A stretch of 55,414 bases of DNA, from IMG/VR virus record IMGVR_UViG_3300020733_000020, positions 1 to 55,414 of that record; one strand, written 5' to 3'. Shown one piece after another: positions 1 to 55,414 of the stretch. Position 1 is the stretch's first letter, and every line of letters begins with the position of its first letter. The notes beneath the pieces are model-generated. The model saw only the letters and a program-made list of their open reading frames with translations. It had not been told where the DNA came from and searched no databases. The position numbers were made by a program, and so were the translations under genes. Origin of the DNA: a virus. Its lineage: Duplodnaviria > Caudoviricetes.

Positions 1-231
1 TAGAGCTAGTCCTACACTAAACAGCTTGATAATCCAGTTGAGTTTGCCCGCACGTTCATAGACTTTCTGAAGTCCGCTCTTTTTGCCAGCTTCGTCTGTC
101 TTTAGTTTTTCATAAAGATCTATAACATCTTGTTGCATCTTCTGATTACTCTGGACAGCAGTTTTAATCTCAGCCGGAGTTAATTTAGGAGGCGCAGTGG
201 CAGCTTCTCTGATGATTTCGTATACTTTCAT
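1..231 (-). CDS. Hypothetical protein, partial (runs off the left edge); possible virion/head-internal protein
   Basis: Not in the ORF track. Manual translation from ATG at 231 gives MKVYEIIREAATAPPKLTPAEIK..., open to position 1. A TAAATA motif lies 5 nt upstream of the ATG. Confidence 0.75.
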   Translation of the reverse strand, partial: MKVYEIIREAATAPPKLTPAEIKTAVQSNQKMQQDVIDLYEKLKTDEAGKKSGLQKVYERAGKLNWIIKLFSVGLAL

Positions 232-236
232 AGTTA

Positions 237-244
237 TATTTACC
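237..244 (-). promoter_or_regulatory. Late promoter-like motif (GGTAAATA)
   Basis: Matches the TAAATA core of the T4 gp55 late promoter TATAAATA and sits just upstream of the ATG at 231. Confidence 0.55.
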
Positions 245-285
245 TAGATACAAGATTCAATAAAAAATAGGCCAAAAAGTGCGTA

Positions 286-293
286 TATAAATA
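286..293 (+). promoter_or_regulatory. T4-type late promoter TATAAATA
   Basis: Exact T4 late consensus 23 nt upstream of the ATG at 317, with a GGAG Shine-Dalgarno in between. A gp55-like sigma is encoded in this window. Confidence 0.7.
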
Positions 294-316
294 CATGACT
301 ATCCGGAGTTATTATC

Positions 317-1144
317 ATGGCCACAAACCCATTACAGCAGTACTTTAGACAACCAAAAGTTTATATCAAGTTACCATCAGGGGGTGCATATTCCAAGCCC
401 GGCAACATACAGGGCGATGTTACACACATGCCTGTTTACGGCATGACTGGCATGGACGAAATTATAATGAAGACTCCTGATTCGCTGTTAACAGGGCAAA
501 GCACAGCACAGGTCATTACCAGTTGCTGTCCTAACATCAAAGATCCTTGGGATATTCCCATAATCGACATCAATGCCATATTGGCCGCAATAAAAATTGC
601 TACATTCGGCAACACACTCAGCGTGACCAGCAAGTGCCCCGGCTGTCAAACCGACAATGATTACGATCTAGATCTTAACAAAATCATTGAGCACTATATG
701 AGTTGTCAGTACAACAACTCTGTGTCTGTGGGCAGTTTAAAAATTAAACTACATCCACTTGATTATAAAACCACTACAGAGTTTGGTATTCGCAACTTCC
801 AACTGCAACAGCAGATGGTGCAAGCAGATCAAATGGAACAAGGTGATGCTCGCACTGAACAAATGAAAAGACTGTTCGAAGAACTGGGCAAACTGCAAAC
901 AGACATTATCAAAAGCATTATAGAAAGCATTGACACTGGTGCTCAAGTGGTTACAGAATCTGAATTTATCAACGAATGGGTTGACAACTGTGACAAGACT
1001 GTGTTCGACAACATCAGAGAACAAAACATCAAGAACAATGAAATCTGGTCTGTTCCTCCTTTTGATGTTGTCTGTGAGAACTGCGGCAAACAGGACAGCA
1101 TCAAAGTAGAGCTGGATGAATCAAATTTTTTCGTCAAAGCCTAA
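317..1144 (+). CDS. T4 gp26/gp51-like baseplate hub assembly protein (tail assembly chaperone-like)
   Basis: N-terminal NPLQQYFRQPKVYIKLPSGG; MT..DEI..KTPD.LL.G; D..AIL.AIKIATFG; two CxxC pairs (CPGC, CENC); C-terminal ..SNFF. Confidence 0.7.
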   Translation: MATNPLQQYFRQPKVYIKLPSGGAYSKPGNIQGDVTHMPVYGMTGMDEIIMKTPDSLLTGQSTAQVITSCCPNIKDPWDIPIIDINAILAAIKIATFGNTLSVTSKCPGCQTDNDYDLDLNKIIEHYMSCQYNNSVSVGSLKIKLHPLDYKTTTEFGIRNFQLQQQMVQADQMEQGDARTEQMKRLFEELGKLQTDIIKSIIESIDTGAQVVTESEFINEWVDNCDKTVFDNIREQNIKNNEIWSVPPFDVVCENCGKQDSIKVELDESNFFVKA

Positions 1145-1365
1145 TTGGACTAGCACCTGAAGAAGTAGAACGGCGTCTAATTAGGCTAGACAACGAAATC
1201 AAAGAATTCAAGCAAGAACTATTTCGCATATCCTGGTACATGCGTGGCGGTGTTTCAGTCACGGAACTGCTTAACTACTACAGTTACGAAGATCGTGACA
1301 TGATATATAGTGTGATTAAATCTAATCTTGAAGCTACTAAAGAAACTCGTATGCCTCTGATATAA
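1126..1365 (+). CDS. -1 frame extension of the upstream gene via a probable programmed ribosomal frameshift (fusion ~349 aa)
   Basis: In-frame slippery heptamer T TTT TTC at 1126-1132. The -1 frame is open for 77 further codons (RQSLIGLAPEEVERRLIRLDNEIKEFKQELFRISWYMRGGVSVTELLNYYSYEDRDMIYSVIKSNLEATKETRMPLI*). A stem pairs 1138-1150 with 1175-1187. Confidence 0.7.
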   Translation, partial: FFRQSLIGLAPEEVERRLIRLDNEIKEFKQELFRISWYMRGGVSVTELLNYYSYEDRDMIYSVIKSNLEATKETRMPLI

Positions 1366-1390
1366 AGAAGAACTACGTTCTTCTGTTTTT
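1366..1390 (+). terminator. Intrinsic terminator-like hairpin, possibly bidirectional
   Basis: AGAAGAAC-TAC-GTTCTTCT (1366-1384) followed by GTTTTT, immediately after the TAA at 1363-1365. Confidence 0.6.
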
Positions 1391-1814
1391 CGCTTGCGCT
1401 CAAACTTTTCTTATTTCTTTAATCGATTTATAGTGCGAAGCACTTAAGATATTATCTAGATTGTTCAGTCACACTTTGCCCTAGCCGGGCAAAACGTGGA
1501 CATTATCTGAGTTGAACATGATCACAGTAGCAATATGGCGTTACAGAGGCGGTCATCCGGTACCTCGAGCCAAGTCTTTATATGACGGCAATTAGTATAC
1601 ATTCGCTACCATATATACTAATCCAGGGTTTTTCTCCCTTCTTTTAGCCTTTTAAATTTGTTTCTTGCAAGTCAAACCAGTTTGAGGCATATCTGATCGT
1701 CGTCCTGTAAAGGATAGTGACTTTGCTGATCTGCGCCAAGCAGACACTCCTTACCGCCACACATCAGAGCGGATTACGGGCACCTTAACTGCGCCGGTGC
1801 GGGCTTATTTGGCG
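1366..1814 (-). ncRNA. Candidate large structured non-coding RNA (~450 nt), class unrecognised
   Basis: No ORF of 60 aa or more in an otherwise gene-dense genome. Many inverted repeats: 1432-1444, 1462-1467/1513-1518 enclosing 1475-1481/1487-1493, 1591-1599/1614-1622, 1692-1697/1763-1768, 1780-1784/1796-1800. Strand is inferred from the upstream operon. Confidence 0.55.
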
Positions 1815-2261
1815 TTATTTTGCCTTGTTTTCTTGGAGTTTCTTAATGTGTGAGCCGTGTACACGCACTTGAATATGGCCGTTATAGTAGTCGTTTGACT
1901 CTAAAACTCTGCGTGAAAACTGCTCTCTAGCCTCTACATACGACATTTCTGCTTTGGAAATACAGTAAAAAAGTATTTCTCTGCGAAAGTTTTCTGTTCC
2001 TAACTGCGTAACATCCTTGGTTAATTCTGGACTTGAGCCATAATATGTGGGCCAGTCCGAGTCAATTTTGCTACGGATTTTCTTTTTTTTCTTGGTGCCG
2101 TTCTTTAATTTTACTGTCTTTGTGACTGTTTTAGAAAATTTTGCTAGTTTTTTGCCTATGTACATGCGACCTGTAATAGTATTCGTGATTATATATACGA
2201 ATCCTACACAATCTTCAGGAAGTTCTGAAACTAATTGATCTTGATAGTACCATGACATCAA
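1815..2261 (-). CDS. GIY-YIG family endonuclease, catalytic domain only
   Basis: GFVYIITN...G.MYIGKK motif; YYGSS; F.REIL; conserved Glu in AEMSYVEAREQ; YYN motif. No C-terminal DNA-binding domain. Confidence 0.8.
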   Translation of the reverse strand: MMSWYYQDQLVSELPEDCVGFVYIITNTITGRMYIGKKLAKFSKTVTKTVKLKNGTKKKKKIRSKIDSDWPTYYGSSPELTKDVTQLGTENFRREILFYCISKAEMSYVEAREQFSRRVLESNDYYNGHIQVRVHGSHIKKLQENKAK

Positions 2262-2525
2262 TTAGTTAGTGTCGTTACTGTCCCCTTGTGCCTTCTTTTG
2301 AGCGCGACGAACCTTGCGTTCATCTAGTTGCGCTCGCTTTTCTACTTGCCAAAGCCTAATTGCCTTACGTCTTGCCGAACAAATGTGCCTAATATCTGAT
2401 AATAAATGACGAAGTCGTATGGTACTGGCGTAAGTATCATCGTTGAACCACTGCTGATTCTCCTCAAAATACTTGCGAAATGTAGCCATCAGCTCACGAT
2501 GTAGCTCTTCGTCCTTGTCAATCAA
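2262..2525 (-). CDS. Small basic helical protein, weakly reminiscent of Hc1-like DNA-binding proteins
   Basis: 87 aa, overlaps the gp46 stop. The pattern Y.EEN..W...A..R.R..L..I....RRK.I resembles the Hc1-like family only loosely. Confidence 0.55.
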   Translation of the reverse strand: MIDKDEELHRELMATFRKYFEENQQWFNDDTYASTIRLRHLLSDIRHICSARRKAIRLWQVEKRAQLDERKVRRAQKKAQGDSNDTN

Positions 2526-4300
2526 TCGGTAATCTCCAAATCATTAGCATAACTAGTGAATCCGTTTTCCTTAACGACCTTTAATACGTTGTTGACACGC
2601 CCGATCAGTTCATCTTTGTGCGATATCAAGAAAATATTCTTCTTGCGCTCACGTGCCATCTTCTTAAGTACTGCCAGTGCGCCCTCTACACCTGACGCAT
2701 CTAGGCCGTTGTCTATCAATTCATCAACAAACAACAGGTTAATCTGCTGATACAGTGATTCCCAAACATCACGGAAAGCCCATGACAAACCTAATATTAG
2801 TCGATTACGCTCACCACGCGATAGGTTATCAAAGTCTAAATCTTGCCCTAGCTGTGTGATCAGCACAGATAAATCGTTCTGGAACATGACAGTATGCGGT
2901 AAACCCATGCGATCTAAGTAGTAGGTCAAGCGATTATTAAGATAAGCCAGATTCTGATCAATGATTTTCTTGCGGATAAACGAGTCTTTTGACGTCAATA
3001 GCTTGAGCAAGAACTCCTGATGGTCCTTTAAACTGCTGAGTGTATTGACATGATCCCAAGAAATCTCCTGAATAGCAGTATGACGTAGCTCATCTATCTG
3101 TTCTTGATAAGGATCTTGCTCACCTGCTTTAACTGTTAGGTTAGTTTCTAGACTCTTTAAGTTATTCTGATGCTTGAGAGCCTGCTCAACTGTGTCGTAA
3201 TATGTGTTGGGTCTAGTGGTTACTTCGCCCAGTTCTGCTATGTCCGCGACAATTTTAGCCAAATCTTTTTCGACCTTGGCATAATATTGCCGGGCCTCGT
3301 CAAGGTGTGCTTGTGCGACAGCAGTCATTTCTTCATGCTTATGGTCATGTAGCTCTTGTTCACAAGCGTGACAAGTCTTGTTAGCCAACAAGCCAAGCTC
3401 GCGATCATACTTCGTGACGCTTCGCTCCGCTTGCGCTATCGCGCTATCTAACGTAGCCCGCTCCTTATTCAGGCTTTTCAGCTTCGCTGCCTTATCTTCA
3501 TAGGCTTTTAGCTCGCTGTGCTTCGCAAGCTCAGTATCTATATCTACGTTTTCTAGCTCTACAATAGCACGGGCTATCTTTTCAATTTCTGCTTGATGCT
3601 GGGTATTCCATGCACTTTGTTTAGTTGTTAAACTATCAATGCTCTTTTGTATACCTTCGTTGCTACGTTTTGTAGCTTCAATAGCGGCATTTTCTTGTGT
3701 AATTTCATCTTTAGTTGATTTGATTAGTTCTTTAAGTGCTTCTGCTTTCTCACTTAGTACAGTAATACCTAATAATTGTTCAATGATTGCTCGTTGATCA
3801 TTGGCTCGCATACTAAGGAAAGGCTCTGTATAGGTATTGAGTGCTACAATATGTTTGAACATATCATGACTCATACCTAACAAATCATCTAAATCCTTTT
3901 GTGTTTCGCGCATGTCTCCTTGTGCGTCATCTGTTTCTTCTGAACTTTGTTCTATATCATTGACATAAAACTGAAGTACGTTAGGTTTACGCCCTCGTTC
4001 AATGCGATAATCGATGCCGTCCTTTTCAAATGCTAGTGTAACTAACATGCCTTTATTGTTAATCTTATTAACAAGATTATCTTTTTTAATATTAGTTAAC
4101 GCCTGTCCATATAATGCAAAGGTTAGTGCATTGACAATAGTAGTTTTGCCTGTACCGTTGCGTGATCCACTGTCATCTCCACCTTGATCTAAGTTTTCTC
4201 CTAGCACAAGTGTAAGATTCTGTTGTGCAAAGTTTACAGCCTGGGTTTGATTGCCCACGCTCATGAAGTTTTTTACTGTTAATTCTTTTAATTTTATCAT
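2522..4300 (-). CDS. Recombination endonuclease ATPase subunit (T4 gp46 / SbcC / Rad50-like)
   Basis: VKNFMSVG; Walker A RNGTGKTT; coiled coil with zinc hook CHAC; signature LSRGE; Walker B LLFVDE; ISH motif. Confidence 0.93.
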   Translation of the reverse strand: MIKLKELTVKNFMSVGNQTQAVNFAQQNLTLVLGENLDQGGDDSGSRNGTGKTTIVNALTFALYGQALTNIKKDNLVNKINNKGMLVTLAFEKDGIDYRIERGRKPNVLQFYVNDIEQSSEETDDAQGDMRETQKDLDDLLGMSHDMFKHIVALNTYTEPFLSMRANDQRAIIEQLLGITVLSEKAEALKELIKSTKDEITQENAAIEATKRSNEGIQKSIDSLTTKQSAWNTQHQAEIEKIARAIVELENVDIDTELAKHSELKAYEDKAAKLKSLNKERATLDSAIAQAERSVTKYDRELGLLANKTCHACEQELHDHKHEEMTAVAQAHLDEARQYYAKVEKDLAKIVADIAELGEVTTRPNTYYDTVEQALKHQNNLKSLETNLTVKAGEQDPYQEQIDELRHTAIQEISWDHVNTLSSLKDHQEFLLKLLTSKDSFIRKKIIDQNLAYLNNRLTYYLDRMGLPHTVMFQNDLSVLITQLGQDLDFDNLSRGERNRLILGLSWAFRDVWESLYQQINLLFVDELIDNGLDASGVEGALAVLKKMARERKKNIFLISHKDELIGRVNNVLKVVKENGFTSYANDLEITD

Positions 4301-5310
4301 AGGCTACTGTAAATCGCCAATAGTGTATTTTTGTCGTAGGTATCTGAATCAATACTTACAATTTGATTGCTTACAATTTGATCAATACTTTCAAATGATT
4401 GTATATCTATATTGGTATTGATTTCAATTTCTTTCTTTTCTGCAATTAGAGTAAGTTCACGGATATCATAATCAGCGATAAACTTCTCTTTAATAAAACT
4501 TGCTTCTTCAAAACTAATATCGATATCTAATGCAACACGTAAATGTTGCTTAGGTTTAATAATAGTATCGGCTTCGTCGATTAATTGACTTAATTTAACT
4601 GTACGGAATGTAGGTTGTTCAGGCCAACTGTGAAATTCAGGTTGTCCTCCCCATTCTAATATCATCATACCTCTGTCATCATCCCAAGCATCTGAATAGT
4701 TGTGTGGAAATGCGTTACCAATGTAACACATATTTTCATTCATTTGACGTTTGTGGAAATGCCCACTAAAGCCCATTTCAAATCCTTTAAAAGCATCTAC
4801 TTGCAACTCACCGTGATCCGGCATTTGCACCATTGCGTTCATGAAGAACTTGGGGAGTTCGAAGTGTCCGAAGCAATACTTACCGCCCTTTTTGCTTATT
4901 GATTTCCATTCTTCACCAACAAGCCAGGGACACATTGTGACATCTCCAATAGTAGTAGGCTCATGTACCACAGTGATACCAGGTATATACTTTCCAAATT
5001 CCACAGAGTGTATGTCCCTTTTATCTTTATAGTACAAATCATGATTACCAGGAAAGAAGTAGAACTGATCAAACGCCTGCCCCAACTTTTCCAAGGCCCT
5101 AAGGCTATAATCCATTGTAGTAATGTTAAGGCTATTACGATTATGATGCCAATCGCCCATAAAGATACCTGTATCACAACCTTCCTCCTTTGCTTTAGCA
5201 ATATACCAATCTACAAAGTCTTCACAGTCTTGGTTGTGTACTGAACTGTTAGACTTCAAACCAAAGTGGATGTCTGTAAATGCGGCGATTTTTTTAAACA
5301 AATTACTCAC
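4297..5310 (-). CDS. Recombination endonuclease nuclease subunit (T4 gp47 / SbcD / Mre11-like)
   Basis: Metallophosphoesterase motifs DIHFG, GDWHH, GNHD, GHFE, GHFH. Start moved to the GTG at 5310, which has a GAGGA SD 8 nt upstream; the ORF track starts at 5328. Confidence 0.92.
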   Translation of the reverse strand: MSNLFKKIAAFTDIHFGLKSNSSVHNQDCEDFVDWYIAKAKEEGCDTGIFMGDWHHNRNSLNITTMDYSLRALEKLGQAFDQFYFFPGNHDLYYKDKRDIHSVEFGKYIPGITVVHEPTTIGDVTMCPWLVGEEWKSISKKGGKYCFGHFELPKFFMNAMVQMPDHGELQVDAFKGFEMGFSGHFHKRQMNENMCYIGNAFPHNYSDAWDDDRGMMILEWGGQPEFHSWPEQPTFRTVKLSQLIDEADTIIKPKQHLRVALDIDISFEEASFIKEKFIADYDIRELTLIAEKKEIEINTNIDIQSFESIDQIVSNQIVSIDSDTYDKNTLLAIYSSL

Positions 5311-6148
5311 TAGATGTGTCCTCTGCATGTCGTTTTAGTGCCGCGGCATGTTCGCCTGCACCGGTACGACTGTAACTTGGGTTCATACCGTTGATTTCTA
5401 AAATGTCATCCCGGATATTTTGATTACGTTTTTCGATATTAATAACTCTAACAAAGCTGTTAGTAACAGCGGCAGTAAAATAAGCAAAAGGATTATCGGA
5501 TTTCGATTCATCAAATTGTAGTCCTATCTGTGTTAATTGTAAAATGGCTTGACCCTTCATTTCATCATTATATGTGTAGCCGCGAACGTTACCGCGAGTA
5601 GCATATCTCTCACATAACTTTAACATCATTCTAGCTAAGTTGTTAGTAATTTGGCCAGCATCTTTATCAAATTTACCTTTAGCTAGTGTACCTTTCCAAT
5701 GACTTTTACCAACACATTCAAGTTCGTTATTTTCATTAAACTTCCAATGTTGAAATGGAGGAAAGTTTACTTTGTCTCTGTGATCTGCTAGACTCTTTGG
5801 ATTTTTCTTACGAGTATTGTTTAATGGAATATGATCAAATGTCATTACTCGAAAAATAACATCAGTTTTGGCAATCTTTTTGTAGTCAACTTCACAGTCG
5901 GCTATCTTAACTTTTTCTCCCGCTTTTTTACGAGTCTGGTAATCTAAATCTCCGATACGTTTTGCACGATTGCGTTTGGCTTCTGCTATGGTTCTAATAT
6001 TAATTTTATCAACACTGGCAACTATAATGTCGTATTGATGATATTCTGGCTTGGCAAAAACACAGTAGCTACTTTTTGATTTATGTATTTCGGCTAGCAT
6101 GTCCTTATTGTTTAAGTAATTTACTTTTGGGGTTGATGGTATTGTCAT
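5303..6148 (-). CDS. Late-transcription sigma factor, T4 gp55-like
   Basis: NYLNNKDML.EI; GYTYNDEM..QAI; FD..KSDNPFAYFT....NSF.R.I..EK. Adjacent to gp47/gp46 as in T4-like phages. Confidence 0.85.
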   Translation of the reverse strand: MTIPSTPKVNYLNNKDMLAEIHKSKSSYCVFAKPEYHQYDIIVASVDKINIRTIAEAKRNRAKRIGDLDYQTRKKAGEKVKIADCEVDYKKIAKTDVIFRVMTFDHIPLNNTRKKNPKSLADHRDKVNFPPFQHWKFNENNELECVGKSHWKGTLAKGKFDKDAGQITNNLARMMLKLCERYATRGNVRGYTYNDEMKGQAILQLTQIGLQFDESKSDNPFAYFTAAVTNSFVRVINIEKRNQNIRDDILEINGMNPSYSRTGAGEHAAALKRHAEDTSSE

Positions 6149-6170
6149 TAATTCATTCTCCGGATGTGTT

Positions 6171-6199
6171 ATTATAAACTACGCACTTTATAAAGTCAA
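6171..6199 (-). promoter_or_regulatory. sigma70-type promoter for the gp55-gp47-gp46 operon
   Basis: Minus strand reads TTGACT-17 nt-TATAAT (6199-6194, 6176-6171). Confidence 0.75.
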
Positions 6200-6206
6200 C
6201 TAAATA
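6199..6206 (+). promoter_or_regulatory. Late promoter-like motif (ACTAAATA) for the baseplate operon
   Basis: TAAATA core upstream of the GAGGA SD and the ATG at 6230. Confidence 0.55.
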
Positions 6207-6229
6207 TTGTACCAAAAGAGGATTTTATT

Positions 6230-7228
6230 ATGGCAGTTCTTGGATCAACAATTACAACATTAAGTGCCGGCGCAGGCGTCATTGCAAGTGGTGTGCAAGC
6301 AGTTAGTGTAGCTAGAAATTTAGGAAGTGCGTTATCAGCTAATTTGGCAACAGGTGATGTAGCAGGTGCAATTCGTTCAGTTGATTTGCCAGCCGCGGGA
6401 GAAGCAATTGGCGATTTGACTAGTGCATTTGCCGCATTTGGCGGCGGCGATGCACCTGATAATGATTGGCGTGTCAGATTAAGTCTCCCAACTTGGTCCA
6501 GCTTTAGAAATAGTCCAGTACTTACACCATTAAAAGATGCCGGCGGACTAATATTCCCTTACACTCCTTCAATTACTGTTGCTAGTAGTGCCAGCTATAG
6601 TAATATTGATACAGTACATACTAATTATCAATTCCGTGCTTTTAGGAACAGCGATCCGGGCACTATAACAATTACAGCGCCGATGAACGTTGAAGATCAA
6701 ACTCAAGGGCTTTATTGGATTGCCGCAGTTCATTATTTGCGTAGTCTAACAAAAATGTTTACAGGGCAAGATCCTAAAGCAGGAACTCCTCCTGTGATTG
6801 TAAAACTTAACGGATATGGCAATTATGTTTTTAAAAATGTTCCAGTAATAGTTACTGCATTTAACACAACATTGAATAACGATTGTGATTATATCGGAGT
6901 ACCCGTAGTAGGTAGCGAAGCAGGAGCTATCCAGGGAATAACAGATTCAATTAGTGGACTATCAGACAGTCTCGGCGGATCCATACCTGGTGTCTCTGAT
7001 CTGCTTGGCGGTGTAAGTACACTTGCAGGTGGCATTGGAGCCATTGCTGGACTTGCCGGAAGTTTAGGGTTAGGCGGTACAACCTCCGGAGGTATAACTC
7101 ATGTACCAACAAAGAGTAGTTTTACAGTAACACTTCAGCCAATCTACAGCAGAAATGCAGTACGTACATTTAGTCTAGATAGATTTGTTGGTGGCGGTTA
7201 CTTAAACAATAGTTTTGGATATATCTAA
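6230..7228 (+). CDS. Baseplate/tail-tube initiator-like protein (gp48/gp54-like)
   Basis: DWRVRL; GLIFPYTPSI; H.NY.F; PPVIVKLNGYG...FKNVPV; tube-like motifs. First gene of the baseplate cluster. Confidence 0.6.
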   Translation: MAVLGSTITTLSAGAGVIASGVQAVSVARNLGSALSANLATGDVAGAIRSVDLPAAGEAIGDLTSAFAAFGGGDAPDNDWRVRLSLPTWSSFRNSPVLTPLKDAGGLIFPYTPSITVASSASYSNIDTVHTNYQFRAFRNSDPGTITITAPMNVEDQTQGLYWIAAVHYLRSLTKMFTGQDPKAGTPPVIVKLNGYGNYVFKNVPVIVTAFNTTLNNDCDYIGVPVVGSEAGAIQGITDSISGLSDSLGGSIPGVSDLLGGVSTLAGGIGAIAGLAGSLGLGGTTSGGITHVPTKSSFTVTLQPIYSRNAVRTFSLDRFVGGGYLNNSFGYI

Positions 7229-7229
7229 T

Positions 7230-7529
7230 ATGGCAATTTATACAAATACTAGTCCTTGGTATAACACTGATGTTGTTAATAATCATCTTGATGTTTTAAA
7301 TATTAGACCTGTTAGTGCAGAAGCAGATGATTATCTCTATACCATACAACCTCAATATACATATCGTCCAGATTTGTTAGCCTCTGACTTGTATGGCGAT
7401 CCTAACCTATGGTGGGTTTTTATACAACGCAATCTTGATATATTACAAGATCCTATTTTAGATTTTATTCCCGGAACTCAAATTTACATTTGTAAAAATA
7501 GTAGCTTAAAGACAGCTTTAGGATTATAA
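7230..7529 (+). CDS. Baseplate wedge protein, gp53/LysM-like
   Basis: YRPDLLASDLYGDPNLWWVF..RN...DPI.DF.PG motif. The second ATG (7230), just after the upstream stop, is preferred over 7215. Confidence 0.75.
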   Translation: MAIYTNTSPWYNTDVVNNHLDVLNIRPVSAEADDYLYTIQPQYTYRPDLLASDLYGDPNLWWVFIQRNLDILQDPILDFIPGTQIYICKNSSLKTALGL

Positions 7530-7530
7530 C

Positions 7531-9756
7531 ATGGGTGTAGATTTAGCAAAAGTAGCAGGAGCAACAGCCGCAGTTGGTGTAGCGGCAGCGGCAGTATCAT
7601 CATTGTCATCTTCTGGACCGGCTACTGGATTGTCGGCAACAGCTGGTTCTAACGGAGGATCGGGATTCTTCAGTAAATTATTATCTGGGGTTAAACCTCC
7701 TAAAGTACCTATTCCAAATCCGTTGTTTAAGTATGCTAGCTATACATATGAAATTGGTTTAGGTGTATTGCCCGACGGACATTTATTAAACCCTGACAAA
7801 TATATGAAAGGTTCAGTACCTTTAATTTTTAAATCTGCTGGAACAAGTCCTCTCAATAGAGTTAAAACTCCTTACGGCGCCTTTGATTTTTATATCAATG
7901 ATTTAGTTATGGATTGCTTACCTGTACTCCAGTCTAATAGTATATCTAATGTTACAAACTTTACATTTAATGTTATTGAACCATACAGCATGGGGATGTT
8001 TTTAATTGCTTTACAAACTGCGGCTCAAAAATATGCGCAACAAGACAACTGGCTTCAAGCTCCTTTCCTACTAACAATAGATTTTAGAGGCGTAACTGAA
8101 AGCGGGCAAATGGTTAACATACCTAATACTAGTCGCAAAATACCTATTAAACTTACTAATGCCGCCATGACTGTAGATGAAAAAGGTTGCGTCTATGCCA
8201 TGCAGGCTATCCCATGGGGTGCGACAGCTCAATCAAAAGCAGATGCAGGTATAAAATCAGATATTTCTATATCAGGAACTACAGTACAAGAAATGTTGCA
8301 GACTGGAGAAAAAAGTCTTCAGGCTGTTATAAATGCAAAATTAAAACAACAAAAAGAAAAAGGTATAGTACCAGTACCAGATGAAATAGTAATTATATTT
8401 CCTACAGATATTTCTAGCGGCGGCAACAGTAAAAAGAATGACAAAACAGAAAGTTCATCATCTGCAACTACTCCTGTTAGTATAGATGCTATTGCTAAAC
8501 AGTTAAAATTAACAAGAACCGGAGCGATTGGTTCAGATAAAAATGTTAATCTTGTGCAGGCCGATGCTGATTGTAATATCATAGGACAATCAAAATTAGG
8601 ATTTAGTGATTTAAGAAAAGGTTATCAACCAGTAGGCAAAGACAAAGAAATATACAATACTGTTAAAGATGTTAATGTTCGATCTAATAATGTCACCGAT
8701 GTAACATTATCTGATTTTAAATTTAGCCAAGGTACTGATATCATGAACGCTATTAATCAAGTAATATTGAATAGTGATTATGTAACTAAAGCATTAGAAA
8801 AAGGTCAAATTGATAATAAAGGTCAACGCCAGTGGTGGAACATAGATACACAAGTTTATAATCGATCCACTGATGAAAATTATGCTGTTACTGGAATGAA
8901 ACCTAGGGTAATTGTTTATAGAGTTATACCATATCTAGTTCATACTGCTAACAAAAGCGCACCTAATCAATTGCCCATTGGAATGAGTGAATTAGGCGCA
9001 GAAATAGTTAAACAATACAATTATATCTATACAGGAAAAAATGTAGATATTATTAAATTTAATATTCAATTTGAGTTTAGTCAAATTGGAATCATGGGAC
9101 AAGCTACCCTTGCACAAACACAAGATGAACGTAAAGCCGCTGAATCAGCCGGTGCTAAAGATAAAAAAGAAGATAATAAATCACAACCACAACCGCCAGG
9201 TAATAAACCTTCTCTACTAACTGGAGTATTATCTACAGCGCAACGATGGATAGAATATGTTACTGGAACAGACTATAATGGTGGCGGCGGTAATGAAAAT
9301 TTTGCCACTAGGGCGGCAAGATCATTTCATGATGCTGTAACAAGTCCAGGAGACATGGTAGATTTAGAAATGGAAATTATTGGAGATCCTTATTATATAA
9401 TACAAAGTGGATCGGGGCCTTACACTAGTGCTATACAATCACAAAATTTAAATCAAGATGGTTCTATGGCACACTTAAATGGCGAAGTACACATTTCTGT
9501 AACTTTTACAACGCCAGTAGATATAAATTTATCTACAGGATTATACGACTTTGGCAAAACAAAAACAGCACCGGTAAAGCCATGGACAGGTTATTATAGA
9601 TTAACTGGCATTACTAGTAAATTCAAAGACGGAACATTTACACAAACACTAGTTGGATCTCGTATCCCGGGGCAAGAACAACCTAAATCTAATGCGGCCA
9701 CTCCTGATACTACATACAACATACAAAATAAAACAGAACAAAAATCTAGCAAATAA
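7531..9756 (+). CDS. Baseplate hub protein (gp27/gpD-like), putative
   Basis: Lies between the gp53-like and gp5-like genes. K.YNYIYTGKN.DI, LEMEIIGDPYYI and GYYRL..I.S.F..G.FTQ.L are typical of hub C-termini. Confidence 0.6.
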   Translation: MGVDLAKVAGATAAVGVAAAAVSSLSSSGPATGLSATAGSNGGSGFFSKLLSGVKPPKVPIPNPLFKYASYTYEIGLGVLPDGHLLNPDKYMKGSVPLIFKSAGTSPLNRVKTPYGAFDFYINDLVMDCLPVLQSNSISNVTNFTFNVIEPYSMGMFLIALQTAAQKYAQQDNWLQAPFLLTIDFRGVTESGQMVNIPNTSRKIPIKLTNAAMTVDEKGCVYAMQAIPWGATAQSKADAGIKSDISISGTTVQEMLQTGEKSLQAVINAKLKQQKEKGIVPVPDEIVIIFPTDISSGGNSKKNDKTESSSSATTPVSIDAIAKQLKLTRTGAIGSDKNVNLVQADADCNIIGQSKLGFSDLRKGYQPVGKDKEIYNTVKDVNVRSNNVTDVTLSDFKFSQGTDIMNAINQVILNSDYVTKALEKGQIDNKGQRQWWNIDTQVYNRSTDENYAVTGMKPRVIVYRVIPYLVHTANKSAPNQLPIGMSELGAEIVKQYNYIYTGKNVDIIKFNIQFEFSQIGIMGQATLAQTQDERKAAESAGAKDKKEDNKSQPQPPGNKPSLLTGVLSTAQRWIEYVTGTDYNGGGGNENFATRAARSFHDAVTSPGDMVDLEMEIIGDPYYIIQSGSGPYTSAIQSQNLNQDGSMAHLNGEVHISVTFTTPVDINLSTGLYDFGKTKTAPVKPWTGYYRLTGITSKFKDGTFTQTLVGSRIPGQEQPKSNAATPDTTYNIQNKTEQKSSK

Positions 9757-9758
9757 CT

Positions 9759-11396
9759 ATGGCAAAAATAACCGATTACTACTCTCCAAAAGAAATAGAA
9801 CCGTCGTCACCTGGCCCATTTCTTGCGTCTGTAGTTAGTCATCAAGATCCTACTTACATGGGAATACTTGAGGTTGAAATTCTAAGACCATCTGGATCAA
9901 CACAATCTGGATCTCAAGGACAATTACATCAAGTAAGATATCTAAGTCCGTTTTATGGTGTTACTAAATTAGCTGATACTAATACTGACCCTAATGCAAA
10001 TAATTTTACTAATAGTCAACAAAGCTATGGTATGTGGTTTGTTCCGCCAGATGTAGGAACTACTGTTGTTGTAATTTTTATTGACGGTGATCCAAAGCGT
10101 GGATTCTGGATGGGATGTGTAGCAGACGACAATATGAATTTTATGTTGCCAGGCATACCTGCCACACAAAACACAGTTGAAACTACACCTGGAGATAATA
10201 ATCCAGATCCGCATTTAGGCCGTGCACCTACCGGAGAGTATAACAAATTAATTGACGGGAACAATGCGCCTGGCGACCCAGAAGCACTTAAAAAACCTCA
10301 ACATCCTCTTTATGCAATTTTACAAAATCAAGGATTAAGCCTAGACGACATTCGAGGACTTACTACAAGTAGTGCTCGTAGAGAAACTCCTAGTATGGTA
10401 TTTGGAGTTAGCACTCCAGGCCCATTAGACAAGCGAGCCGGAGCTCGTAGAGGAACACAAGGTAAAAAAGAATACGAAATAAAAAGTGCTCCACTTAGTC
10501 GCTTGGGTGGTAGTAGTTTTGTTATGGATGACGGTGATGACAAGTTCATTAGGATGACAAAAGCTAATGCCGGTCCTCCTGCATATGAATCAGTTGAAGC
10601 ATTACCAGACGGACAAAAACCAGCTGGTGATCAAACACTCCCTCACAATGAATTGGTTCGTATTCGTACACGAACTGGACATCAAATACTTTTACACAAT
10701 TCGGAAGATTTAATTTATATTGCCAATGCTGCCGGTACTGCTTGGATAGAATTATCTAGTATGGGAAAAATTGATATATTTGCCGCAGACAGTATTAGTG
10801 TGCATACTCAATCAGATATGAATTTTTATGCCGACCGTGATGTTAATATAGAAGCTGGTAGAAATATTAATATGAAATCTAAAACAAGAACACAATTAGA
10901 AACAATGGGTGATCTTAATGTTCTTGTAGGTGGTAATTACAAAGTAAATGTAGTAGGTGATTACATTAATGTATTAAAAGATTTCAATGTAACTACTACT
11001 AAATCAATAAACTTAACCAGTTTAAATACAAATTTAAAAAGCAGTAATAATATTTTAATGACAGCATCTACAATAGGTGAAAACGGTCCGCCAGCCGCAT
11101 CTGCACTAGCAACTGCACCATCGGTATTAACAACATTTGACAACATATATGATTTAAAAGGATCTAAAATTACCAGTATCATGAAACGTATTCCAAATCA
11201 TGAGCCTTGGCCACAACATGAAAATTTAGATCCGTTGTTTATGACTACAAGTGCTACAGATAGAGAAAATACTGAACCTGTTACATTTACTGCAAATAAA
11301 AATAATCAACTAATTCCGCAATATTATGGTGTCTATACAACTGCAACAGATACCTTTACAAAATACAAAGGAACCGCAAGCAGTAAAGGAGCATAA
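9759..11396 (+). CDS. Baseplate central spike, gp5/VgrG-like
   Basis: OB-fold motif DP..MG.L.V and SYGMWFVPPDVG..V.V.F.DGD...GFW.GC; RIRTRTGHQI; beta-helix-like repeats. Confidence 0.8.
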   Translation: MAKITDYYSPKEIEPSSPGPFLASVVSHQDPTYMGILEVEILRPSGSTQSGSQGQLHQVRYLSPFYGVTKLADTNTDPNANNFTNSQQSYGMWFVPPDVGTTVVVIFIDGDPKRGFWMGCVADDNMNFMLPGIPATQNTVETTPGDNNPDPHLGRAPTGEYNKLIDGNNAPGDPEALKKPQHPLYAILQNQGLSLDDIRGLTTSSARRETPSMVFGVSTPGPLDKRAGARRGTQGKKEYEIKSAPLSRLGGSSFVMDDGDDKFIRMTKANAGPPAYESVEALPDGQKPAGDQTLPHNELVRIRTRTGHQILLHNSEDLIYIANAAGTAWIELSSMGKIDIFAADSISVHTQSDMNFYADRDVNIEAGRNINMKSKTRTQLETMGDLNVLVGGNYKVNVVGDYINVLKDFNVTTTKSINLTSLNTNLKSSNNILMTASTIGENGPPAASALATAPSVLTTFDNIYDLKGSKITSIMKRIPNHEPWPQHENLDPLFMTTSATDRENTEPVTFTANKNNQLIPQYYGVYTTATDTFTKYKGTASSKGA

Positions 11397-11398
11397 TT

Positions 11399-11845
11399 AT
11401 GGCCAACAGTCTATATACTAAAAAAGTTATCACAACAAAAGCTACAGCAAACGCACCTTCTACTCCAAGAATGTATAGAGGATTCAGCACAGTTAGCACA
11501 AATACGCAAAATTTTGCCTTGTATGATTTTGAACTTATTAAACAAGATTTAATAAATCATTTTCATGTTCGACAGGGTGAAAGATTAATGAATCCCACAT
11601 ACGGATGTGTAATATGGGACCTGTTGTTTGAGCCGTTGACTGCTGAACTCAAAGAAGTAATTTTACAAAATGTTAATCAAATAGTTAATTTTGATCCTCG
11701 TATACAAGCTGAAAATGTACTAGTAACAACATACGATACTGGTATACAAATAGAAGCTATGTTAAAATATGTTCCTTATAATTTGCAAGAAAAATTACAG
11801 ATTCAATTTGATCAAGTTAACGGCCTAACAGCACAAACCGCATAA
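11399..11845 (+). CDS. Baseplate wedge subunit, gp25-like
   Basis: D.ELIKQDL.NHF....GERLMNP.YG..IWDLLFEP and DPR motifs of the gp25/GPW family. Confidence 0.88.
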   Translation: MANSLYTKKVITTKATANAPSTPRMYRGFSTVSTNTQNFALYDFELIKQDLINHFHVRQGERLMNPTYGCVIWDLLFEPLTAELKEVILQNVNQIVNFDPRIQAENVLVTTYDTGIQIEAMLKYVPYNLQEKLQIQFDQVNGLTAQTA

Positions 11846-11866
11846 AATACGCATATAATTTTATCA

Positions 11867-11874
11867 AATAAATA
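11867..11874 (+). promoter_or_regulatory. Late promoter-like motif (AATAAATA)
   Basis: Intergenic TAAATA upstream of the AGGA SD and the ATG at 11893. Confidence 0.55.
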
Positions 11875-11892
11875 CAGTTATTAGGATCAATC

Positions 11893-14800
11893 ATGAGTTC
11901 AACTACTAGACAAAACAATCTACTACTAGCAGAAGATTGGCAAAAGATATATCAAAGTTTTAGAAATGCAGATTTCCAAAGCTATGATTTTGACAATCTA
12001 CGCCGTACTATGATTGACTATATTCGTACAAATTTTCCTGAAGATTTTAACGATTACATCGAGTCTAGCGAATATCTTGCTTTAATTGATATCATTGCGT
12101 ATGTAGGACAAAGTATTGCTTTCCGTGCAGATTTAAATGCTCGTGAAAACTTTTTAGAATTAGCAGAACGTAGGGAAAGCATATTAAGACTAGCACGTTT
12201 AGTTAGCTATAATGCCAGTAGAAATGTAGCCGCACAAGGTTTATTAAAATTCTCAACAGTACAAACTACAGAAAATGTATTAGATAGTAATGGTAGAGAT
12301 CTAGCTGGACAATATATTAATTGGAATGATAGTAGTAATCCTAATTGGTATGATCAATTTATTAAAGTACTAAATGCGGCATTCCCACAAACACAACAGT
12401 TTGGAAATCCATCAGACAGTGCCACAATTTATGGTGTGCCTACAGCACAGTACAGATTTAATGCCAACAACACCGATGTTCCTGTTTATGCTTTTACAAA
12501 AACAGTAGCAGGTAGAAACATGGATTTTGAAATTACCAGCACTAGTTTTACAAATGAAACCTTTATATATGAAGAGCCTCCAAAAATTGCCAATCAAATT
12601 GCCTGTGTCTATAAAGATGATGGCTATGGTGCTGGAAGTCCCGGTACTGGTTTCTTTTTTAATTTTACTCAAGGTACATTAAACACCGGAACATTTTCAG
12701 TTACTAATCCTAGTACTAATGAATCAATTGATATTAACACACCTAACATCAATGACAGTGATGTATGGCTATATCAGTTAAATCAAAGTACAGGACTTGA
12801 AAGCACCTTATGGACTAAGATTCCTGCACTAACTGGTAATAATGTTATATACAATTCTGTAAATCAAAAAACTAGTACTATATATGCAGTAACTACGAAA
12901 GTAAGTGATGCAGTTAGTTTAAATTTTGCCGACGGTATCTTTGGTAGTTTACCTAATGGTGATTTTAGAGTATATTATAGAATTAGTAACGGGTTGACAT
13001 ATACTATTAATCCGGCAGATATTGTTAATGTATCTATAGCAATACCTTATATTTCTGCTCTAGGCGCACCGCAAACATTAACAGTTAGTTTAAGTTTAGC
13101 AAGTTCAGTAATTAATGCTACAGCATCTGAAACTAACGATAGTGTTAAACAAAATGCACCGCAAACATACTATACACAGAATCGTATGATAACAGGCGAG
13201 GACTATAATATTAGTCCGCTTGCCGCTAATTTGCAAGTTGCTAAAGTAAAATCTATTAACAGAACATCGAGCGGTATTAGTCGTTATTTTGACTTAACAG
13301 ATCCAACAGGAAAATATTCTAGCACAAATTTATTTGCCGATGACGGCGTAATTTATCAACAACAGTATACTACGGGTACTACATTTTCAGTATCTGGCAG
13401 TCAAGTAGACGGCGCATATATTCAAGGTGTTATAGACAATACTGTAATGCCAATTCTTGAAGATCCTAATCTTAGAAATTTCTTTTATTCAAATTTTGTA
13501 ACTTATACTGCCTCTAGTTTAAATGTTTCATGGTTCTCAGTTACTAACGACAGTAATAGTTCAAGTGGTTATATTGGCGGAACATCAACAACTACTCCAT
13601 TTACTGTTGGAAGTTATACACTTACAGATTTGAAATATATCACAGCAGGAGCATTAATTAAATTTACAGCACCAACTGGGTATTATTTTGATACTAAACA
13701 AAAAAATAAACTAGTAGCTGGTACTACTTTGCCTAGCGGTGGAACAAATTATTTGTGGGCAACTGTAGTTTCTGTCAACGGAGACGGTACTGCTAGCGGA
13801 ACAGGAGTCCTATCAACAGGCTTTGGTGCGATTGTGTTGAGCAAAGTTTTACCGACACTAACTGATAGTACAGGTAAAATTATAGCGGCTCCTGTAGTTT
13901 CTCAAATTATACCACAATTTAGTACAACATTAACTTCTAGTGTACAAGCATCAATGATTGATTTAATCCTTAGTAATTCATCATTTGGATTAAGATACGA
14001 TGCTAGTACTACAAGCTGGCAAATTATTTTTGAACAAAATTTAAATATTAATTCAACATTTAATTTGCAATATCAAGGCAACAATACTAACACTCAGCAG
14101 GACGCCAGCTGGTTGTTGTTGTTTACTACTGACACATTGACATACACTATTACAGAACGTGCTGTTCGTTATGTGTTTGAAAGTGATGCAGAAGTTACAT
14201 TTTATTTTGACGACAGTGTAAAAATTTATGATATAGTAGGATCAAATACTATAACAGATCTTGTTAAAATTTTAAACATTAACACTCAACCAGACTCGCC
14301 TAGCCCTTTCACAATTGATTACCCATGGCAAGTTGTAAGTGAATATATTGGACAAGATGGATATATTGATCCTAAAAAAATTATTATAACATTTGCAGAT
14401 CCAACAAACAGTGGAGTTGTTGATAATCCACAACAGTTTTTAGATATTGTTTCTCCTTCTACTAATTTGTTACACAAGTTTGTTGTACAAAAAAGATATG
14501 AAATTACTCAAGGACAAGAAGATTACAAATATGTTGTTAACGATCCTTTAACTGGACCGGTGCTAGTTTTTAGTACACAAACAGCCGCGTACCCTTTAAG
14601 TCAATGGACTGCCGGACAGTATTTTTATTTTATTGATACACAAACTGTTTTCCAATACTTTCCAACAAATACAACACAGCAATTACAACCAACCTTAGAT
14701 TATAAAGTTTTTGTTGGTAGAGATAATTTAAGATTTCAATATACTCATAGTGCAGATTATGCTAGCCGCATTGATCCGGGATCAAGTAATATCATGGATG

Positions 14801-15411
14801 TCTATGTATTAACACACAGCTATGATATTGCATTTAGACAATGGGCCGCAACTGGCGGAGTAACAACTGAGCCATTACCTCCAAGCCAAGATGAATTAAA
14901 CACATTGCTGTCACCTAATCTTAATCTAATTAAATCTATTAGTGATGAAATCATCTACCATCCAGTAAACTATACATTGTTATTTGGAACTCTAGCTGAT
15001 CCTAGCTTGCAAGCAACTTTTGAAGTTATGATTAATCCTACATCAGCAGTTAGTTCAGCTAATGTAACAGCTCGAGTATTGACAGCAATTAATCAATTCT
15101 TTGCTCTTGAAAATTGGGACTTTGGTGATACGTTTTATTTCTCAGAATTATCAACTTATGTAATGAATCAATTATCACCGGATATTATTACTTTTGTCAT
15201 CGTACCAGTTCAGACTGGGCAATACTTTGGTAGTTTATTTGAAATTAAATGTCCTAACAACAGTATATTTTTAAGTTGTGCTACAGCAACAAACATACAA
15301 GTAGTAGCAGGTTTAACTTCTACTAATCTTAAAACAGTAACAGGGACAGCATTGTCGGCAACAGTATCTAGTCAACAAATTACTAGTGCAAATTATGGGG
15401 CAAATAATTAA
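11893..15411 (+). CDS. Baseplate wedge subunit, gp6-like
   Basis: DFDNLR..MIDY; D.IAY; ENFL..AERR.S...LA...SY; F.DG.FG..P; TQNRMITGEDY (compare T4 gp6 Q.R.VT..DY). Confidence 0.85.
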   Translation: MSSTTRQNNLLLAEDWQKIYQSFRNADFQSYDFDNLRRTMIDYIRTNFPEDFNDYIESSEYLALIDIIAYVGQSIAFRADLNARENFLELAERRESILRLARLVSYNASRNVAAQGLLKFSTVQTTENVLDSNGRDLAGQYINWNDSSNPNWYDQFIKVLNAAFPQTQQFGNPSDSATIYGVPTAQYRFNANNTDVPVYAFTKTVAGRNMDFEITSTSFTNETFIYEEPPKIANQIACVYKDDGYGAGSPGTGFFFNFTQGTLNTGTFSVTNPSTNESIDINTPNINDSDVWLYQLNQSTGLESTLWTKIPALTGNNVIYNSVNQKTSTIYAVTTKVSDAVSLNFADGIFGSLPNGDFRVYYRISNGLTYTINPADIVNVSIAIPYISALGAPQTLTVSLSLASSVINATASETNDSVKQNAPQTYYTQNRMITGEDYNISPLAANLQVAKVKSINRTSSGISRYFDLTDPTGKYSSTNLFADDGVIYQQQYTTGTTFSVSGSQVDGAYIQGVIDNTVMPILEDPNLRNFFYSNFVTYTASSLNVSWFSVTNDSNSSSGYIGGTSTTTPFTVGSYTLTDLKYITAGALIKFTAPTGYYFDTKQKNKLVAGTTLPSGGTNYLWATVVSVNGDGTASGTGVLSTGFGAIVLSKVLPTLTDSTGKIIAAPVVSQIIPQFSTTLTSSVQASMIDLILSNSSFGLRYDASTTSWQIIFEQNLNINSTFNLQYQGNNTNTQQDASWLLLFTTDTLTYTITERAVRYVFESDAEVTFYFDDSVKIYDIVGSNTITDLVKILNINTQPDSPSPFTIDYPWQVVSEYIGQDGYIDPKKIIITFADPTNSGVVDNPQQFLDIVSPSTNLLHKFVVQKRYEITQGQEDYKYVVNDPLTGPVLVFSTQTAAYPLSQWTAGQYFYFIDTQTVFQYFPTNTTQQLQPTLDYKVFVGRDNLRFQYTHSADYASRIDPGSSNIMDVYVLTHSYDIAFRQWAATGGVTTEPLPPSQDELNTLLSPNLNLIKSISDEIIYHPVNYTLLFGTLADPSLQATFEVMINPTSAVSSANVTARVLTAINQFFALENWDFGDTFYFSELSTYVMNQLSPDIITFVIVPVQTGQYFGSLFEIKCPNNSIFLSCATATNIQVVAGLTSTNLKTVTGTALSATVSSQQITSANYGANN

Positions 15412-18400
15412 TGGCAACAAATGGTAACATTCCAACAGGTAACACTGGCCTAGGTGTAAATTTTCTTCCAGATTTTTATCAAACACCTGCAAACAAAAAA
15501 TTCTTACAAGCAACCCTTGATCAATTATATCAACCAGGCACAGTAACAAAGACTAGCGGATTTATTGGTCGAGAAAATGCCAAAGCGGCAACAGGTACAG
15601 ATGTATATGTGCAAGCAGCCTCTACTGTTAGACAAAATTATCAACTTGAGCCGGGAATGGTAATCAAAGATAATTTAGGAAATGTCACATTTTTTAAAGA
15701 TTATCAAGATTACATTAATCAATTGAATGTATTTGGAGCCAATACTAAAGACCATGCACGATTAAATGCACAAGAGTTTTATAGCTGGGATCCACATATT
15801 GATTGGGATAAGTTTGTTAACTTCCAAGATTATTACTGGATGCCTTATGGCCCTGACGTAATTAGAATTTATGGACAGCAACAAAATGCAGTTAGCACGT
15901 ATACTGTAGAAATACAATCTGAAAGCAATGTTAATGAATATTTGTTCACACCTAATGGATTAGATTTAAATCCAACTATTAAATTATATAGAGGACAAAC
16001 TTATAATTTTGTTATTAACAGCCCAAGCAATGTTTTTAGTATTAAAACAACTAGATCAATTGGTTCAAGTGATCGGTATGCTACAGGCATTACAAATAAC
16101 GGCATAACTGACGGGGTAATAACTTTTGCAGTTCCAGTTGATGCACCGGATCTTTTATATTATCAAAGCGAAACAGATAGTTATCTTGGTGGTGCAATTG
16201 AGATTTTTGACTATCTAGAAAATTCTAGCATTGATGTTGAGAACGAATTTCTTGGTAAAAAAACTTATACACTAAGCAACGGAACAGCAGTAAGCAACGG
16301 TATGAAAGTACAGTTTGGCGGTAATGTTACACCTGCAGAGTATGCTACCGGAAGTTATTATGTAGAAGGAGTAGGTACAGCTATTAAACTAGTGCCAAGC
16401 TCTCAACTAGAAATTGTTACTTCTTATACTACAAATAATCCTATTAATTTTGATGCAACATCGTTTGATGTAAGCCCATTTGATGATGCTACCGGATTTG
16501 CTAGTATTCAAGATTATATTGTTGTTAATCGTGCTAGTAGAGATCATAATCCGTGGACTCGATACAATCGTTGGTTCCATAAAGATGTAGTTATAGCATC
16601 GGCATCATATAATAAAGATGTGCCTGTTTTAGATCAAACTGCTCGTGCTGTTAGACCAATTATAGAATTCCAAGCTGACCTTAAATTATTCAATATGGGC
16701 ACAACAGCTATAGTCGATGTTGATCTAGTAGATACATTTACTACTAATGTCTTTTCAACTATTGAAGGATCTCGAGGTTATAATGTTGATGGAGTACAAT
16801 TAATACACGGACAAAAAATATTATTTTTAGCAGATACAGATCCATTAGTACAAAATAACATTTATGAAGTTGGTATAGTTAACGTTCGAGGTTATAATCA
16901 AATTACATTAACACAAATTGTAACACCAGAGTTGAATCAATCAACTTTAGTATTGCAAGGCGACAAGAATAAAGGGTTAATGTACTGGTATAACGGTACA
17001 ACATGGACCACTGGTCAGCAAAAATTATCAACTAATCAGCCTCCGTTATTTGATATAGTTGACAGTAATGGTATAAGTTACGGCGATACTAATACATACA
17101 TTGGTAGCTCCTTTGTTGGAACTAAGTTATTTTCATATACTGTTGGTACCGGATCTAATGATATAATTTTAGGATTCCCATTAAGTTATCAAAATGTAAG
17201 TAACATTGGTGATATAGCATTTCAATTTGATTTAGCAACCGATACATTTAACTACAAGCTCAATTCACAATTAATGACAGTGAAAGTCGCATCGGGATAT
17301 CTACTAAGTTTTGATTATTCTGGCAACGAAGTTTTTGTTAACGGTTGGCAAACTTGTACAACTCCTACAGTACAAGCGGCTGTAAGAATATACAAAAATT
17401 CTGGAAAAACTAATGACTTTGCTATTGATGTTTACGATGATATTTCTAATCTTTCAGATTTAATAGTAAAAGTTTATGTTAACGGTATACGTTTAGATCC
17501 TAGCCGTTGGACATTAGTAGCCGGAGCTGCCTATTATGAGATAGTTCTTAATAATGATATTGCAACAACTGATGTGTTGACCATTAGAACATTTGCGGCA
17601 CAACCAATTAACACTAACGGTTATTATGAAATTCCTGTTAACTTACAAAATAATTCTTTAAATTCTAATATTGTTTCTTTTACACTAGGCGAAGTAACTG
17701 ATCACGTAAACAGCATCATTGATAATTTACCATCAAATTTATTTACGGGAGCTTTTCCTGGCGATAGCAATATAAGAGATTTAGGTAATATTACCCAGTA
17801 TGGTACTAAATTTATACAGCATAGCGGACCATTAAGTCTTGCCATGTATCACATTGGTTCAGAAACAAATAATGTTATCAAAGCACTTGAAACTGCACGA
17901 GATGACTATAACAGTTTTAAACGTAATTTTATTTTAACAGCTAGCAATTTAGGTGTTGACGGAACTACAGTACAGTTAGTAGAATTAATTTTACAAAAAA
18001 TTAATAAAGATAAACCTAGTACTGCTCCTTATTATTTTAGTGATATGGTGCCTTATGGTGCTAACACAACGACTGATCTAACAGTTGTAGATTATAGAAT
18101 TAAAACATATCCACTAACTAATGTATTTTCTTTAGATACCTTATCTAGCAAAGCAGTTGGAGTATATCATACTTCAAATAAAGTTAAAGTTCAATTAGTT
18201 TATGGACGTGATTATACTTTTAATAGTCAAGGATTCATTGAAATTACATCAGCGGTAAATTTAATCAACGGCGATATAATTACTACGATTGAATACGATA
18301 GTACTGACGGCTGTTATGTTCCTGCTACTCCTAGCAAGTTAGGAATGTATCCAGCTTATATTCCTCAAATTTATTTAGACACTACATTTTTAAATCCTAT

Positions 18401-21400
18401 AAATGTTATTCAAGGACACGATGGAAGTATTATTGCGGCCTACAACGATTACAGAGATCAATTAATATTAGAATTAGAAACAAGAATTTATAATAATATC
18501 AAAGTAAAATATGATCCTACAATTTTTGATATAACTGATACAATTCCTGGATATAGCAGAAATAATCCTTATTCTCTTACAGAGTTTAATAACATAATTT
18601 CTCCGTCATTCTTTCAATGGGCAGGTTTAGTTGGTATCGATTTTACACAGCAATTAACTTACGATCGATCAAATTCATTTACTTACAATTATTCGGGTGA
18701 TTCTGCACCTGACGGAACTTCAACACCTGGTTTCTGGAGAGGAGTATATCGTTGGATGTTAGATACAGATCGTCCACATCTATGCCCTTGGGAAATGTTG
18801 GGATTTAGTGTCCAGCCATCGTGGTGGACAAGTGTTTATGGTCCTGCACCATATACTAGCGACAATCTAGTCTTATGGTCTGATTTATCTACAGGCACTA
18901 TTAGACAGCCGGGCATGCCATTAACGATTGTAAAAAAATATGCTAGACCATTTTTATTGAATAATATTCCAGTGGACGAAGATGGTAATTTATTAAGTCC
19001 TATTCGATGCGGGTTAGCTAAAGGAATAGTTACTCCTAGCACAGGAAATAATTTTGTGTTTGGCGATGTAAGTCCAATAGAATCTACATGGCGTCGTAGC
19101 AGTTACTATCCATTCAGTTTGATAATAACAGCAATGCTAACAACTCCTGCAAAAACATTTGGTTTATTATTAGATAGATCAAGAATTTCTCGCAACAAAG
19201 CAGGACAAATAGTTTATACTGATAATTTACATATTCAACCATCTGAAATTTTAATTCCAAGTATCTATTCTAGCACAACTAGAGTACAAACAGCTGGGAT
19301 TGTAAACTATATTGTTGATTTAATTTTAAATATTATTTTTAGTAACAATCAAGATTCATATAATGCTTATCAATCAGATTTAAAATTAATAACACCTCAA
19401 CTAAGTTATCGAGTTGGTTCTTTTACTAATCAAGATCAATTTAATTTATTATTAGAAAGTAAAACACCATCTGCTACCGGTAGTGTATTTGTACCGAAAG
19501 AAAGCTATCAAATATTTTTAAACAGTTCAAGTCCTACACAAAAAATTACATATAGTGGTGTAATTATTACTAAGTTATCAACCGGATACGAAGTAAAAGG
19601 TTACAGCAAAACACAACCATATTTTAGTTATTACAATTATTTAGAATCTGGAGTAGATATTAATGTTGGCGGCATATCAGAAAGTTTTGTAGAATGGACA
19701 CCTGGTCAACAATATATTGTTGGACAAATTGTACATTACGGAAATTCTTATTATAGAACTGTAACTAAGAATACAGCAGGCATTACATTTACCGCAAGTT
19801 ATTATGCTTATCTTAAAGCACTACCTATAGTAGGTGGAGTAACTGCTACATTTAGAAATGCATGGGATACTACAACTATAAAAGTTGCACCATACGGAAC
19901 ACAATTTACTACAATACAAGAAGTAGTAGATTTTCTATTAGGCTATGAACAATACTTAAACAAACAAGGTTTTATATTTGACGATTTTAATGAAAAGTTA
20001 AATTCAATAGCTAATTGGTCAACTAGTGCTAAAGAGTTTATGTTTTGGACCACACAAAACTGGTATGGTAGTGATCAGACTTGGAGTGACTGGTTACCTG
20101 GACAAGTTTATCCTTATGGATCGATAGTTCGTTATAACGGAAATTACTATAGTTCTCAATTTAATATCCCTAGCCAGGATTATTTTGATATTGATCAATG
20201 GATATTATTAGCAGGTCTAAGTAATGTAGGAAGTAGCGTAATTAGTCTTAGTCCTGCGGCTAATGGTGTTACATTCATTACAGATCAAACTGTAGTTGAT
20301 AATATTTCAAATCCTTTTAATAGATATGAAATATTCAAAGTCGACGGCACACCGTTCCAACCAAGTCAATTAGATAGCTATAGAGAAAATAATACCGTTA
20401 CTTATAGTCCTAGATCAGCTGACGGAATTTATTGTGCTAGTTTTTATCTAATACAAAATGAACACGTTGTAGTTATTGACAACACAGACATATTTAATGA
20501 TGTCATTTATAACCCTCCAAGCGGTTATCGTAGAGAACGAATTAAAATTTCTGGATACATTACTGAAGGTTGGTATGGCGGTCTAGATATTCCAGGATTT
20601 ATATTTGATGGAGCTAAAGTACAAAGTTGGCAACCGTGGCAAGATTATAACATGGCTGATATTATTGCCTATCAAGGAAATTATTACAGTGCAAATAAAT
20701 TTATTGCCGGTACTGCAAATTTTGATTCTACCCAATGGACTAGATTAAAAAATCAACCATCTGCAAAGTTATTATCAAACTGGACTAATACAGCTACACA
20801 ATTTATAGATTTTTACAGTTTAGACATTGATAATTTTAACACTCAACAACAAGTATTTGCCCAGCATTTAATTGGTTATCAGAAACGACAATACTTAGAT
20901 AATATCATACAAGATCCTGTTTCAGAATTTAAATTCTATCAAGGAATGATACGTGAAAAAGGTACGCAGAATGTATTAAATCATTTGTTTAATGTATTAA
21001 GCAACGATGGCGCCGAAAGTTTAACTTTTTACGAAGAGTGGGCGATTCGTGTAGGACAATACGGTGCAGCCAATGCCTTTGAAAATTTTGAAGTAGTTAT
21101 TGATCAGAATCAATATAAAAACAATCCTCAAGGATATTATTTGACATTGTCAAATAATAAAAATGTTAGTAGCGTTATTAATCAAGTAACTCCTAATGAT
21201 GTTTATTTAAAACCTCTAGGTTATAATAGTAAACCTTTTCCTGAATTGTTAAATTCTAATTCAATATTACGTAGTGCAGGATATGTTAATCCTATAGACG
21301 TTACTTACAATATAGGATCGTTTGATCATATATATGATACTGATGCCAGTGGAAATTTATTGTATCCAGTAACTGGGATTGGTAACGGACAATGCATCTG

Positions 21401-24400
21401 GACAGCATTTGGAACTAACACTTGGAATGTTTATAGATTTACTGATCTATTAATAAGAATTCTTAATGTAACATATTCAACAGATACAAAAATAATTACC
21501 GTAACTGCACAAAATCTAGTACCCCTTAAAGTAGGTGACTGGATCGGTATAACACAAGTATCTAGTATACAAGGATTTTATAAAATTACTAGCGTGACAT
21601 TAAATGTGTTTACAATAGTAAGTCCAAAAACATTAATAGTTCCAGATCCGTTTACTCAGGCAAACGAAGTTGTTGTGTATGCATTAACTCCTCAACGTAC
21701 TAGTTCTATGGATACTCTAGATACATTGTTGTTAAGTCATTTAACACCTAATGCGCTAGTATGGACTGACGATGCTGGTAACAATAATTGGGCAGTATGG
21801 AAATACAATCCCATTTATACCACACAAGCAATTCCTAACTATACTCCTGGAACTGATTTTAATTTTGGTATAAGTCTCTCAGTTAATAGACAATCGTCAA
21901 TCCTAGCAGTAAGTAATAGTCAAGGTACTGTTGACATTTATGATAAAGTGGGTACTTCGATCAAATGGGAAGCAAGAGGACATTTATTAGAACCTTTTAT
22001 TTCAAAGAACGGTCCATTAACTGCAAGTCAAGTAGCCACAGTCTCAGCCATCAGTGCCGACGGCACTTGGTTAGTTACTGGTAGCCCATTGGCAGGACAT
22101 GCAAGAACTAATTACAAAGGAAATTATCAAACTAGTTCAACTTATGCAGTTAATGATATAGTTAGTGTACAAACAGTCACTAACGGAGTAGTTACAAATT
22201 GTTCTTATTACCAAGCATCTCAACCAGTACCGACTAATACTAGTACGACAAATACAAACTATTGGTATAAGATTAATTACATTCCTATTGTTAATCAAGA
22301 ATATGGAGCAGACTCTGCGCTAACTGCTCAGGGTGTAATTAGTATCTATAAAATTGATTCGGCAAATAATTATAATTTAATTGATACAATAGTGAGTCCT
22401 ATACCTTCAGCTAATGAGCAATTTGGCTCTAGTTTTGTTTTTGGTAATAATACATTATATGTTAGTGCCACTGGATACAACAATAATGCTGGAAGAGTCT
22501 ATAAATTATCTTATAAAACAACTGTAGAAATTACAACGCAGTACAATCCAGTTGGCAGTTTAAACAGCACTATAATAGTTACTTCAAACAGCGGTATACG
22601 TGCCGGGATGATTGTTCAAGGTACTGGATTTACTAAAGGACAAACTGTTATTAGTGTAGGAGCAGATGGCGTTACAGTAAATCTAAGCGGCACTCCGGAC
22701 ACAGGTGTAATCCCAGCAGGTACCCTTAGTTTTGTAACCATTGGATGGGCGTATGATTGGTCAGAAAATTATGTCATTAGTGGTACTACTGCCTTAGGCA
22801 CTAGTCTAGTAATAAATGATGACTACAACACACTTGCAATTACAGCAGTTGGTAAAATTTATCTATACAAAAACACAGGTAATGGATTGACATTATTGTC
22901 AACGTTATCTGGTAGTGATACATATTTTGGCAAAGCTGTTGCAGTATCTCCAACTGGAACTTACATAGCGGCGTCCGATGACACATCTGGAAATACAAGT
23001 CAGCAAGGCGGAGTAACTGTATATTCATATAGTAATGGATCTTATTCTAAATATCAAACATTGGTAAACCATCGTCCAGAAACTGATGGATTATTTGGTA
23101 ATAAATTATCATTCATGGATGAAAGTACTATAGTTGTCTATAGCAAAAATGGCGATAATACAATTACTACTTCTTTTGACTCTTTTGAAACAAATCTTTC
23201 TGATAGCCAGGAGTTATACGGTAATCAATATGTTAACGATCAAACATCTGCCGCAACTACACCGACAACATTTGATAAAAAGTCTACTAATTTTACAACT
23301 GTAGAAGTAAACAGTGGCCGTGTAGATATCTATGATAGATACAATACCAACTGGGTGTTTAGTGAAAGCATTACATCTTCTAATTTACCTAGTGACGGAT
23401 ATGGAACAGGATTTGCAGTGGGTAATAGTCAAATCATTGTTAGCGCACCTACTGCAAGTGATCAAAATTTAGCAAGTGGTTTAGTATACAGCTATGGTAA
23501 GATGCAAAATACTTATTCTTGGTCTATTTACGAACAGCAAGATAGTGTTGCAGATATCAGCAAAATTAAAAAAGCGTTTTTATATGATCGTTCACTTGGA
23601 AAATTAATAACATATCTTGATGTAGTAGATCCGTTACAAGGTAAGATACCTGGACCAGCACAAGAAGAAATAACATATCAAACATTTTATGATCCAGCAA
23701 GTTATTCTTACAGTGACGGTACAGTAAATGTGACAGTAAACACCAACGAATACTGGGACACAGCCCCAGTTGGAAAATTATGGTGGGATTTAAGAACAAG
23801 TAAATTTTTAGAAAATAATTTTGGCGACCCTGCCTATCGAAATTTTGCATGGAACACTCTGGCACAAGGTGCAAGTGTCGATGTCTACGAATGGGTGTCG
23901 ACAAATTTATTGCCATCTAATTGGGATACACAAGCAGATACTCCGGCAGGGTTAGCACAGGGTATTAGTGGAACTAGTTTATACGGTAATTCTGCCTACA
24001 GCATAACACAGACTTATGATAATATCAGTAAAACCTTTAGAAATACATATTATTTCTGGGTTAAAAATAGAAAAGTAGTTCCTGCGAATCTTAGCGGAAG
24101 AAATATGGCAGCCAATGATGTTGCCCTACTAATTGCTAATCCTAGGGCTCAAGGCTATACATGTTTGGCAATTACAGGTGTTGATTCGTTTAGCCTAGTT
24201 AATGCCGCACAATATTTAAAAGTAACAGATGTAGTTTTATCTATAGAATATTGGACTATTGATAAAAATGATCAAAATGTACATAGTCAGTGGAAACTAA
24301 TCAGTAATGATACACTAGTCGATTTACCTAAGCCTATTGAACAAAAATGGTTTGATAGTCTTTGCGGTATTGATTTAGGTGGCCGCGCAGTTCCTGATCC

Positions 24401-27400
24401 TGCGTTACCAGTAAAACTTCGTTACGGAGTTGAAAATCGTCCACGCCAAAGCATGTTTGTAAATCGCATTGAAGCGTTAAAAGAATTTATTGAAAAAGTT
24501 AATGCAACACTAATTACATATCAAACAACAGAACTGAAAGATATTAGTCCTTTAGAAAAATTTGATCCTATTCCTGATCCAATTTATGGACTTTATGATA
24601 AATCTGTTGACACATATGAAGAACTAGTATATGCCAGTGTTGGATATTTTTCAACACCTGTCCTAACTCCGATTATAACTAACGGTGTTATAACAGGCAT
24701 TACTGTAGTTAGTTCTGGTACTGGTTATGTATATGCACCTTATATCACGATAACTGGTTCAGGTACTGGTGCTGTAGTACGTTCAACAATTAATACACTA
24801 GGACAAATTACAGGAGCTACAATAATTAGTGGCGGAACTGGATACACCAATAGTACCGCATGTGTAATTCGTAATTATTCTGTATTAGTTAAGAGTGATT
24901 CAACCTCATCTGATGCATGGAGTATCTATAATTATGATGTTACATCTAAACAATATGTAAAAGTACTGACTCAATCTTATAATGTTAATAACTATTGGAG
25001 TTATAAAGATTGGTACGGTTCAGCAACAAACCCAACTACTGGTAAAATATTATTCACTGCTACACAATTTACCGCACCTGATATCACTGTTAATAATTTT
25101 GTAGATTTAAATACTGCGCAAGATATTTTCTTCCAAACTGCACGTAATGGTACAGCAGGGACCGGACAAATAGTTAAAGTATTAAACGGTAACAAAGGCA
25201 AATGGGTGTTACTATATAGATACTCAACTGTAGTATCAGTTGATTGGACACAGAGTTATCAAGTTGTTGGAATACAAGATGGCACTATTCAATTTAATAC
25301 TAACCTGTATGCCTTTGCCGGCACTAGTATCGGATATGATTCAAGCATTTTCAATACTTCAAACTTTGATGTACAAGCAAATGCTGAATTACGAATTATT
25401 CTCAACACGTTGAAAAATAATATATTGATTGGTGATCTAAAACAACAATATTTAGATTTGTTTATTAGTAGTATTCATTATGCTCACAGCGAACAAATAT
25501 ATGTTGACTGGGCCTTTAAAACTAGTTTTGTTCGTGCAACGCACAATGTTGGACAATTAAGCCAGCCAGTTAATTATCCTGTTGATAATTTAAGAAACTT
25601 CCAAGATTATGTTGCAGAAGTTAAACCTTACAGAACAAAAATTAGAGAATATATTAGTCAGTATAAAGGTGTGCCGCAAACAGACGGAGCAGATTGGGCA
25701 TACTCTGGAATAAGCGATTTTGATCTTCAACCTAATTATACTAATAATCAAATTAAACCAATTGAGACTCAATATACTAACAACAGTATATCAGTTGTAG
25801 ACCCAGCAATACAAACATATCCATGGAAATTCTGGGCCGACAATGTTGGATTTAGTATAATTGAAATTAAAATAGTCAACGGTGGTAGCGGATATATTAG
25901 TGCGCCTTTAGTAGTAATTGATCAGCCAACTGGACCAAACGCAGTAGCGGCAACAGCAACAGCTTATGTTACCAATGGATCAGTTAACAGAATTATATTA
26001 ACTAATGTCAACAGCTATGGAGCCGCTGGATCCGGTTATTTAAGCGCACCATCTATTGTGCTTAATGGTGGATTGTCGAACGGCGGAGTTGCTGGAACTG
26101 CAATAGCGGTTATTGGAAAAGGAGCAGTACGTTCTAATTTAACAGAAATGCGTTTTGACCGTGTTAACCAAACTTATTATCTAGCTAACCTTCAACAGAT
26201 TGATACATTTACTGGCACAGGTTCTTTATTACAATTTTCATTAACTTGGGCTCCTGATATTCGTGCAGGACAATCAAGTGCTACAGTTAATGATATTCCT
26301 GTATTAAGAGAATTATACACGTTAACAGTAGTAAGTAAAATTGTAGATGGATATACACAATATACTGGAAAAATTACTTTTGTAACAGCACCTGCGGTTG
26401 GCTCAACAATAGTTGTCACTTACAATAAATCACCTACTGTATTAACAGCGGTTGATCGTATACAATATTACTATAATCCTATAACCGGGCAACTAGGAAA
26501 AAATTTAAGTCAGTTAATGACAGGTGTTGACTACGGTGGAGTTACTGTTAGTGGTTTAGGATTTGATGTTGCTGGTGGATGGGGAACTGCTCCTTATCTT
26601 GCAGATGCATGGGATAGCAGACCTGCTACATTTAACGATTATGCTGTTCAAGTTTCGTCAAATACTCATGTATTTACGCTACCATTTACACCACCAAAAA
26701 ATACACAAATTAATATCTATTTTTCAAGACAAATAACTAAATCTTATACTTCAGACGGAGTGTCAACACAGTATGAATATGATTTAACTTTAAGAAACAT
26801 ATCAGTAAATGTAGTAACAACTACAACTGCTACAGCAGTTACCACTACTTACGTGTCGTCTGAAATATTCAATGGATCGACAGTCAATAGTGGCGGATAT
26901 ACATTGATTGTATCAAGTACTGCTGGTATTGTTCCAGGAATGGTTGTCGGTGGAACTGGATTCACAAAGAGACAAAAAGTTGTTAACATTGTTAATTCAA
27001 CTATTTTAACCATCAATAATGTAGCAGACGGAGTACCGTCTGGCTCAATAACATTTAGTAATCTAGCTGGAGGAGCAGTTCTAACAGTTGCTAGTACTGC
27101 GGGACTAGTAGTTGGTGATGTTGTAACTGCTTCAAGTGCGAATGGTACAATTTTTGCATATGGTACAACTATAACAGCAATTAATTCAGCTACTAGTGTT
27201 ACACTAAATCAAATTATATACACAACTATACCTGTTGGAACTACAATTACGTTCACAAAGAATTTAGTTGAACCAACAGATGTGATTATTAATGCATCTG
27301 GAACTATAGAATTAGCGCAAACATACGTTAGCGGTAGTATTATTAACATTATTGGACAACAACCTCCAGTGAGACTGGACGATCCTTATTATGGTTTAGT

Positions 27401-30400
27401 TGCTACTAGCAACTGGGCAAATAATACTGTATATGCTATCAATAGTCTTGTACTCGTAGATAGTATTTCATATGTATGTCAAACTGCGCATACTTCTGCC
27501 AGCACATGGCCTACAGATTTTGCTAAAGGATATTGGAAAGCAGTAAACACTAATGCAATTATTCCAACACCTATTATTGGTGTTAGTGTAATAGCAAATG
27601 TTGTTGACGGAGGATCTACCGGCGGCGCTGGCGCAACTATCGCAATAACATTTAACGGTGTTGACGATGGCGGATCTGTAGGTGGAGCAAGCGTGACATT
27701 TACTAGTGTTATTGATGGCGGCATTATTGATGATAATCCAACAAACGTAATTGAAATTCCGGCGTCGTTTACCGTGCTAGACGGAGATGAATTTATTCTA
27801 AGAGAAAGTACTAGTGATGGTTCTGTTCCAACTACAGATGCAAATTACGATACAATAATGGATGGTGGAAATTTAGCCTATTCAACTGCTACGGGTATTG
27901 CCGCAGATGACATTCTTGTGGATGGTGACGGATTTGTAACTCCAACCTCTAGTCCTGCACCTGAAGAAGTAGTTCCCGGACAAGTAGTAGATGCGTTAGC
28001 AATTAAAGTTTATGACAAATCACAATCTGGTGCCGCCGCTATCAAAGCTATTTCTCAAGTAACCGACGGTACAACTTCAACTTATTCTATAGGACAAACT
28101 CCTAATAGTCCTAGAGCTATTATAGTAAAATTAGGTAACACTATAAAAACATACGGAGTTGATTATACTGTTAACTATTCGCAAGGCACGATAACATTTA
28201 TTTCAACTACTGTTGTTAATGGAATTACTCAAACAGTTGCTACTGCTCCTACAGCTGGACAGTTAGTAGTAATTTTCAGTATTGGATTTAACGGTAATAA
28301 CATTTTAGATTTAGATTATTTTGTTGGTGATGGAGTAACAACTGAATTTATAACAAGAGCATCTTGGTCTGATTCTGTAACAAGTTTAGTATATGTTGAT
28401 GGACAAGTTGTACCAGTAGAGTTATTTAAAACTGACAACAAATATACATTTCCTAATGCTATTGGTATTCAGTTACAGAACGCACCTAAAGCTGGACAAC
28501 TAATCAATTTTATTATTGTTAGTGGTAATCAGCAGACATTTGCTATTACTAAAACTGAAACAATTATTCCTACAGGTGCTAAAACATATACTCTGCAATA
28601 TCCAATAGGAAAAACATTGCCTAATGAAAGTAATATGATTGTTAGAGTTAATCAATCTATACTGAATACTCCAATTAATAATTATTTTACTATTGCTAAT
28701 AATCAATTAACATATACAGTTGATCCTGCAAAAGCACTTCCATATTCTACAAACAGTAGTAGTGTACAAGTGTATGCAGGTGGCAATCTTTTATTACCAA
28801 GTTCTGATTATTTTGTAGATCCTACAGGAATATCAGTTACTATCAATAAAAATGTTTATGCATTTTATCAAAATGAACAACTAATTGTTAGTATCATAAC
28901 TAACGAAGGATATTCCTATGATCCAGTTACTGGACAAATTACATTTGCATCTGCACCAGCAATTAATTCTACTGTTGAAGTTATTAGCAACTATGTTCAA
29001 GATACCCTTAACATTCAAAGAACAGAAATTCAATATTCGTCAACATATTCGTTGACACCCGGAACAATAGCATTTTTCCAATATAATGCATTAGGCGGTG
29101 GATTAGTAAAACTAGATAGACCTGTAATTGACACTAACTATGTTTGGGTTACTAAAAACCAAACACTTCTATCACCAGGAGTTGAATATAAATTAAATGA
29201 TGACTTACAAAGTTTAAGATTAACAAAACCTTTAGCCAGCTCTGATGTATTAGAAATAATAACATTTGACAGTAATGTTTTACCATCATCTGGTATATCG
29301 TATATGCAGTTTAAAGACATGTTAAATCGTGTAACTTATAAACGATTAAATGCTAACAAGAGAACAACTCTTGTACAAGATTTAAACTGGAATGATACCC
29401 AAATCGCAGTAAGTGATGCTAGTCAATTTGATCAACCTAATGCCGCTGGAAATCGCCCCGGCGTAATTGAAATTCGAGGAGAACGCATAGAATATTTTGC
29501 AATAGATTATAATACAAATACTTTAAGCCAACTACGCAGAGGAACGTTAGGAACTGGTATCTATAACACTAACAAGATTGGATCATTTGTTCAAAATATT
29601 AGCGCCAGCGAAAATATTCCGTATGTTGACACAATAACAACTGATACAATAAAATCACCAGGAGGCGGTGTTCCTAGAGTAACTGGTTCAGTGTTAGCTA
29701 CAACCTCAAGTGTTTCGCAAGCTATTGGATCTTTCTCTATAACATCGACTACTGGACAACTAGCAGTTAAAACAGGAAGTTATTATATAGGGCAAGTAGT
29801 ATCAATAACCGGACAACCAGCTCACGCTACTCTTAATGGTGTAGTATCACTAGGAACAGGAGGACAATTTTATTGCCTACCATCTTTAGTAACACTAGCA
29901 GTAGGACAGTCAGTAAACATTACAAACAAAACAGCTACTTTGTATTTGAGCGGGATAGCTATTACTGGAACGAGTGGACAATTTAGTTGCACAGCAAGCC
30001 CTGCACCATTGATTCCAGGGCAACAAGTAACTCTATTAGGGTTAACAAATGTTGTTCATACATTATCTGGAGTGTCAATAACAGGAACATCAGGCAACTT
30101 TAATTGTAATCCGTCGTCAATTGTTCTTGCAGTCGGGCAAACAGTTACAATTTCTGGACAAGCAGGTGGCAATGGAAGTATTGTTGGATACACTAGTCCC
30201 ACAACTTATACTATTAATTCAACAGATGGAAGATCAATTTTTTCATTAATTACTGCTCCAGCAACATTTACAAATATTTCTGCTACTACTGTTACTGGAT
30301 TTGGATCCGGAGCAAGATTTACAATACTTGCGGCAAATACTGTTTATACTGTTACTGTTGTATCTGGAGGATCAAATTACGCAGTCAATGATACTCTTAC

Positions 30401-31895
30401 AATTTTAGGGACATCATTAGGTGGCACAACACCAGCTAACGATTTATCTATAGTAGTAACTAATATCAATAATGGTATAATAACCGGAGTTAAAGCTTCT
30501 GGAACAACACTATACGGAAAACAGATAACAACTATTAAAGGCACACCAACTGGTTTAACATACACAGTTACAGCTGGTACAGGAAGTATATTAAACTATG
30601 TTGCTCCGCAAGTATATCAAATATCACAAACTGATGGATCAACAACATTTACATTGACTACTACAAGTGGGCAAGCTCTTGTAACTACTCCTGGAATACC
30701 TGCAGATGGTAATACTATTAGCACTGGATTGCAAATGTCATTAAATTCAGGAAGTGTTACAGGATACGGAAATACAGCAACAAGTCAACAAAGTTATTAT
30801 ATTGTTAACACTAATGGATCTACAAGATTTACATTGTCAACGACTCTAAACGGTGGACCAATTTCTACCACATTTGGAACAATGAATGGTCAACAATATT
30901 CAGTGAGTGCCGCAACAATTAATAATTATGTAAATCCAACTAACTATTTCGTTGTTGCTACCGACGGCTCGTCGACAATAACATTATCTACAAAATTAGG
31001 CGGAACTCCGGTTAATTCTGTAATAGGAACTGCTAGCGGATTGTCAGCAAATATTATTGATAGTGCAATAACTTTAAGCAGTACAAGCGGATTATCAGCA
31101 TTGCAAAAAATTACAATTCAAGGCAATGGTGGTGGTGGACTAACAGCCGGCACATATTATGTTGTTAACCCAAATGCTGGAAATAATCAAATTACACTAG
31201 CATCAACATTGGCATTAGCACAAGCTGGTAAATCTATTAACACACTAACTAGTGCAACATTATCAAATACAACCTATACTTCGGGAGGTCAAGAAATTAG
31301 TATTGGATTTATACCAGCTAATGCTGATCAGATTGAAGTATTTGTTGGCGGATATAATACATTAGAGTGGACAGCTAATACAGGATATACAGTCGGAACC
31401 ATTGTATCAGTTGGGGCATACACTTATAGATGTACAACAGATCACACTAGTTCAGCAGAATTTGGTAAAGATTTAGCCAACTGGTATTTCTTTGTTGAAA
31501 ATATTCGTCTAAGAAAATCAGCTTACAGTACATTTAATGTAAACCAAGCACCATATAGCCCTGCAGGCGACGTTAGTTTTATTCCTGATTTTATAGTTGA
31601 CGGAACAAGATCAGTGGTAACATTAACAACTCCTTTAGCACTTGGAACACAAGTTACTGTGGTTAGAAAAACAGGAACACAGTGGGACGGTAACAAATAT
31701 CTTACAACAGTAGATTCGACTAAAGCTCCATCGGTAAATATTTTAAATGATAATTCTGCGATTGCTAATTTTATTAAGTCAGTACCTGGTGTTTGGTATA
31801 CTGAGTATAAACAAATAAGTAATAGTATGGCAGGAACATTTGATGCCAGCTCCACTACTTTTGACATCAACAACATAACATTTGATCAAGGATAA
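15411..31895 (+). CDS. Giant virion structural protein (5494 aa), probable baseplate wedge (gp7-like) scaffold with accessory domains
   Basis: Uninterrupted 16.5-kb ORF coupled to gp6 (TAATG). Thr/Ser/Gly-rich beta repeats, CBM5/12-like W...Y..G..V.Y.G..Y modules, FG-GAP-like propeller repeats, and VKPYRTKIRE. Confidence 0.75.
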   Translation: MATNGNIPTGNTGLGVNFLPDFYQTPANKKFLQATLDQLYQPGTVTKTSGFIGRENAKAATGTDVYVQAASTVRQNYQLEPGMVIKDNLGNVTFFKDYQDYINQLNVFGANTKDHARLNAQEFYSWDPHIDWDKFVNFQDYYWMPYGPDVIRIYGQQQNAVSTYTVEIQSESNVNEYLFTPNGLDLNPTIKLYRGQTYNFVINSPSNVFSIKTTRSIGSSDRYATGITNNGITDGVITFAVPVDAPDLLYYQSETDSYLGGAIEIFDYLENSSIDVENEFLGKKTYTLSNGTAVSNGMKVQFGGNVTPAEYATGSYYVEGVGTAIKLVPSSQLEIVTSYTTNNPINFDATSFDVSPFDDATGFASIQDYIVVNRASRDHNPWTRYNRWFHKDVVIASASYNKDVPVLDQTARAVRPIIEFQADLKLFNMGTTAIVDVDLVDTFTTNVFSTIEGSRGYNVDGVQLIHGQKILFLADTDPLVQNNIYEVGIVNVRGYNQITLTQIVTPELNQSTLVLQGDKNKGLMYWYNGTTWTTGQQKLSTNQPPLFDIVDSNGISYGDTNTYIGSSFVGTKLFSYTVGTGSNDIILGFPLSYQNVSNIGDIAFQFDLATDTFNYKLNSQLMTVKVASGYLLSFDYSGNEVFVNGWQTCTTPTVQAAVRIYKNSGKTNDFAIDVYDDISNLSDLIVKVYVNGIRLDPSRWTLVAGAAYYEIVLNNDIATTDVLTIRTFAAQPINTNGYYEIPVNLQNNSLNSNIVSFTLGEVTDHVNSIIDNLPSNLFTGAFPGDSNIRDLGNITQYGTKFIQHSGPLSLAMYHIGSETNNVIKALETARDDYNSFKRNFILTASNLGVDGTTVQLVELILQKINKDKPSTAPYYFSDMVPYGANTTTDLTVVDYRIKTYPLTNVFSLDTLSSKAVGVYHTSNKVKVQLVYGRDYTFNSQGFIEITSAVNLINGDIITTIEYDSTDGCYVPATPSKLGMYPAYIPQIYLDTTFLNPINVIQGHDGSIIAAYNDYRDQLILELETRIYNNIKVKYDPTIFDITDTIPGYSRNNPYSLTEFNNIISPSFFQWAGLVGIDFTQQLTYDRSNSFTYNYSGDSAPDGTSTPGFWRGVYRWMLDTDRPHLCPWEMLGFSVQPSWWTSVYGPAPYTSDNLVLWSDLSTGTIRQPGMPLTIVKKYARPFLLNNIPVDEDGNLLSPIRCGLAKGIVTPSTGNNFVFGDVSPIESTWRRSSYYPFSLIITAMLTTPAKTFGLLLDRSRISRNKAGQIVYTDNLHIQPSEILIPSIYSSTTRVQTAGIVNYIVDLILNIIFSNNQDSYNAYQSDLKLITPQLSYRVGSFTNQDQFNLLLESKTPSATGSVFVPKESYQIFLNSSSPTQKITYSGVIITKLSTGYEVKGYSKTQPYFSYYNYLESGVDINVGGISESFVEWTPGQQYIVGQIVHYGNSYYRTVTKNTAGITFTASYYAYLKALPIVGGVTATFRNAWDTTTIKVAPYGTQFTTIQEVVDFLLGYEQYLNKQGFIFDDFNEKLNSIANWSTSAKEFMFWTTQNWYGSDQTWSDWLPGQVYPYGSIVRYNGNYYSSQFNIPSQDYFDIDQWILLAGLSNVGSSVISLSPAANGVTFITDQTVVDNISNPFNRYEIFKVDGTPFQPSQLDSYRENNTVTYSPRSADGIYCASFYLIQNEHVVVIDNTDIFNDVIYNPPSGYRRERIKISGYITEGWYGGLDIPGFIFDGAKVQSWQPWQDYNMADIIAYQGNYYSANKFIAGTANFDSTQWTRLKNQPSAKLLSNWTNTATQFIDFYSLDIDNFNTQQQVFAQHLIGYQKRQYLDNIIQDPVSEFKFYQGMIREKGTQNVLNHLFNVLSNDGAESLTFYEEWAIRVGQYGAANAFENFEVVIDQNQYKNNPQGYYLTLSNNKNVSSVINQVTPNDVYLKPLGYNSKPFPELLNSNSILRSAGYVNPIDVTYNIGSFDHIYDTDASGNLLYPVTGIGNGQCIWTAFGTNTWNVYRFTDLLIRILNVTYSTDTKIITVTAQNLVPLKVGDWIGITQVSSIQGFYKITSVTLNVFTIVSPKTLIVPDPFTQANEVVVYALTPQRTSSMDTLDTLLLSHLTPNALVWTDDAGNNNWAVWKYNPIYTTQAIPNYTPGTDFNFGISLSVNRQSSILAVSNSQGTVDIYDKVGTSIKWEARGHLLEPFISKNGPLTASQVATVSAISADGTWLVTGSPLAGHARTNYKGNYQTSSTYAVNDIVSVQTVTNGVVTNCSYYQASQPVPTNTSTTNTNYWYKINYIPIVNQEYGADSALTAQGVISIYKIDSANNYNLIDTIVSPIPSANEQFGSSFVFGNNTLYVSATGYNNNAGRVYKLSYKTTVEITTQYNPVGSLNSTIIVTSNSGIRAGMIVQGTGFTKGQTVISVGADGVTVNLSGTPDTGVIPAGTLSFVTIGWAYDWSENYVISGTTALGTSLVINDDYNTLAITAVGKIYLYKNTGNGLTLLSTLSGSDTYFGKAVAVSPTGTYIAASDDTSGNTSQQGGVTVYSYSNGSYSKYQTLVNHRPETDGLFGNKLSFMDESTIVVYSKNGDNTITTSFDSFETNLSDSQELYGNQYVNDQTSAATTPTTFDKKSTNFTTVEVNSGRVDIYDRYNTNWVFSESITSSNLPSDGYGTGFAVGNSQIIVSAPTASDQNLASGLVYSYGKMQNTYSWSIYEQQDSVADISKIKKAFLYDRSLGKLITYLDVVDPLQGKIPGPAQEEITYQTFYDPASYSYSDGTVNVTVNTNEYWDTAPVGKLWWDLRTSKFLENNFGDPAYRNFAWNTLAQGASVDVYEWVSTNLLPSNWDTQADTPAGLAQGISGTSLYGNSAYSITQTYDNISKTFRNTYYFWVKNRKVVPANLSGRNMAANDVALLIANPRAQGYTCLAITGVDSFSLVNAAQYLKVTDVVLSIEYWTIDKNDQNVHSQWKLISNDTLVDLPKPIEQKWFDSLCGIDLGGRAVPDPALPVKLRYGVENRPRQSMFVNRIEALKEFIEKVNATLITYQTTELKDISPLEKFDPIPDPIYGLYDKSVDTYEELVYASVGYFSTPVLTPIITNGVITGITVVSSGTGYVYAPYITITGSGTGAVVRSTINTLGQITGATIISGGTGYTNSTACVIRNYSVLVKSDSTSSDAWSIYNYDVTSKQYVKVLTQSYNVNNYWSYKDWYGSATNPTTGKILFTATQFTAPDITVNNFVDLNTAQDIFFQTARNGTAGTGQIVKVLNGNKGKWVLLYRYSTVVSVDWTQSYQVVGIQDGTIQFNTNLYAFAGTSIGYDSSIFNTSNFDVQANAELRIILNTLKNNILIGDLKQQYLDLFISSIHYAHSEQIYVDWAFKTSFVRATHNVGQLSQPVNYPVDNLRNFQDYVAEVKPYRTKIREYISQYKGVPQTDGADWAYSGISDFDLQPNYTNNQIKPIETQYTNNSISVVDPAIQTYPWKFWADNVGFSIIEIKIVNGGSGYISAPLVVIDQPTGPNAVAATATAYVTNGSVNRIILTNVNSYGAAGSGYLSAPSIVLNGGLSNGGVAGTAIAVIGKGAVRSNLTEMRFDRVNQTYYLANLQQIDTFTGTGSLLQFSLTWAPDIRAGQSSATVNDIPVLRELYTLTVVSKIVDGYTQYTGKITFVTAPAVGSTIVVTYNKSPTVLTAVDRIQYYYNPITGQLGKNLSQLMTGVDYGGVTVSGLGFDVAGGWGTAPYLADAWDSRPATFNDYAVQVSSNTHVFTLPFTPPKNTQINIYFSRQITKSYTSDGVSTQYEYDLTLRNISVNVVTTTTATAVTTTYVSSEIFNGSTVNSGGYTLIVSSTAGIVPGMVVGGTGFTKRQKVVNIVNSTILTINNVADGVPSGSITFSNLAGGAVLTVASTAGLVVGDVVTASSANGTIFAYGTTITAINSATSVTLNQIIYTTIPVGTTITFTKNLVEPTDVIINASGTIELAQTYVSGSIINIIGQQPPVRLDDPYYGLVATSNWANNTVYAINSLVLVDSISYVCQTAHTSASTWPTDFAKGYWKAVNTNAIIPTPIIGVSVIANVVDGGSTGGAGATIAITFNGVDDGGSVGGASVTFTSVIDGGIIDDNPTNVIEIPASFTVLDGDEFILRESTSDGSVPTTDANYDTIMDGGNLAYSTATGIAADDILVDGDGFVTPTSSPAPEEVVPGQVVDALAIKVYDKSQSGAAAIKAISQVTDGTTSTYSIGQTPNSPRAIIVKLGNTIKTYGVDYTVNYSQGTITFISTTVVNGITQTVATAPTAGQLVVIFSIGFNGNNILDLDYFVGDGVTTEFITRASWSDSVTSLVYVDGQVVPVELFKTDNKYTFPNAIGIQLQNAPKAGQLINFIIVSGNQQTFAITKTETIIPTGAKTYTLQYPIGKTLPNESNMIVRVNQSILNTPINNYFTIANNQLTYTVDPAKALPYSTNSSSVQVYAGGNLLLPSSDYFVDPTGISVTINKNVYAFYQNEQLIVSIITNEGYSYDPVTGQITFASAPAINSTVEVISNYVQDTLNIQRTEIQYSSTYSLTPGTIAFFQYNALGGGLVKLDRPVIDTNYVWVTKNQTLLSPGVEYKLNDDLQSLRLTKPLASSDVLEIITFDSNVLPSSGISYMQFKDMLNRVTYKRLNANKRTTLVQDLNWNDTQIAVSDASQFDQPNAAGNRPGVIEIRGERIEYFAIDYNTNTLSQLRRGTLGTGIYNTNKIGSFVQNISASENIPYVDTITTDTIKSPGGGVPRVTGSVLATTSSVSQAIGSFSITSTTGQLAVKTGSYYIGQVVSITGQPAHATLNGVVSLGTGGQFYCLPSLVTLAVGQSVNITNKTATLYLSGIAITGTSGQFSCTASPAPLIPGQQVTLLGLTNVVHTLSGVSITGTSGNFNCNPSSIVLAVGQTVTISGQAGGNGSIVGYTSPTTYTINSTDGRSIFSLITAPATFTNISATTVTGFGSGARFTILAANTVYTVTVVSGGSNYAVNDTLTILGTSLGGTTPANDLSIVVTNINNGIITGVKASGTTLYGKQITTIKGTPTGLTYTVTAGTGSILNYVAPQVYQISQTDGSTTFTLTTTSGQALVTTPGIPADGNTISTGLQMSLNSGSVTGYGNTATSQQSYYIVNTNGSTRFTLSTTLNGGPISTTFGTMNGQQYSVSAATINNYVNPTNYFVVATDGSSTITLSTKLGGTPVNSVIGTASGLSANIIDSAITLSSTSGLSALQKITIQGNGGGGLTAGTYYVVNPNAGNNQITLASTLALAQAGKSINTLTSATLSNTTYTSGGQEISIGFIPANADQIEVFVGGYNTLEWTANTGYTVGTIVSVGAYTYRCTTDHTSSAEFGKDLANWYFFVENIRLRKSAYSTFNVNQAPYSPAGDVSFIPDFIVDGTRSVVTLTTPLALGTQVTVVRKTGTQWDGNKYLTTVDSTKAPSVNILNDNSAIANFIKSVPGVWYTEYKQISNSMAGTFDASSTTFDINNITFDQG

Positions 31896-31900
31896 GAATT

Positions 31901-34270
31901 ATGACACAACAGCTAATCAGCGTAGGTCAGTTAGCAAACGACGGTACAGGCGATACTCTTCGTAATGCCGGTTTAAAAATAAATGATAATTTTACAGAAT
32001 TGTATGCTAACATTTACAAATTACCTACAGCAAGTACAAGTGTACTCGGCGGTGTAAAAGTAGATGGAAGTACTATTAATATTAGTAATGGTGTTATAAG
32101 TGCAATAGCTACGACAGCCGCCGCCAATACATTAACAGGCACAACGTTAGCAAATGGAGTAGTCAATAGCAGTTTAACTAGTGTTGGCGTATTAACTAGT
32201 TTATCGGTTACTGGTGCAACTACACTATCGAATTCTCTTACAGGATTATTAAAAGCCACTAGCGGATCTGTGTCAACAGCAACAGCAGGAACTGATTATT
32301 TAAATACCAATAGTTTGAGTGTTCAGATAGCTTACCCTAGCGGTAACGGCAGTTTAAGTTATGCTAATAATGTGTTTACCTATACTCCATATAGTTTACA
32401 AAAAGCTACAACTAGTACATTAGGTGGTGTTATTGTCGATGGAACTACTATTACTATTAATAACTCAACAGGGGTTATTAGTGGTGCTGTTGCCTATTCA
32501 TTGCCAACTGCGACGACTAGCATATTAGGAGGTGTTATTGTCGATGGTACAAGTATTACTATCAACGGTAGTGGTGTAATTAGTGCAGGTGTCAGCGGAA
32601 CAGTTGTATTTAAAGGCACATGGAATGCCAGTACAAATACTCCAACATTGGCTAGCGGCTCAGGCACACAAGGTTGGCAATATGCTGTCAATGTAGCCGG
32701 CACACAAAATTTAGGCAACGGAACACAAACTTATAACGTTGGCGATTTTGTAATTTATGATGGTGCTAATTGGATTGATATTTCAGGTTCAACCGGAGTA
32801 GCAACATTTAATTCTCGTAGTGGTGCAGTTACACTAACCAGTACCGATGTTACAACTGCATTAGGATTTACCCCAATACAAAAAAGTAGTTTAAGTGTAG
32901 CAACAACTACAGCCAGTGGCGGCGGAACATTAAGTTATACAAATGGTACATTTACGTTTGCTCCAGCAGTTATTCCTACATACACAGTATCAACTAATAC
33001 AGCCAGTGGCGGTGGCAGTTTATCATTAAATGGGACAACATTTACATTTACTCCAGCAGTGCAATATACATTGCCAACAGCAACTACAAGTACACTAGGT
33101 GGTATAAAAATTGATAACAATACTATTGTAATCAACAATGGTGTTATTAGTGTAGGCGGCGCATTAACTAGTGCTACAATATTTAAAGGTTCATGGGATG
33201 CTAGTGCTAATAATCCAAATTTAAGTGCTACTACTCCTGCAGGAGTCCAAGCAGGTTGGGAATATATTGTTAGTGTTGCAGGAACAAGGAATATTGGAAC
33301 CGGCGGAACTAGCACAACTTACAATGTAGGTGATTTGGTAATCTATGATGGCACTAAGTGGGCACAAATTCCAGGAAGCAATGCTGTACAATCATTTAAT
33401 ACACGATCTGGGGCCATTACATTAACCAGCGGTGATGTTACAACTGCATTAGGATTTACACCTATAAGTTCATTAAGTGTAACTTCAAATAGTGCTAGCG
33501 GAACTACAAGTACCTTAACTTACAATGCTGGTGTGTTAACATTTACTCCGGCAAGCGCCTCTAGCATACTAAGTGGGGTATCGATAGTTAGCAGTCATGG
33601 ATTCACTGGATCAAACGATCAAACTGGTGCAATTACACTTTCAACAAGTGTTACTGGATTATTAAAAGGCAATGGTACTAGCATATTGGCAGCAACAGCT
33701 GGCACTGACTATCAATCACCTGTAAGTGCTACTGGTCTACTAAAGAGCAATGGTACAAGTGGTAACGTATCGGCCGCAGTTGCCGGCACCGATTATTTTG
33801 CTCCAGCTAGTACAACAGCAAATTATGTGTTAGCTTCTCCAAATGGATCAGCAGGCACTCCGACATTCCGTGCATTAGTGAATGCTGATTTACCGACTAC
33901 AATAACGGCAACAGCCGCAACCGCTACAACTACAAGTACTGCCGCAAGTTTAGGCTACATTGGTATGCCACAACAAAGCAAGTCAAGTGCTTACACAACT
34001 GTTATTGGCGATCAAGGTAAACACATTTATGTAACTTCTACAGCAACTATTACTATTGACTCTAACGCTAACGTAGCATATCCGATTGGAACAACTATTG
34101 CGTTTATTGCTGGCACTGGTGCAACAGTTACTATTGCTATTACATCAGATACAATGTACTTGGGTGGTACAGGTACAACAGGAAGTCGCACACTAGCACC
34201 ATACGGTATGGCCACTGCGGTTAAGGTTGCAGCCACAACATGGTTTATTAACGGAACAGGATTAACATAA
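31901..34270 (+). CDS. Tail fibre protein with a T4 gp9/gp10-like N-terminal anchor
   Basis: ISVG..ANDGTGDTLR.AG.KINDNFTELY; four LP.A.TS.LGG...DG-type repeats; duplicated FKG.W.AS.N.P.L module. Confidence 0.75.
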   Translation: MTQQLISVGQLANDGTGDTLRNAGLKINDNFTELYANIYKLPTASTSVLGGVKVDGSTINISNGVISAIATTAAANTLTGTTLANGVVNSSLTSVGVLTSLSVTGATTLSNSLTGLLKATSGSVSTATAGTDYLNTNSLSVQIAYPSGNGSLSYANNVFTYTPYSLQKATTSTLGGVIVDGTTITINNSTGVISGAVAYSLPTATTSILGGVIVDGTSITINGSGVISAGVSGTVVFKGTWNASTNTPTLASGSGTQGWQYAVNVAGTQNLGNGTQTYNVGDFVIYDGANWIDISGSTGVATFNSRSGAVTLTSTDVTTALGFTPIQKSSLSVATTTASGGGTLSYTNGTFTFAPAVIPTYTVSTNTASGGGSLSLNGTTFTFTPAVQYTLPTATTSTLGGIKIDNNTIVINNGVISVGGALTSATIFKGSWDASANNPNLSATTPAGVQAGWEYIVSVAGTRNIGTGGTSTTYNVGDLVIYDGTKWAQIPGSNAVQSFNTRSGAITLTSGDVTTALGFTPISSLSVTSNSASGTTSTLTYNAGVLTFTPASASSILSGVSIVSSHGFTGSNDQTGAITLSTSVTGLLKGNGTSILAATAGTDYQSPVSATGLLKSNGTSGNVSAAVAGTDYFAPASTTANYVLASPNGSAGTPTFRALVNADLPTTITATAATATTTSTAASLGYIGMPQQSKSSAYTTVIGDQGKHIYVTSTATITIDSNANVAYPIGTTIAFIAGTGATVTIAITSDTMYLGGTGTTGSRTLAPYGMATAVKVAATTWFINGTGLT
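32846..33459 (+). repeat. Exact 26-bp direct repeat within an internal duplication of the fibre gene
   Basis: GATGTTACAACTGCATTAGGATTTAC at 32846-32871 and 33434-33459. Confidence 0.85.
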
Positions 34271-34271
34271 C

Positions 34272-34955
34272 ATGACTGGTATAATGATGCATAACATGAG
34301 CCACAAAAGATCTAGTGGCGGCACATTGGCTGGTAGTTTAAGTTTTCCCGGTGGAGTTGCTGGTACACGTATGTTAGATCTATCTACGGGATTTACGTTG
34401 GGCGGCGGATCTTACACTGTTGAAGGTTGGTTCCAATTACCTAACTTTACTGGTCAATATGCTATGTTTGGCGCCAATGCCAGTGCAGGTGATGGCACAG
34501 GCATGATGAACTGGATTGTAAGTAGTTCAACTTTAATGTTCTCAGACAAGAACGGTGGCGGCGGTAGTGTCAGTTATACTGTACCAACAATGTCAGCTAA
34601 CACTTGGTATCACTTTGCCTTGACTCGTAACGGTACGACCGAAGCATTGTTCCTTAACGGTACACGAGCAGGTTCAACACAAACAAATGCCCTTAATTAT
34701 ACTGCCGCTACAACACGTATAGGTATGAGTTATGTGCGTAGCTGGCCAGGACTAATGACTAATTTTAGAGTTGTGGTAGGATCTTTTGTTTATGATCCAA
34801 CACTTACCAGTATTACTGTTCCAAATGCTCCGTTAACAAGTATAGCAAATACCAAATATTTGATGTTAGGTGCAAGTGTAACTACAGATTCCAGTGGTAC
34901 CAATACAGTGACTAATACAGGTTCTGTAACAACTTCAGCAAGTAAACCGTTCTAA
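34272..34955 (+). CDS. Concanavalin A-like lectin/LamG domain protein, putative receptor-binding accessory
   Basis: YTVEGWF; NTWYHFALTRNG....LFLNG; G.MTNFRVV.G. Confidence 0.75.
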   Translation: MTGIMMHNMSHKRSSGGTLAGSLSFPGGVAGTRMLDLSTGFTLGGGSYTVEGWFQLPNFTGQYAMFGANASAGDGTGMMNWIVSSSTLMFSDKNGGGGSVSYTVPTMSANTWYHFALTRNGTTEALFLNGTRAGSTQTNALNYTAATTRIGMSYVRSWPGLMTNFRVVVGSFVYDPTLTSITVPNAPLTSIANTKYLMLGASVTTDSSGTNTVTNTGSVTTSASKPF

Positions 34956-34983
34956 TAGATTAAACTAGCAGATAATGAAACCA

Positions 34984-34991
34984 GCTAAATA
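34984..34991 (+). promoter_or_regulatory. Late promoter-like motif (GCTAAATA)
   Basis: Intergenic TAAATA 20 nt upstream of the ATG at 35012. Confidence 0.55.
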
Positions 34992-35011
34992 CAAGATAAA
35001 GAGAGTTAATT

Positions 35012-35620
35012 ATGCAGACTAAAGACGCAACAGGAATTCACGTAGAAGGGCATATCAAGATTTTTGATCCCGTTTCTAAGGAGGTTTACATCAATAAGCG
35101 TAACGCTATCCATTATGAAAACATGAGTGTAGCACTAGCTAACACTATGATTAATAATGGACAAGGTTTTATCTATCAAATGGCATTTGGTAACGGCGGT
35201 ACAAGTATTGATCCTACAGGAATTATTACATATCTAACTCCAAATACAACAGGAACTAATGCTAGTTTGTACAATCAAACATATCAAAAAGTTATTGATG
35301 GAACTTCTAGCACTAACACAGATCCAACACGTAATTTTACAGAAGTTCGACATGTTACTGGACAAAATTACAGCGATATCTTTTGTACTTGTTTGCTAGA
35401 CTACGGCGAGCCTAGTGGACAAGCCGCATACGACACAACAGTTAACGGTGAAACAACATTTGTATTTGATGAATTAGGATTGCAAAGCTACAGTTCTTCA
35501 GGACAAAATTTACTATTGACACATGTAGTATTTCATCCCGTGCTAAAAAGTTTAAATCGTCTAATTCAAATCGATTATACGGTGCGTATTCAAAGCCTTA
35601 CTGGCTTAGTAAATGTTTAA
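35012..35620 (+). CDS. Virion structural protein (baseplate/fibre-attachment-like)
   Basis: GHIKIFD; MAFGNGG; FDELGL; THV.FHPV.KSLNR.IQIDYT.RI; located within the tail module. Confidence 0.6.
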   Translation: MQTKDATGIHVEGHIKIFDPVSKEVYINKRNAIHYENMSVALANTMINNGQGFIYQMAFGNGGTSIDPTGIITYLTPNTTGTNASLYNQTYQKVIDGTSSTNTDPTRNFTEVRHVTGQNYSDIFCTCLLDYGEPSGQAAYDTTVNGETTFVFDELGLQSYSSSGQNLLLTHVVFHPVLKSLNRLIQIDYTVRIQSLTGLVNV

Positions 35621-35630
35621 GGAGTAATAG

Positions 35631-37865
35631 ATGACATATTCTATTTCGTTCTCTGACTCAACTAATCCAGCAAAACCTCCTATAGTTGTTTCTGATTCTG
35701 CATTAAACAATCAAACTAGTTTGTCATTTGTTGGAGCAAATTATTCAGGATACGGTCCTGTTATTGCTACAGACTTTTTGCACTTATTAGAAAATTTTGC
35801 TAATTCATCAGCACCTATTAATCCTGTGCAAGGACAATTATGGTATGATACCTCTATTGGTGCTAACATTCTTCGTGTTTATAATGGAACACAATGGGTA
35901 GAAGCTGGTGCATTAAAGAAAGCTTCGGCATCTAATCAACCTAGTGTGTCAGCTAGTGTTGCAGGAGACTTATGGGTTGACACTACTAACAGTCAACTAT
36001 ATCTATTTTCAGGCGCACAATGGTTATTAGTTGGCCCTACATTTAGTTCAGGCCTACAAACTGGACCTATAATTGAATCAATAGTTGATACAAACAATGT
36101 CAGCCACTCGGTTATTTCAATGTATGTTGCTAGTAGTACAAATGCTACGTCGTATCGAATATCTATAATTAGTAAAGATTCTTTTACACCTAAAGTTACC
36201 ATTACTGGTTTTCAAACCATTAACGAAGGAATTAATTTAAGTTCAGTTGATTCCGTATTGTCATCAGACAATACTGTGCCTACTAGATTTTGGGGAACAG
36301 CAACTTCCGCAGATGCACTACTAGTTAACGGGTCAACAGTATCTGCAAATAATTTTTTACGAGGCGATGTGGCCAGTACAAGTACTAGTGCTTTAAATAT
36401 TAGAAATGCCGCTGGTTTAAGTATAGGTACTGATTTAAGTTTTAATATTGCACAAGGTACTACGGCATATACTATATTTTCTAAGAGCTCTACACAAAGT
36501 ATTGAATTTAATGTTAATAACAATACACTTGTTCATTTAGATGCCACAACTGGTAATATAGGATTAGGTAAAAATAATACAAATCCTACAACAGTATTAA
36601 GTGTAGCAGGTGTTATTACATCTGGTATTTCAGGTGCACCTGGTGGATTAATTATAACAGATGGTACAAATCCTAACCCTGTTTCAGTATTAAACATTAC
36701 TCCTACTGGGGGGATTACCACTACATTAGACACAGTATCGACTGGCAGTTTAACAATAGGCGGAACTATAACCGTTGGTTCAGGAACTAGTGGTGGATCA
36801 GTAATACTACCTGCAGGCAATGGAACAACCCCTCCTTTATTTGATATTGGATCAGAACAAAATCCTTTTAGAAATGTCTATGCAAATACATTTAGTGGCG
36901 CCTTCAATGGGTCATTTAATGGTACAATAACCGGTGATGCTACTGGTTCAGCTGCCTCATTAAAAAATCCTACTGTTTTTAGCATAACAGGAGATATGAT
37001 TACAACTGCAAGTGTTAATTTTACAGGTAATTCTGGACCAGCTACACTAAATGTAACAGCAACTTCTTCTTTAATTACTGGACCTTTAGACACTAACGGT
37101 ACACCAACTCGAACAGCGGCCACTGCCGCATCCGCAGCCGATCAATTATTGGTATTGCAAACACAAGGTACAACTTCAAACTTAGTTAGAATGACTAGAC
37201 AAACATTTTTGTCTGGCGTAGGTTTATATTCTATCCCAGTTGGTACTATTATGCCATTTGCAGGAGCGGCTACTGCTGTTCCAACAGGTTGGTTATTGTG
37301 TGATGGTAGTGAAGTTAGCACAGCAACTTACAATCAATTGTTCTTAGTCATTGGAAATATATACACTGTTGGCACTTTAAAAGGTAACAATACATTTGCC
37401 CTACCGGATATGAGAGGCCGCATGCCATTAGGTTTAACTAACATGAACAACTATGGCAATATTGCTAACTTTGTTCAAGCAACCGACTCTGCTGGACACA
37501 CAGTCTTTACCGGCGGACAGTCGGGTACAAGTAACACAATTACACTAGCGGCTAATCAAACACTTGCACAAACACTAGGTGCTACAGGTGGTACTGATGC
37601 ACAGGTATTAAATGTTAATCAGATCCCTCAACATTATCATTCTTTAAATGATGGTACTGCTCAATACTATGCTCCTGGGTTAAATGGCGGAATCACTGAT
37701 TCAAATAATACTGCCCAGGGATACAGTATTAGTAATACTGGTACAGGTTATGGTCTAAGACAAACAGCAGGTATGACTACAGGTGCTACGGGTGATAATG
37801 TTAATGTAATTAATCCGTTTATGGCATTAAATTATATAATCTTTACTGGACAAGGACTAAGTTAA
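35631..37865 (+). CDS. Tail fibre protein with a phage tail-collar domain
   Basis: N-terminal LLENFAN...P..P..GQLWYD; collar motif PVGTIMPFAG...PTGWLLCDG...LF..IG..Y...F.LPDMRGR; C-terminal NP..ALNYII. Confidence 0.8.
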   Translation: MTYSISFSDSTNPAKPPIVVSDSALNNQTSLSFVGANYSGYGPVIATDFLHLLENFANSSAPINPVQGQLWYDTSIGANILRVYNGTQWVEAGALKKASASNQPSVSASVAGDLWVDTTNSQLYLFSGAQWLLVGPTFSSGLQTGPIIESIVDTNNVSHSVISMYVASSTNATSYRISIISKDSFTPKVTITGFQTINEGINLSSVDSVLSSDNTVPTRFWGTATSADALLVNGSTVSANNFLRGDVASTSTSALNIRNAAGLSIGTDLSFNIAQGTTAYTIFSKSSTQSIEFNVNNNTLVHLDATTGNIGLGKNNTNPTTVLSVAGVITSGISGAPGGLIITDGTNPNPVSVLNITPTGGITTTLDTVSTGSLTIGGTITVGSGTSGGSVILPAGNGTTPPLFDIGSEQNPFRNVYANTFSGAFNGSFNGTITGDATGSAASLKNPTVFSITGDMITTASVNFTGNSGPATLNVTATSSLITGPLDTNGTPTRTAATAASAADQLLVLQTQGTTSNLVRMTRQTFLSGVGLYSIPVGTIMPFAGAATAVPTGWLLCDGSEVSTATYNQLFLVIGNIYTVGTLKGNNTFALPDMRGRMPLGLTNMNNYGNIANFVQATDSAGHTVFTGGQSGTSNTITLAANQTLAQTLGATGGTDAQVLNVNQIPQHYHSLNDGTAQYYAPGLNGGITDSNNTAQGYSISNTGTGYGLRQTAGMTTGATGDNVNVINPFMALNYIIFTGQGLS

Positions 37866-39208
37866 TGACATATTCAATTCTTTTAACTAACGGCAACACA
37901 TTAACTACTGTAGCTAATGGTGCTATTGATCAAACTACACTGGATTTGACTTTAATAGGACAAAATACTTCAGGTTATGGTGTTTTTATTAATGATAACT
38001 TTGTTCATTTATTAGAAAATTTTGCCAATACTAGTCAACCTAATCATCCGATCAAAGGACAGTTATGGTATGATACTAGTCAGAATTTATTGCAAGTATA
38101 CAATGGATCGTCATTTACTCCGACCGGTAATACCATTGTTTCACCAACAGCACCGAGCGGATTAACAACCGGTGGAATTTGGATCAATAGTAAGACAAGT
38201 CAACTATATTTCAATGACGGAACAGAAACGACTCTAGCAGGACCTATATATACAAAACAGCAAGGACAAAGTGGCCTAGTTGTAAGCACAATATTAGATG
38301 TTAATAATGTTAGTCATACTATTGTATCCTTGTATATTGCAAATACATTAATGGGTATATTTGCAAAAGAGTCATTTACACCTTTAAATGCTATAACAGG
38401 GTTCACAGATACAGTTTCAATTACAGCAAGTCAAACAGGTACAGTATTAAATGTTACCACCGCCTCTGCTACTACATTGGCTGTAGGACAAACTATTACA
38501 AGTAGCTCTGGAGTAGTTCTTCCTAATACAGTTATTACTAGCCTTACAGTAAACGGTGTAACAGCTAACGGAGGAGTTGGCAATTATCTAGTAAGTACCA
38601 GCACAACTATTGCTTCTACATCAATGACAGCAGTATATGGCACATTAAAAATTGGATTCAATGCCAGTACATACGGCGGAATAACATTTAATGTTCCAGT
38701 AAGTCAGGCAAATTATTTGCTAAGTCCTACAGACGGATCGCTTAAAAATGCCAACAGCTTTGTATCAACTCTTGGTATTTCATCAATTAACAGTAGCACA
38801 GGTACTTCAAATGCTCAACTGTCGATTTATGGATCAAATCCTTTAATTCTAGGAGCTGCCGGTTATACTTCTATTAATAATCCTTACGGAACATTTGAAA
38901 TCTTATCTAAAACAACTAATCAAGATTTCCAAATTAGTTCATCAAATACAAATCCGTCAACGCAAGTGCTTTATATAAATGGAACTACACTGTATGTCGG
39001 TATTGGCGGATATAATGCAAATAATTTACCGCAAGCAACTTTAGATGTAAACGGATCATTTAGGATTAGTACTAAAACTCCGGCATCAAGTACAGCCGCC
39101 GGCGTAACAGGACAAATTGCATGGGACTCAAGCTACGTATATGTATGCACCGCAGGCGGTACATCAGGCAACGCTACATGGAAACGTGCCGCAATCAGCA
39201 CTTGGTAA
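37865..39208 (+). CDS. Tail fibre-like structural protein (LLENFAN paralogue)
   Basis: Shares the LTLIG.N..GYG...N.NF..LLENFAN...P..GQLWYD N-terminus; C-terminal G..GQIAWDSSYVYVC......WKR motif. Confidence 0.7.
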   Translation: MTYSILLTNGNTLTTVANGAIDQTTLDLTLIGQNTSGYGVFINDNFVHLLENFANTSQPNHPIKGQLWYDTSQNLLQVYNGSSFTPTGNTIVSPTAPSGLTTGGIWINSKTSQLYFNDGTETTLAGPIYTKQQGQSGLVVSTILDVNNVSHTIVSLYIANTLMGIFAKESFTPLNAITGFTDTVSITASQTGTVLNVTTASATTLAVGQTITSSSGVVLPNTVITSLTVNGVTANGGVGNYLVSTSTTIASTSMTAVYGTLKIGFNASTYGGITFNVPVSQANYLLSPTDGSLKNANSFVSTLGISSINSSTGTSNAQLSIYGSNPLILGAAGYTSINNPYGTFEILSKTTNQDFQISSSNTNPSTQVLYINGTTLYVGIGGYNANNLPQATLDVNGSFRISTKTPASSTAAGVTGQIAWDSSYVYVCTAGGTSGNATWKRAAISTW

Positions 39209-39221
39209 CAGCCAAAAATAT

Positions 39222-39229
39222 GATAAATA
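39222..39229 (+). promoter_or_regulatory. Late promoter-like motif (GATAAATA)
   Basis: Intergenic TAAATA upstream of the AAGGA SD and the ATG at 39256. Confidence 0.55.
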
Positions 39230-39255
39230 CACTGAAATAAGGACGAGCGACAACC

Positions 39256-40770
39256 ATGTCATATACAATTAATCATTATAACGGGGTATTATTAACAACA
39301 GTTCAGGATGGAACCGTTGATACTAGTACTGATCTTACCCTAATTGGTAAAAATTATGCCGGATATGGCCAAGCACAAAACGATAACTTTGTTTGGCTAT
39401 TAGAAAACTTTGCAAATACAAGTGCTCCTGCTAATCCGTTAGCTGGACAGCTTTGGTATGACAGCGGTAATAAGAAATTAAAATTCTGGGACGGAACACA
39501 ATTCCGAAATACAGGTGGCGCCGCTAATAGTGCTACTGCTCCTACTGGTTTAACACAGGGTGATTTTTGGTTTAATACACAAAGCAATCAATTATATGCT
39601 TGGACAGGCAGTACATTTACATTAATTGGACCACAAGAAGTTACCGGTGCTGGAACTACACAGATGCAATCATCTAGTGTAATTGATACAAACAATACAA
39701 GTCATGCAATCATACAAGGTATTGTTAACGGACAGACAATATTTGTAATTGCTGGAAGTGATGCACCATTTGAACTTAATTCTACAACTAATCCAATTAC
39801 TGGATTTGATGTTATACAAGAAGGTGTTACACTAGCTTATACAAGCAACGGTTCACAATCCGGCCAAACGCAAAGTAGTCATAGATTTTGGGGAACTTCT
39901 ACTAACTCCGATAGACTAAATGGCCACAGCATTAGTGATTTTGTCCTAAATACAGGTACTCCTCAGTTTAGCTCATTAGTTAATTTTGGTGATGCCGGTT
40001 TTACTGTAGGTAGTCCAATTGCAAAACTAGCAGTATACAATAATAATCAAACAACTCCAACAATTCAAAACATTGCTGGATCACAAATTGCATTTGAAAC
40101 TTTAGTTTCAGGATCAACTAAGAATCCTTTAATTATTAACGGCAATGATGTGACTCCCGGTGCAAGTGGTACAAGTAATTTAGGAACAAGTTTATTACAG
40201 TGGGCAAACGTTTATGCTGGATATCATTGGGGTACTGCACAACAAGCAGATGCTCTTAATGTAAACAACGTTTATGTAACAGCAAGTACAAGTGCTGTAG
40301 CTGGAACTATTGCCGCTAGAGACGCCCAAAATACTATTTCGGCAGCTATATTCAATGGTGTTGCAACTCAAGCACAATACGCAGACTTGGCAGAAAAATA
40401 TCTTCCAGATCAAGAATATCCAGCTGGTACTATTGTAACAGTTGCTACTAATGGACAAAAATTACCTGACGGTAGAAATGCAGAAATACAAGCATGTGGC
40501 CCAGACTTCATGCCTATTGGAATAATCAGTACTAACCCTGCATATATGATGAACAAAGATCTTGTAGGTGGTGTATATGTTGCCCTTAAAGGTCGTGTTC
40601 CTACAAGAGTAAAAGGACCAACTAATATCGGAGATCCGATTATAGTATTTGCTGGAGGAGTTGGCATATCAAATCCTGGATCTTGGCAAGACATGACCCG
40701 CCCAGTCGCACTTGCATTAGAATCTATTGCAGATGATTCCATCCAGGTAATTGAGTGTGTATTATTATAA
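39256..40770 (+). CDS. Tail fibre-like protein (LLENFAN paralogue) with a C-terminal intramolecular chaperone/autocleavage-like domain
   Basis: Same N-terminus as its neighbours; C-terminal YADLAEKY...G.IST.PAY.MN...VAL.GRVP..V.G....GD.I pattern. Confidence 0.7.
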   Translation: MSYTINHYNGVLLTTVQDGTVDTSTDLTLIGKNYAGYGQAQNDNFVWLLENFANTSAPANPLAGQLWYDSGNKKLKFWDGTQFRNTGGAANSATAPTGLTQGDFWFNTQSNQLYAWTGSTFTLIGPQEVTGAGTTQMQSSSVIDTNNTSHAIIQGIVNGQTIFVIAGSDAPFELNSTTNPITGFDVIQEGVTLAYTSNGSQSGQTQSSHRFWGTSTNSDRLNGHSISDFVLNTGTPQFSSLVNFGDAGFTVGSPIAKLAVYNNNQTTPTIQNIAGSQIAFETLVSGSTKNPLIINGNDVTPGASGTSNLGTSLLQWANVYAGYHWGTAQQADALNVNNVYVTASTSAVAGTIAARDAQNTISAAIFNGVATQAQYADLAEKYLPDQEYPAGTIVTVATNGQKLPDGRNAEIQACGPDFMPIGIISTNPAYMMNKDLVGGVYVALKGRVPTRVKGPTNIGDPIIVFAGGVGISNPGSWQDMTRPVALALESIADDSIQVIECVLL

Positions 40771-40772
40771 AC

Positions 40773-40780
40773 AATAAATA
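40773..40780 (+). promoter_or_regulatory. Late promoter-like motif (AATAAATA)
   Basis: Intergenic TAAATA upstream of the AAGGT SD and the ATG at 40807. Confidence 0.5.
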
Positions 40781-40806
40781 TTCAACATTTAACAAAAGGT
40801 AATTAA

Positions 40807-41919
40807 ATGACAGGTGTAGGAACAAATATTGCGGCCAATGACTATAATATTATTCAAAATTTAATAGGAAATTTGCTGGCTAATGTCTACGGACAATCAG
40901 TACAAAGTGTACAAGTTGCAACGACGGGTACAATAACTGCACAGCAATGGCAAGCATTATTGACAGATATTACCGCAGTAAATTATCATCAATTAAATGC
41001 TGGTCCTACATATAACGGTCTGCCTTTAACTATACCATCGAATGGTTCTACTAATAGTATAATGATTGGCGGAATCACTTATACTAATGCTGTACCTGCT
41101 GTAAAAATTAAAGATCAAGATCGTGCTCAATATCTTGCAGTAGCAACTGCACTGACTAGTCAAACATCAACAACAGTTGGCGGAGTTACTTATCCCGGTT
41201 GTTATGCAATTAGTGGTAATGTTAATGAACAAACACAAATAGCTGCCGGTTCATTTCCTAACGGATCAAGCACTAGAGTAGGAAGTACTAATCCTTGGGG
41301 AAGTACTGCTGGCGGATCACAAGTAATAGCACTAGGGCAACAGCCTGCTGAGGAAGGTTATATTAACATGGTAGTTACTATGACTTTTCCTAGCGCCAAT
41401 GCCGCAAACTATTATTTTAATACAGGTGGTTCAATAGTTTTATCAGGAACTGCATCAGCTGGACAGACACTTGTAAATTCAACTAAAGATCAATCTTGGG
41501 CAGTATTGCTATCAAATATGGGCAATGTTGTTTTTAATTATTTTAATACAACAGGTGACTCAGCTGGCGGAACTGGATACGGATGGAGTTATTTTAGCGC
41601 CAATCCAAATATATCGCAGTTAATATATAGTATTAATACAACATCTCAATTGTATGCACCAAATAAACTTACAATTTACTGTGCATTAAATTCTGCTGGA
41701 ACAACCTTAACGTTTACAATGGCACTACAGGATCTTTCTACTGCGGCTACAAAAACAGCTTCAGGTGCCTCACCTGGAGATAGTACGCTCTACTCTATAG
41801 ATACCCCTGTCACTGCTACCATTACTGGAAATATTACTATTTGGTATGCATCAGGATCTTATGTAACAGCATCTCAATATTTGCCAAGTGCTGTCATTAC
41901 TACTCCTCTTACTGCATAA
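40807..41919 (+). CDS. Putative virion structural protein
   Basis: Thr/Gly-rich; paralogue of the next gene (GVG..I...YN.IQ; IT..QW.AL..DI; DRA.YLA.AT.LT; A..YFN.GG). Confidence 0.65.
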   Translation: MTGVGTNIAANDYNIIQNLIGNLLANVYGQSVQSVQVATTGTITAQQWQALLTDITAVNYHQLNAGPTYNGLPLTIPSNGSTNSIMIGGITYTNAVPAVKIKDQDRAQYLAVATALTSQTSTTVGGVTYPGCYAISGNVNEQTQIAAGSFPNGSSTRVGSTNPWGSTAGGSQVIALGQQPAEEGYINMVVTMTFPSANAANYYFNTGGSIVLSGTASAGQTLVNSTKDQSWAVLLSNMGNVVFNYFNTTGDSAGGTGYGWSYFSANPNISQLIYSINTTSQLYAPNKLTIYCALNSAGTTLTFTMALQDLSTAATKTASGASPGDSTLYSIDTPVTATITGNITIWYASGSYVTASQYLPSAVITTPLTA

Positions 41920-41938
41920 GTAACGTAAAGGAAATACA

Positions 41939-43132
41939 ATGACAACAGGTGTTGGTGGTCAAATACAAATTGCTGAATACAATGCTATACAAACACTTTT
42001 ATATAATGTGCTTTATGGTGTATTAGGACAAACTTTACAAACTCAAACAGTCAACGGCGGCAATGGCAGAGTAATTGCTCCAACAGGATCTCCATCTACT
42101 GGTGATCCTATTACTGTAGCTCAATGGAACGCTTTGCAAGCAGATATTAATACTCTTGCGAACCATACAGGCTCAGCTACTCCGGCATTGACTAGTATAA
42201 CAGCTTCTGTAGCTGTTAATGCTGGTAGTTTTATTCCTGGAAAAGTCTACACTATACTAACACTTGGTGCTAGCCCGGCCTTCACATCGGTTGGTGCAAG
42301 TCAAAATAAAGTAGGAATAACTTTTACAGCAACCGGTGCCGGTTCGGGTACTGGTACTGCACAACAAGCAGGTGTAAACATTACAGAATCTGATCGTGCC
42401 GCATATTTGGCAGCCGCTACTACACTTACACAACCCGGTGTTTATTACACAGTTGGTGCAGGCGAAACAATAAGTATTGCAACTGTTTATACTTCAACAT
42501 ATAGCGGTTTAGGTTATGGCAAAACATTAACGTTTACTGCAACAATGACTTTTAAAACTACGGCTAACGCTAGTACACCAAACGCTGCCGCTCAGTTTTT
42601 CTTTAATTCTGGTGGCTATGTAACGCTGAATACTACACTAGCAAGTCCAGTGTTTCCAAGTCCGGGATCTGGATACGCAGGTGACATTGGAACACTGGAT
42701 ACAGATTGGGGTAATCTTGTAACAAGAACAGGTGCGCTTAAACTTACTAGAACAGGCAATAGCTTAAATGGATCTGGAAATTATTCACTAGTAAATAGTG
42801 CTATAGGTTTTGCCAATCTTACATCGACACCTACAACACTGTTCACTAAAAATCTTGGGGACACACTTTATGTCCAAGGTTCTGCAGATACGTATGCAAT
42901 ATCTGCGTCATACAACAGTTCAACTGGTACATTAACATTTACTATGACATATAGTAATGCGTATTCAAGCACTGGTACTAATACTCCTCAACCATCTATA
43001 GGTTATCCACAAGCTCGAGTTTATCCAGTAACTGGCACATGGACCGGTACATGTACGGCATATTATCCTAGCAAATATGTTTCTGTTAGTGCATACTACC
43101 CCACTACTAGCGGTAGCTTCTCTAGTAACTAA
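41939..43132 (+). CDS. Putative virion structural protein (paralogue of 40807-41919)
   Basis: Shared motifs as above; AAGGA SD. Confidence 0.65.
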   Translation: MTTGVGGQIQIAEYNAIQTLLYNVLYGVLGQTLQTQTVNGGNGRVIAPTGSPSTGDPITVAQWNALQADINTLANHTGSATPALTSITASVAVNAGSFIPGKVYTILTLGASPAFTSVGASQNKVGITFTATGAGSGTGTAQQAGVNITESDRAAYLAAATTLTQPGVYYTVGAGETISIATVYTSTYSGLGYGKTLTFTATMTFKTTANASTPNAAAQFFFNSGGYVTLNTTLASPVFPSPGSGYAGDIGTLDTDWGNLVTRTGALKLTRTGNSLNGSGNYSLVNSAIGFANLTSTPTTLFTKNLGDTLYVQGSADTYAISASYNSSTGTLTFTMTYSNAYSSTGTNTPQPSIGYPQARVYPVTGTWTGTCTAYYPSKYVSVSAYYPTTSGSFSSN

Positions 43133-43155
43133 TCAATTTAATTTATCCTAAGCTC

Positions 43156-43183
43156 TTGACAAGGCTAACTACTATAGTGTAAT
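43156..43183 (+). promoter_or_regulatory. Possible sigma70 promoter for the glycosyltransferase cluster
   Basis: TTGACA (43156-43161), 16 nt, TGTAAT (43178-43183); overlapped by the inverted repeat TAGTGTA/TACACTA. Confidence 0.45.
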
Positions 43184-43205
43184 ATAGTACACTACGGAGT
43201 TTTTT

Positions 43206-43556
43206 ATGGATGAAAGAATTGAAAAAGCGTTTGCTGTAGCCAATTATGCCGCTACACTATCAAATCAACGCAGAATAATATCAGAAGAATACAATCAAAA
43301 ATTAGTATATTACACTAATGGTGCAACGTTTAAAGTTAGTCCAGAATTAATTGCCTTTATCAAAACTGTAATAGATCTCGGTCATACAGCCGATATTCCA
43401 TTTTTAGATGCAAATAATTTTCCTGTTGTTATTCCGGATGTACAAGAATTTTTAGATAATATTGTGTCTGTTTACTTTGAAGCATTGAACGAATATACAG
43501 TAAAGTATTCGGAAATTAAAAAGAAAAGAAAAATTGCAGATATAGTTGAACTATGA
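43206..43556 (+). CDS. Hypothetical protein
   Basis: 116-aa ORF with a GGAG SD, coupled to the next gene (ATGA). Confidence 0.75.
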   Translation: MDERIEKAFAVANYAATLSNQRRIISEEYNQKLVYYTNGATFKVSPELIAFIKTVIDLGHTADIPFLDANNFPVVIPDVQEFLDNIVSVYFEALNEYTVKYSEIKKKRKIADIVEL

Positions 43557-44401
43557 CAACAGGCGCACTTATAATTGCACAAAATAATAATTCTATTGAC
43601 TATGTTAAGTTGGCAGTTTTTGCGGCCAGTCGAGTTGATCAGTATTTACATATTCCAATAACACTGGTAACAGATAATAAAAGTTGGTTAGAAGAAAAAT
43701 ATCCCAATCATAAATTTTCATCTGTAATTGAACTAACTCCAAATAATGTAATACAAACTAGAAATTTTAATGACGGATCTGTATCATCGAGATTCCTCGA
43801 ATGGAAAAATTGGTCAAGAAGCCAAGTGTATGATTTAACACCCTATGATCGAACATTGGTTTTAGACAGTGATTATATTTTAAATTCTTCTTTGCTAAAA
43901 GTTGCACTTGACAATGATAACGATTTTCAAATTTATCGAAACAGTTTTGATTTAGCATTAGACAGAGATACTACACAATTTAGTAGAATAAGTTCTTATA
44001 GTGTTCCTTTTTATTGGGCCACAATTTTTATATTCAATAAAAATGCCATAACAGAAAGTTTTTTCTGTTTAGTAGAATACATCAAACAAAATTGGTCTTA
44101 TTTTAAAACTCTCTACAGCATAGTTTCAAATACTTATAGAAATGATTTTGCATTCAGTATTGCTATGCATATTATGAATGGAAAAACAAACGGAGACTTT
44201 GCTACTATGCTTCCTGGCAAAATGATCTATTGTAGTGACAAAGATTTTTTAATTGATGCCAAAGATGGTAAAATGAATTTTTTAGTACAAAAAAATAAAT
44301 TTTATGGAGAGTATACTGCTGTGAAAACACAAGGCATTGACATACATGTTATGAATAAATTTAGCCTAAGTCGATTCATAGATGGAGGTTCGGGTGTCTA
44401 A
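43553..44401 (+). CDS. Glycosyltransferase-like protein (GT-A fold, GT8-like)
   Basis: DYVKLA...A; YDLTPYDRTLVLDSD (DxD); RND.AFSIA; H.MNK. Confidence 0.65.
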   Translation: MTTGALIIAQNNNSIDYVKLAVFAASRVDQYLHIPITLVTDNKSWLEEKYPNHKFSSVIELTPNNVIQTRNFNDGSVSSRFLEWKNWSRSQVYDLTPYDRTLVLDSDYILNSSLLKVALDNDNDFQIYRNSFDLALDRDTTQFSRISSYSVPFYWATIFIFNKNAITESFFCLVEYIKQNWSYFKTLYSIVSNTYRNDFAFSIAMHIMNGKTNGDFATMLPGKMIYCSDKDFLIDAKDGKMNFLVQKNKFYGEYTAVKTQGIDIHVMNKFSLSRFIDGGSGV

Positions 44402-45233
44402 AGGATTTATATTATTTGCACAAAATACTAACAATGTAGATTATGTTACACAATCTTATGCTCTTGCTCTAAGTATTAAAGCTAGCCAGCATACTGTTAA
44501 CAATGTTTCTTTAGTTACGAATGATCCAGTGCCGGAAGAATATCAAAAAGTATTTGATCAGATAATTCCGATACCATGGTTTACAGAAGCGGGAACTAGT
44601 CCAATGGCTGCCGAGCATCGTTGGAAATTATATCATTGTACGCCTTATGATGAAACGATTGTACTGGACTCTGATATGTTGCTATTAGAAGATATAACTG
44701 AATGGTGGCATTATTGTAGAAATTATGATGTTAAATTCTGTTCTCAAATTAAAAATCATAAGTTAGAAACAGTTGTTGACACATTTCATAGAAAAGCATT
44801 TAAAGCAAATAATTTAACTAACCCATATTATGCATTACATTACTTTAAAAAGAATGACAATGCACTGGCATTTTATCGTGTATTAGAATTTGTATGTAAT
44901 AACTGGGAATGGTGTTATACTAAATTTGCTCCTGATTTTTATCAAAATTGGTTAAGCATGGACTTGGCTACAGCAATAGCGATTGAAATAACAGGCGAAT
45001 ACAATTATGCAGTTGATACATGTAGTCCCTTAGAATTTATACACATGAAAATTCCATTACAAGACTGGCCTGAAAGTTCAGATAGATGGCAAGATACTGT
45101 ACCATGGATATTAAATGACAAGGGCGAATTGATTGTGTCTAATATTAGGCAGTCTAAATTGTTTCACTATGTTGAAAAAGATTTTGTGAACAATCGAATA
45201 CTAACGCAATTGGAGAATTTAAATCATGACTAA
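44394..45233 (+). CDS. Glycosyltransferase-like protein (GT-A fold, GT8-like), paralogue of the upstream gene
   Basis: WKLYHCTPYDETIVLDSD (DxD); F.HMK; FHYVEK. The GTG at 44394, after GGAGG, is preferred over the ATG at 44382. Confidence 0.68.
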   Translation: MSKGFILFAQNTNNVDYVTQSYALALSIKASQHTVNNVSLVTNDPVPEEYQKVFDQIIPIPWFTEAGTSPMAAEHRWKLYHCTPYDETIVLDSDMLLLEDITEWWHYCRNYDVKFCSQIKNHKLETVVDTFHRKAFKANNLTNPYYALHYFKKNDNALAFYRVLEFVCNNWEWCYTKFAPDFYQNWLSMDLATAIAIEITGEYNYAVDTCSPLEFIHMKIPLQDWPESSDRWQDTVPWILNDKGELIVSNIRQSKLFHYVEKDFVNNRILTQLENLNHD

Positions 45234-45816
45234 TCCCTACATGACTCTCCCAGGACAAACTTATTGGGCTCACTACAATCGAGAGACTGGTATAATAAGA
45301 TGTGTATCAAACGAAGTTACAATGTTCGACGAAGGCAGTGCTGAAATTTCATATGAAGAATTTAGGCAATTTGTAACAGCTGAAAAGAAAATGCACGAGC
45401 ACATAATAGGATTTGCCAAAGGCACTGATGGTAAAACTAAAAAAACTATAATACCAATAGCAGATCAACTTTTTGGTTTTAGAAATCACATCTTTGAATG
45501 GATTAATGATCCTCCTGCTGATGATACAGAATTAGTAGTCACATGGAATGGTACGGAAAAAACTTGGAATTTTAAATTAAGCGATAGTGCTAAAACACGA
45601 ATTAAAAAAGAAGTTATGCACAAAACAATATTCTTTGTTATGCTTAAAAACGATTTTGATTTTTTAATTAGGAACATTATTTTTGATGTAAAAGATTTAG
45701 TAAAATTAGAAAGTATCACGGTGCCATTCGAAAGTAATATAGAATCAAAAATTGAAAAGATTTCAGTGGCAACACAAATACTATTTCACAACTATGGATT
45801 GATTATAAATGATTAA
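45226..45816 (+). CDS. Hypothetical protein in the glycosyltransferase operon
   Basis: 196-aa ORF with a GGAG SD, overlapping both neighbours. Confidence 0.7.
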   Translation: MTNPYMTLPGQTYWAHYNRETGIIRCVSNEVTMFDEGSAEISYEEFRQFVTAEKKMHEHIIGFAKGTDGKTKKTIIPIADQLFGFRNHIFEWINDPPADDTELVVTWNGTEKTWNFKLSDSAKTRIKKEVMHKTIFFVMLKNDFDFLIRNIIFDVKDLVKLESITVPFESNIESKIEKISVATQILFHNYGLIIND

Positions 45817-46699
45817 AATTATAGAACAAGATATTATCTTTCTCAGCTATGATGAACCAAATGCTGAAAAAAATTATGCAGACTTGTTGACAAAAGTTCC
45901 TTGGGCTAAACGTGTACACGGAGTTAAAGGTAGTGATGCCGCACATAAAGCCTGTGCCGCACTAAGCGAAACAGAATACTTTGTTACTGTAGATGCTGAC
46001 AATATTGTTGATCCTAAGTTTCTAGAAGTTGAAATAGATTTAGATGAACTAGGACTTACAGAAGAAAATGTGTTTAGCTGGTGCGGTAAAATTCACGTTA
46101 ATGGACTTATGTATGGCAATGGTGGACTTAAATTATGGACTCGAAAATTTGTTAATGAAATGCGAACACATGAAAATGCTCTAGTAGATGATGCTAAAGG
46201 TCGTGTAGAATTTTGCTTTGATGATAGATATTATCAGTTTAACAACAGCTATTCGGAAAGTTTTACCAACGCTACTCCTTTCCAAGCATGGCGAGCAGGA
46301 TTTCGCGAAGGCGTAAAGATGTCATTGGACCAAGGAGTAAAAGTTAACGATATTAAAAAAGTGTGGTGGCAAAACTACCATCGTCTACTAGTATGGTGCT
46401 CAATCGGAGCAGATGTAGAACATGGAATTTGGAGTATACTAGGCGCCAGAGAAGGTTGCTATATGACTATGTTTACAGATTGGGATTACGCCAATGTTCG
46501 TGATTTTGAATGGTTAACTAATCATTGGGAAACTACGCATGAGCAAGCAGAACCTGAAAAGACAACAGAATATCTAAATTTTTTAGGCAAGTGGTTAATG
46601 AAACACAGCGAATTAGAAATTGCCAATTTAGATCCTGCAGGCAGTAAATTCTTTAAAACAGTTTATCAAAATACTCCTAGAGTTTTAAGAAGAAGATAA
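45809..46699 (+). CDS. Glycosyltransferase-like protein (GT-A fold, GT2-like)
   Basis: IIFLSYDEPNA; RVHGVKG...AH; YFVTVDAD (DxD); NGL.YGNGGLKL; AWRAGFREGVK. Confidence 0.65.
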   Translation: MIKIIEQDIIFLSYDEPNAEKNYADLLTKVPWAKRVHGVKGSDAAHKACAALSETEYFVTVDADNIVDPKFLEVEIDLDELGLTEENVFSWCGKIHVNGLMYGNGGLKLWTRKFVNEMRTHENALVDDAKGRVEFCFDDRYYQFNNSYSESFTNATPFQAWRAGFREGVKMSLDQGVKVNDIKKVWWQNYHRLLVWCSIGADVEHGIWSILGAREGCYMTMFTDWDYANVRDFEWLTNHWETTHEQAEPEKTTEYLNFLGKWLMKHSELEIANLDPAGSKFFKTVYQNTPRVLRRR

Positions 46700-47379
46700 T
46701 GTACGATATAGTTTTTATTTCATATAATGAACCAGATGCAGACGAAAACTTTGCCAGTCTAAAAGAACGTTTTCCTCGAGCAAAACGTGTTGACGGAGTT
46801 AAAGGAATACATCAAGCACATATATCCGCGGCAAAGAAATCATTTACTCGAATGTTTTGGGTAGTGGACGGGGATGCAGTTATATTAAATGATTTTAATT
46901 TTGATTATAAAGTTCCAGATGACGAGTTGGATGTAGTCCATGTTTGGCGTAGTATCAATCCTATCAATAATTTAAGTTATGGGTATGGGGGAGTAAAACT
47001 ATTGCCAAAACAGTTGACTATAAACATGGACACTAGTACTACTGATATGACTATGAGTATCAGTAATAAATTTAAAGCAATGGATACAGTAAGTAATATT
47101 ACAGCATTTAATACTGATGAATTTAGTACATGGCGATCAGCTTTTAGAGAATGTTGTAAACTTGCAGTAATTAATAATGAAGAATCATTGGCTAGATTAT
47201 ATTTCTGGTGTAAGCTAAATCAACATGCGCCATTTGGTGGATATGCTTATATGGGTGCTATCCAAGGTCGAGAATACGGTGAAAAAAATGCCTCTGACAA
47301 AGAGGCACTTTCTAAGATAAATGATTTTATTTGGCTAAAAGATCGTTGGCTAGAGGGAAAACCTGAGCTATTACTTTAG
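46699..47379 (+). CDS. Glycosyltransferase-like protein (GT-A fold), paralogue of the upstream gene
   Basis: IVFISYNEP.A; RVDGVKGIHQAH; FWVVDGD (DxD); YGYGGVKL; WRSAFRECCK. Confidence 0.65.
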   Translation: MYDIVFISYNEPDADENFASLKERFPRAKRVDGVKGIHQAHISAAKKSFTRMFWVVDGDAVILNDFNFDYKVPDDELDVVHVWRSINPINNLSYGYGGVKLLPKQLTINMDTSTTDMTMSISNKFKAMDTVSNITAFNTDEFSTWRSAFRECCKLAVINNEESLARLYFWCKLNQHAPFGGYAYMGAIQGREYGEKNASDKEALSKINDFIWLKDRWLEGKPELLL

Positions 47380-48013
47380 CACATGCAATAGCAACTTCTT
47401 GATGCTCTTTCTGTGTGCCATTTGCACTACGTAGTTCTATAAAATGAATCCAACTACGTAGTGTTCCATTCATATAAATTCTACTTTCAATTAGGCCTTC
47501 TGGTAGTACAGCACGAGCTTGTTCTTTGGCAATACCTTTACTAACGGCCCATTCGTATGCTTCTCGACTTTGTTTAATAACTAACTCTTGCATACGTTCC
47601 CATTGATATGCTAAAAAACGATCTTCATCGTTATTATGAATATCGAGTTCTATACTGTTTTGTCTATTTTTTGTATCTTGGCGTCGTGCATCTCGCAATA
47701 CAAACGACAAGTCTTTAGTAGGGTCAGCATATCGCTGACTGAATTCTTGGAAACTAAAACTTCTGTGTCTGAGGATTTGTCGGGCAATATCTCTTGTTGT
47801 GGTAATTTCGATACAGGCTGAGACCATTTCAAGTGGGCTCCAGTGCTGATGTTTGATGAGGTATTGTATGAGCTTTGCTGATGTTTCGGTGTTAAATTGA
47901 TTGCTGGGATTGCTGACACGGGCGCAATACGCAATGAGTTCTTGTGCGTCTGAGATACCCATCGATGCAAATTCTTCTGTTGGTTGAGAGTAACTAAGTA
48001 ATCTAACATTCAT
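47327..48013 (-). CDS. thyX: FAD-dependent thymidylate synthase
   Basis: Signature RHRSFSFQEFSQRY; ARVS; HWSPLE; EQARAVLP; Q.EH. Confidence 0.96.
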   Translation of the reverse strand: MNVRLLSYSQPTEEFASMGISDAQELIAYCARVSNPSNQFNTETSAKLIQYLIKHQHWSPLEMVSACIEITTTRDIARQILRHRSFSFQEFSQRYADPTKDLSFVLRDARRQDTKNRQNSIELDIHNNDEDRFLAYQWERMQELVIKQSREAYEWAVSKGIAKEQARAVLPEGLIESRIYMNGTLRSWIHFIELRSANGTQKEHQEVAIACAKVIAQVFPLANDLLAK

Positions 48014-48016
48014 TAT

Positions 48017-48337
48017 TTATAACTTCTTTTTCTTTAAAAATTGTTGTGTTGATTTTTCCATATCTTTACGAATACGATCCGTATCTAATTTAAAATCAAC
48101 GTCACTAATGTTGTCTTCATAACTTCTACAAATTTCTGCTAGATTCTTTTCAAAAGAACGCCAACCTTCACGACGAGTTTTTGCTGTTATTTTAATTTCC
48201 CAAATCTTGCCATCTTTAAAATTGACCAGAACGGTATGGAGATACCTAAGAGGTAACACATTGAGTTTTACCTCACTAAACACTTCTGGCCATTTTGCAA
48301 CAACGTCTTTGGGAAGATGTCTTCCCGATTTTGTCAC
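48017..48337 (-). CDS. Hypothetical protein
   Basis: 106-aa ORF in a tightly packed minus-strand operon, GTGA overlap with the upstream gene. Confidence 0.7.
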   Translation of the reverse strand: MTKSGRHLPKDVVAKWPEVFSEVKLNVLPLRYLHTVLVNFKDGKIWEIKITAKTRREGWRSFEKNLAEICRSYEDNISDVDFKLDTDRIRKDMEKSTQQFLKKKKL

Positions 48338-48957
48338 GCTGTATCTTTTGCCTTCTTCTTAACAGTAGGAACTAATTCCTCTGCCTTACGACGCATTGCG
48401 GCAGCTTCTTTGGCTAGTTTGTCAGCTTGACTACGGAAGAATTTTGCCTGCTCTTCTGGAGTACCAGTTGGCGCAGTAACAGTTACTTCTGCTGTTTTGG
48501 CTGTTTCTTTTGTAGCTACAGGATCGGCAGGTGCTTTAGACAAATCAGCATCCTTGCTTGGTGTGCTAGGATCTTTCATCGCCAAATCATCTACTGCTAC
48601 TCCACGCTGTTCGGCAATAATTTGATTAAGTTCTGACAACAAAATTGAATAACCTGGTGTAGGTGTCATTTCAATATCACTTGTTGGTGCCTTAATCAAA
48701 CGACCTGAAGCATGTAAACTTGGTAGCATTGTAGCGCCATCTGGGAATTGTGTACGTGCTAGTGCATCTGCAAACTCGTATGAGTCTTGTCCACTTCCGC
48801 TTTCTACCAAATTGATTAATGCATCATGATAGATATCTGGCAAATTTTCTGTTGGAATAATTAGGCAACTATATGCATCGCCTGGCAGTGTACGATAAGC
48901 TACTAAACACTTTTTGTTAGTGGCCTTAACACGGGCCACATGTTTAAGTTCGGCCAT
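48334..48957 (-). CDS. Hypothetical protein with a C-terminal linker and basic helix
   Basis: 207-aa ORF with a GGAG SD. Confidence 0.8.
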   Translation of the reverse strand: MAELKHVARVKATNKKCLVAYRTLPGDAYSCLIIPTENLPDIYHDALINLVESGSGQDSYEFADALARTQFPDGATMLPSLHASGRLIKAPTSDIEMTPTPGYSILLSELNQIIAEQRGVAVDDLAMKDPSTPSKDADLSKAPADPVATKETAKTAEVTVTAPTGTPEEQAKFFRSQADKLAKEAAAMRRKAEELVPTVKKKAKDTA

Positions 48958-48958
48958 A

Positions 48959-49213
48959 TTAAGCTCCTGCTACAGTCTGTGCGGCGGCTGTTTGATCTGG
49001 TGTTCCTGCTGGTTGTTGTTTAGCAACAGCATCTAAGAATGTTGTTAGTTTGGTATAAGTTTGTCCAACTGCTACCATTTCGTTTGGTTTAAATGCACCG
49101 CGTGAGCTAGCAATATCAATGATAACTTTTAATGCGTTCAAATCATTAATAGTAAGATCTGTGCTAGAAGCATTTGGATCTTGTTGTGGTGCTTGTTGAG
49201 TTGTATCAGTCAT
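48959..49213 (-). CDS. Hypothetical protein
   Basis: 84-aa ORF with an AAGGAG SD. Confidence 0.8.
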   Translation of the reverse strand: MTDTTQQAPQQDPNASSTDLTINDLNALKVIIDIASSRGAFKPNEMVAVGQTYTKLTTFLDAVAKQQPAGTPDQTAAAQTVAGA

Positions 49214-49246
49214 GGTATCTCCTTAATATAATCTGTACGTACTTAA

Positions 49247-49534
49247 TTATCTCTGTAATAAAAGTGGACAGGCAATCGTGAAAAAACTTAATTCCTTTTC
49301 ACTTTCAAAACCAATAATAGTATTATACACAATAGTATTGGTGTTGTCTAATGCAAGGCTCTGTCCGATATAGTACCTATTATTTAAGTTATGGCGTATC
49401 CATTGATCTAAACTCTTGAGCAGTGATGGATTGTATTTGTCTATAGTTGTATATTTAAAATGCGGACAGGCAAACTCAACCCTCCGCAAGTTAAAATAAT
49501 TTAGAGGATTGGGCTTGCCAGTCTTTAGTGCCAT
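49247..49534 (-). CDS. Hypothetical protein
   Basis: Start moved to the ATG at 49534 (MALKTGKPNPLNYF...), just after the upstream stop; the ORF-track extension to 49696 overlaps the vWA gene. Confidence 0.7.
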   Translation of the reverse strand: MALKTGKPNPLNYFNLRRVEFACPHFKYTTIDKYNPSLLKSLDQWIRHNLNNRYYIGQSLALDNTNTIVYNTIIGFESEKELSFFTIACPLLLQR

Positions 49535-49535
49535 A

Positions 49536-50720
49536 TTATGCTGTTGCTTTTGCAAACTCGTAATAAGCGTACTCACCAAATGGAGGAACAATCTTATCAT
49601 TGCCGTGGATGATGAATACTGTATCACAGTAATTTTCGTCACCCCAGCTACCCCAAGGATAACCATCTGTAAACATAATGAACTTTTTAGGTTCAATATC
49701 GTTTTCTTTCATGTAATCCCAGTTTACATCAAACTCAGTACCGCCACCACCCATTGGTTCGTACTCATCGAACTCGTCCATTGTGTAGCCGTCATAATCT
49801 TGCTCGTTATAAACTTTAGTATCAAAACACCATACTTTAATTTTAAAGTCTTGATATTCTTGCATAATGCCCTTGATCTCTGACAAGAAATCTTTGGCTT
49901 GTTCATCACCAATTGAACCAGACATGTCAATTGCTACACAAATATCAATTGTTTCTTTAAATTGTGTACCTGGCAATACTGCATTCATGTGCCAACCTTT
50001 ACGGTTAGGACGCATAAAAGTATAGTCATTTTTAATAACACTTTGGATTTGTTGACGCAAAATATCACGCCAATTCATCTTAGGTTCTGTTAATTCTTTA
50101 ATCATGCGTTGTACGCTTGCAGGAGTGTTACCAGCACCTGCGGCTTGTGCCGCTTGAATTGTTGCTTCGCGAATTTCGTCACGAATTTCTTTTAACTGTT
50201 CCTTAGTATAACTTGGACGACCATCTTTGCCTTCTTTTTCCCAGTCAATATGCTCGTCAAGTAATTGACCAAGTTGTTTCAATTGTTCTTCATCCATTTC
50301 ATCATAAATCTTGTCATAGATTTCTTCAGCACCCATACCATAGTACTTGCTGTCATGAAAGATTTTGATATCTGGAATATTGTGATCGCCGATATGATCG
50401 CGAACTAATTGTCCATTAACTGTATAGTCACAGGCAATGTTAAAGATTTGAGCATCACGTCCTTCGCGACGTGTCATATGATCAAATACATTATGCAAGA
50501 TTTCGTGTGCAATGACAAACTCTACTTGTTTAACTGTAAGTTTCTCAAAAAATTCACGGCAAAAATAAATGTGACGTCCGTCTGTTGCGGCAGTTGGCAA
50601 CCATTTTTCTGCTTCCTGTATTTTCAAACGTGTAGCCATGTTGCCAAAAAACGGATGTTTTAATAGCAATGCAACACGAGCTACGATAATCTTGTCTATG
50701 ACTGGATCTGAATGTGACAT
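49536..50720 (-). CDS. Metallopeptidase-like plus vWA domain protein (DUF2201-like)
   Basis: TAATDG; HExxH motif (HEILH); NIACD..VN; vWA MIDAS motif DMSGS, GGGGT, FTDG. True start is the ATG at 50720 with an AGGAG SD. Confidence 0.88.
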   Translation of the reverse strand: MSHSDPVIDKIIVARVALLLKHPFFGNMATRLKIQEAEKWLPTAATDGRHIYFCREFFEKLTVKQVEFVIAHEILHNVFDHMTRREGRDAQIFNIACDYTVNGQLVRDHIGDHNIPDIKIFHDSKYYGMGAEEIYDKIYDEMDEEQLKQLGQLLDEHIDWEKEGKDGRPSYTKEQLKEIRDEIREATIQAAQAAGAGNTPASVQRMIKELTEPKMNWRDILRQQIQSVIKNDYTFMRPNRKGWHMNAVLPGTQFKETIDICVAIDMSGSIGDEQAKDFLSEIKGIMQEYQDFKIKVWCFDTKVYNEQDYDGYTMDEFDEYEPMGGGGTEFDVNWDYMKENDIEPKKFIMFTDGYPWGSWGDENYCDTVFIIHGNDKIVPPFGEYAYYEFAKATA

Positions 50721-50751
50721 ACTTGCTCCTGAATGTTTACTGTATGTATAT

Positions 50752-50780
50752 ATTATAACACCTCCCGTAGGAGGTGTCAA
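50752..50780 (-). promoter_or_regulatory. Perfect sigma70 promoter containing a hairpin
   Basis: Minus strand TTGACA-17-TATAAT; ACACCTCC-TACG-GGAGGTGT spans 50758-50777. Confidence 0.8.
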
Positions 50781-50796
50781 TTGGTACTAAGCCAAA

Positions 50797-51888
50797 TTAC
50801 TTCTCAGTTGCGGCGCTAATGTACTTACCAAACTTAGCATGGAAGTCATCAAAGCACTTAATTTCATCTGGATCCAACGGCAACTTGTATTGGCTAAGGG
50901 CAATTTTAGTACCCATAATAACCAATTCTGTTTCAAAATTGTCCATAATGAACTGGAAGAAGTTGTTGACTTGATCGTTCCAGTTTTTGGCTTTCTTATC
51001 GCAGGAGTTTTTAAGCTCGTAGCACAAAGACACAGTCAAAGAGTACATTGCTGAAATCTCTTTTGAATCCATCTTTTTAACCTTACCACTCAAAATATCT
51101 GAAGGATTAGGCATCTTAGATGCATGTTTACGGTGTGCCATAAACTTAATAGCCAAACCTTCACCAACTGAACCACTAACTAGATCAGTCAGTGTTTCGT
51201 TATCAACATCGTCGTCTGTAAGCAATTCGCTTACAAATGACCAAGAGCGTGGTGTAGCAAAAGAACGTGAGCTGGACTTTGGATCAAAATCGTACAAGTC
51301 CTTTTTACTAAAAGTAAGATAACCAATAACATCTGGATGCACGTTATTGTCAACAGCCCACTCAAAGTAGTCATCCCAATCAACAGCCATTTCTAAGTGA
51401 ACGAAACGGTTTGCCAATGGGCTAGGCATACGATAGCTAACACCTTTGTCAGTTTCACGGTTACCAGCGGCAACCATTACTACGTTATCTGGCAATTCGT
51501 ATGTACCAACTTTGCGGTTAAGCACTAGTTGATAAGCCGCCGCCTGTACGCTAGGAGCCGCCGAATTAAGCTCGTCCATGAACAAGATAATTTGTTTGTG
51601 ATTTTTTGCAAATTCTGCGCTTGGCAATTCTGAAGGAGGAGCCCAACGCATTGTGCCTTCGTTGGCATCAAAGTATGGAATACCTTTAATATCTGTAGGT
51701 TCCCAAAGGCTCAAACGAACATCGATTACATGAGCATCGAGCTCTGAACCAAGTTGTTTAATAATATCTGACTTGCCAATACCGGGAGGACCCCAAATAA
51801 AGATCGGACGCTTACTATTAAACGCCTTACGCAAAGACTTTTTAGCGCCTTTTGGGCCTACTGTACGGGTTACTAGCTCTTTTGACAT
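50797..51888 (-). CDS. MoxR-like AAA+ ATPase
   Basis: Walker A GPPGIGKS; Walker B LFMDE; AAGNR; LANRF; TPRSW; adjacent to a vWA partner. Confidence 0.9.
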   Translation of the reverse strand: MSKELVTRTVGPKGAKKSLRKAFNSKRPIFIWGPPGIGKSDIIKQLGSELDAHVIDVRLSLWEPTDIKGIPYFDANEGTMRWAPPSELPSAEFAKNHKQIILFMDELNSAAPSVQAAAYQLVLNRKVGTYELPDNVVMVAAGNRETDKGVSYRMPSPLANRFVHLEMAVDWDDYFEWAVDNNVHPDVIGYLTFSKKDLYDFDPKSSSRSFATPRSWSFVSELLTDDDVDNETLTDLVSGSVGEGLAIKFMAHRKHASKMPNPSDILSGKVKKMDSKEISAMYSLTVSLCYELKNSCDKKAKNWNDQVNNFFQFIMDNFETELVIMGTKIALSQYKLPLDPDEIKCFDDFHAKFGKYISAATEK

Positions 51889-51940
51889 TGTGTTTCCTAT
51901 CTTAAGTTGAAGTGAACTAAATTTGTTACGCTATGTAAGT

Positions 51941-51969
51941 ATTATACAGTCAACTTGTAGGAATGTCAA
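51941..51969 (-). promoter_or_regulatory. Perfect sigma70 (early) promoter
   Basis: Minus strand TTGACA (51969-51964), 17 nt, TATAAT (51946-51941). Confidence 0.85.
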
Positions 51970-52364
51970 TCCTGATTCATCTCTTTTTCACGCTCATTCA
52001 TGGCTTTAATTAAGCCAAATTTTCTGATGTCGTCACTAAACAACATTAGCTCAAAATTCTTGCGTTCATTGAAAACAGTTATAGACATTGGAGTAAGGTA
52101 ATATGGGCAGTCTACATACCTTTCCAAAAATATGATAGTTTGAGGACTGAGTTCAATTGGTTCAGTAAATGGAATTTCGTAGGCGGCCAAATCCAATTCT
52201 TTAACCAAAAATTCATAACCTTCGTCAGTCAAACGAAAAGCAGTATCCTTGCCTGCTCGATTTGATTGCCACCATTTTCTAGAATGTATTTTTACATTAG
52301 CATCGTCTATGCTCTTGCCCCATTGTTGTAAAAATATTTTGGTTAAAACTTCTTGTGTTATCAT
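51966..52364 (-). CDS. Hypothetical protein
   Basis: 132-aa ORF with an ATGA overlap; RLTDEG motif is weakly suggestive of a winged helix. Confidence 0.75.
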   Translation of the reverse strand: MITQEVLTKIFLQQWGKSIDDANVKIHSRKWWQSNRAGKDTAFRLTDEGYEFLVKELDLAAYEIPFTEPIELSPQTIIFLERYVDCPYYLTPMSITVFNERKNFELMLFSDDIRKFGLIKAMNEREKEMNQD

Positions 52365-52645
52365 TTAACTATAGTGCCTTGGGTCAGCATAACGACTTGA
52401 AAGTCTTCTGTGCCAAATTGCAAATTCAATTTCTTTGCCAAATTACGTGCATGGCCAGGATTTGAGAAAGAAACTTTTTTATACTTTGGACCTGGATAAC
52501 TAGTTAGACTATTAAACGATTTTAAATTAAATGGCTCGTTTTTATAGAATACAGCCCAAATGGCATCAGCCTCCAAAATCTGCTCAGCCTTGTAGGTCTT
52601 CTTATTAGTGTACTCTAATAGTACTTTAGGTTTTGGTCGACTCAT
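52361..52645 (-). CDS. Hypothetical protein
   Basis: MSRPKPKVLLE... start at 52645 follows GAGG; a GATAAATA motif lies upstream at 52682-52675. Confidence 0.75.
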   Translation of the reverse strand: MSRPKPKVLLEYTNKKTYKAEQILEADAIWAVFYKNEPFNLKSFNSLTSYPGPKYKKVSFSNPGHARNLAKKLNLQFGTEDFQVVMLTQGTIVK

Positions 52646-52680
52646 AATATGCATACCTCAGATATATACGCATATATTTA

Positions 52681-53259
52681 TCAATAAATTGAATCAATTT
52701 CGACATCGGTATTCATATTCCAAGAGATAATAGTTTTAGGTTTATTGCTAAAATTTATAGGTGCTCTATGAATTATGAAACTAGGAAATGTTAAAATATC
52801 GCCTTCTTTAACATCAAGTTCAAATACTTCTTCTTGATTCATTGGATTTTTTAATTGTGTTTTTGGACTACCTGGAGGTAAATCTAAATAATACACGTTA
52901 GTCCAGTTGCTTGAATGTACATGCCAGTCGTGTTTAGAATTAGTGTAATATTGTTGAAACCATATTTCGTTTATTACAAATTTTTTATAACCTAACACGT
53001 TAATAAACTTAGTCAAATAATTCATTAGTTCTGGTTGTAAAATCTTCAACCATTCTTTTTCAGAATCGAGTTTTGAAGTATTCCAATCAGATCGTGTTAT
53101 GTCAGTTAACCCAGTTTTATCCACTACTCTATTAAATTCTTTTTGAGAATTTATAGCGTTTAAAATCAAAGGTTTTAAACTTGCATGAGAATCAAAATGC
53201 CCAACTACACACGGGCATTCTATTTTACTTATTTTCAAACCCACCACCATCGATTTCAA
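52681..53259 (-). CDS. 2OG-Fe(II) oxygenase-like (cupin) protein
   Basis: WFQQY...HDWHVH...VYYL...EGDIL.FPS.I.H...K.IISWN. Start codon uncertain. Confidence 0.7.
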   Translation of the reverse strand: MKSMVVGLKISKIECPCVVGHFDSHASLKPLILNAINSQKEFNRVVDKTGLTDITRSDWNTSKLDSEKEWLKILQPELMNYLTKFINVLGYKKFVINEIWFQQYYTNSKHDWHVHSSNWTNVYYLDLPPGSPKTQLKNPMNQEEVFELDVKEGDILTFPSFIIHRAPINFSNKPKTIISWNMNTDVEIDSIY

Positions 53260-53470
53260 TTTGTACTTCTTCTTGGCTTACATATCCTTTTAGACTATTA
53301 AACATTGTTTCGTAGTCTTGATGCACTTTATCTTGTATTTCAAGTAGTGCTAGGCCAAGTAAACGAGCCTGTTGAATTGTCATTTTTACTTCTTTAGCCT
53401 GTGACAACTCAGCGGCACGTAAAATTTGTGCAAATTGTGATAGTGGTGTTAGATTAATCTGATTTTGCAT
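53225..53470 (-). CDS. Hypothetical protein
   Basis: 81-aa ORF ending ..IEIDGGGF; overlaps its neighbours. Confidence 0.65.
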   Translation of the reverse strand: MQNQINLTPLSQFAQILRAAELSQAKEVKMTIQQARLLGLALLEIQDKVHQDYETMFNSLKGYVSQEEVQIEIDGGGFENK

Positions 53471-53933
53471 TAGCTAGTACCTGCTTCATTTCAAGTTCGT
53501 CTTTAAACGGACCTCGATATTCATTACGTTCTAATGTAATTAATTTAGGACAAAATGATTTAACCCAACCTTTGTTAAATTTGATTGTATAGTATCCTGC
53601 ACAATACAAACTTTTACTGGCATTGCTTTTAGTAAACAATGGTAATTTTTCTTGTACATTGTACATTGGATTGTATGGTTTTGAACTTGTTGGAAATCCG
53701 TGACATTCGTGGACTTCTGGTTCTGTAACTTTAACTTTAGTGCTAGTTAGGAAAAATCCTTCTCCAAACTGTTTAGTTAAGTCTTGTTTTCGATTAAACA
53801 TAACTTCGCCTGTAGTACTACTCAGAACGAATTTGTTGTTTTCTTTTTTGTGAAGTGTTGCAACCTTAGAGCCATCTTGCTCTACGATCCAAAACTTACC
53901 ATCCACAATAGGCTTGGCATGTATCTCTGTCAT
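53454..53933 (-). CDS. Hypothetical protein
   Basis: Start moved to the ATG at 53933 (MTEIHAKPIVDGKFWIVE) with an AAGGAG SD. Confidence 0.78.
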   Translation of the reverse strand: MTEIHAKPIVDGKFWIVEQDGSKVATLHKKENNKFVLSSTTGEVMFNRKQDLTKQFGEGFFLTSTKVKVTEPEVHECHGFPTSSKPYNPMYNVQEKLPLFTKSNASKSLYCAGYYTIKFNKGWVKSFCPKLITLERNEYRGPFKDELEMKQVLANAKSD

Positions 53934-54037
53934 ATTTTTCTCCTTACACCCCGTAGTTTTATTTGGGCATGTTTTTTCGTATACACAATTATTACTAGGC
54001 CCCGAAGGCGCACTAGTAATATACGTATTTATCCCTA

Positions 54038-54541
54038 TCATTCTTCGACAAAGTCCACTACATTGCCGTCAGCATCTGCGCAGATAATACGGACAGTTTC
54101 ACCAGCTTCGTTTTGGATTTCAATTGGCCCCCAAATCCACCATTCGGTGTCATCTTGGCTCCACGGATCTTCTTCACGTTCTTCTAATTCATATGGGCTA
54201 TTTTCGTCGAGAAATTCTTGGATTTCTTCTTCTGCTTCTTCATCTAGTCCTTCGATTTCGATATCATACCAGCAACCTCCATCATCCATGCTAATAAGCT
54301 CAACGCTTTCAATATTGTTAACAGAACAGTCTAACATATTGATGCTGTCTTTCTTGCCGTCGCCTCCGGGCACTTCTGTAAATTCAAACTGCGGTAGGTT
54401 GTCGTCTGTTGTTTCTACAGTCCATGATCCCCAACGGAATCCGTTAGTAACAGTAATTTTACCGTCACCGTTTTGCTGAGTGTATGTTTCAACTTCTTGG
54501 CAAGATTTTTTATAATGTGTACTAACAGTCCATTGGGCCAT
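54038..54541 (-). CDS. Hypothetical acidic protein
   Basis: Start at the ATG at 54541 (MAQWTV) with an AAGGAG SD; very Asp/Glu-rich. Confidence 0.78.
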   Translation of the reverse strand: MAQWTVSTHYKKSCQEVETYTQQNGDGKITVTNGFRWGSWTVETTDDNLPQFEFTEVPGGDGKKDSINMLDCSVNNIESVELISMDDGGCWYDIEIEGLDEEAEEEIQEFLDENSPYELEEREEDPWSQDDTEWWIWGPIEIQNEAGETVRIICADADGNVVDFVEE

Positions 54542-54555
54542 GTTTATCTCCTTAA

Positions 54556-54744
54556 TTATTCTACTTCCATTGTGTTCCACTCTTGTACTACAGCAAGCAT
54601 TTCTTCTTCTGTATTACATAGAACTTTGGCAGTTTTCCAATCGTCATCTTCATTGCGACCGCCTACTTCAACCATAAAACCGTTATCGTAACGATTGATA
54701 GTGATTGACTCATTTACTTTTGATAATTTGCTTAATTTAGACAT
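54556..54744 (-). CDS. Hypothetical protein
   Basis: 62-aa ORF with an AAGGAG SD. Confidence 0.7.
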   Translation of the reverse strand: MSKLSKLSKVNESITINRYDNGFMVEVGGRNEDDDWKTAKVLCNTEEEMLAVVQEWNTMEVE

Positions 54745-55414
54745 TTAGTTCTCCTTGATATTTTGCCTGGAATGGCTCTGCGTATTGCTGAATGTTATCA
54801 GCAATTTTTTTCATATCCCAAGCATTACAAAACTTGAGCATACGAATACCTACTTGATCTACTGTTTTTGGTTTTGCATTAGCTTCAATTGTTTCTCGAA
54901 TTTTAACTTTAACATCTTCTGGTTGTGCTGTTAGATCGCATAGTTGTACATTACGCTGATAATCTTCTAGGACTCTGTGTTCTTGCCCATTGTGATCAAC
55001 CCATCTCTGTAGCATGAGATTGTTCCACGCAAATCCTTTGGCTTTACGATCTTCGAACGCTTCAGTAAGACCAACTTTGTTTTTTGTACCTTTAGTACGC
55101 ACACCTGGATACGCCGAGAAGACATTATCACTGGTATCACCACGCATACATTTCTCGAAGAGCATCCATTCTGGATCTTGTGCTGGCTTTGGTTCTTTTG
55201 TTTTCTTGTCAATAACTGGTTTACCTTTAGCATCGAAAATACCTTTGTGTGTAATATGTAAATCACCTACACCGTTATATTGACTTACATTCGGGCCCAC
55301 TAATTGTGCAAAATCTCCATCTGTTGAAATAATAACATGCTTTGCATCTGGATGAGCTTGTATCCATCCTGCAATCAAATCATCAGCTTCTAGGTTTTCA
55401 TGACGCATTACAGT
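54737..55414 (-). CDS. T4 RNase H-like 5'-3' exonuclease (FEN family), partial (N-terminus beyond the window)
   Basis: EADDLIA; ISTDGDFAQL; GDTSDNV..AYPGV; the frame stays open to the right edge. Confidence 0.88.
   Translation of the reverse strand, partial: TVMRHENLEADDLIAGWIQAHPDAKHVIISTDGDFAQLVGPNVSQYNGVGDLHITHKGIFDAKGKPVIDKKTKEPKPAQDPEWMLFEKCMRGDTSDNVFSAYPGVRTKGTKNKVGLTEAFEDRKAKGFAWNNLMLQRWVDHNGQEHRVLEDYQRNVQLCDLTAQPEDVKVKIRETIEANAKPKTVDQVGIRMLKFCNAWDMKKIADNIQQYAEPFQAKYQGELNV

What the first reader, a model, noticed from the sequence alone, without database searches (positions are those of the whole stretch)
1366..2261. Candidate large structured ncRNA directly behind a stand-alone GIY-YIG nuclease: possible ribonucleoprotein system
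Seen: the only long non-coding stretch in 55 kb (~450 nt) starts at the GIY-YIG stop codon, ends at a terminator-like hairpin, and is packed with stems. These include GCACC/GGTGC (1780-1800); CCGC/GCGG (1754-1772), whose loop could pair with 1692-1697 (ATCAGA/TCTGAT, a possible pseudoknot); TCTGC/GCAGA; TCCT/AGGA; TCAAAC/GTTTGA; AGGG/CCCT; ATTAGTATA/TATACTAAT; GAGG/CCTC; and a nested long stem at 1462-1518. I could not match it to tRNA, tmRNA, RNase P or group I/II intron consensus by eye. Established: GIY-YIG homing endonucleases such as I-TevI and the Seg proteins get their specificity from appended DNA-binding domains, whereas this 148-aa protein has only the catalytic domain. Nuclease ORFs paired with structured RNAs are known for IscB/omegaRNA and TnpB. 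Inference: a co-transcribed RNA could act as guide, scaffold or inhibitor of the nuclease. It could alternatively be an independent phage ncRNA or a structured replication origin.
Basis: partly seen in the sequence, partly recalled or inferred. Interest (0 to 1): 0.85.

Follow-up and report, generated by a model that had tools for sequence, protein, structure and literature searches.

The report
Extended Polynucleobacter-1 twin-box phage RNA
The gene-free 450 bases behind a small nuclease gene of this uncultured T4-like phage encode a large, knotted non-coding RNA whose first third is an already catalogued motif of unknown function, and the nuclease looks like a neighbour rather than a partner of the RNA.

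Summary
The gap 1366-1814 is real. It is the only ORF-free stretch of 150 nt or more in the window. It encodes a minus-strand RNA of about 445 nt, running from just after the GIY-YIG stop (1815) to a hairpin at 1366-1384.

Its first 141 nt (1805..1665) match Rfam RF01718, Polynucleobacter-1, at 64.8 bits against a cut-off of 37. So that part is not new. The remaining ~300 nt match no Rfam family. They are conserved and colinear in 60 distinct relatives.

On my model, 96.1% of cells pair and 48 of 66 pairs show changes on both sides, including three crossing helices.

Two 7-nt boxes (1502-1508 and 1451-1457) were identical in 82 of 82 parsed loci while differing between loci. No complementary partner was found.

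The nuclease-RNA particle idea is not supported. The protein family occurs without the RNA, the RNA occurs without the protein, and no protein residue tracks the boxes.

Earlier notes of this scan reached the same reading on other genomes. Function is unknown and expression is untested.

The parts
1815..2261 (-). GIY-YIG domain protein, 148 aa (SegE-type catalytic domain only). It is the last gene of a run of a 343-aa metallophosphatase, a 592-aa SMC/AAA ATPase and an 87-aa ORF.
   Evidence: ORF. Pfam PF19835 at E 5.9e-32, covering residues 4-130. phrog_447. At least 581 viral contigs encode a relative. The motif residues are kept in 90% or more of 65 relatives.
1360..1808 (-). The whole RNA, about 445 nt. 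The ends are inferred from conservation, not mapped.
   Evidence: 60 distinct homologues align over the full length. The three profile parts are colinear. G-U pairs fix the strand: pair 128-167 is GU in 60 of 60, and pair 130-165 is UG in 48 of 60.
1665..1805 (-). Domain 1, the Rfam RF01718 Polynucleobacter-1 motif (helices P1-P6, plus a small crossing helix at 1802-1804 with 1793-1795).
   Evidence: 64.8 bits against a cut-off of 37, model positions 1-141. P1, P4 and P6 covary.
1524..1652 (-). Domain 2a. It holds hairpin Ha, hairpin Hb (1591-1622), helix Hc (1582-1589 with 1549-1556) crossing helix Hd (1569-1572 with 1536-1539), and the conserved core GGUACCGGAUGACCGCC.
   Evidence: nhmmer 106 bits. 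Helices 6, 8 and 9. No Rfam family reaches its cut-off; there is a weak cow-rumen-2 hit of 20.8 bits against a cut-off of 66.
1603..1609 (-). Apical loop of Hb, which pairs at long range with 1526-1533 (pseudoknot PKb).
   Evidence: All 6 of 6 pairs show changes on both sides, and 98.1% of cells pair. First seen.
1363..1519 (-). Domain 2b. It holds two tandem units, each a box followed by a hairpin (Hh 1474-1494; a UUCG-loop hairpin 1434-1442), then a GCAA-loop hairpin and the terminal hairpin.
   Evidence: nhmmer 135 bits. Helices 12-14.
1502..1508 (-). Box 1, the heptamer AGAUAAU after ACUC.
1451..1457 (-). Box 2, the same heptamer AGAUAAU after AUCU.
   Evidence: Identical to box 1 in 82 of 82 parsed loci (72 of 72 distinct sequences), with 9 different words among them. 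Box position 1 is mirrored in 60 of 60 sequences, A in 34 and G in 26.
1366..1384 (.). Terminal 8-bp hairpin. It is the likely terminator of the RNA and, read on the plus strand, of the convergent gene that ends at 1365.
   Evidence: The terminator-like site on the plus strand comes. The hairpin forms in 58 of 60 relatives, with 21 different stems.
1141..1365 (+). Convergent 74-codon frame behind the baseplate-hub gene (317-1144). It is a neighbour, not part of the RNA.

Best explanation
Positions 1808..1360 on the minus strand are a gene for a stand-alone structured RNA of about 445 nt. The catalogued Polynucleobacter-1 motif is only its 5' domain.

Inferred steps. In this phage the RNA is most likely made as the 3' end of the transcript that also carries the recombination-nuclease genes and the GIY-YIG gene, because it starts 6-9 nt after the stop codon. 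It most likely ends at the hairpin 1366-1384. Its pseudoknotted body holds two identical 7-nt boxes in fixed places, and I propose that a two-fold reader acting in trans reads them. My best guess for its role is in conflict between phages, mobile elements and hosts: decoy, antidote or specificity element.

The GIY-YIG gene is a fixed neighbour that acts on DNA, not a subunit. The adjacency may have the same logic as SegB-type endonuclease genes beside tRNA genes.

Shown: the RNA's existence, extent, strand, fold and twin boxes, and the lack of obligate linkage to the nuclease.
For: - RF01718 match at 64.8 bits. 15 of 15 relatives scanned with Rfam also match, at 59.5-120.9 bits, and nothing else in Rfam covers the rest.
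- My own model finds the RNA on the gene's strand in 69 of 80 loci fetched with the GIY-YIG protein. In 66 of those 69 it starts within 45 nt of the stop.
- Of the other 11 loci, L053 has all three parts. Seven have only the 3' domain. L071 shows the core and box 1 by eye before its contig ends. L100 and L127 are cut short.
- Structure: 66 pairs in 14 helices, 96.1% of cells paired (shuffles 80.4%, 0 of 500 reach it; slid partners 34.5-41.2%), 48 pairs and 612 cells with changes on both sides, covariation 0.477 against 0.179.
- Twin boxes.
- Close relatives L087 and L099 differ at box position 1, in both boxes of each.
- The flanks that differ between the two units (CUC versus UCU) stay different in all sequences. 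This argues for selection rather than copy-correction.
- Not a leader here: 11 of 60 distinct RNAs, like the window's, end 0-26 nt from a convergent gene.
- RNA without the nuclease, and nuclease without the RNA.
- One bacterial genome holds two copies with different boxes, ACUUAAA and AGAUGAA.
- The RNA is sporadic in bacteria: 2 of 151 genomes of that order.
- SegB homologues sit beside tRNA genes more often than chance (PMC13096335, abstract and section 10 read).
Against: - There are no expression data: no run on record as RNA holds the stretch, and the contigs laid were uninformative.
- The 5' and 3' ends are inferred, not mapped.
- Single-sequence folding is not significant (z = -1.50).
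- I chose the helices from the same alignment on which I counted them, so the counts lean my way.
- The box parser keeps the best-matching pair in each locus, which favours identity. One relative, L007, has boxes that differ at 1 of 7 letters.
- No reader of the boxes was found, so 'two-fold reader' and 'conflict role' are guesses.
- The three 'bacterial' copies lie in metagenome bins. L134 has ordinary bacterial genes around it, but L130 and L137 could be mis-binned mobile DNA.
- The hairpin's U-tract on the minus strand is weak.
Confidence: 0.55

Rival explanations
1. One reading: the RNA and the GIY-YIG protein form a ribonucleoprotein, with the RNA as guide, scaffold or inhibitor.
For: - Tight adjacency on one strand in this lineage.
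- All 10 RNA loci found in viral contigs by an RNA pattern alone also have the gene upstream.
- The protein has no appended DNA-binding domain and is well conserved, at 71-93% identity.
- The RNA carries a variable word in a conserved scaffold.
Against: - The protein family is in 474 phage records.
- In six sampled records no such RNA lies beside the gene, and the neighbourhoods differ.
- The RNA occurs without the gene in three bacterial bins.
- No protein column tracks the boxes.
- I recall no RNA-guided GIY-YIG enzyme; my one search on GIY-YIG with structured RNA gave 2 unrelated papers.
Confidence: 0.07
2. Only the adjacency has a function, as with SegB. The GIY-YIG enzyme cuts DNA in or near the conserved RNA gene of competing phages, or drives its amplification, so the two genes are inherited together while the RNA works independently.
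For: - T4 SegB lies in the tRNA cluster and promotes its inheritance (PMC2330249, abstract seen in the search listing).
- SegB amplifies neighbouring anti-defence loci, and its homologues co-localise with tRNA genes (PMC13096335, abstract and section 10 read).
- In syn9 the homologue gp202 lies about 180 nt upstream of a tRNA gene.
Against: - Only 1 of 6 sampled isolates has an RNA gene beside the homologue.
- No phage locus has the RNA but lacks the gene: 10 of 10 found by the RNA pattern have it. The presence/absence polymorphism expected of an active homing gene was therefore not seen.
- The gene sits at one fixed place in 80 of 80 loci.
Confidence: 0.2
3. Cis-regulatory leader, the tentative 2010 label for the motif. 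The RNA would control the gene that follows it on the same strand, a hypervariable gene starting MK[VI]YEIISE.
For: - Weinberg et al. marked the motif as a probable cis-regulator (table in PMC2864571).
- In 47 of 60 distinct loci there are 700 nt or more before the convergent gene, mostly filled by a same-strand gene.
Against: - In the window and in 11 of 60 relatives no same-strand gene follows.
- A conserved hairpin ends the RNA in 58 of 60 relatives. An AT-rich ..ATAAATA.. element, like the T4 late promoter as I recall it, lies between the hairpin and the next gene.
- In the bacterial copies the similar small gene is divergent, not downstream.
Confidence: 0.08
4. Replication element. The transcript would prime or regulate an origin, with the boxes acting as iteron-like sites on DNA.
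For: - In L130 a tandem array of 62-bp units (2.5 copies, 91% matches) lies about 270 nt after the RNA's terminal hairpin.
- The RNA occurs in phages and in mobile-element-like bacterial DNA.
- It abuts recombination genes.
Against: - Compensatory changes with G-U pairs on one strand show selection on a folded single strand.
- No such repeats lie near the RNA in the window.
- The boxes differ from their flanks in a way that fits RNA units.
- No skew or origin test was possible, because the window starts there.
Confidence: 0.1

Closest known systems
Polynucleobacter-1 RNA motif (Rfam RF01718; Weinberg et al. 2010, PMC2864571)
   Same: Window 1805..1665 matches the full model at 64.8 bits. Relatives score up to 120.9 bits. 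The function is unknown in both.
   Different: The catalogued motif is 141 nt. Here it is the 5' domain of an RNA of about 445 nt, with two further conserved domains, three crossing helices and twin boxes. Some relatives keep the 3' domains but carry a different 5' domain. The 2010 label 'probable cis-regulator' does not fit this locus.
Large ornate RNAs of unknown function (GOLLD, ROOL, OLE)
   Same: These are large, elaborately folded bacterial or phage-associated RNAs without a known job (PMC12286853, abstract seen in the search listing only). What I know of where their genes lie is recalled.
   Different: No Rfam family of that kind matches here. This RNA is smaller, and nothing suggests homo-oligomers. 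The boxes are identical, not self-complementary.
SegB-type GIY-YIG homing endonuclease genes beside tRNA genes
   Same: A free-standing GIY-YIG gene sits directly beside a structured-RNA gene in a T4-like phage (PMC2330249 listing; PMC13096335 abstract and section 10).
   Different: This protein is 148 aa with the catalytic domain only. The gene is fixed in place in 80 of 80 loci. The neighbour is not a tRNA. Cleavage is untested.
IscB/omega-RNA and TnpB/reRNA
   Same: A nuclease ORF is adjacent to a structured RNA that carries a variable word.
   Different: The nuclease fold differs (GIY-YIG). Co-occurrence is not obligate. The variable word is internal, only 7 nt long and present twice. No transposon ends were seen.

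Membership tests
Rfam RF01718 Polynucleobacter-1 | Covariance-model score at or above the gathering score (37 bits) over the whole model | tested here: met
   64.8 bits, model positions 1-141 of 141, minus strand 1805..1665.
Rfam RF01718 Polynucleobacter-1 | Consensus helices kept by compensatory change | tested here: met
   P1 has 4 of 5 pairs, P4 has 5 of 6 and P6 has 2 of 5 with changes on both sides. P3 forms a hairpin in 56 of 60 relatives. P2 was not counted because MAFFT shifts it.
Rfam RF01718 Polynucleobacter-1 | Position as a 5' leader of a downstream gene (the tentative 'cis-reg' label of 2010) | tested here: not met
   No same-strand gene follows in the window. The RNA ends at a hairpin that abuts a convergent gene.
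Rfam RF01718 Polynucleobacter-1 | Occurrence in Burkholderiales and in fresh water or estuary data | not testable with these tools
   The window is an unnamed virus record. The habitat was not established.
GIY-YIG nucleases (Pfam PF19835, SegE type) | Profile match and kept motif residues | tested here: met
   E 5.9e-32. The blocks GFVY..ITN, GR.YIGKK, YYGSS, F.REIL and YYNG are kept in 90% or more of 65 relatives. The catalytic roles of these residues are recalled.
Homing endonucleases of the I-TevI / Seg kind | An appended DNA-binding domain, and presence/absence polymorphism among close relatives | tested here: not met
   The Pfam domain covers residues 4-130 of 148 aa. The gene is present at the same place in 80 of 80 protein-fetched loci and in 10 of 10 RNA-fetched viral loci. 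Across distant phage groups its place does differ.
RNA-guided nuclease systems (IscB, TnpB) | Obligate pairing of nuclease and RNA | tested here: not met
   Each occurs without the other.
RNA-guided nuclease systems (IscB, TnpB) | Physical binding and RNA-dependent cleavage | not testable with these tools
   This needs biochemistry. The complex predictor takes no RNA.
Intrinsic terminator | A G+C-containing hairpin followed by a U-run on the transcript | tested here: inconclusive
   The hairpin is conserved in 58 of 60 relatives. The scan calls it on the plus strand only. The minus-strand tail is UUUAUAU.

The most novel reading that the evidence does not exclude
The twin boxes are a programmable address. 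A rigid, knotted RNA scaffold, carried by T4-like phages and by bacterial mobile DNA, shows the same 7-nt word twice to recognise a repeated or two-fold nucleic-acid target, or a co-evolving dimeric enzyme. Changing the word would retarget the RNA. That would be a new kind of sequence-addressed RNA device in phage-host or element-element conflict. The evidence does not exclude it. There are at least 13 different words. Both boxes flip together between close relatives. Two different words occur in one bacterial genome. No partner lies inside the RNA.
Probability: 0.12. Interest if true: 0.9.

Novelty: new variant of a known kind. Interest (0 to 1): 0.6.

Why it matters
Structured RNAs above 400 nt with several pseudoknots are rare. 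The ones that have been understood are mostly ribozymes or machine parts.

This result shows that a motif catalogued in 2010 as a short, possibly regulatory element is the head of a much larger RNA, common in a big group of uncultured T4-like phages. At least 581 viral contigs encode relatives of the neighbouring gene. The RNA followed that gene in 78 of the 80 loci kept, and the other two are cut short.

The twin boxes give a sharp handle for experiments: change one, change both, swap words.

The result also removes a tempting but unsupported story, an RNA-guided GIY-YIG nuclease.

The Rfam entry could be extended, and its 'cis-regulatory' hint revised.

Tried and rejected
- **Rfam beyond RF01718.** There was only a weak cow-rumen-2 hit (20.8 bits against a cut-off of 66, E 0.6). 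It shares the hairpin with a UAGC loop and the GCCG.CAU / GGAUGACC blocks, but it did not reappear at E <= 1 in 15 relatives. I keep it as a lead only. The two papers that name it are Rfam release papers.
- **tRNA or tmRNA.** None in the window.
- **Nucleotide search in phage isolates.** No match for 1100-2600.
- **RNAalifold on the raw MAFFT alignment.** It gave only 47 pairs, including spurious end-to-end pairs. I replaced it with helices found by column statistics.
- **A partner for the boxes.** No complementary column inside the RNA. No recurrent copy or complement within 3 kb. The box motif is not enriched in the window: 9 matches against 6.3 expected. No GIY-YIG residue tracks the boxes.
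- **Box ideas I dropped.** A stop-codon rule fails in the words AGCAGAA and AGCGAAA. I also rejected anticodon-loop mimicry, -10 promoter elements, a target-site duplication and a mini-CRISPR array; each failed on the sequences.
- **Solved structures.** No sequence match for the protein. I did not fold it.
- **Expression.** No RNA holder was listed. The one run laid (X1, contigs, labelled metatranscriptomic but probably DNA) gave only short pieces of relatives. This counts neither for nor against expression.
- **Promoter scans.** No sigma-70-like site on the minus strand in 1000-2600, and none upstream of the RNA in L134. T4-type promoters are not covered by that tool.
- **Bacterial spread.** Found in 2 of 151 genomes of one order (the two calls drew the same order).
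- **Print searches.** 'Polynucleobacter-1' gave 1 paper. GIY-YIG with structured RNA gave 2 unrelated papers. Large noncoding RNA with phage and pseudoknot gave 3 papers holding all terms, 2 of them listed, none on this RNA. I found no description of the extended RNA.
Full report
**What is at the place.**

The window is an unnamed virus record of 55,414 b, estimated about 15% complete. Its left end carries these genes:
- On the minus strand, a 343-aa metallophosphatase and a 592-aa AAA/SMC ATPase. By recall these look like the T4 gp47/gp46 pair.
- Then, still on the minus strand, an 87-aa ORF and a 148-aa GIY-YIG protein (2261..1815).
- On the plus strand, a T4-type baseplate-hub gene (317-1144) and a start-less 74-codon frame (1141-1365).

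So 1366-1814 is a convergent gap. With ORFs of 50 aa or more in six frames, 1145-1814 is the only ORF-free stretch of 150 nt or more in the window. The gene and the RNA, however, lie on the minus strand.

**A known family covers the first third.**

Rfam's RF01718 (Polynucleobacter-1) matches 1805..1665 on the minus strand at 64.8 bits. The gathering score is 37, and model positions 1-141 are covered. It is the only Rfam match above cut-off in the window.

The only paper in the library that names the motif is Weinberg et al. 2010. Its table lists the motif as a probable RNA, a probable cis-regulator and a possible switch, from Burkholderiales and fresh water or estuary data (passages read; additional files closed).

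**The RNA is three times longer than the motif.**

I fetched 80 viral loci with the GIY-YIG protein, the best of at least 581 relatives. I also fetched 48 loci with an RNA pattern.

A covariance model built from four close copies with the Rfam structure found the RNA on the gene's strand in 69 of the 80 loci. It also found it in 10 pattern loci besides the window.

In 66 of the 69 loci the model starts within 45 nt of the GIY-YIG stop. The exceptions are L072, at 128 nt, and L068 and L118, where another ORF intervenes.

The ~300 nt after the Rfam motif align across 60 distinct loci. Profiles of three parts (domain 1, 2a, 2b) hit colinearly and contiguously wherever enough sequence is held. That includes the loci most like the Rfam consensus.

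Rfam scans of 15 relatives gave RF01718 in 15 of 15, at 59.5-120.9 bits, and nothing for the rest of the RNA.

The whole RNA is 415-503 nt in relatives and about 445 nt here.

**Structure.**

RNAalifold on the gappy alignment recovered only part of the fold. I therefore searched column pairs for covariation and stacked complementarity, and counted a model of 66 pairs in 14 helices.

| Measure | Model | Shuffled | Partners slid 1-3 columns |
|---|---|---|---|
| Cells that pair | 96.1% | 80.4% (0 of 500 reach the model) | 34.5-41.2% |
| Covariation score | 0.477 | 0.179 | 0.04-0.07 |
| Pairs with changes on both sides | 48 of 66 | - | - |
| Cells with changes on both sides | 612 | - | - |

Three sets of helices cross:
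- a small helix at the 5' end, against P1;
- the apical loop of hairpin Hb (1603-1609) with 1526-1533, where 6 of 6 pairs covary;
- Hc (1582-1589 with 1549-1556) against Hd (1569-1572 with 1536-1539), where all four Hd pairs show three or more pair types.

Hairpins that MAFFT misaligns were checked one sequence at a time:
- Ha forms in 54 of 60 relatives;
- P3 forms in 56 of 60;
- the terminal hairpin forms in 58 of 60, with 21 different stems.

Many invariant G-U pairs fix the strand as minus.

Three caveats apply. I picked the helices on the alignment on which I counted them. The window's own folding energy is not unusual (z = -1.50).

**Twin boxes.**

Domain 2b is a tandem pair of units. 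Each unit is a ~26-nt stretch followed by a hairpin.

Within the units, the heptamer after ACUC (1502-1508) and the heptamer after AUCU (1451-1457) are the same word, AGAUAAU. Across 86 loci with a domain 2b hit, a parser found both boxes in 82, and they were identical in 82 of 82. Counting distinct sequences, that is 72 of 72, with nine words.

The four unparsed loci, and other copies read by eye, add these words, each present twice:
- AGAUGAG and AGCAGAA;
- ACAUAAA;
- ACUUAAA;
- AGAUGAA.

One relative, L007, differs at 1 of 7 letters.

In the 60-sequence alignment, box position 1 is A in 34 and G in 26, mirrored in 60 of 60. This is the strongest non-complementary signal in the RNA.

The flanks that tell the two units apart never homogenise. 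I therefore read the identity as selected, not as copy-correction.

I found no complementary partner inside the RNA and no recurrent site within 3 kb. The motif is not enriched in the window.

The parser keeps the closest pair per locus, which favours identity a little.

**Is the nuclease a partner?**

Within this lineage the order metallophosphatase, ATPase, (87-aa ORF), GIY-YIG, RNA is kept in all 80 loci. The GIY-YIG protein (71-93% identity) is better kept than its neighbours in the same loci. Its motif blocks are intact.

Outside the lineage the link dissolves:
- tblastn finds the family in 474 phage records, mostly cyanophages.
- Methylophilales phage Melnitz-3 (50% identity) and syn9 (36%) have no RF01718 and no hit of my model beside the gene.
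- In P-SSM2, P-HM2, Stenotrophomonas phage YB07 and S-SRM01, protein genes follow directly, in four different neighbourhoods (annotation only).

Conversely, three metagenome-assembled bacterial genomes carry RF01718 at 64.4, 46 and 46 bits, with the later domains and twin boxes, and with no GIY-YIG hit nearby. One of them has two copies with different boxes.

In that bacterial order the RNA was found in 2 of 151 genomes searched. That is sporadic, as for mobile DNA.

No column of 65 aligned GIY-YIG proteins follows the box letter.

I conclude that the two are fixed neighbours and probably co-transcribed, not a nuclease-RNA particle.

A DNA-level reason for the adjacency has precedent. SegB in T4 lies among the tRNA genes and drives their inheritance (PMC2330249, listing). 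SegB amplifies neighbouring anti-defence loci, and its homologues sit beside tRNA genes far more often than chance (PMC13096335, abstract and section 10).

Here, however, I saw no presence/absence polymorphism of the gene.

**What it most likely does.**

It is not a leader in this phage. The RNA ends at a conserved hairpin that abuts the convergent gene, as in 11 of 60 distinct relatives. In the other 47 with enough sequence, 700 nt or more separate it from that gene. That space is mostly filled by a same-strand gene preceded by an AT-rich ..ATAAATA.. element.

The 5' domain is exchangeable. Two groups of relatives keep the core GGUACCGGNNNACCGCC and the twin-box domain behind other 5' domains. 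L004 and L007 combine domain 1 with one of those other middles. So the twin-box domain is the constant part.

Putting together four facts — a rigid scaffold, a short word shown twice, quick switches of the word, and sporadic spread through phages and mobile DNA — my best reading is a trans-acting RNA read by a two-fold partner, with a role in conflict or specificity. That step is inference.

A replication role cannot be excluded. L130 has a 62-bp tandem array about 270 nt behind the RNA.

**Novelty and standing.**

The 5' third is known. I found no printed account of the full RNA, its pseudoknots or the boxes (supplements unseen).

Earlier notes of this scan on other genomes describe the same extended RNA with twin boxes, and likewise judge the nuclease a neighbour. 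I had reached the same points before reading them (note), so they agree with this report but are not independent support.

Noticed in passing
window 1126-1365 (+): The 74-codon frame 1141-1365 behind the baseplate-hub gene has no ATG, GTG or TTG before 1240. It abuts or overlaps the hub gene by about 1 nt here and in relatives.
   Followed up: partly
window 1-231 (-); L055:3941-4825, L066:3922-4944 and others: A family of genes of 229-604 aa shares only the first ~9 residues (MK[VI]YEIISE-like) and is otherwise hypervariable. None of the 8 tried has a Pfam or PHROG match. They follow the RNA in most relatives. By recall this looks like the T4 capsid-targeting signal of injected internal proteins, which are diverse anti-restriction proteins (PMC3012670, passages read).
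   Followed up: partly
L134:2581-2991 (-), L140:900-1316 (-), L130:1343-1843 (-): In the bacterial copies, a small gene starting MRI[NS]EL.., with a Pro/Lys-rich tail, lies divergently upstream of the RNA. In the two copies of one genome, the gene's 5' part and the spacer up to the RNA are 72% identical over 367 nt. This may be a two-gene module.
   Followed up: partly
L130:3828-3985: A tandem array of a 62-bp unit (2.5 copies, 91% matches) lies about 270 nt after the RNA's terminal hairpin. There are also two extra copies of the RNA's terminal hairpin module. Nearby genes are DUF6876, DUF6641, a toxin-antitoxin-like pair and an integrase-like ORF. This looks like a mobile element.
   Followed up: partly
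L112, L104, L071; L115, L116, L117, L125: These relatives have the same gene order, but the Polynucleobacter-1 domain is replaced by one of two other 5' domains of ~250 nt. None of the four that I scanned (L104, L112, L115, L125) matches any Rfam family at E <= 1.
   Followed up: partly
window 1525-1624 (-): A weak sub-threshold resemblance to Rfam cow-rumen-2 (20.8 bits). It shares a hairpin with a UAGC loop and the GCCG.CAU / GGAUGACC blocks. Domain 2a may be a distant relative of that motif.
   Followed up: partly
phage records under (for example P-SSM2 PSSM2_218, YB07 QBP06381.1): Homologues of this GIY-YIG protein are often annotated 'NAD synthetase' in phage records and in phrog_447. The Pfam match says GIY-YIG nuclease, so the name looks like a propagated error.
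   Followed up: no
L139 (syn9) 3432-4149: In cyanophage syn9 the homologue gp202 lies about 180 nt upstream of a tRNA-Arg gene, and a wcaG RNA (78.6 bits) lies about 850 nt further on.
   Followed up: no
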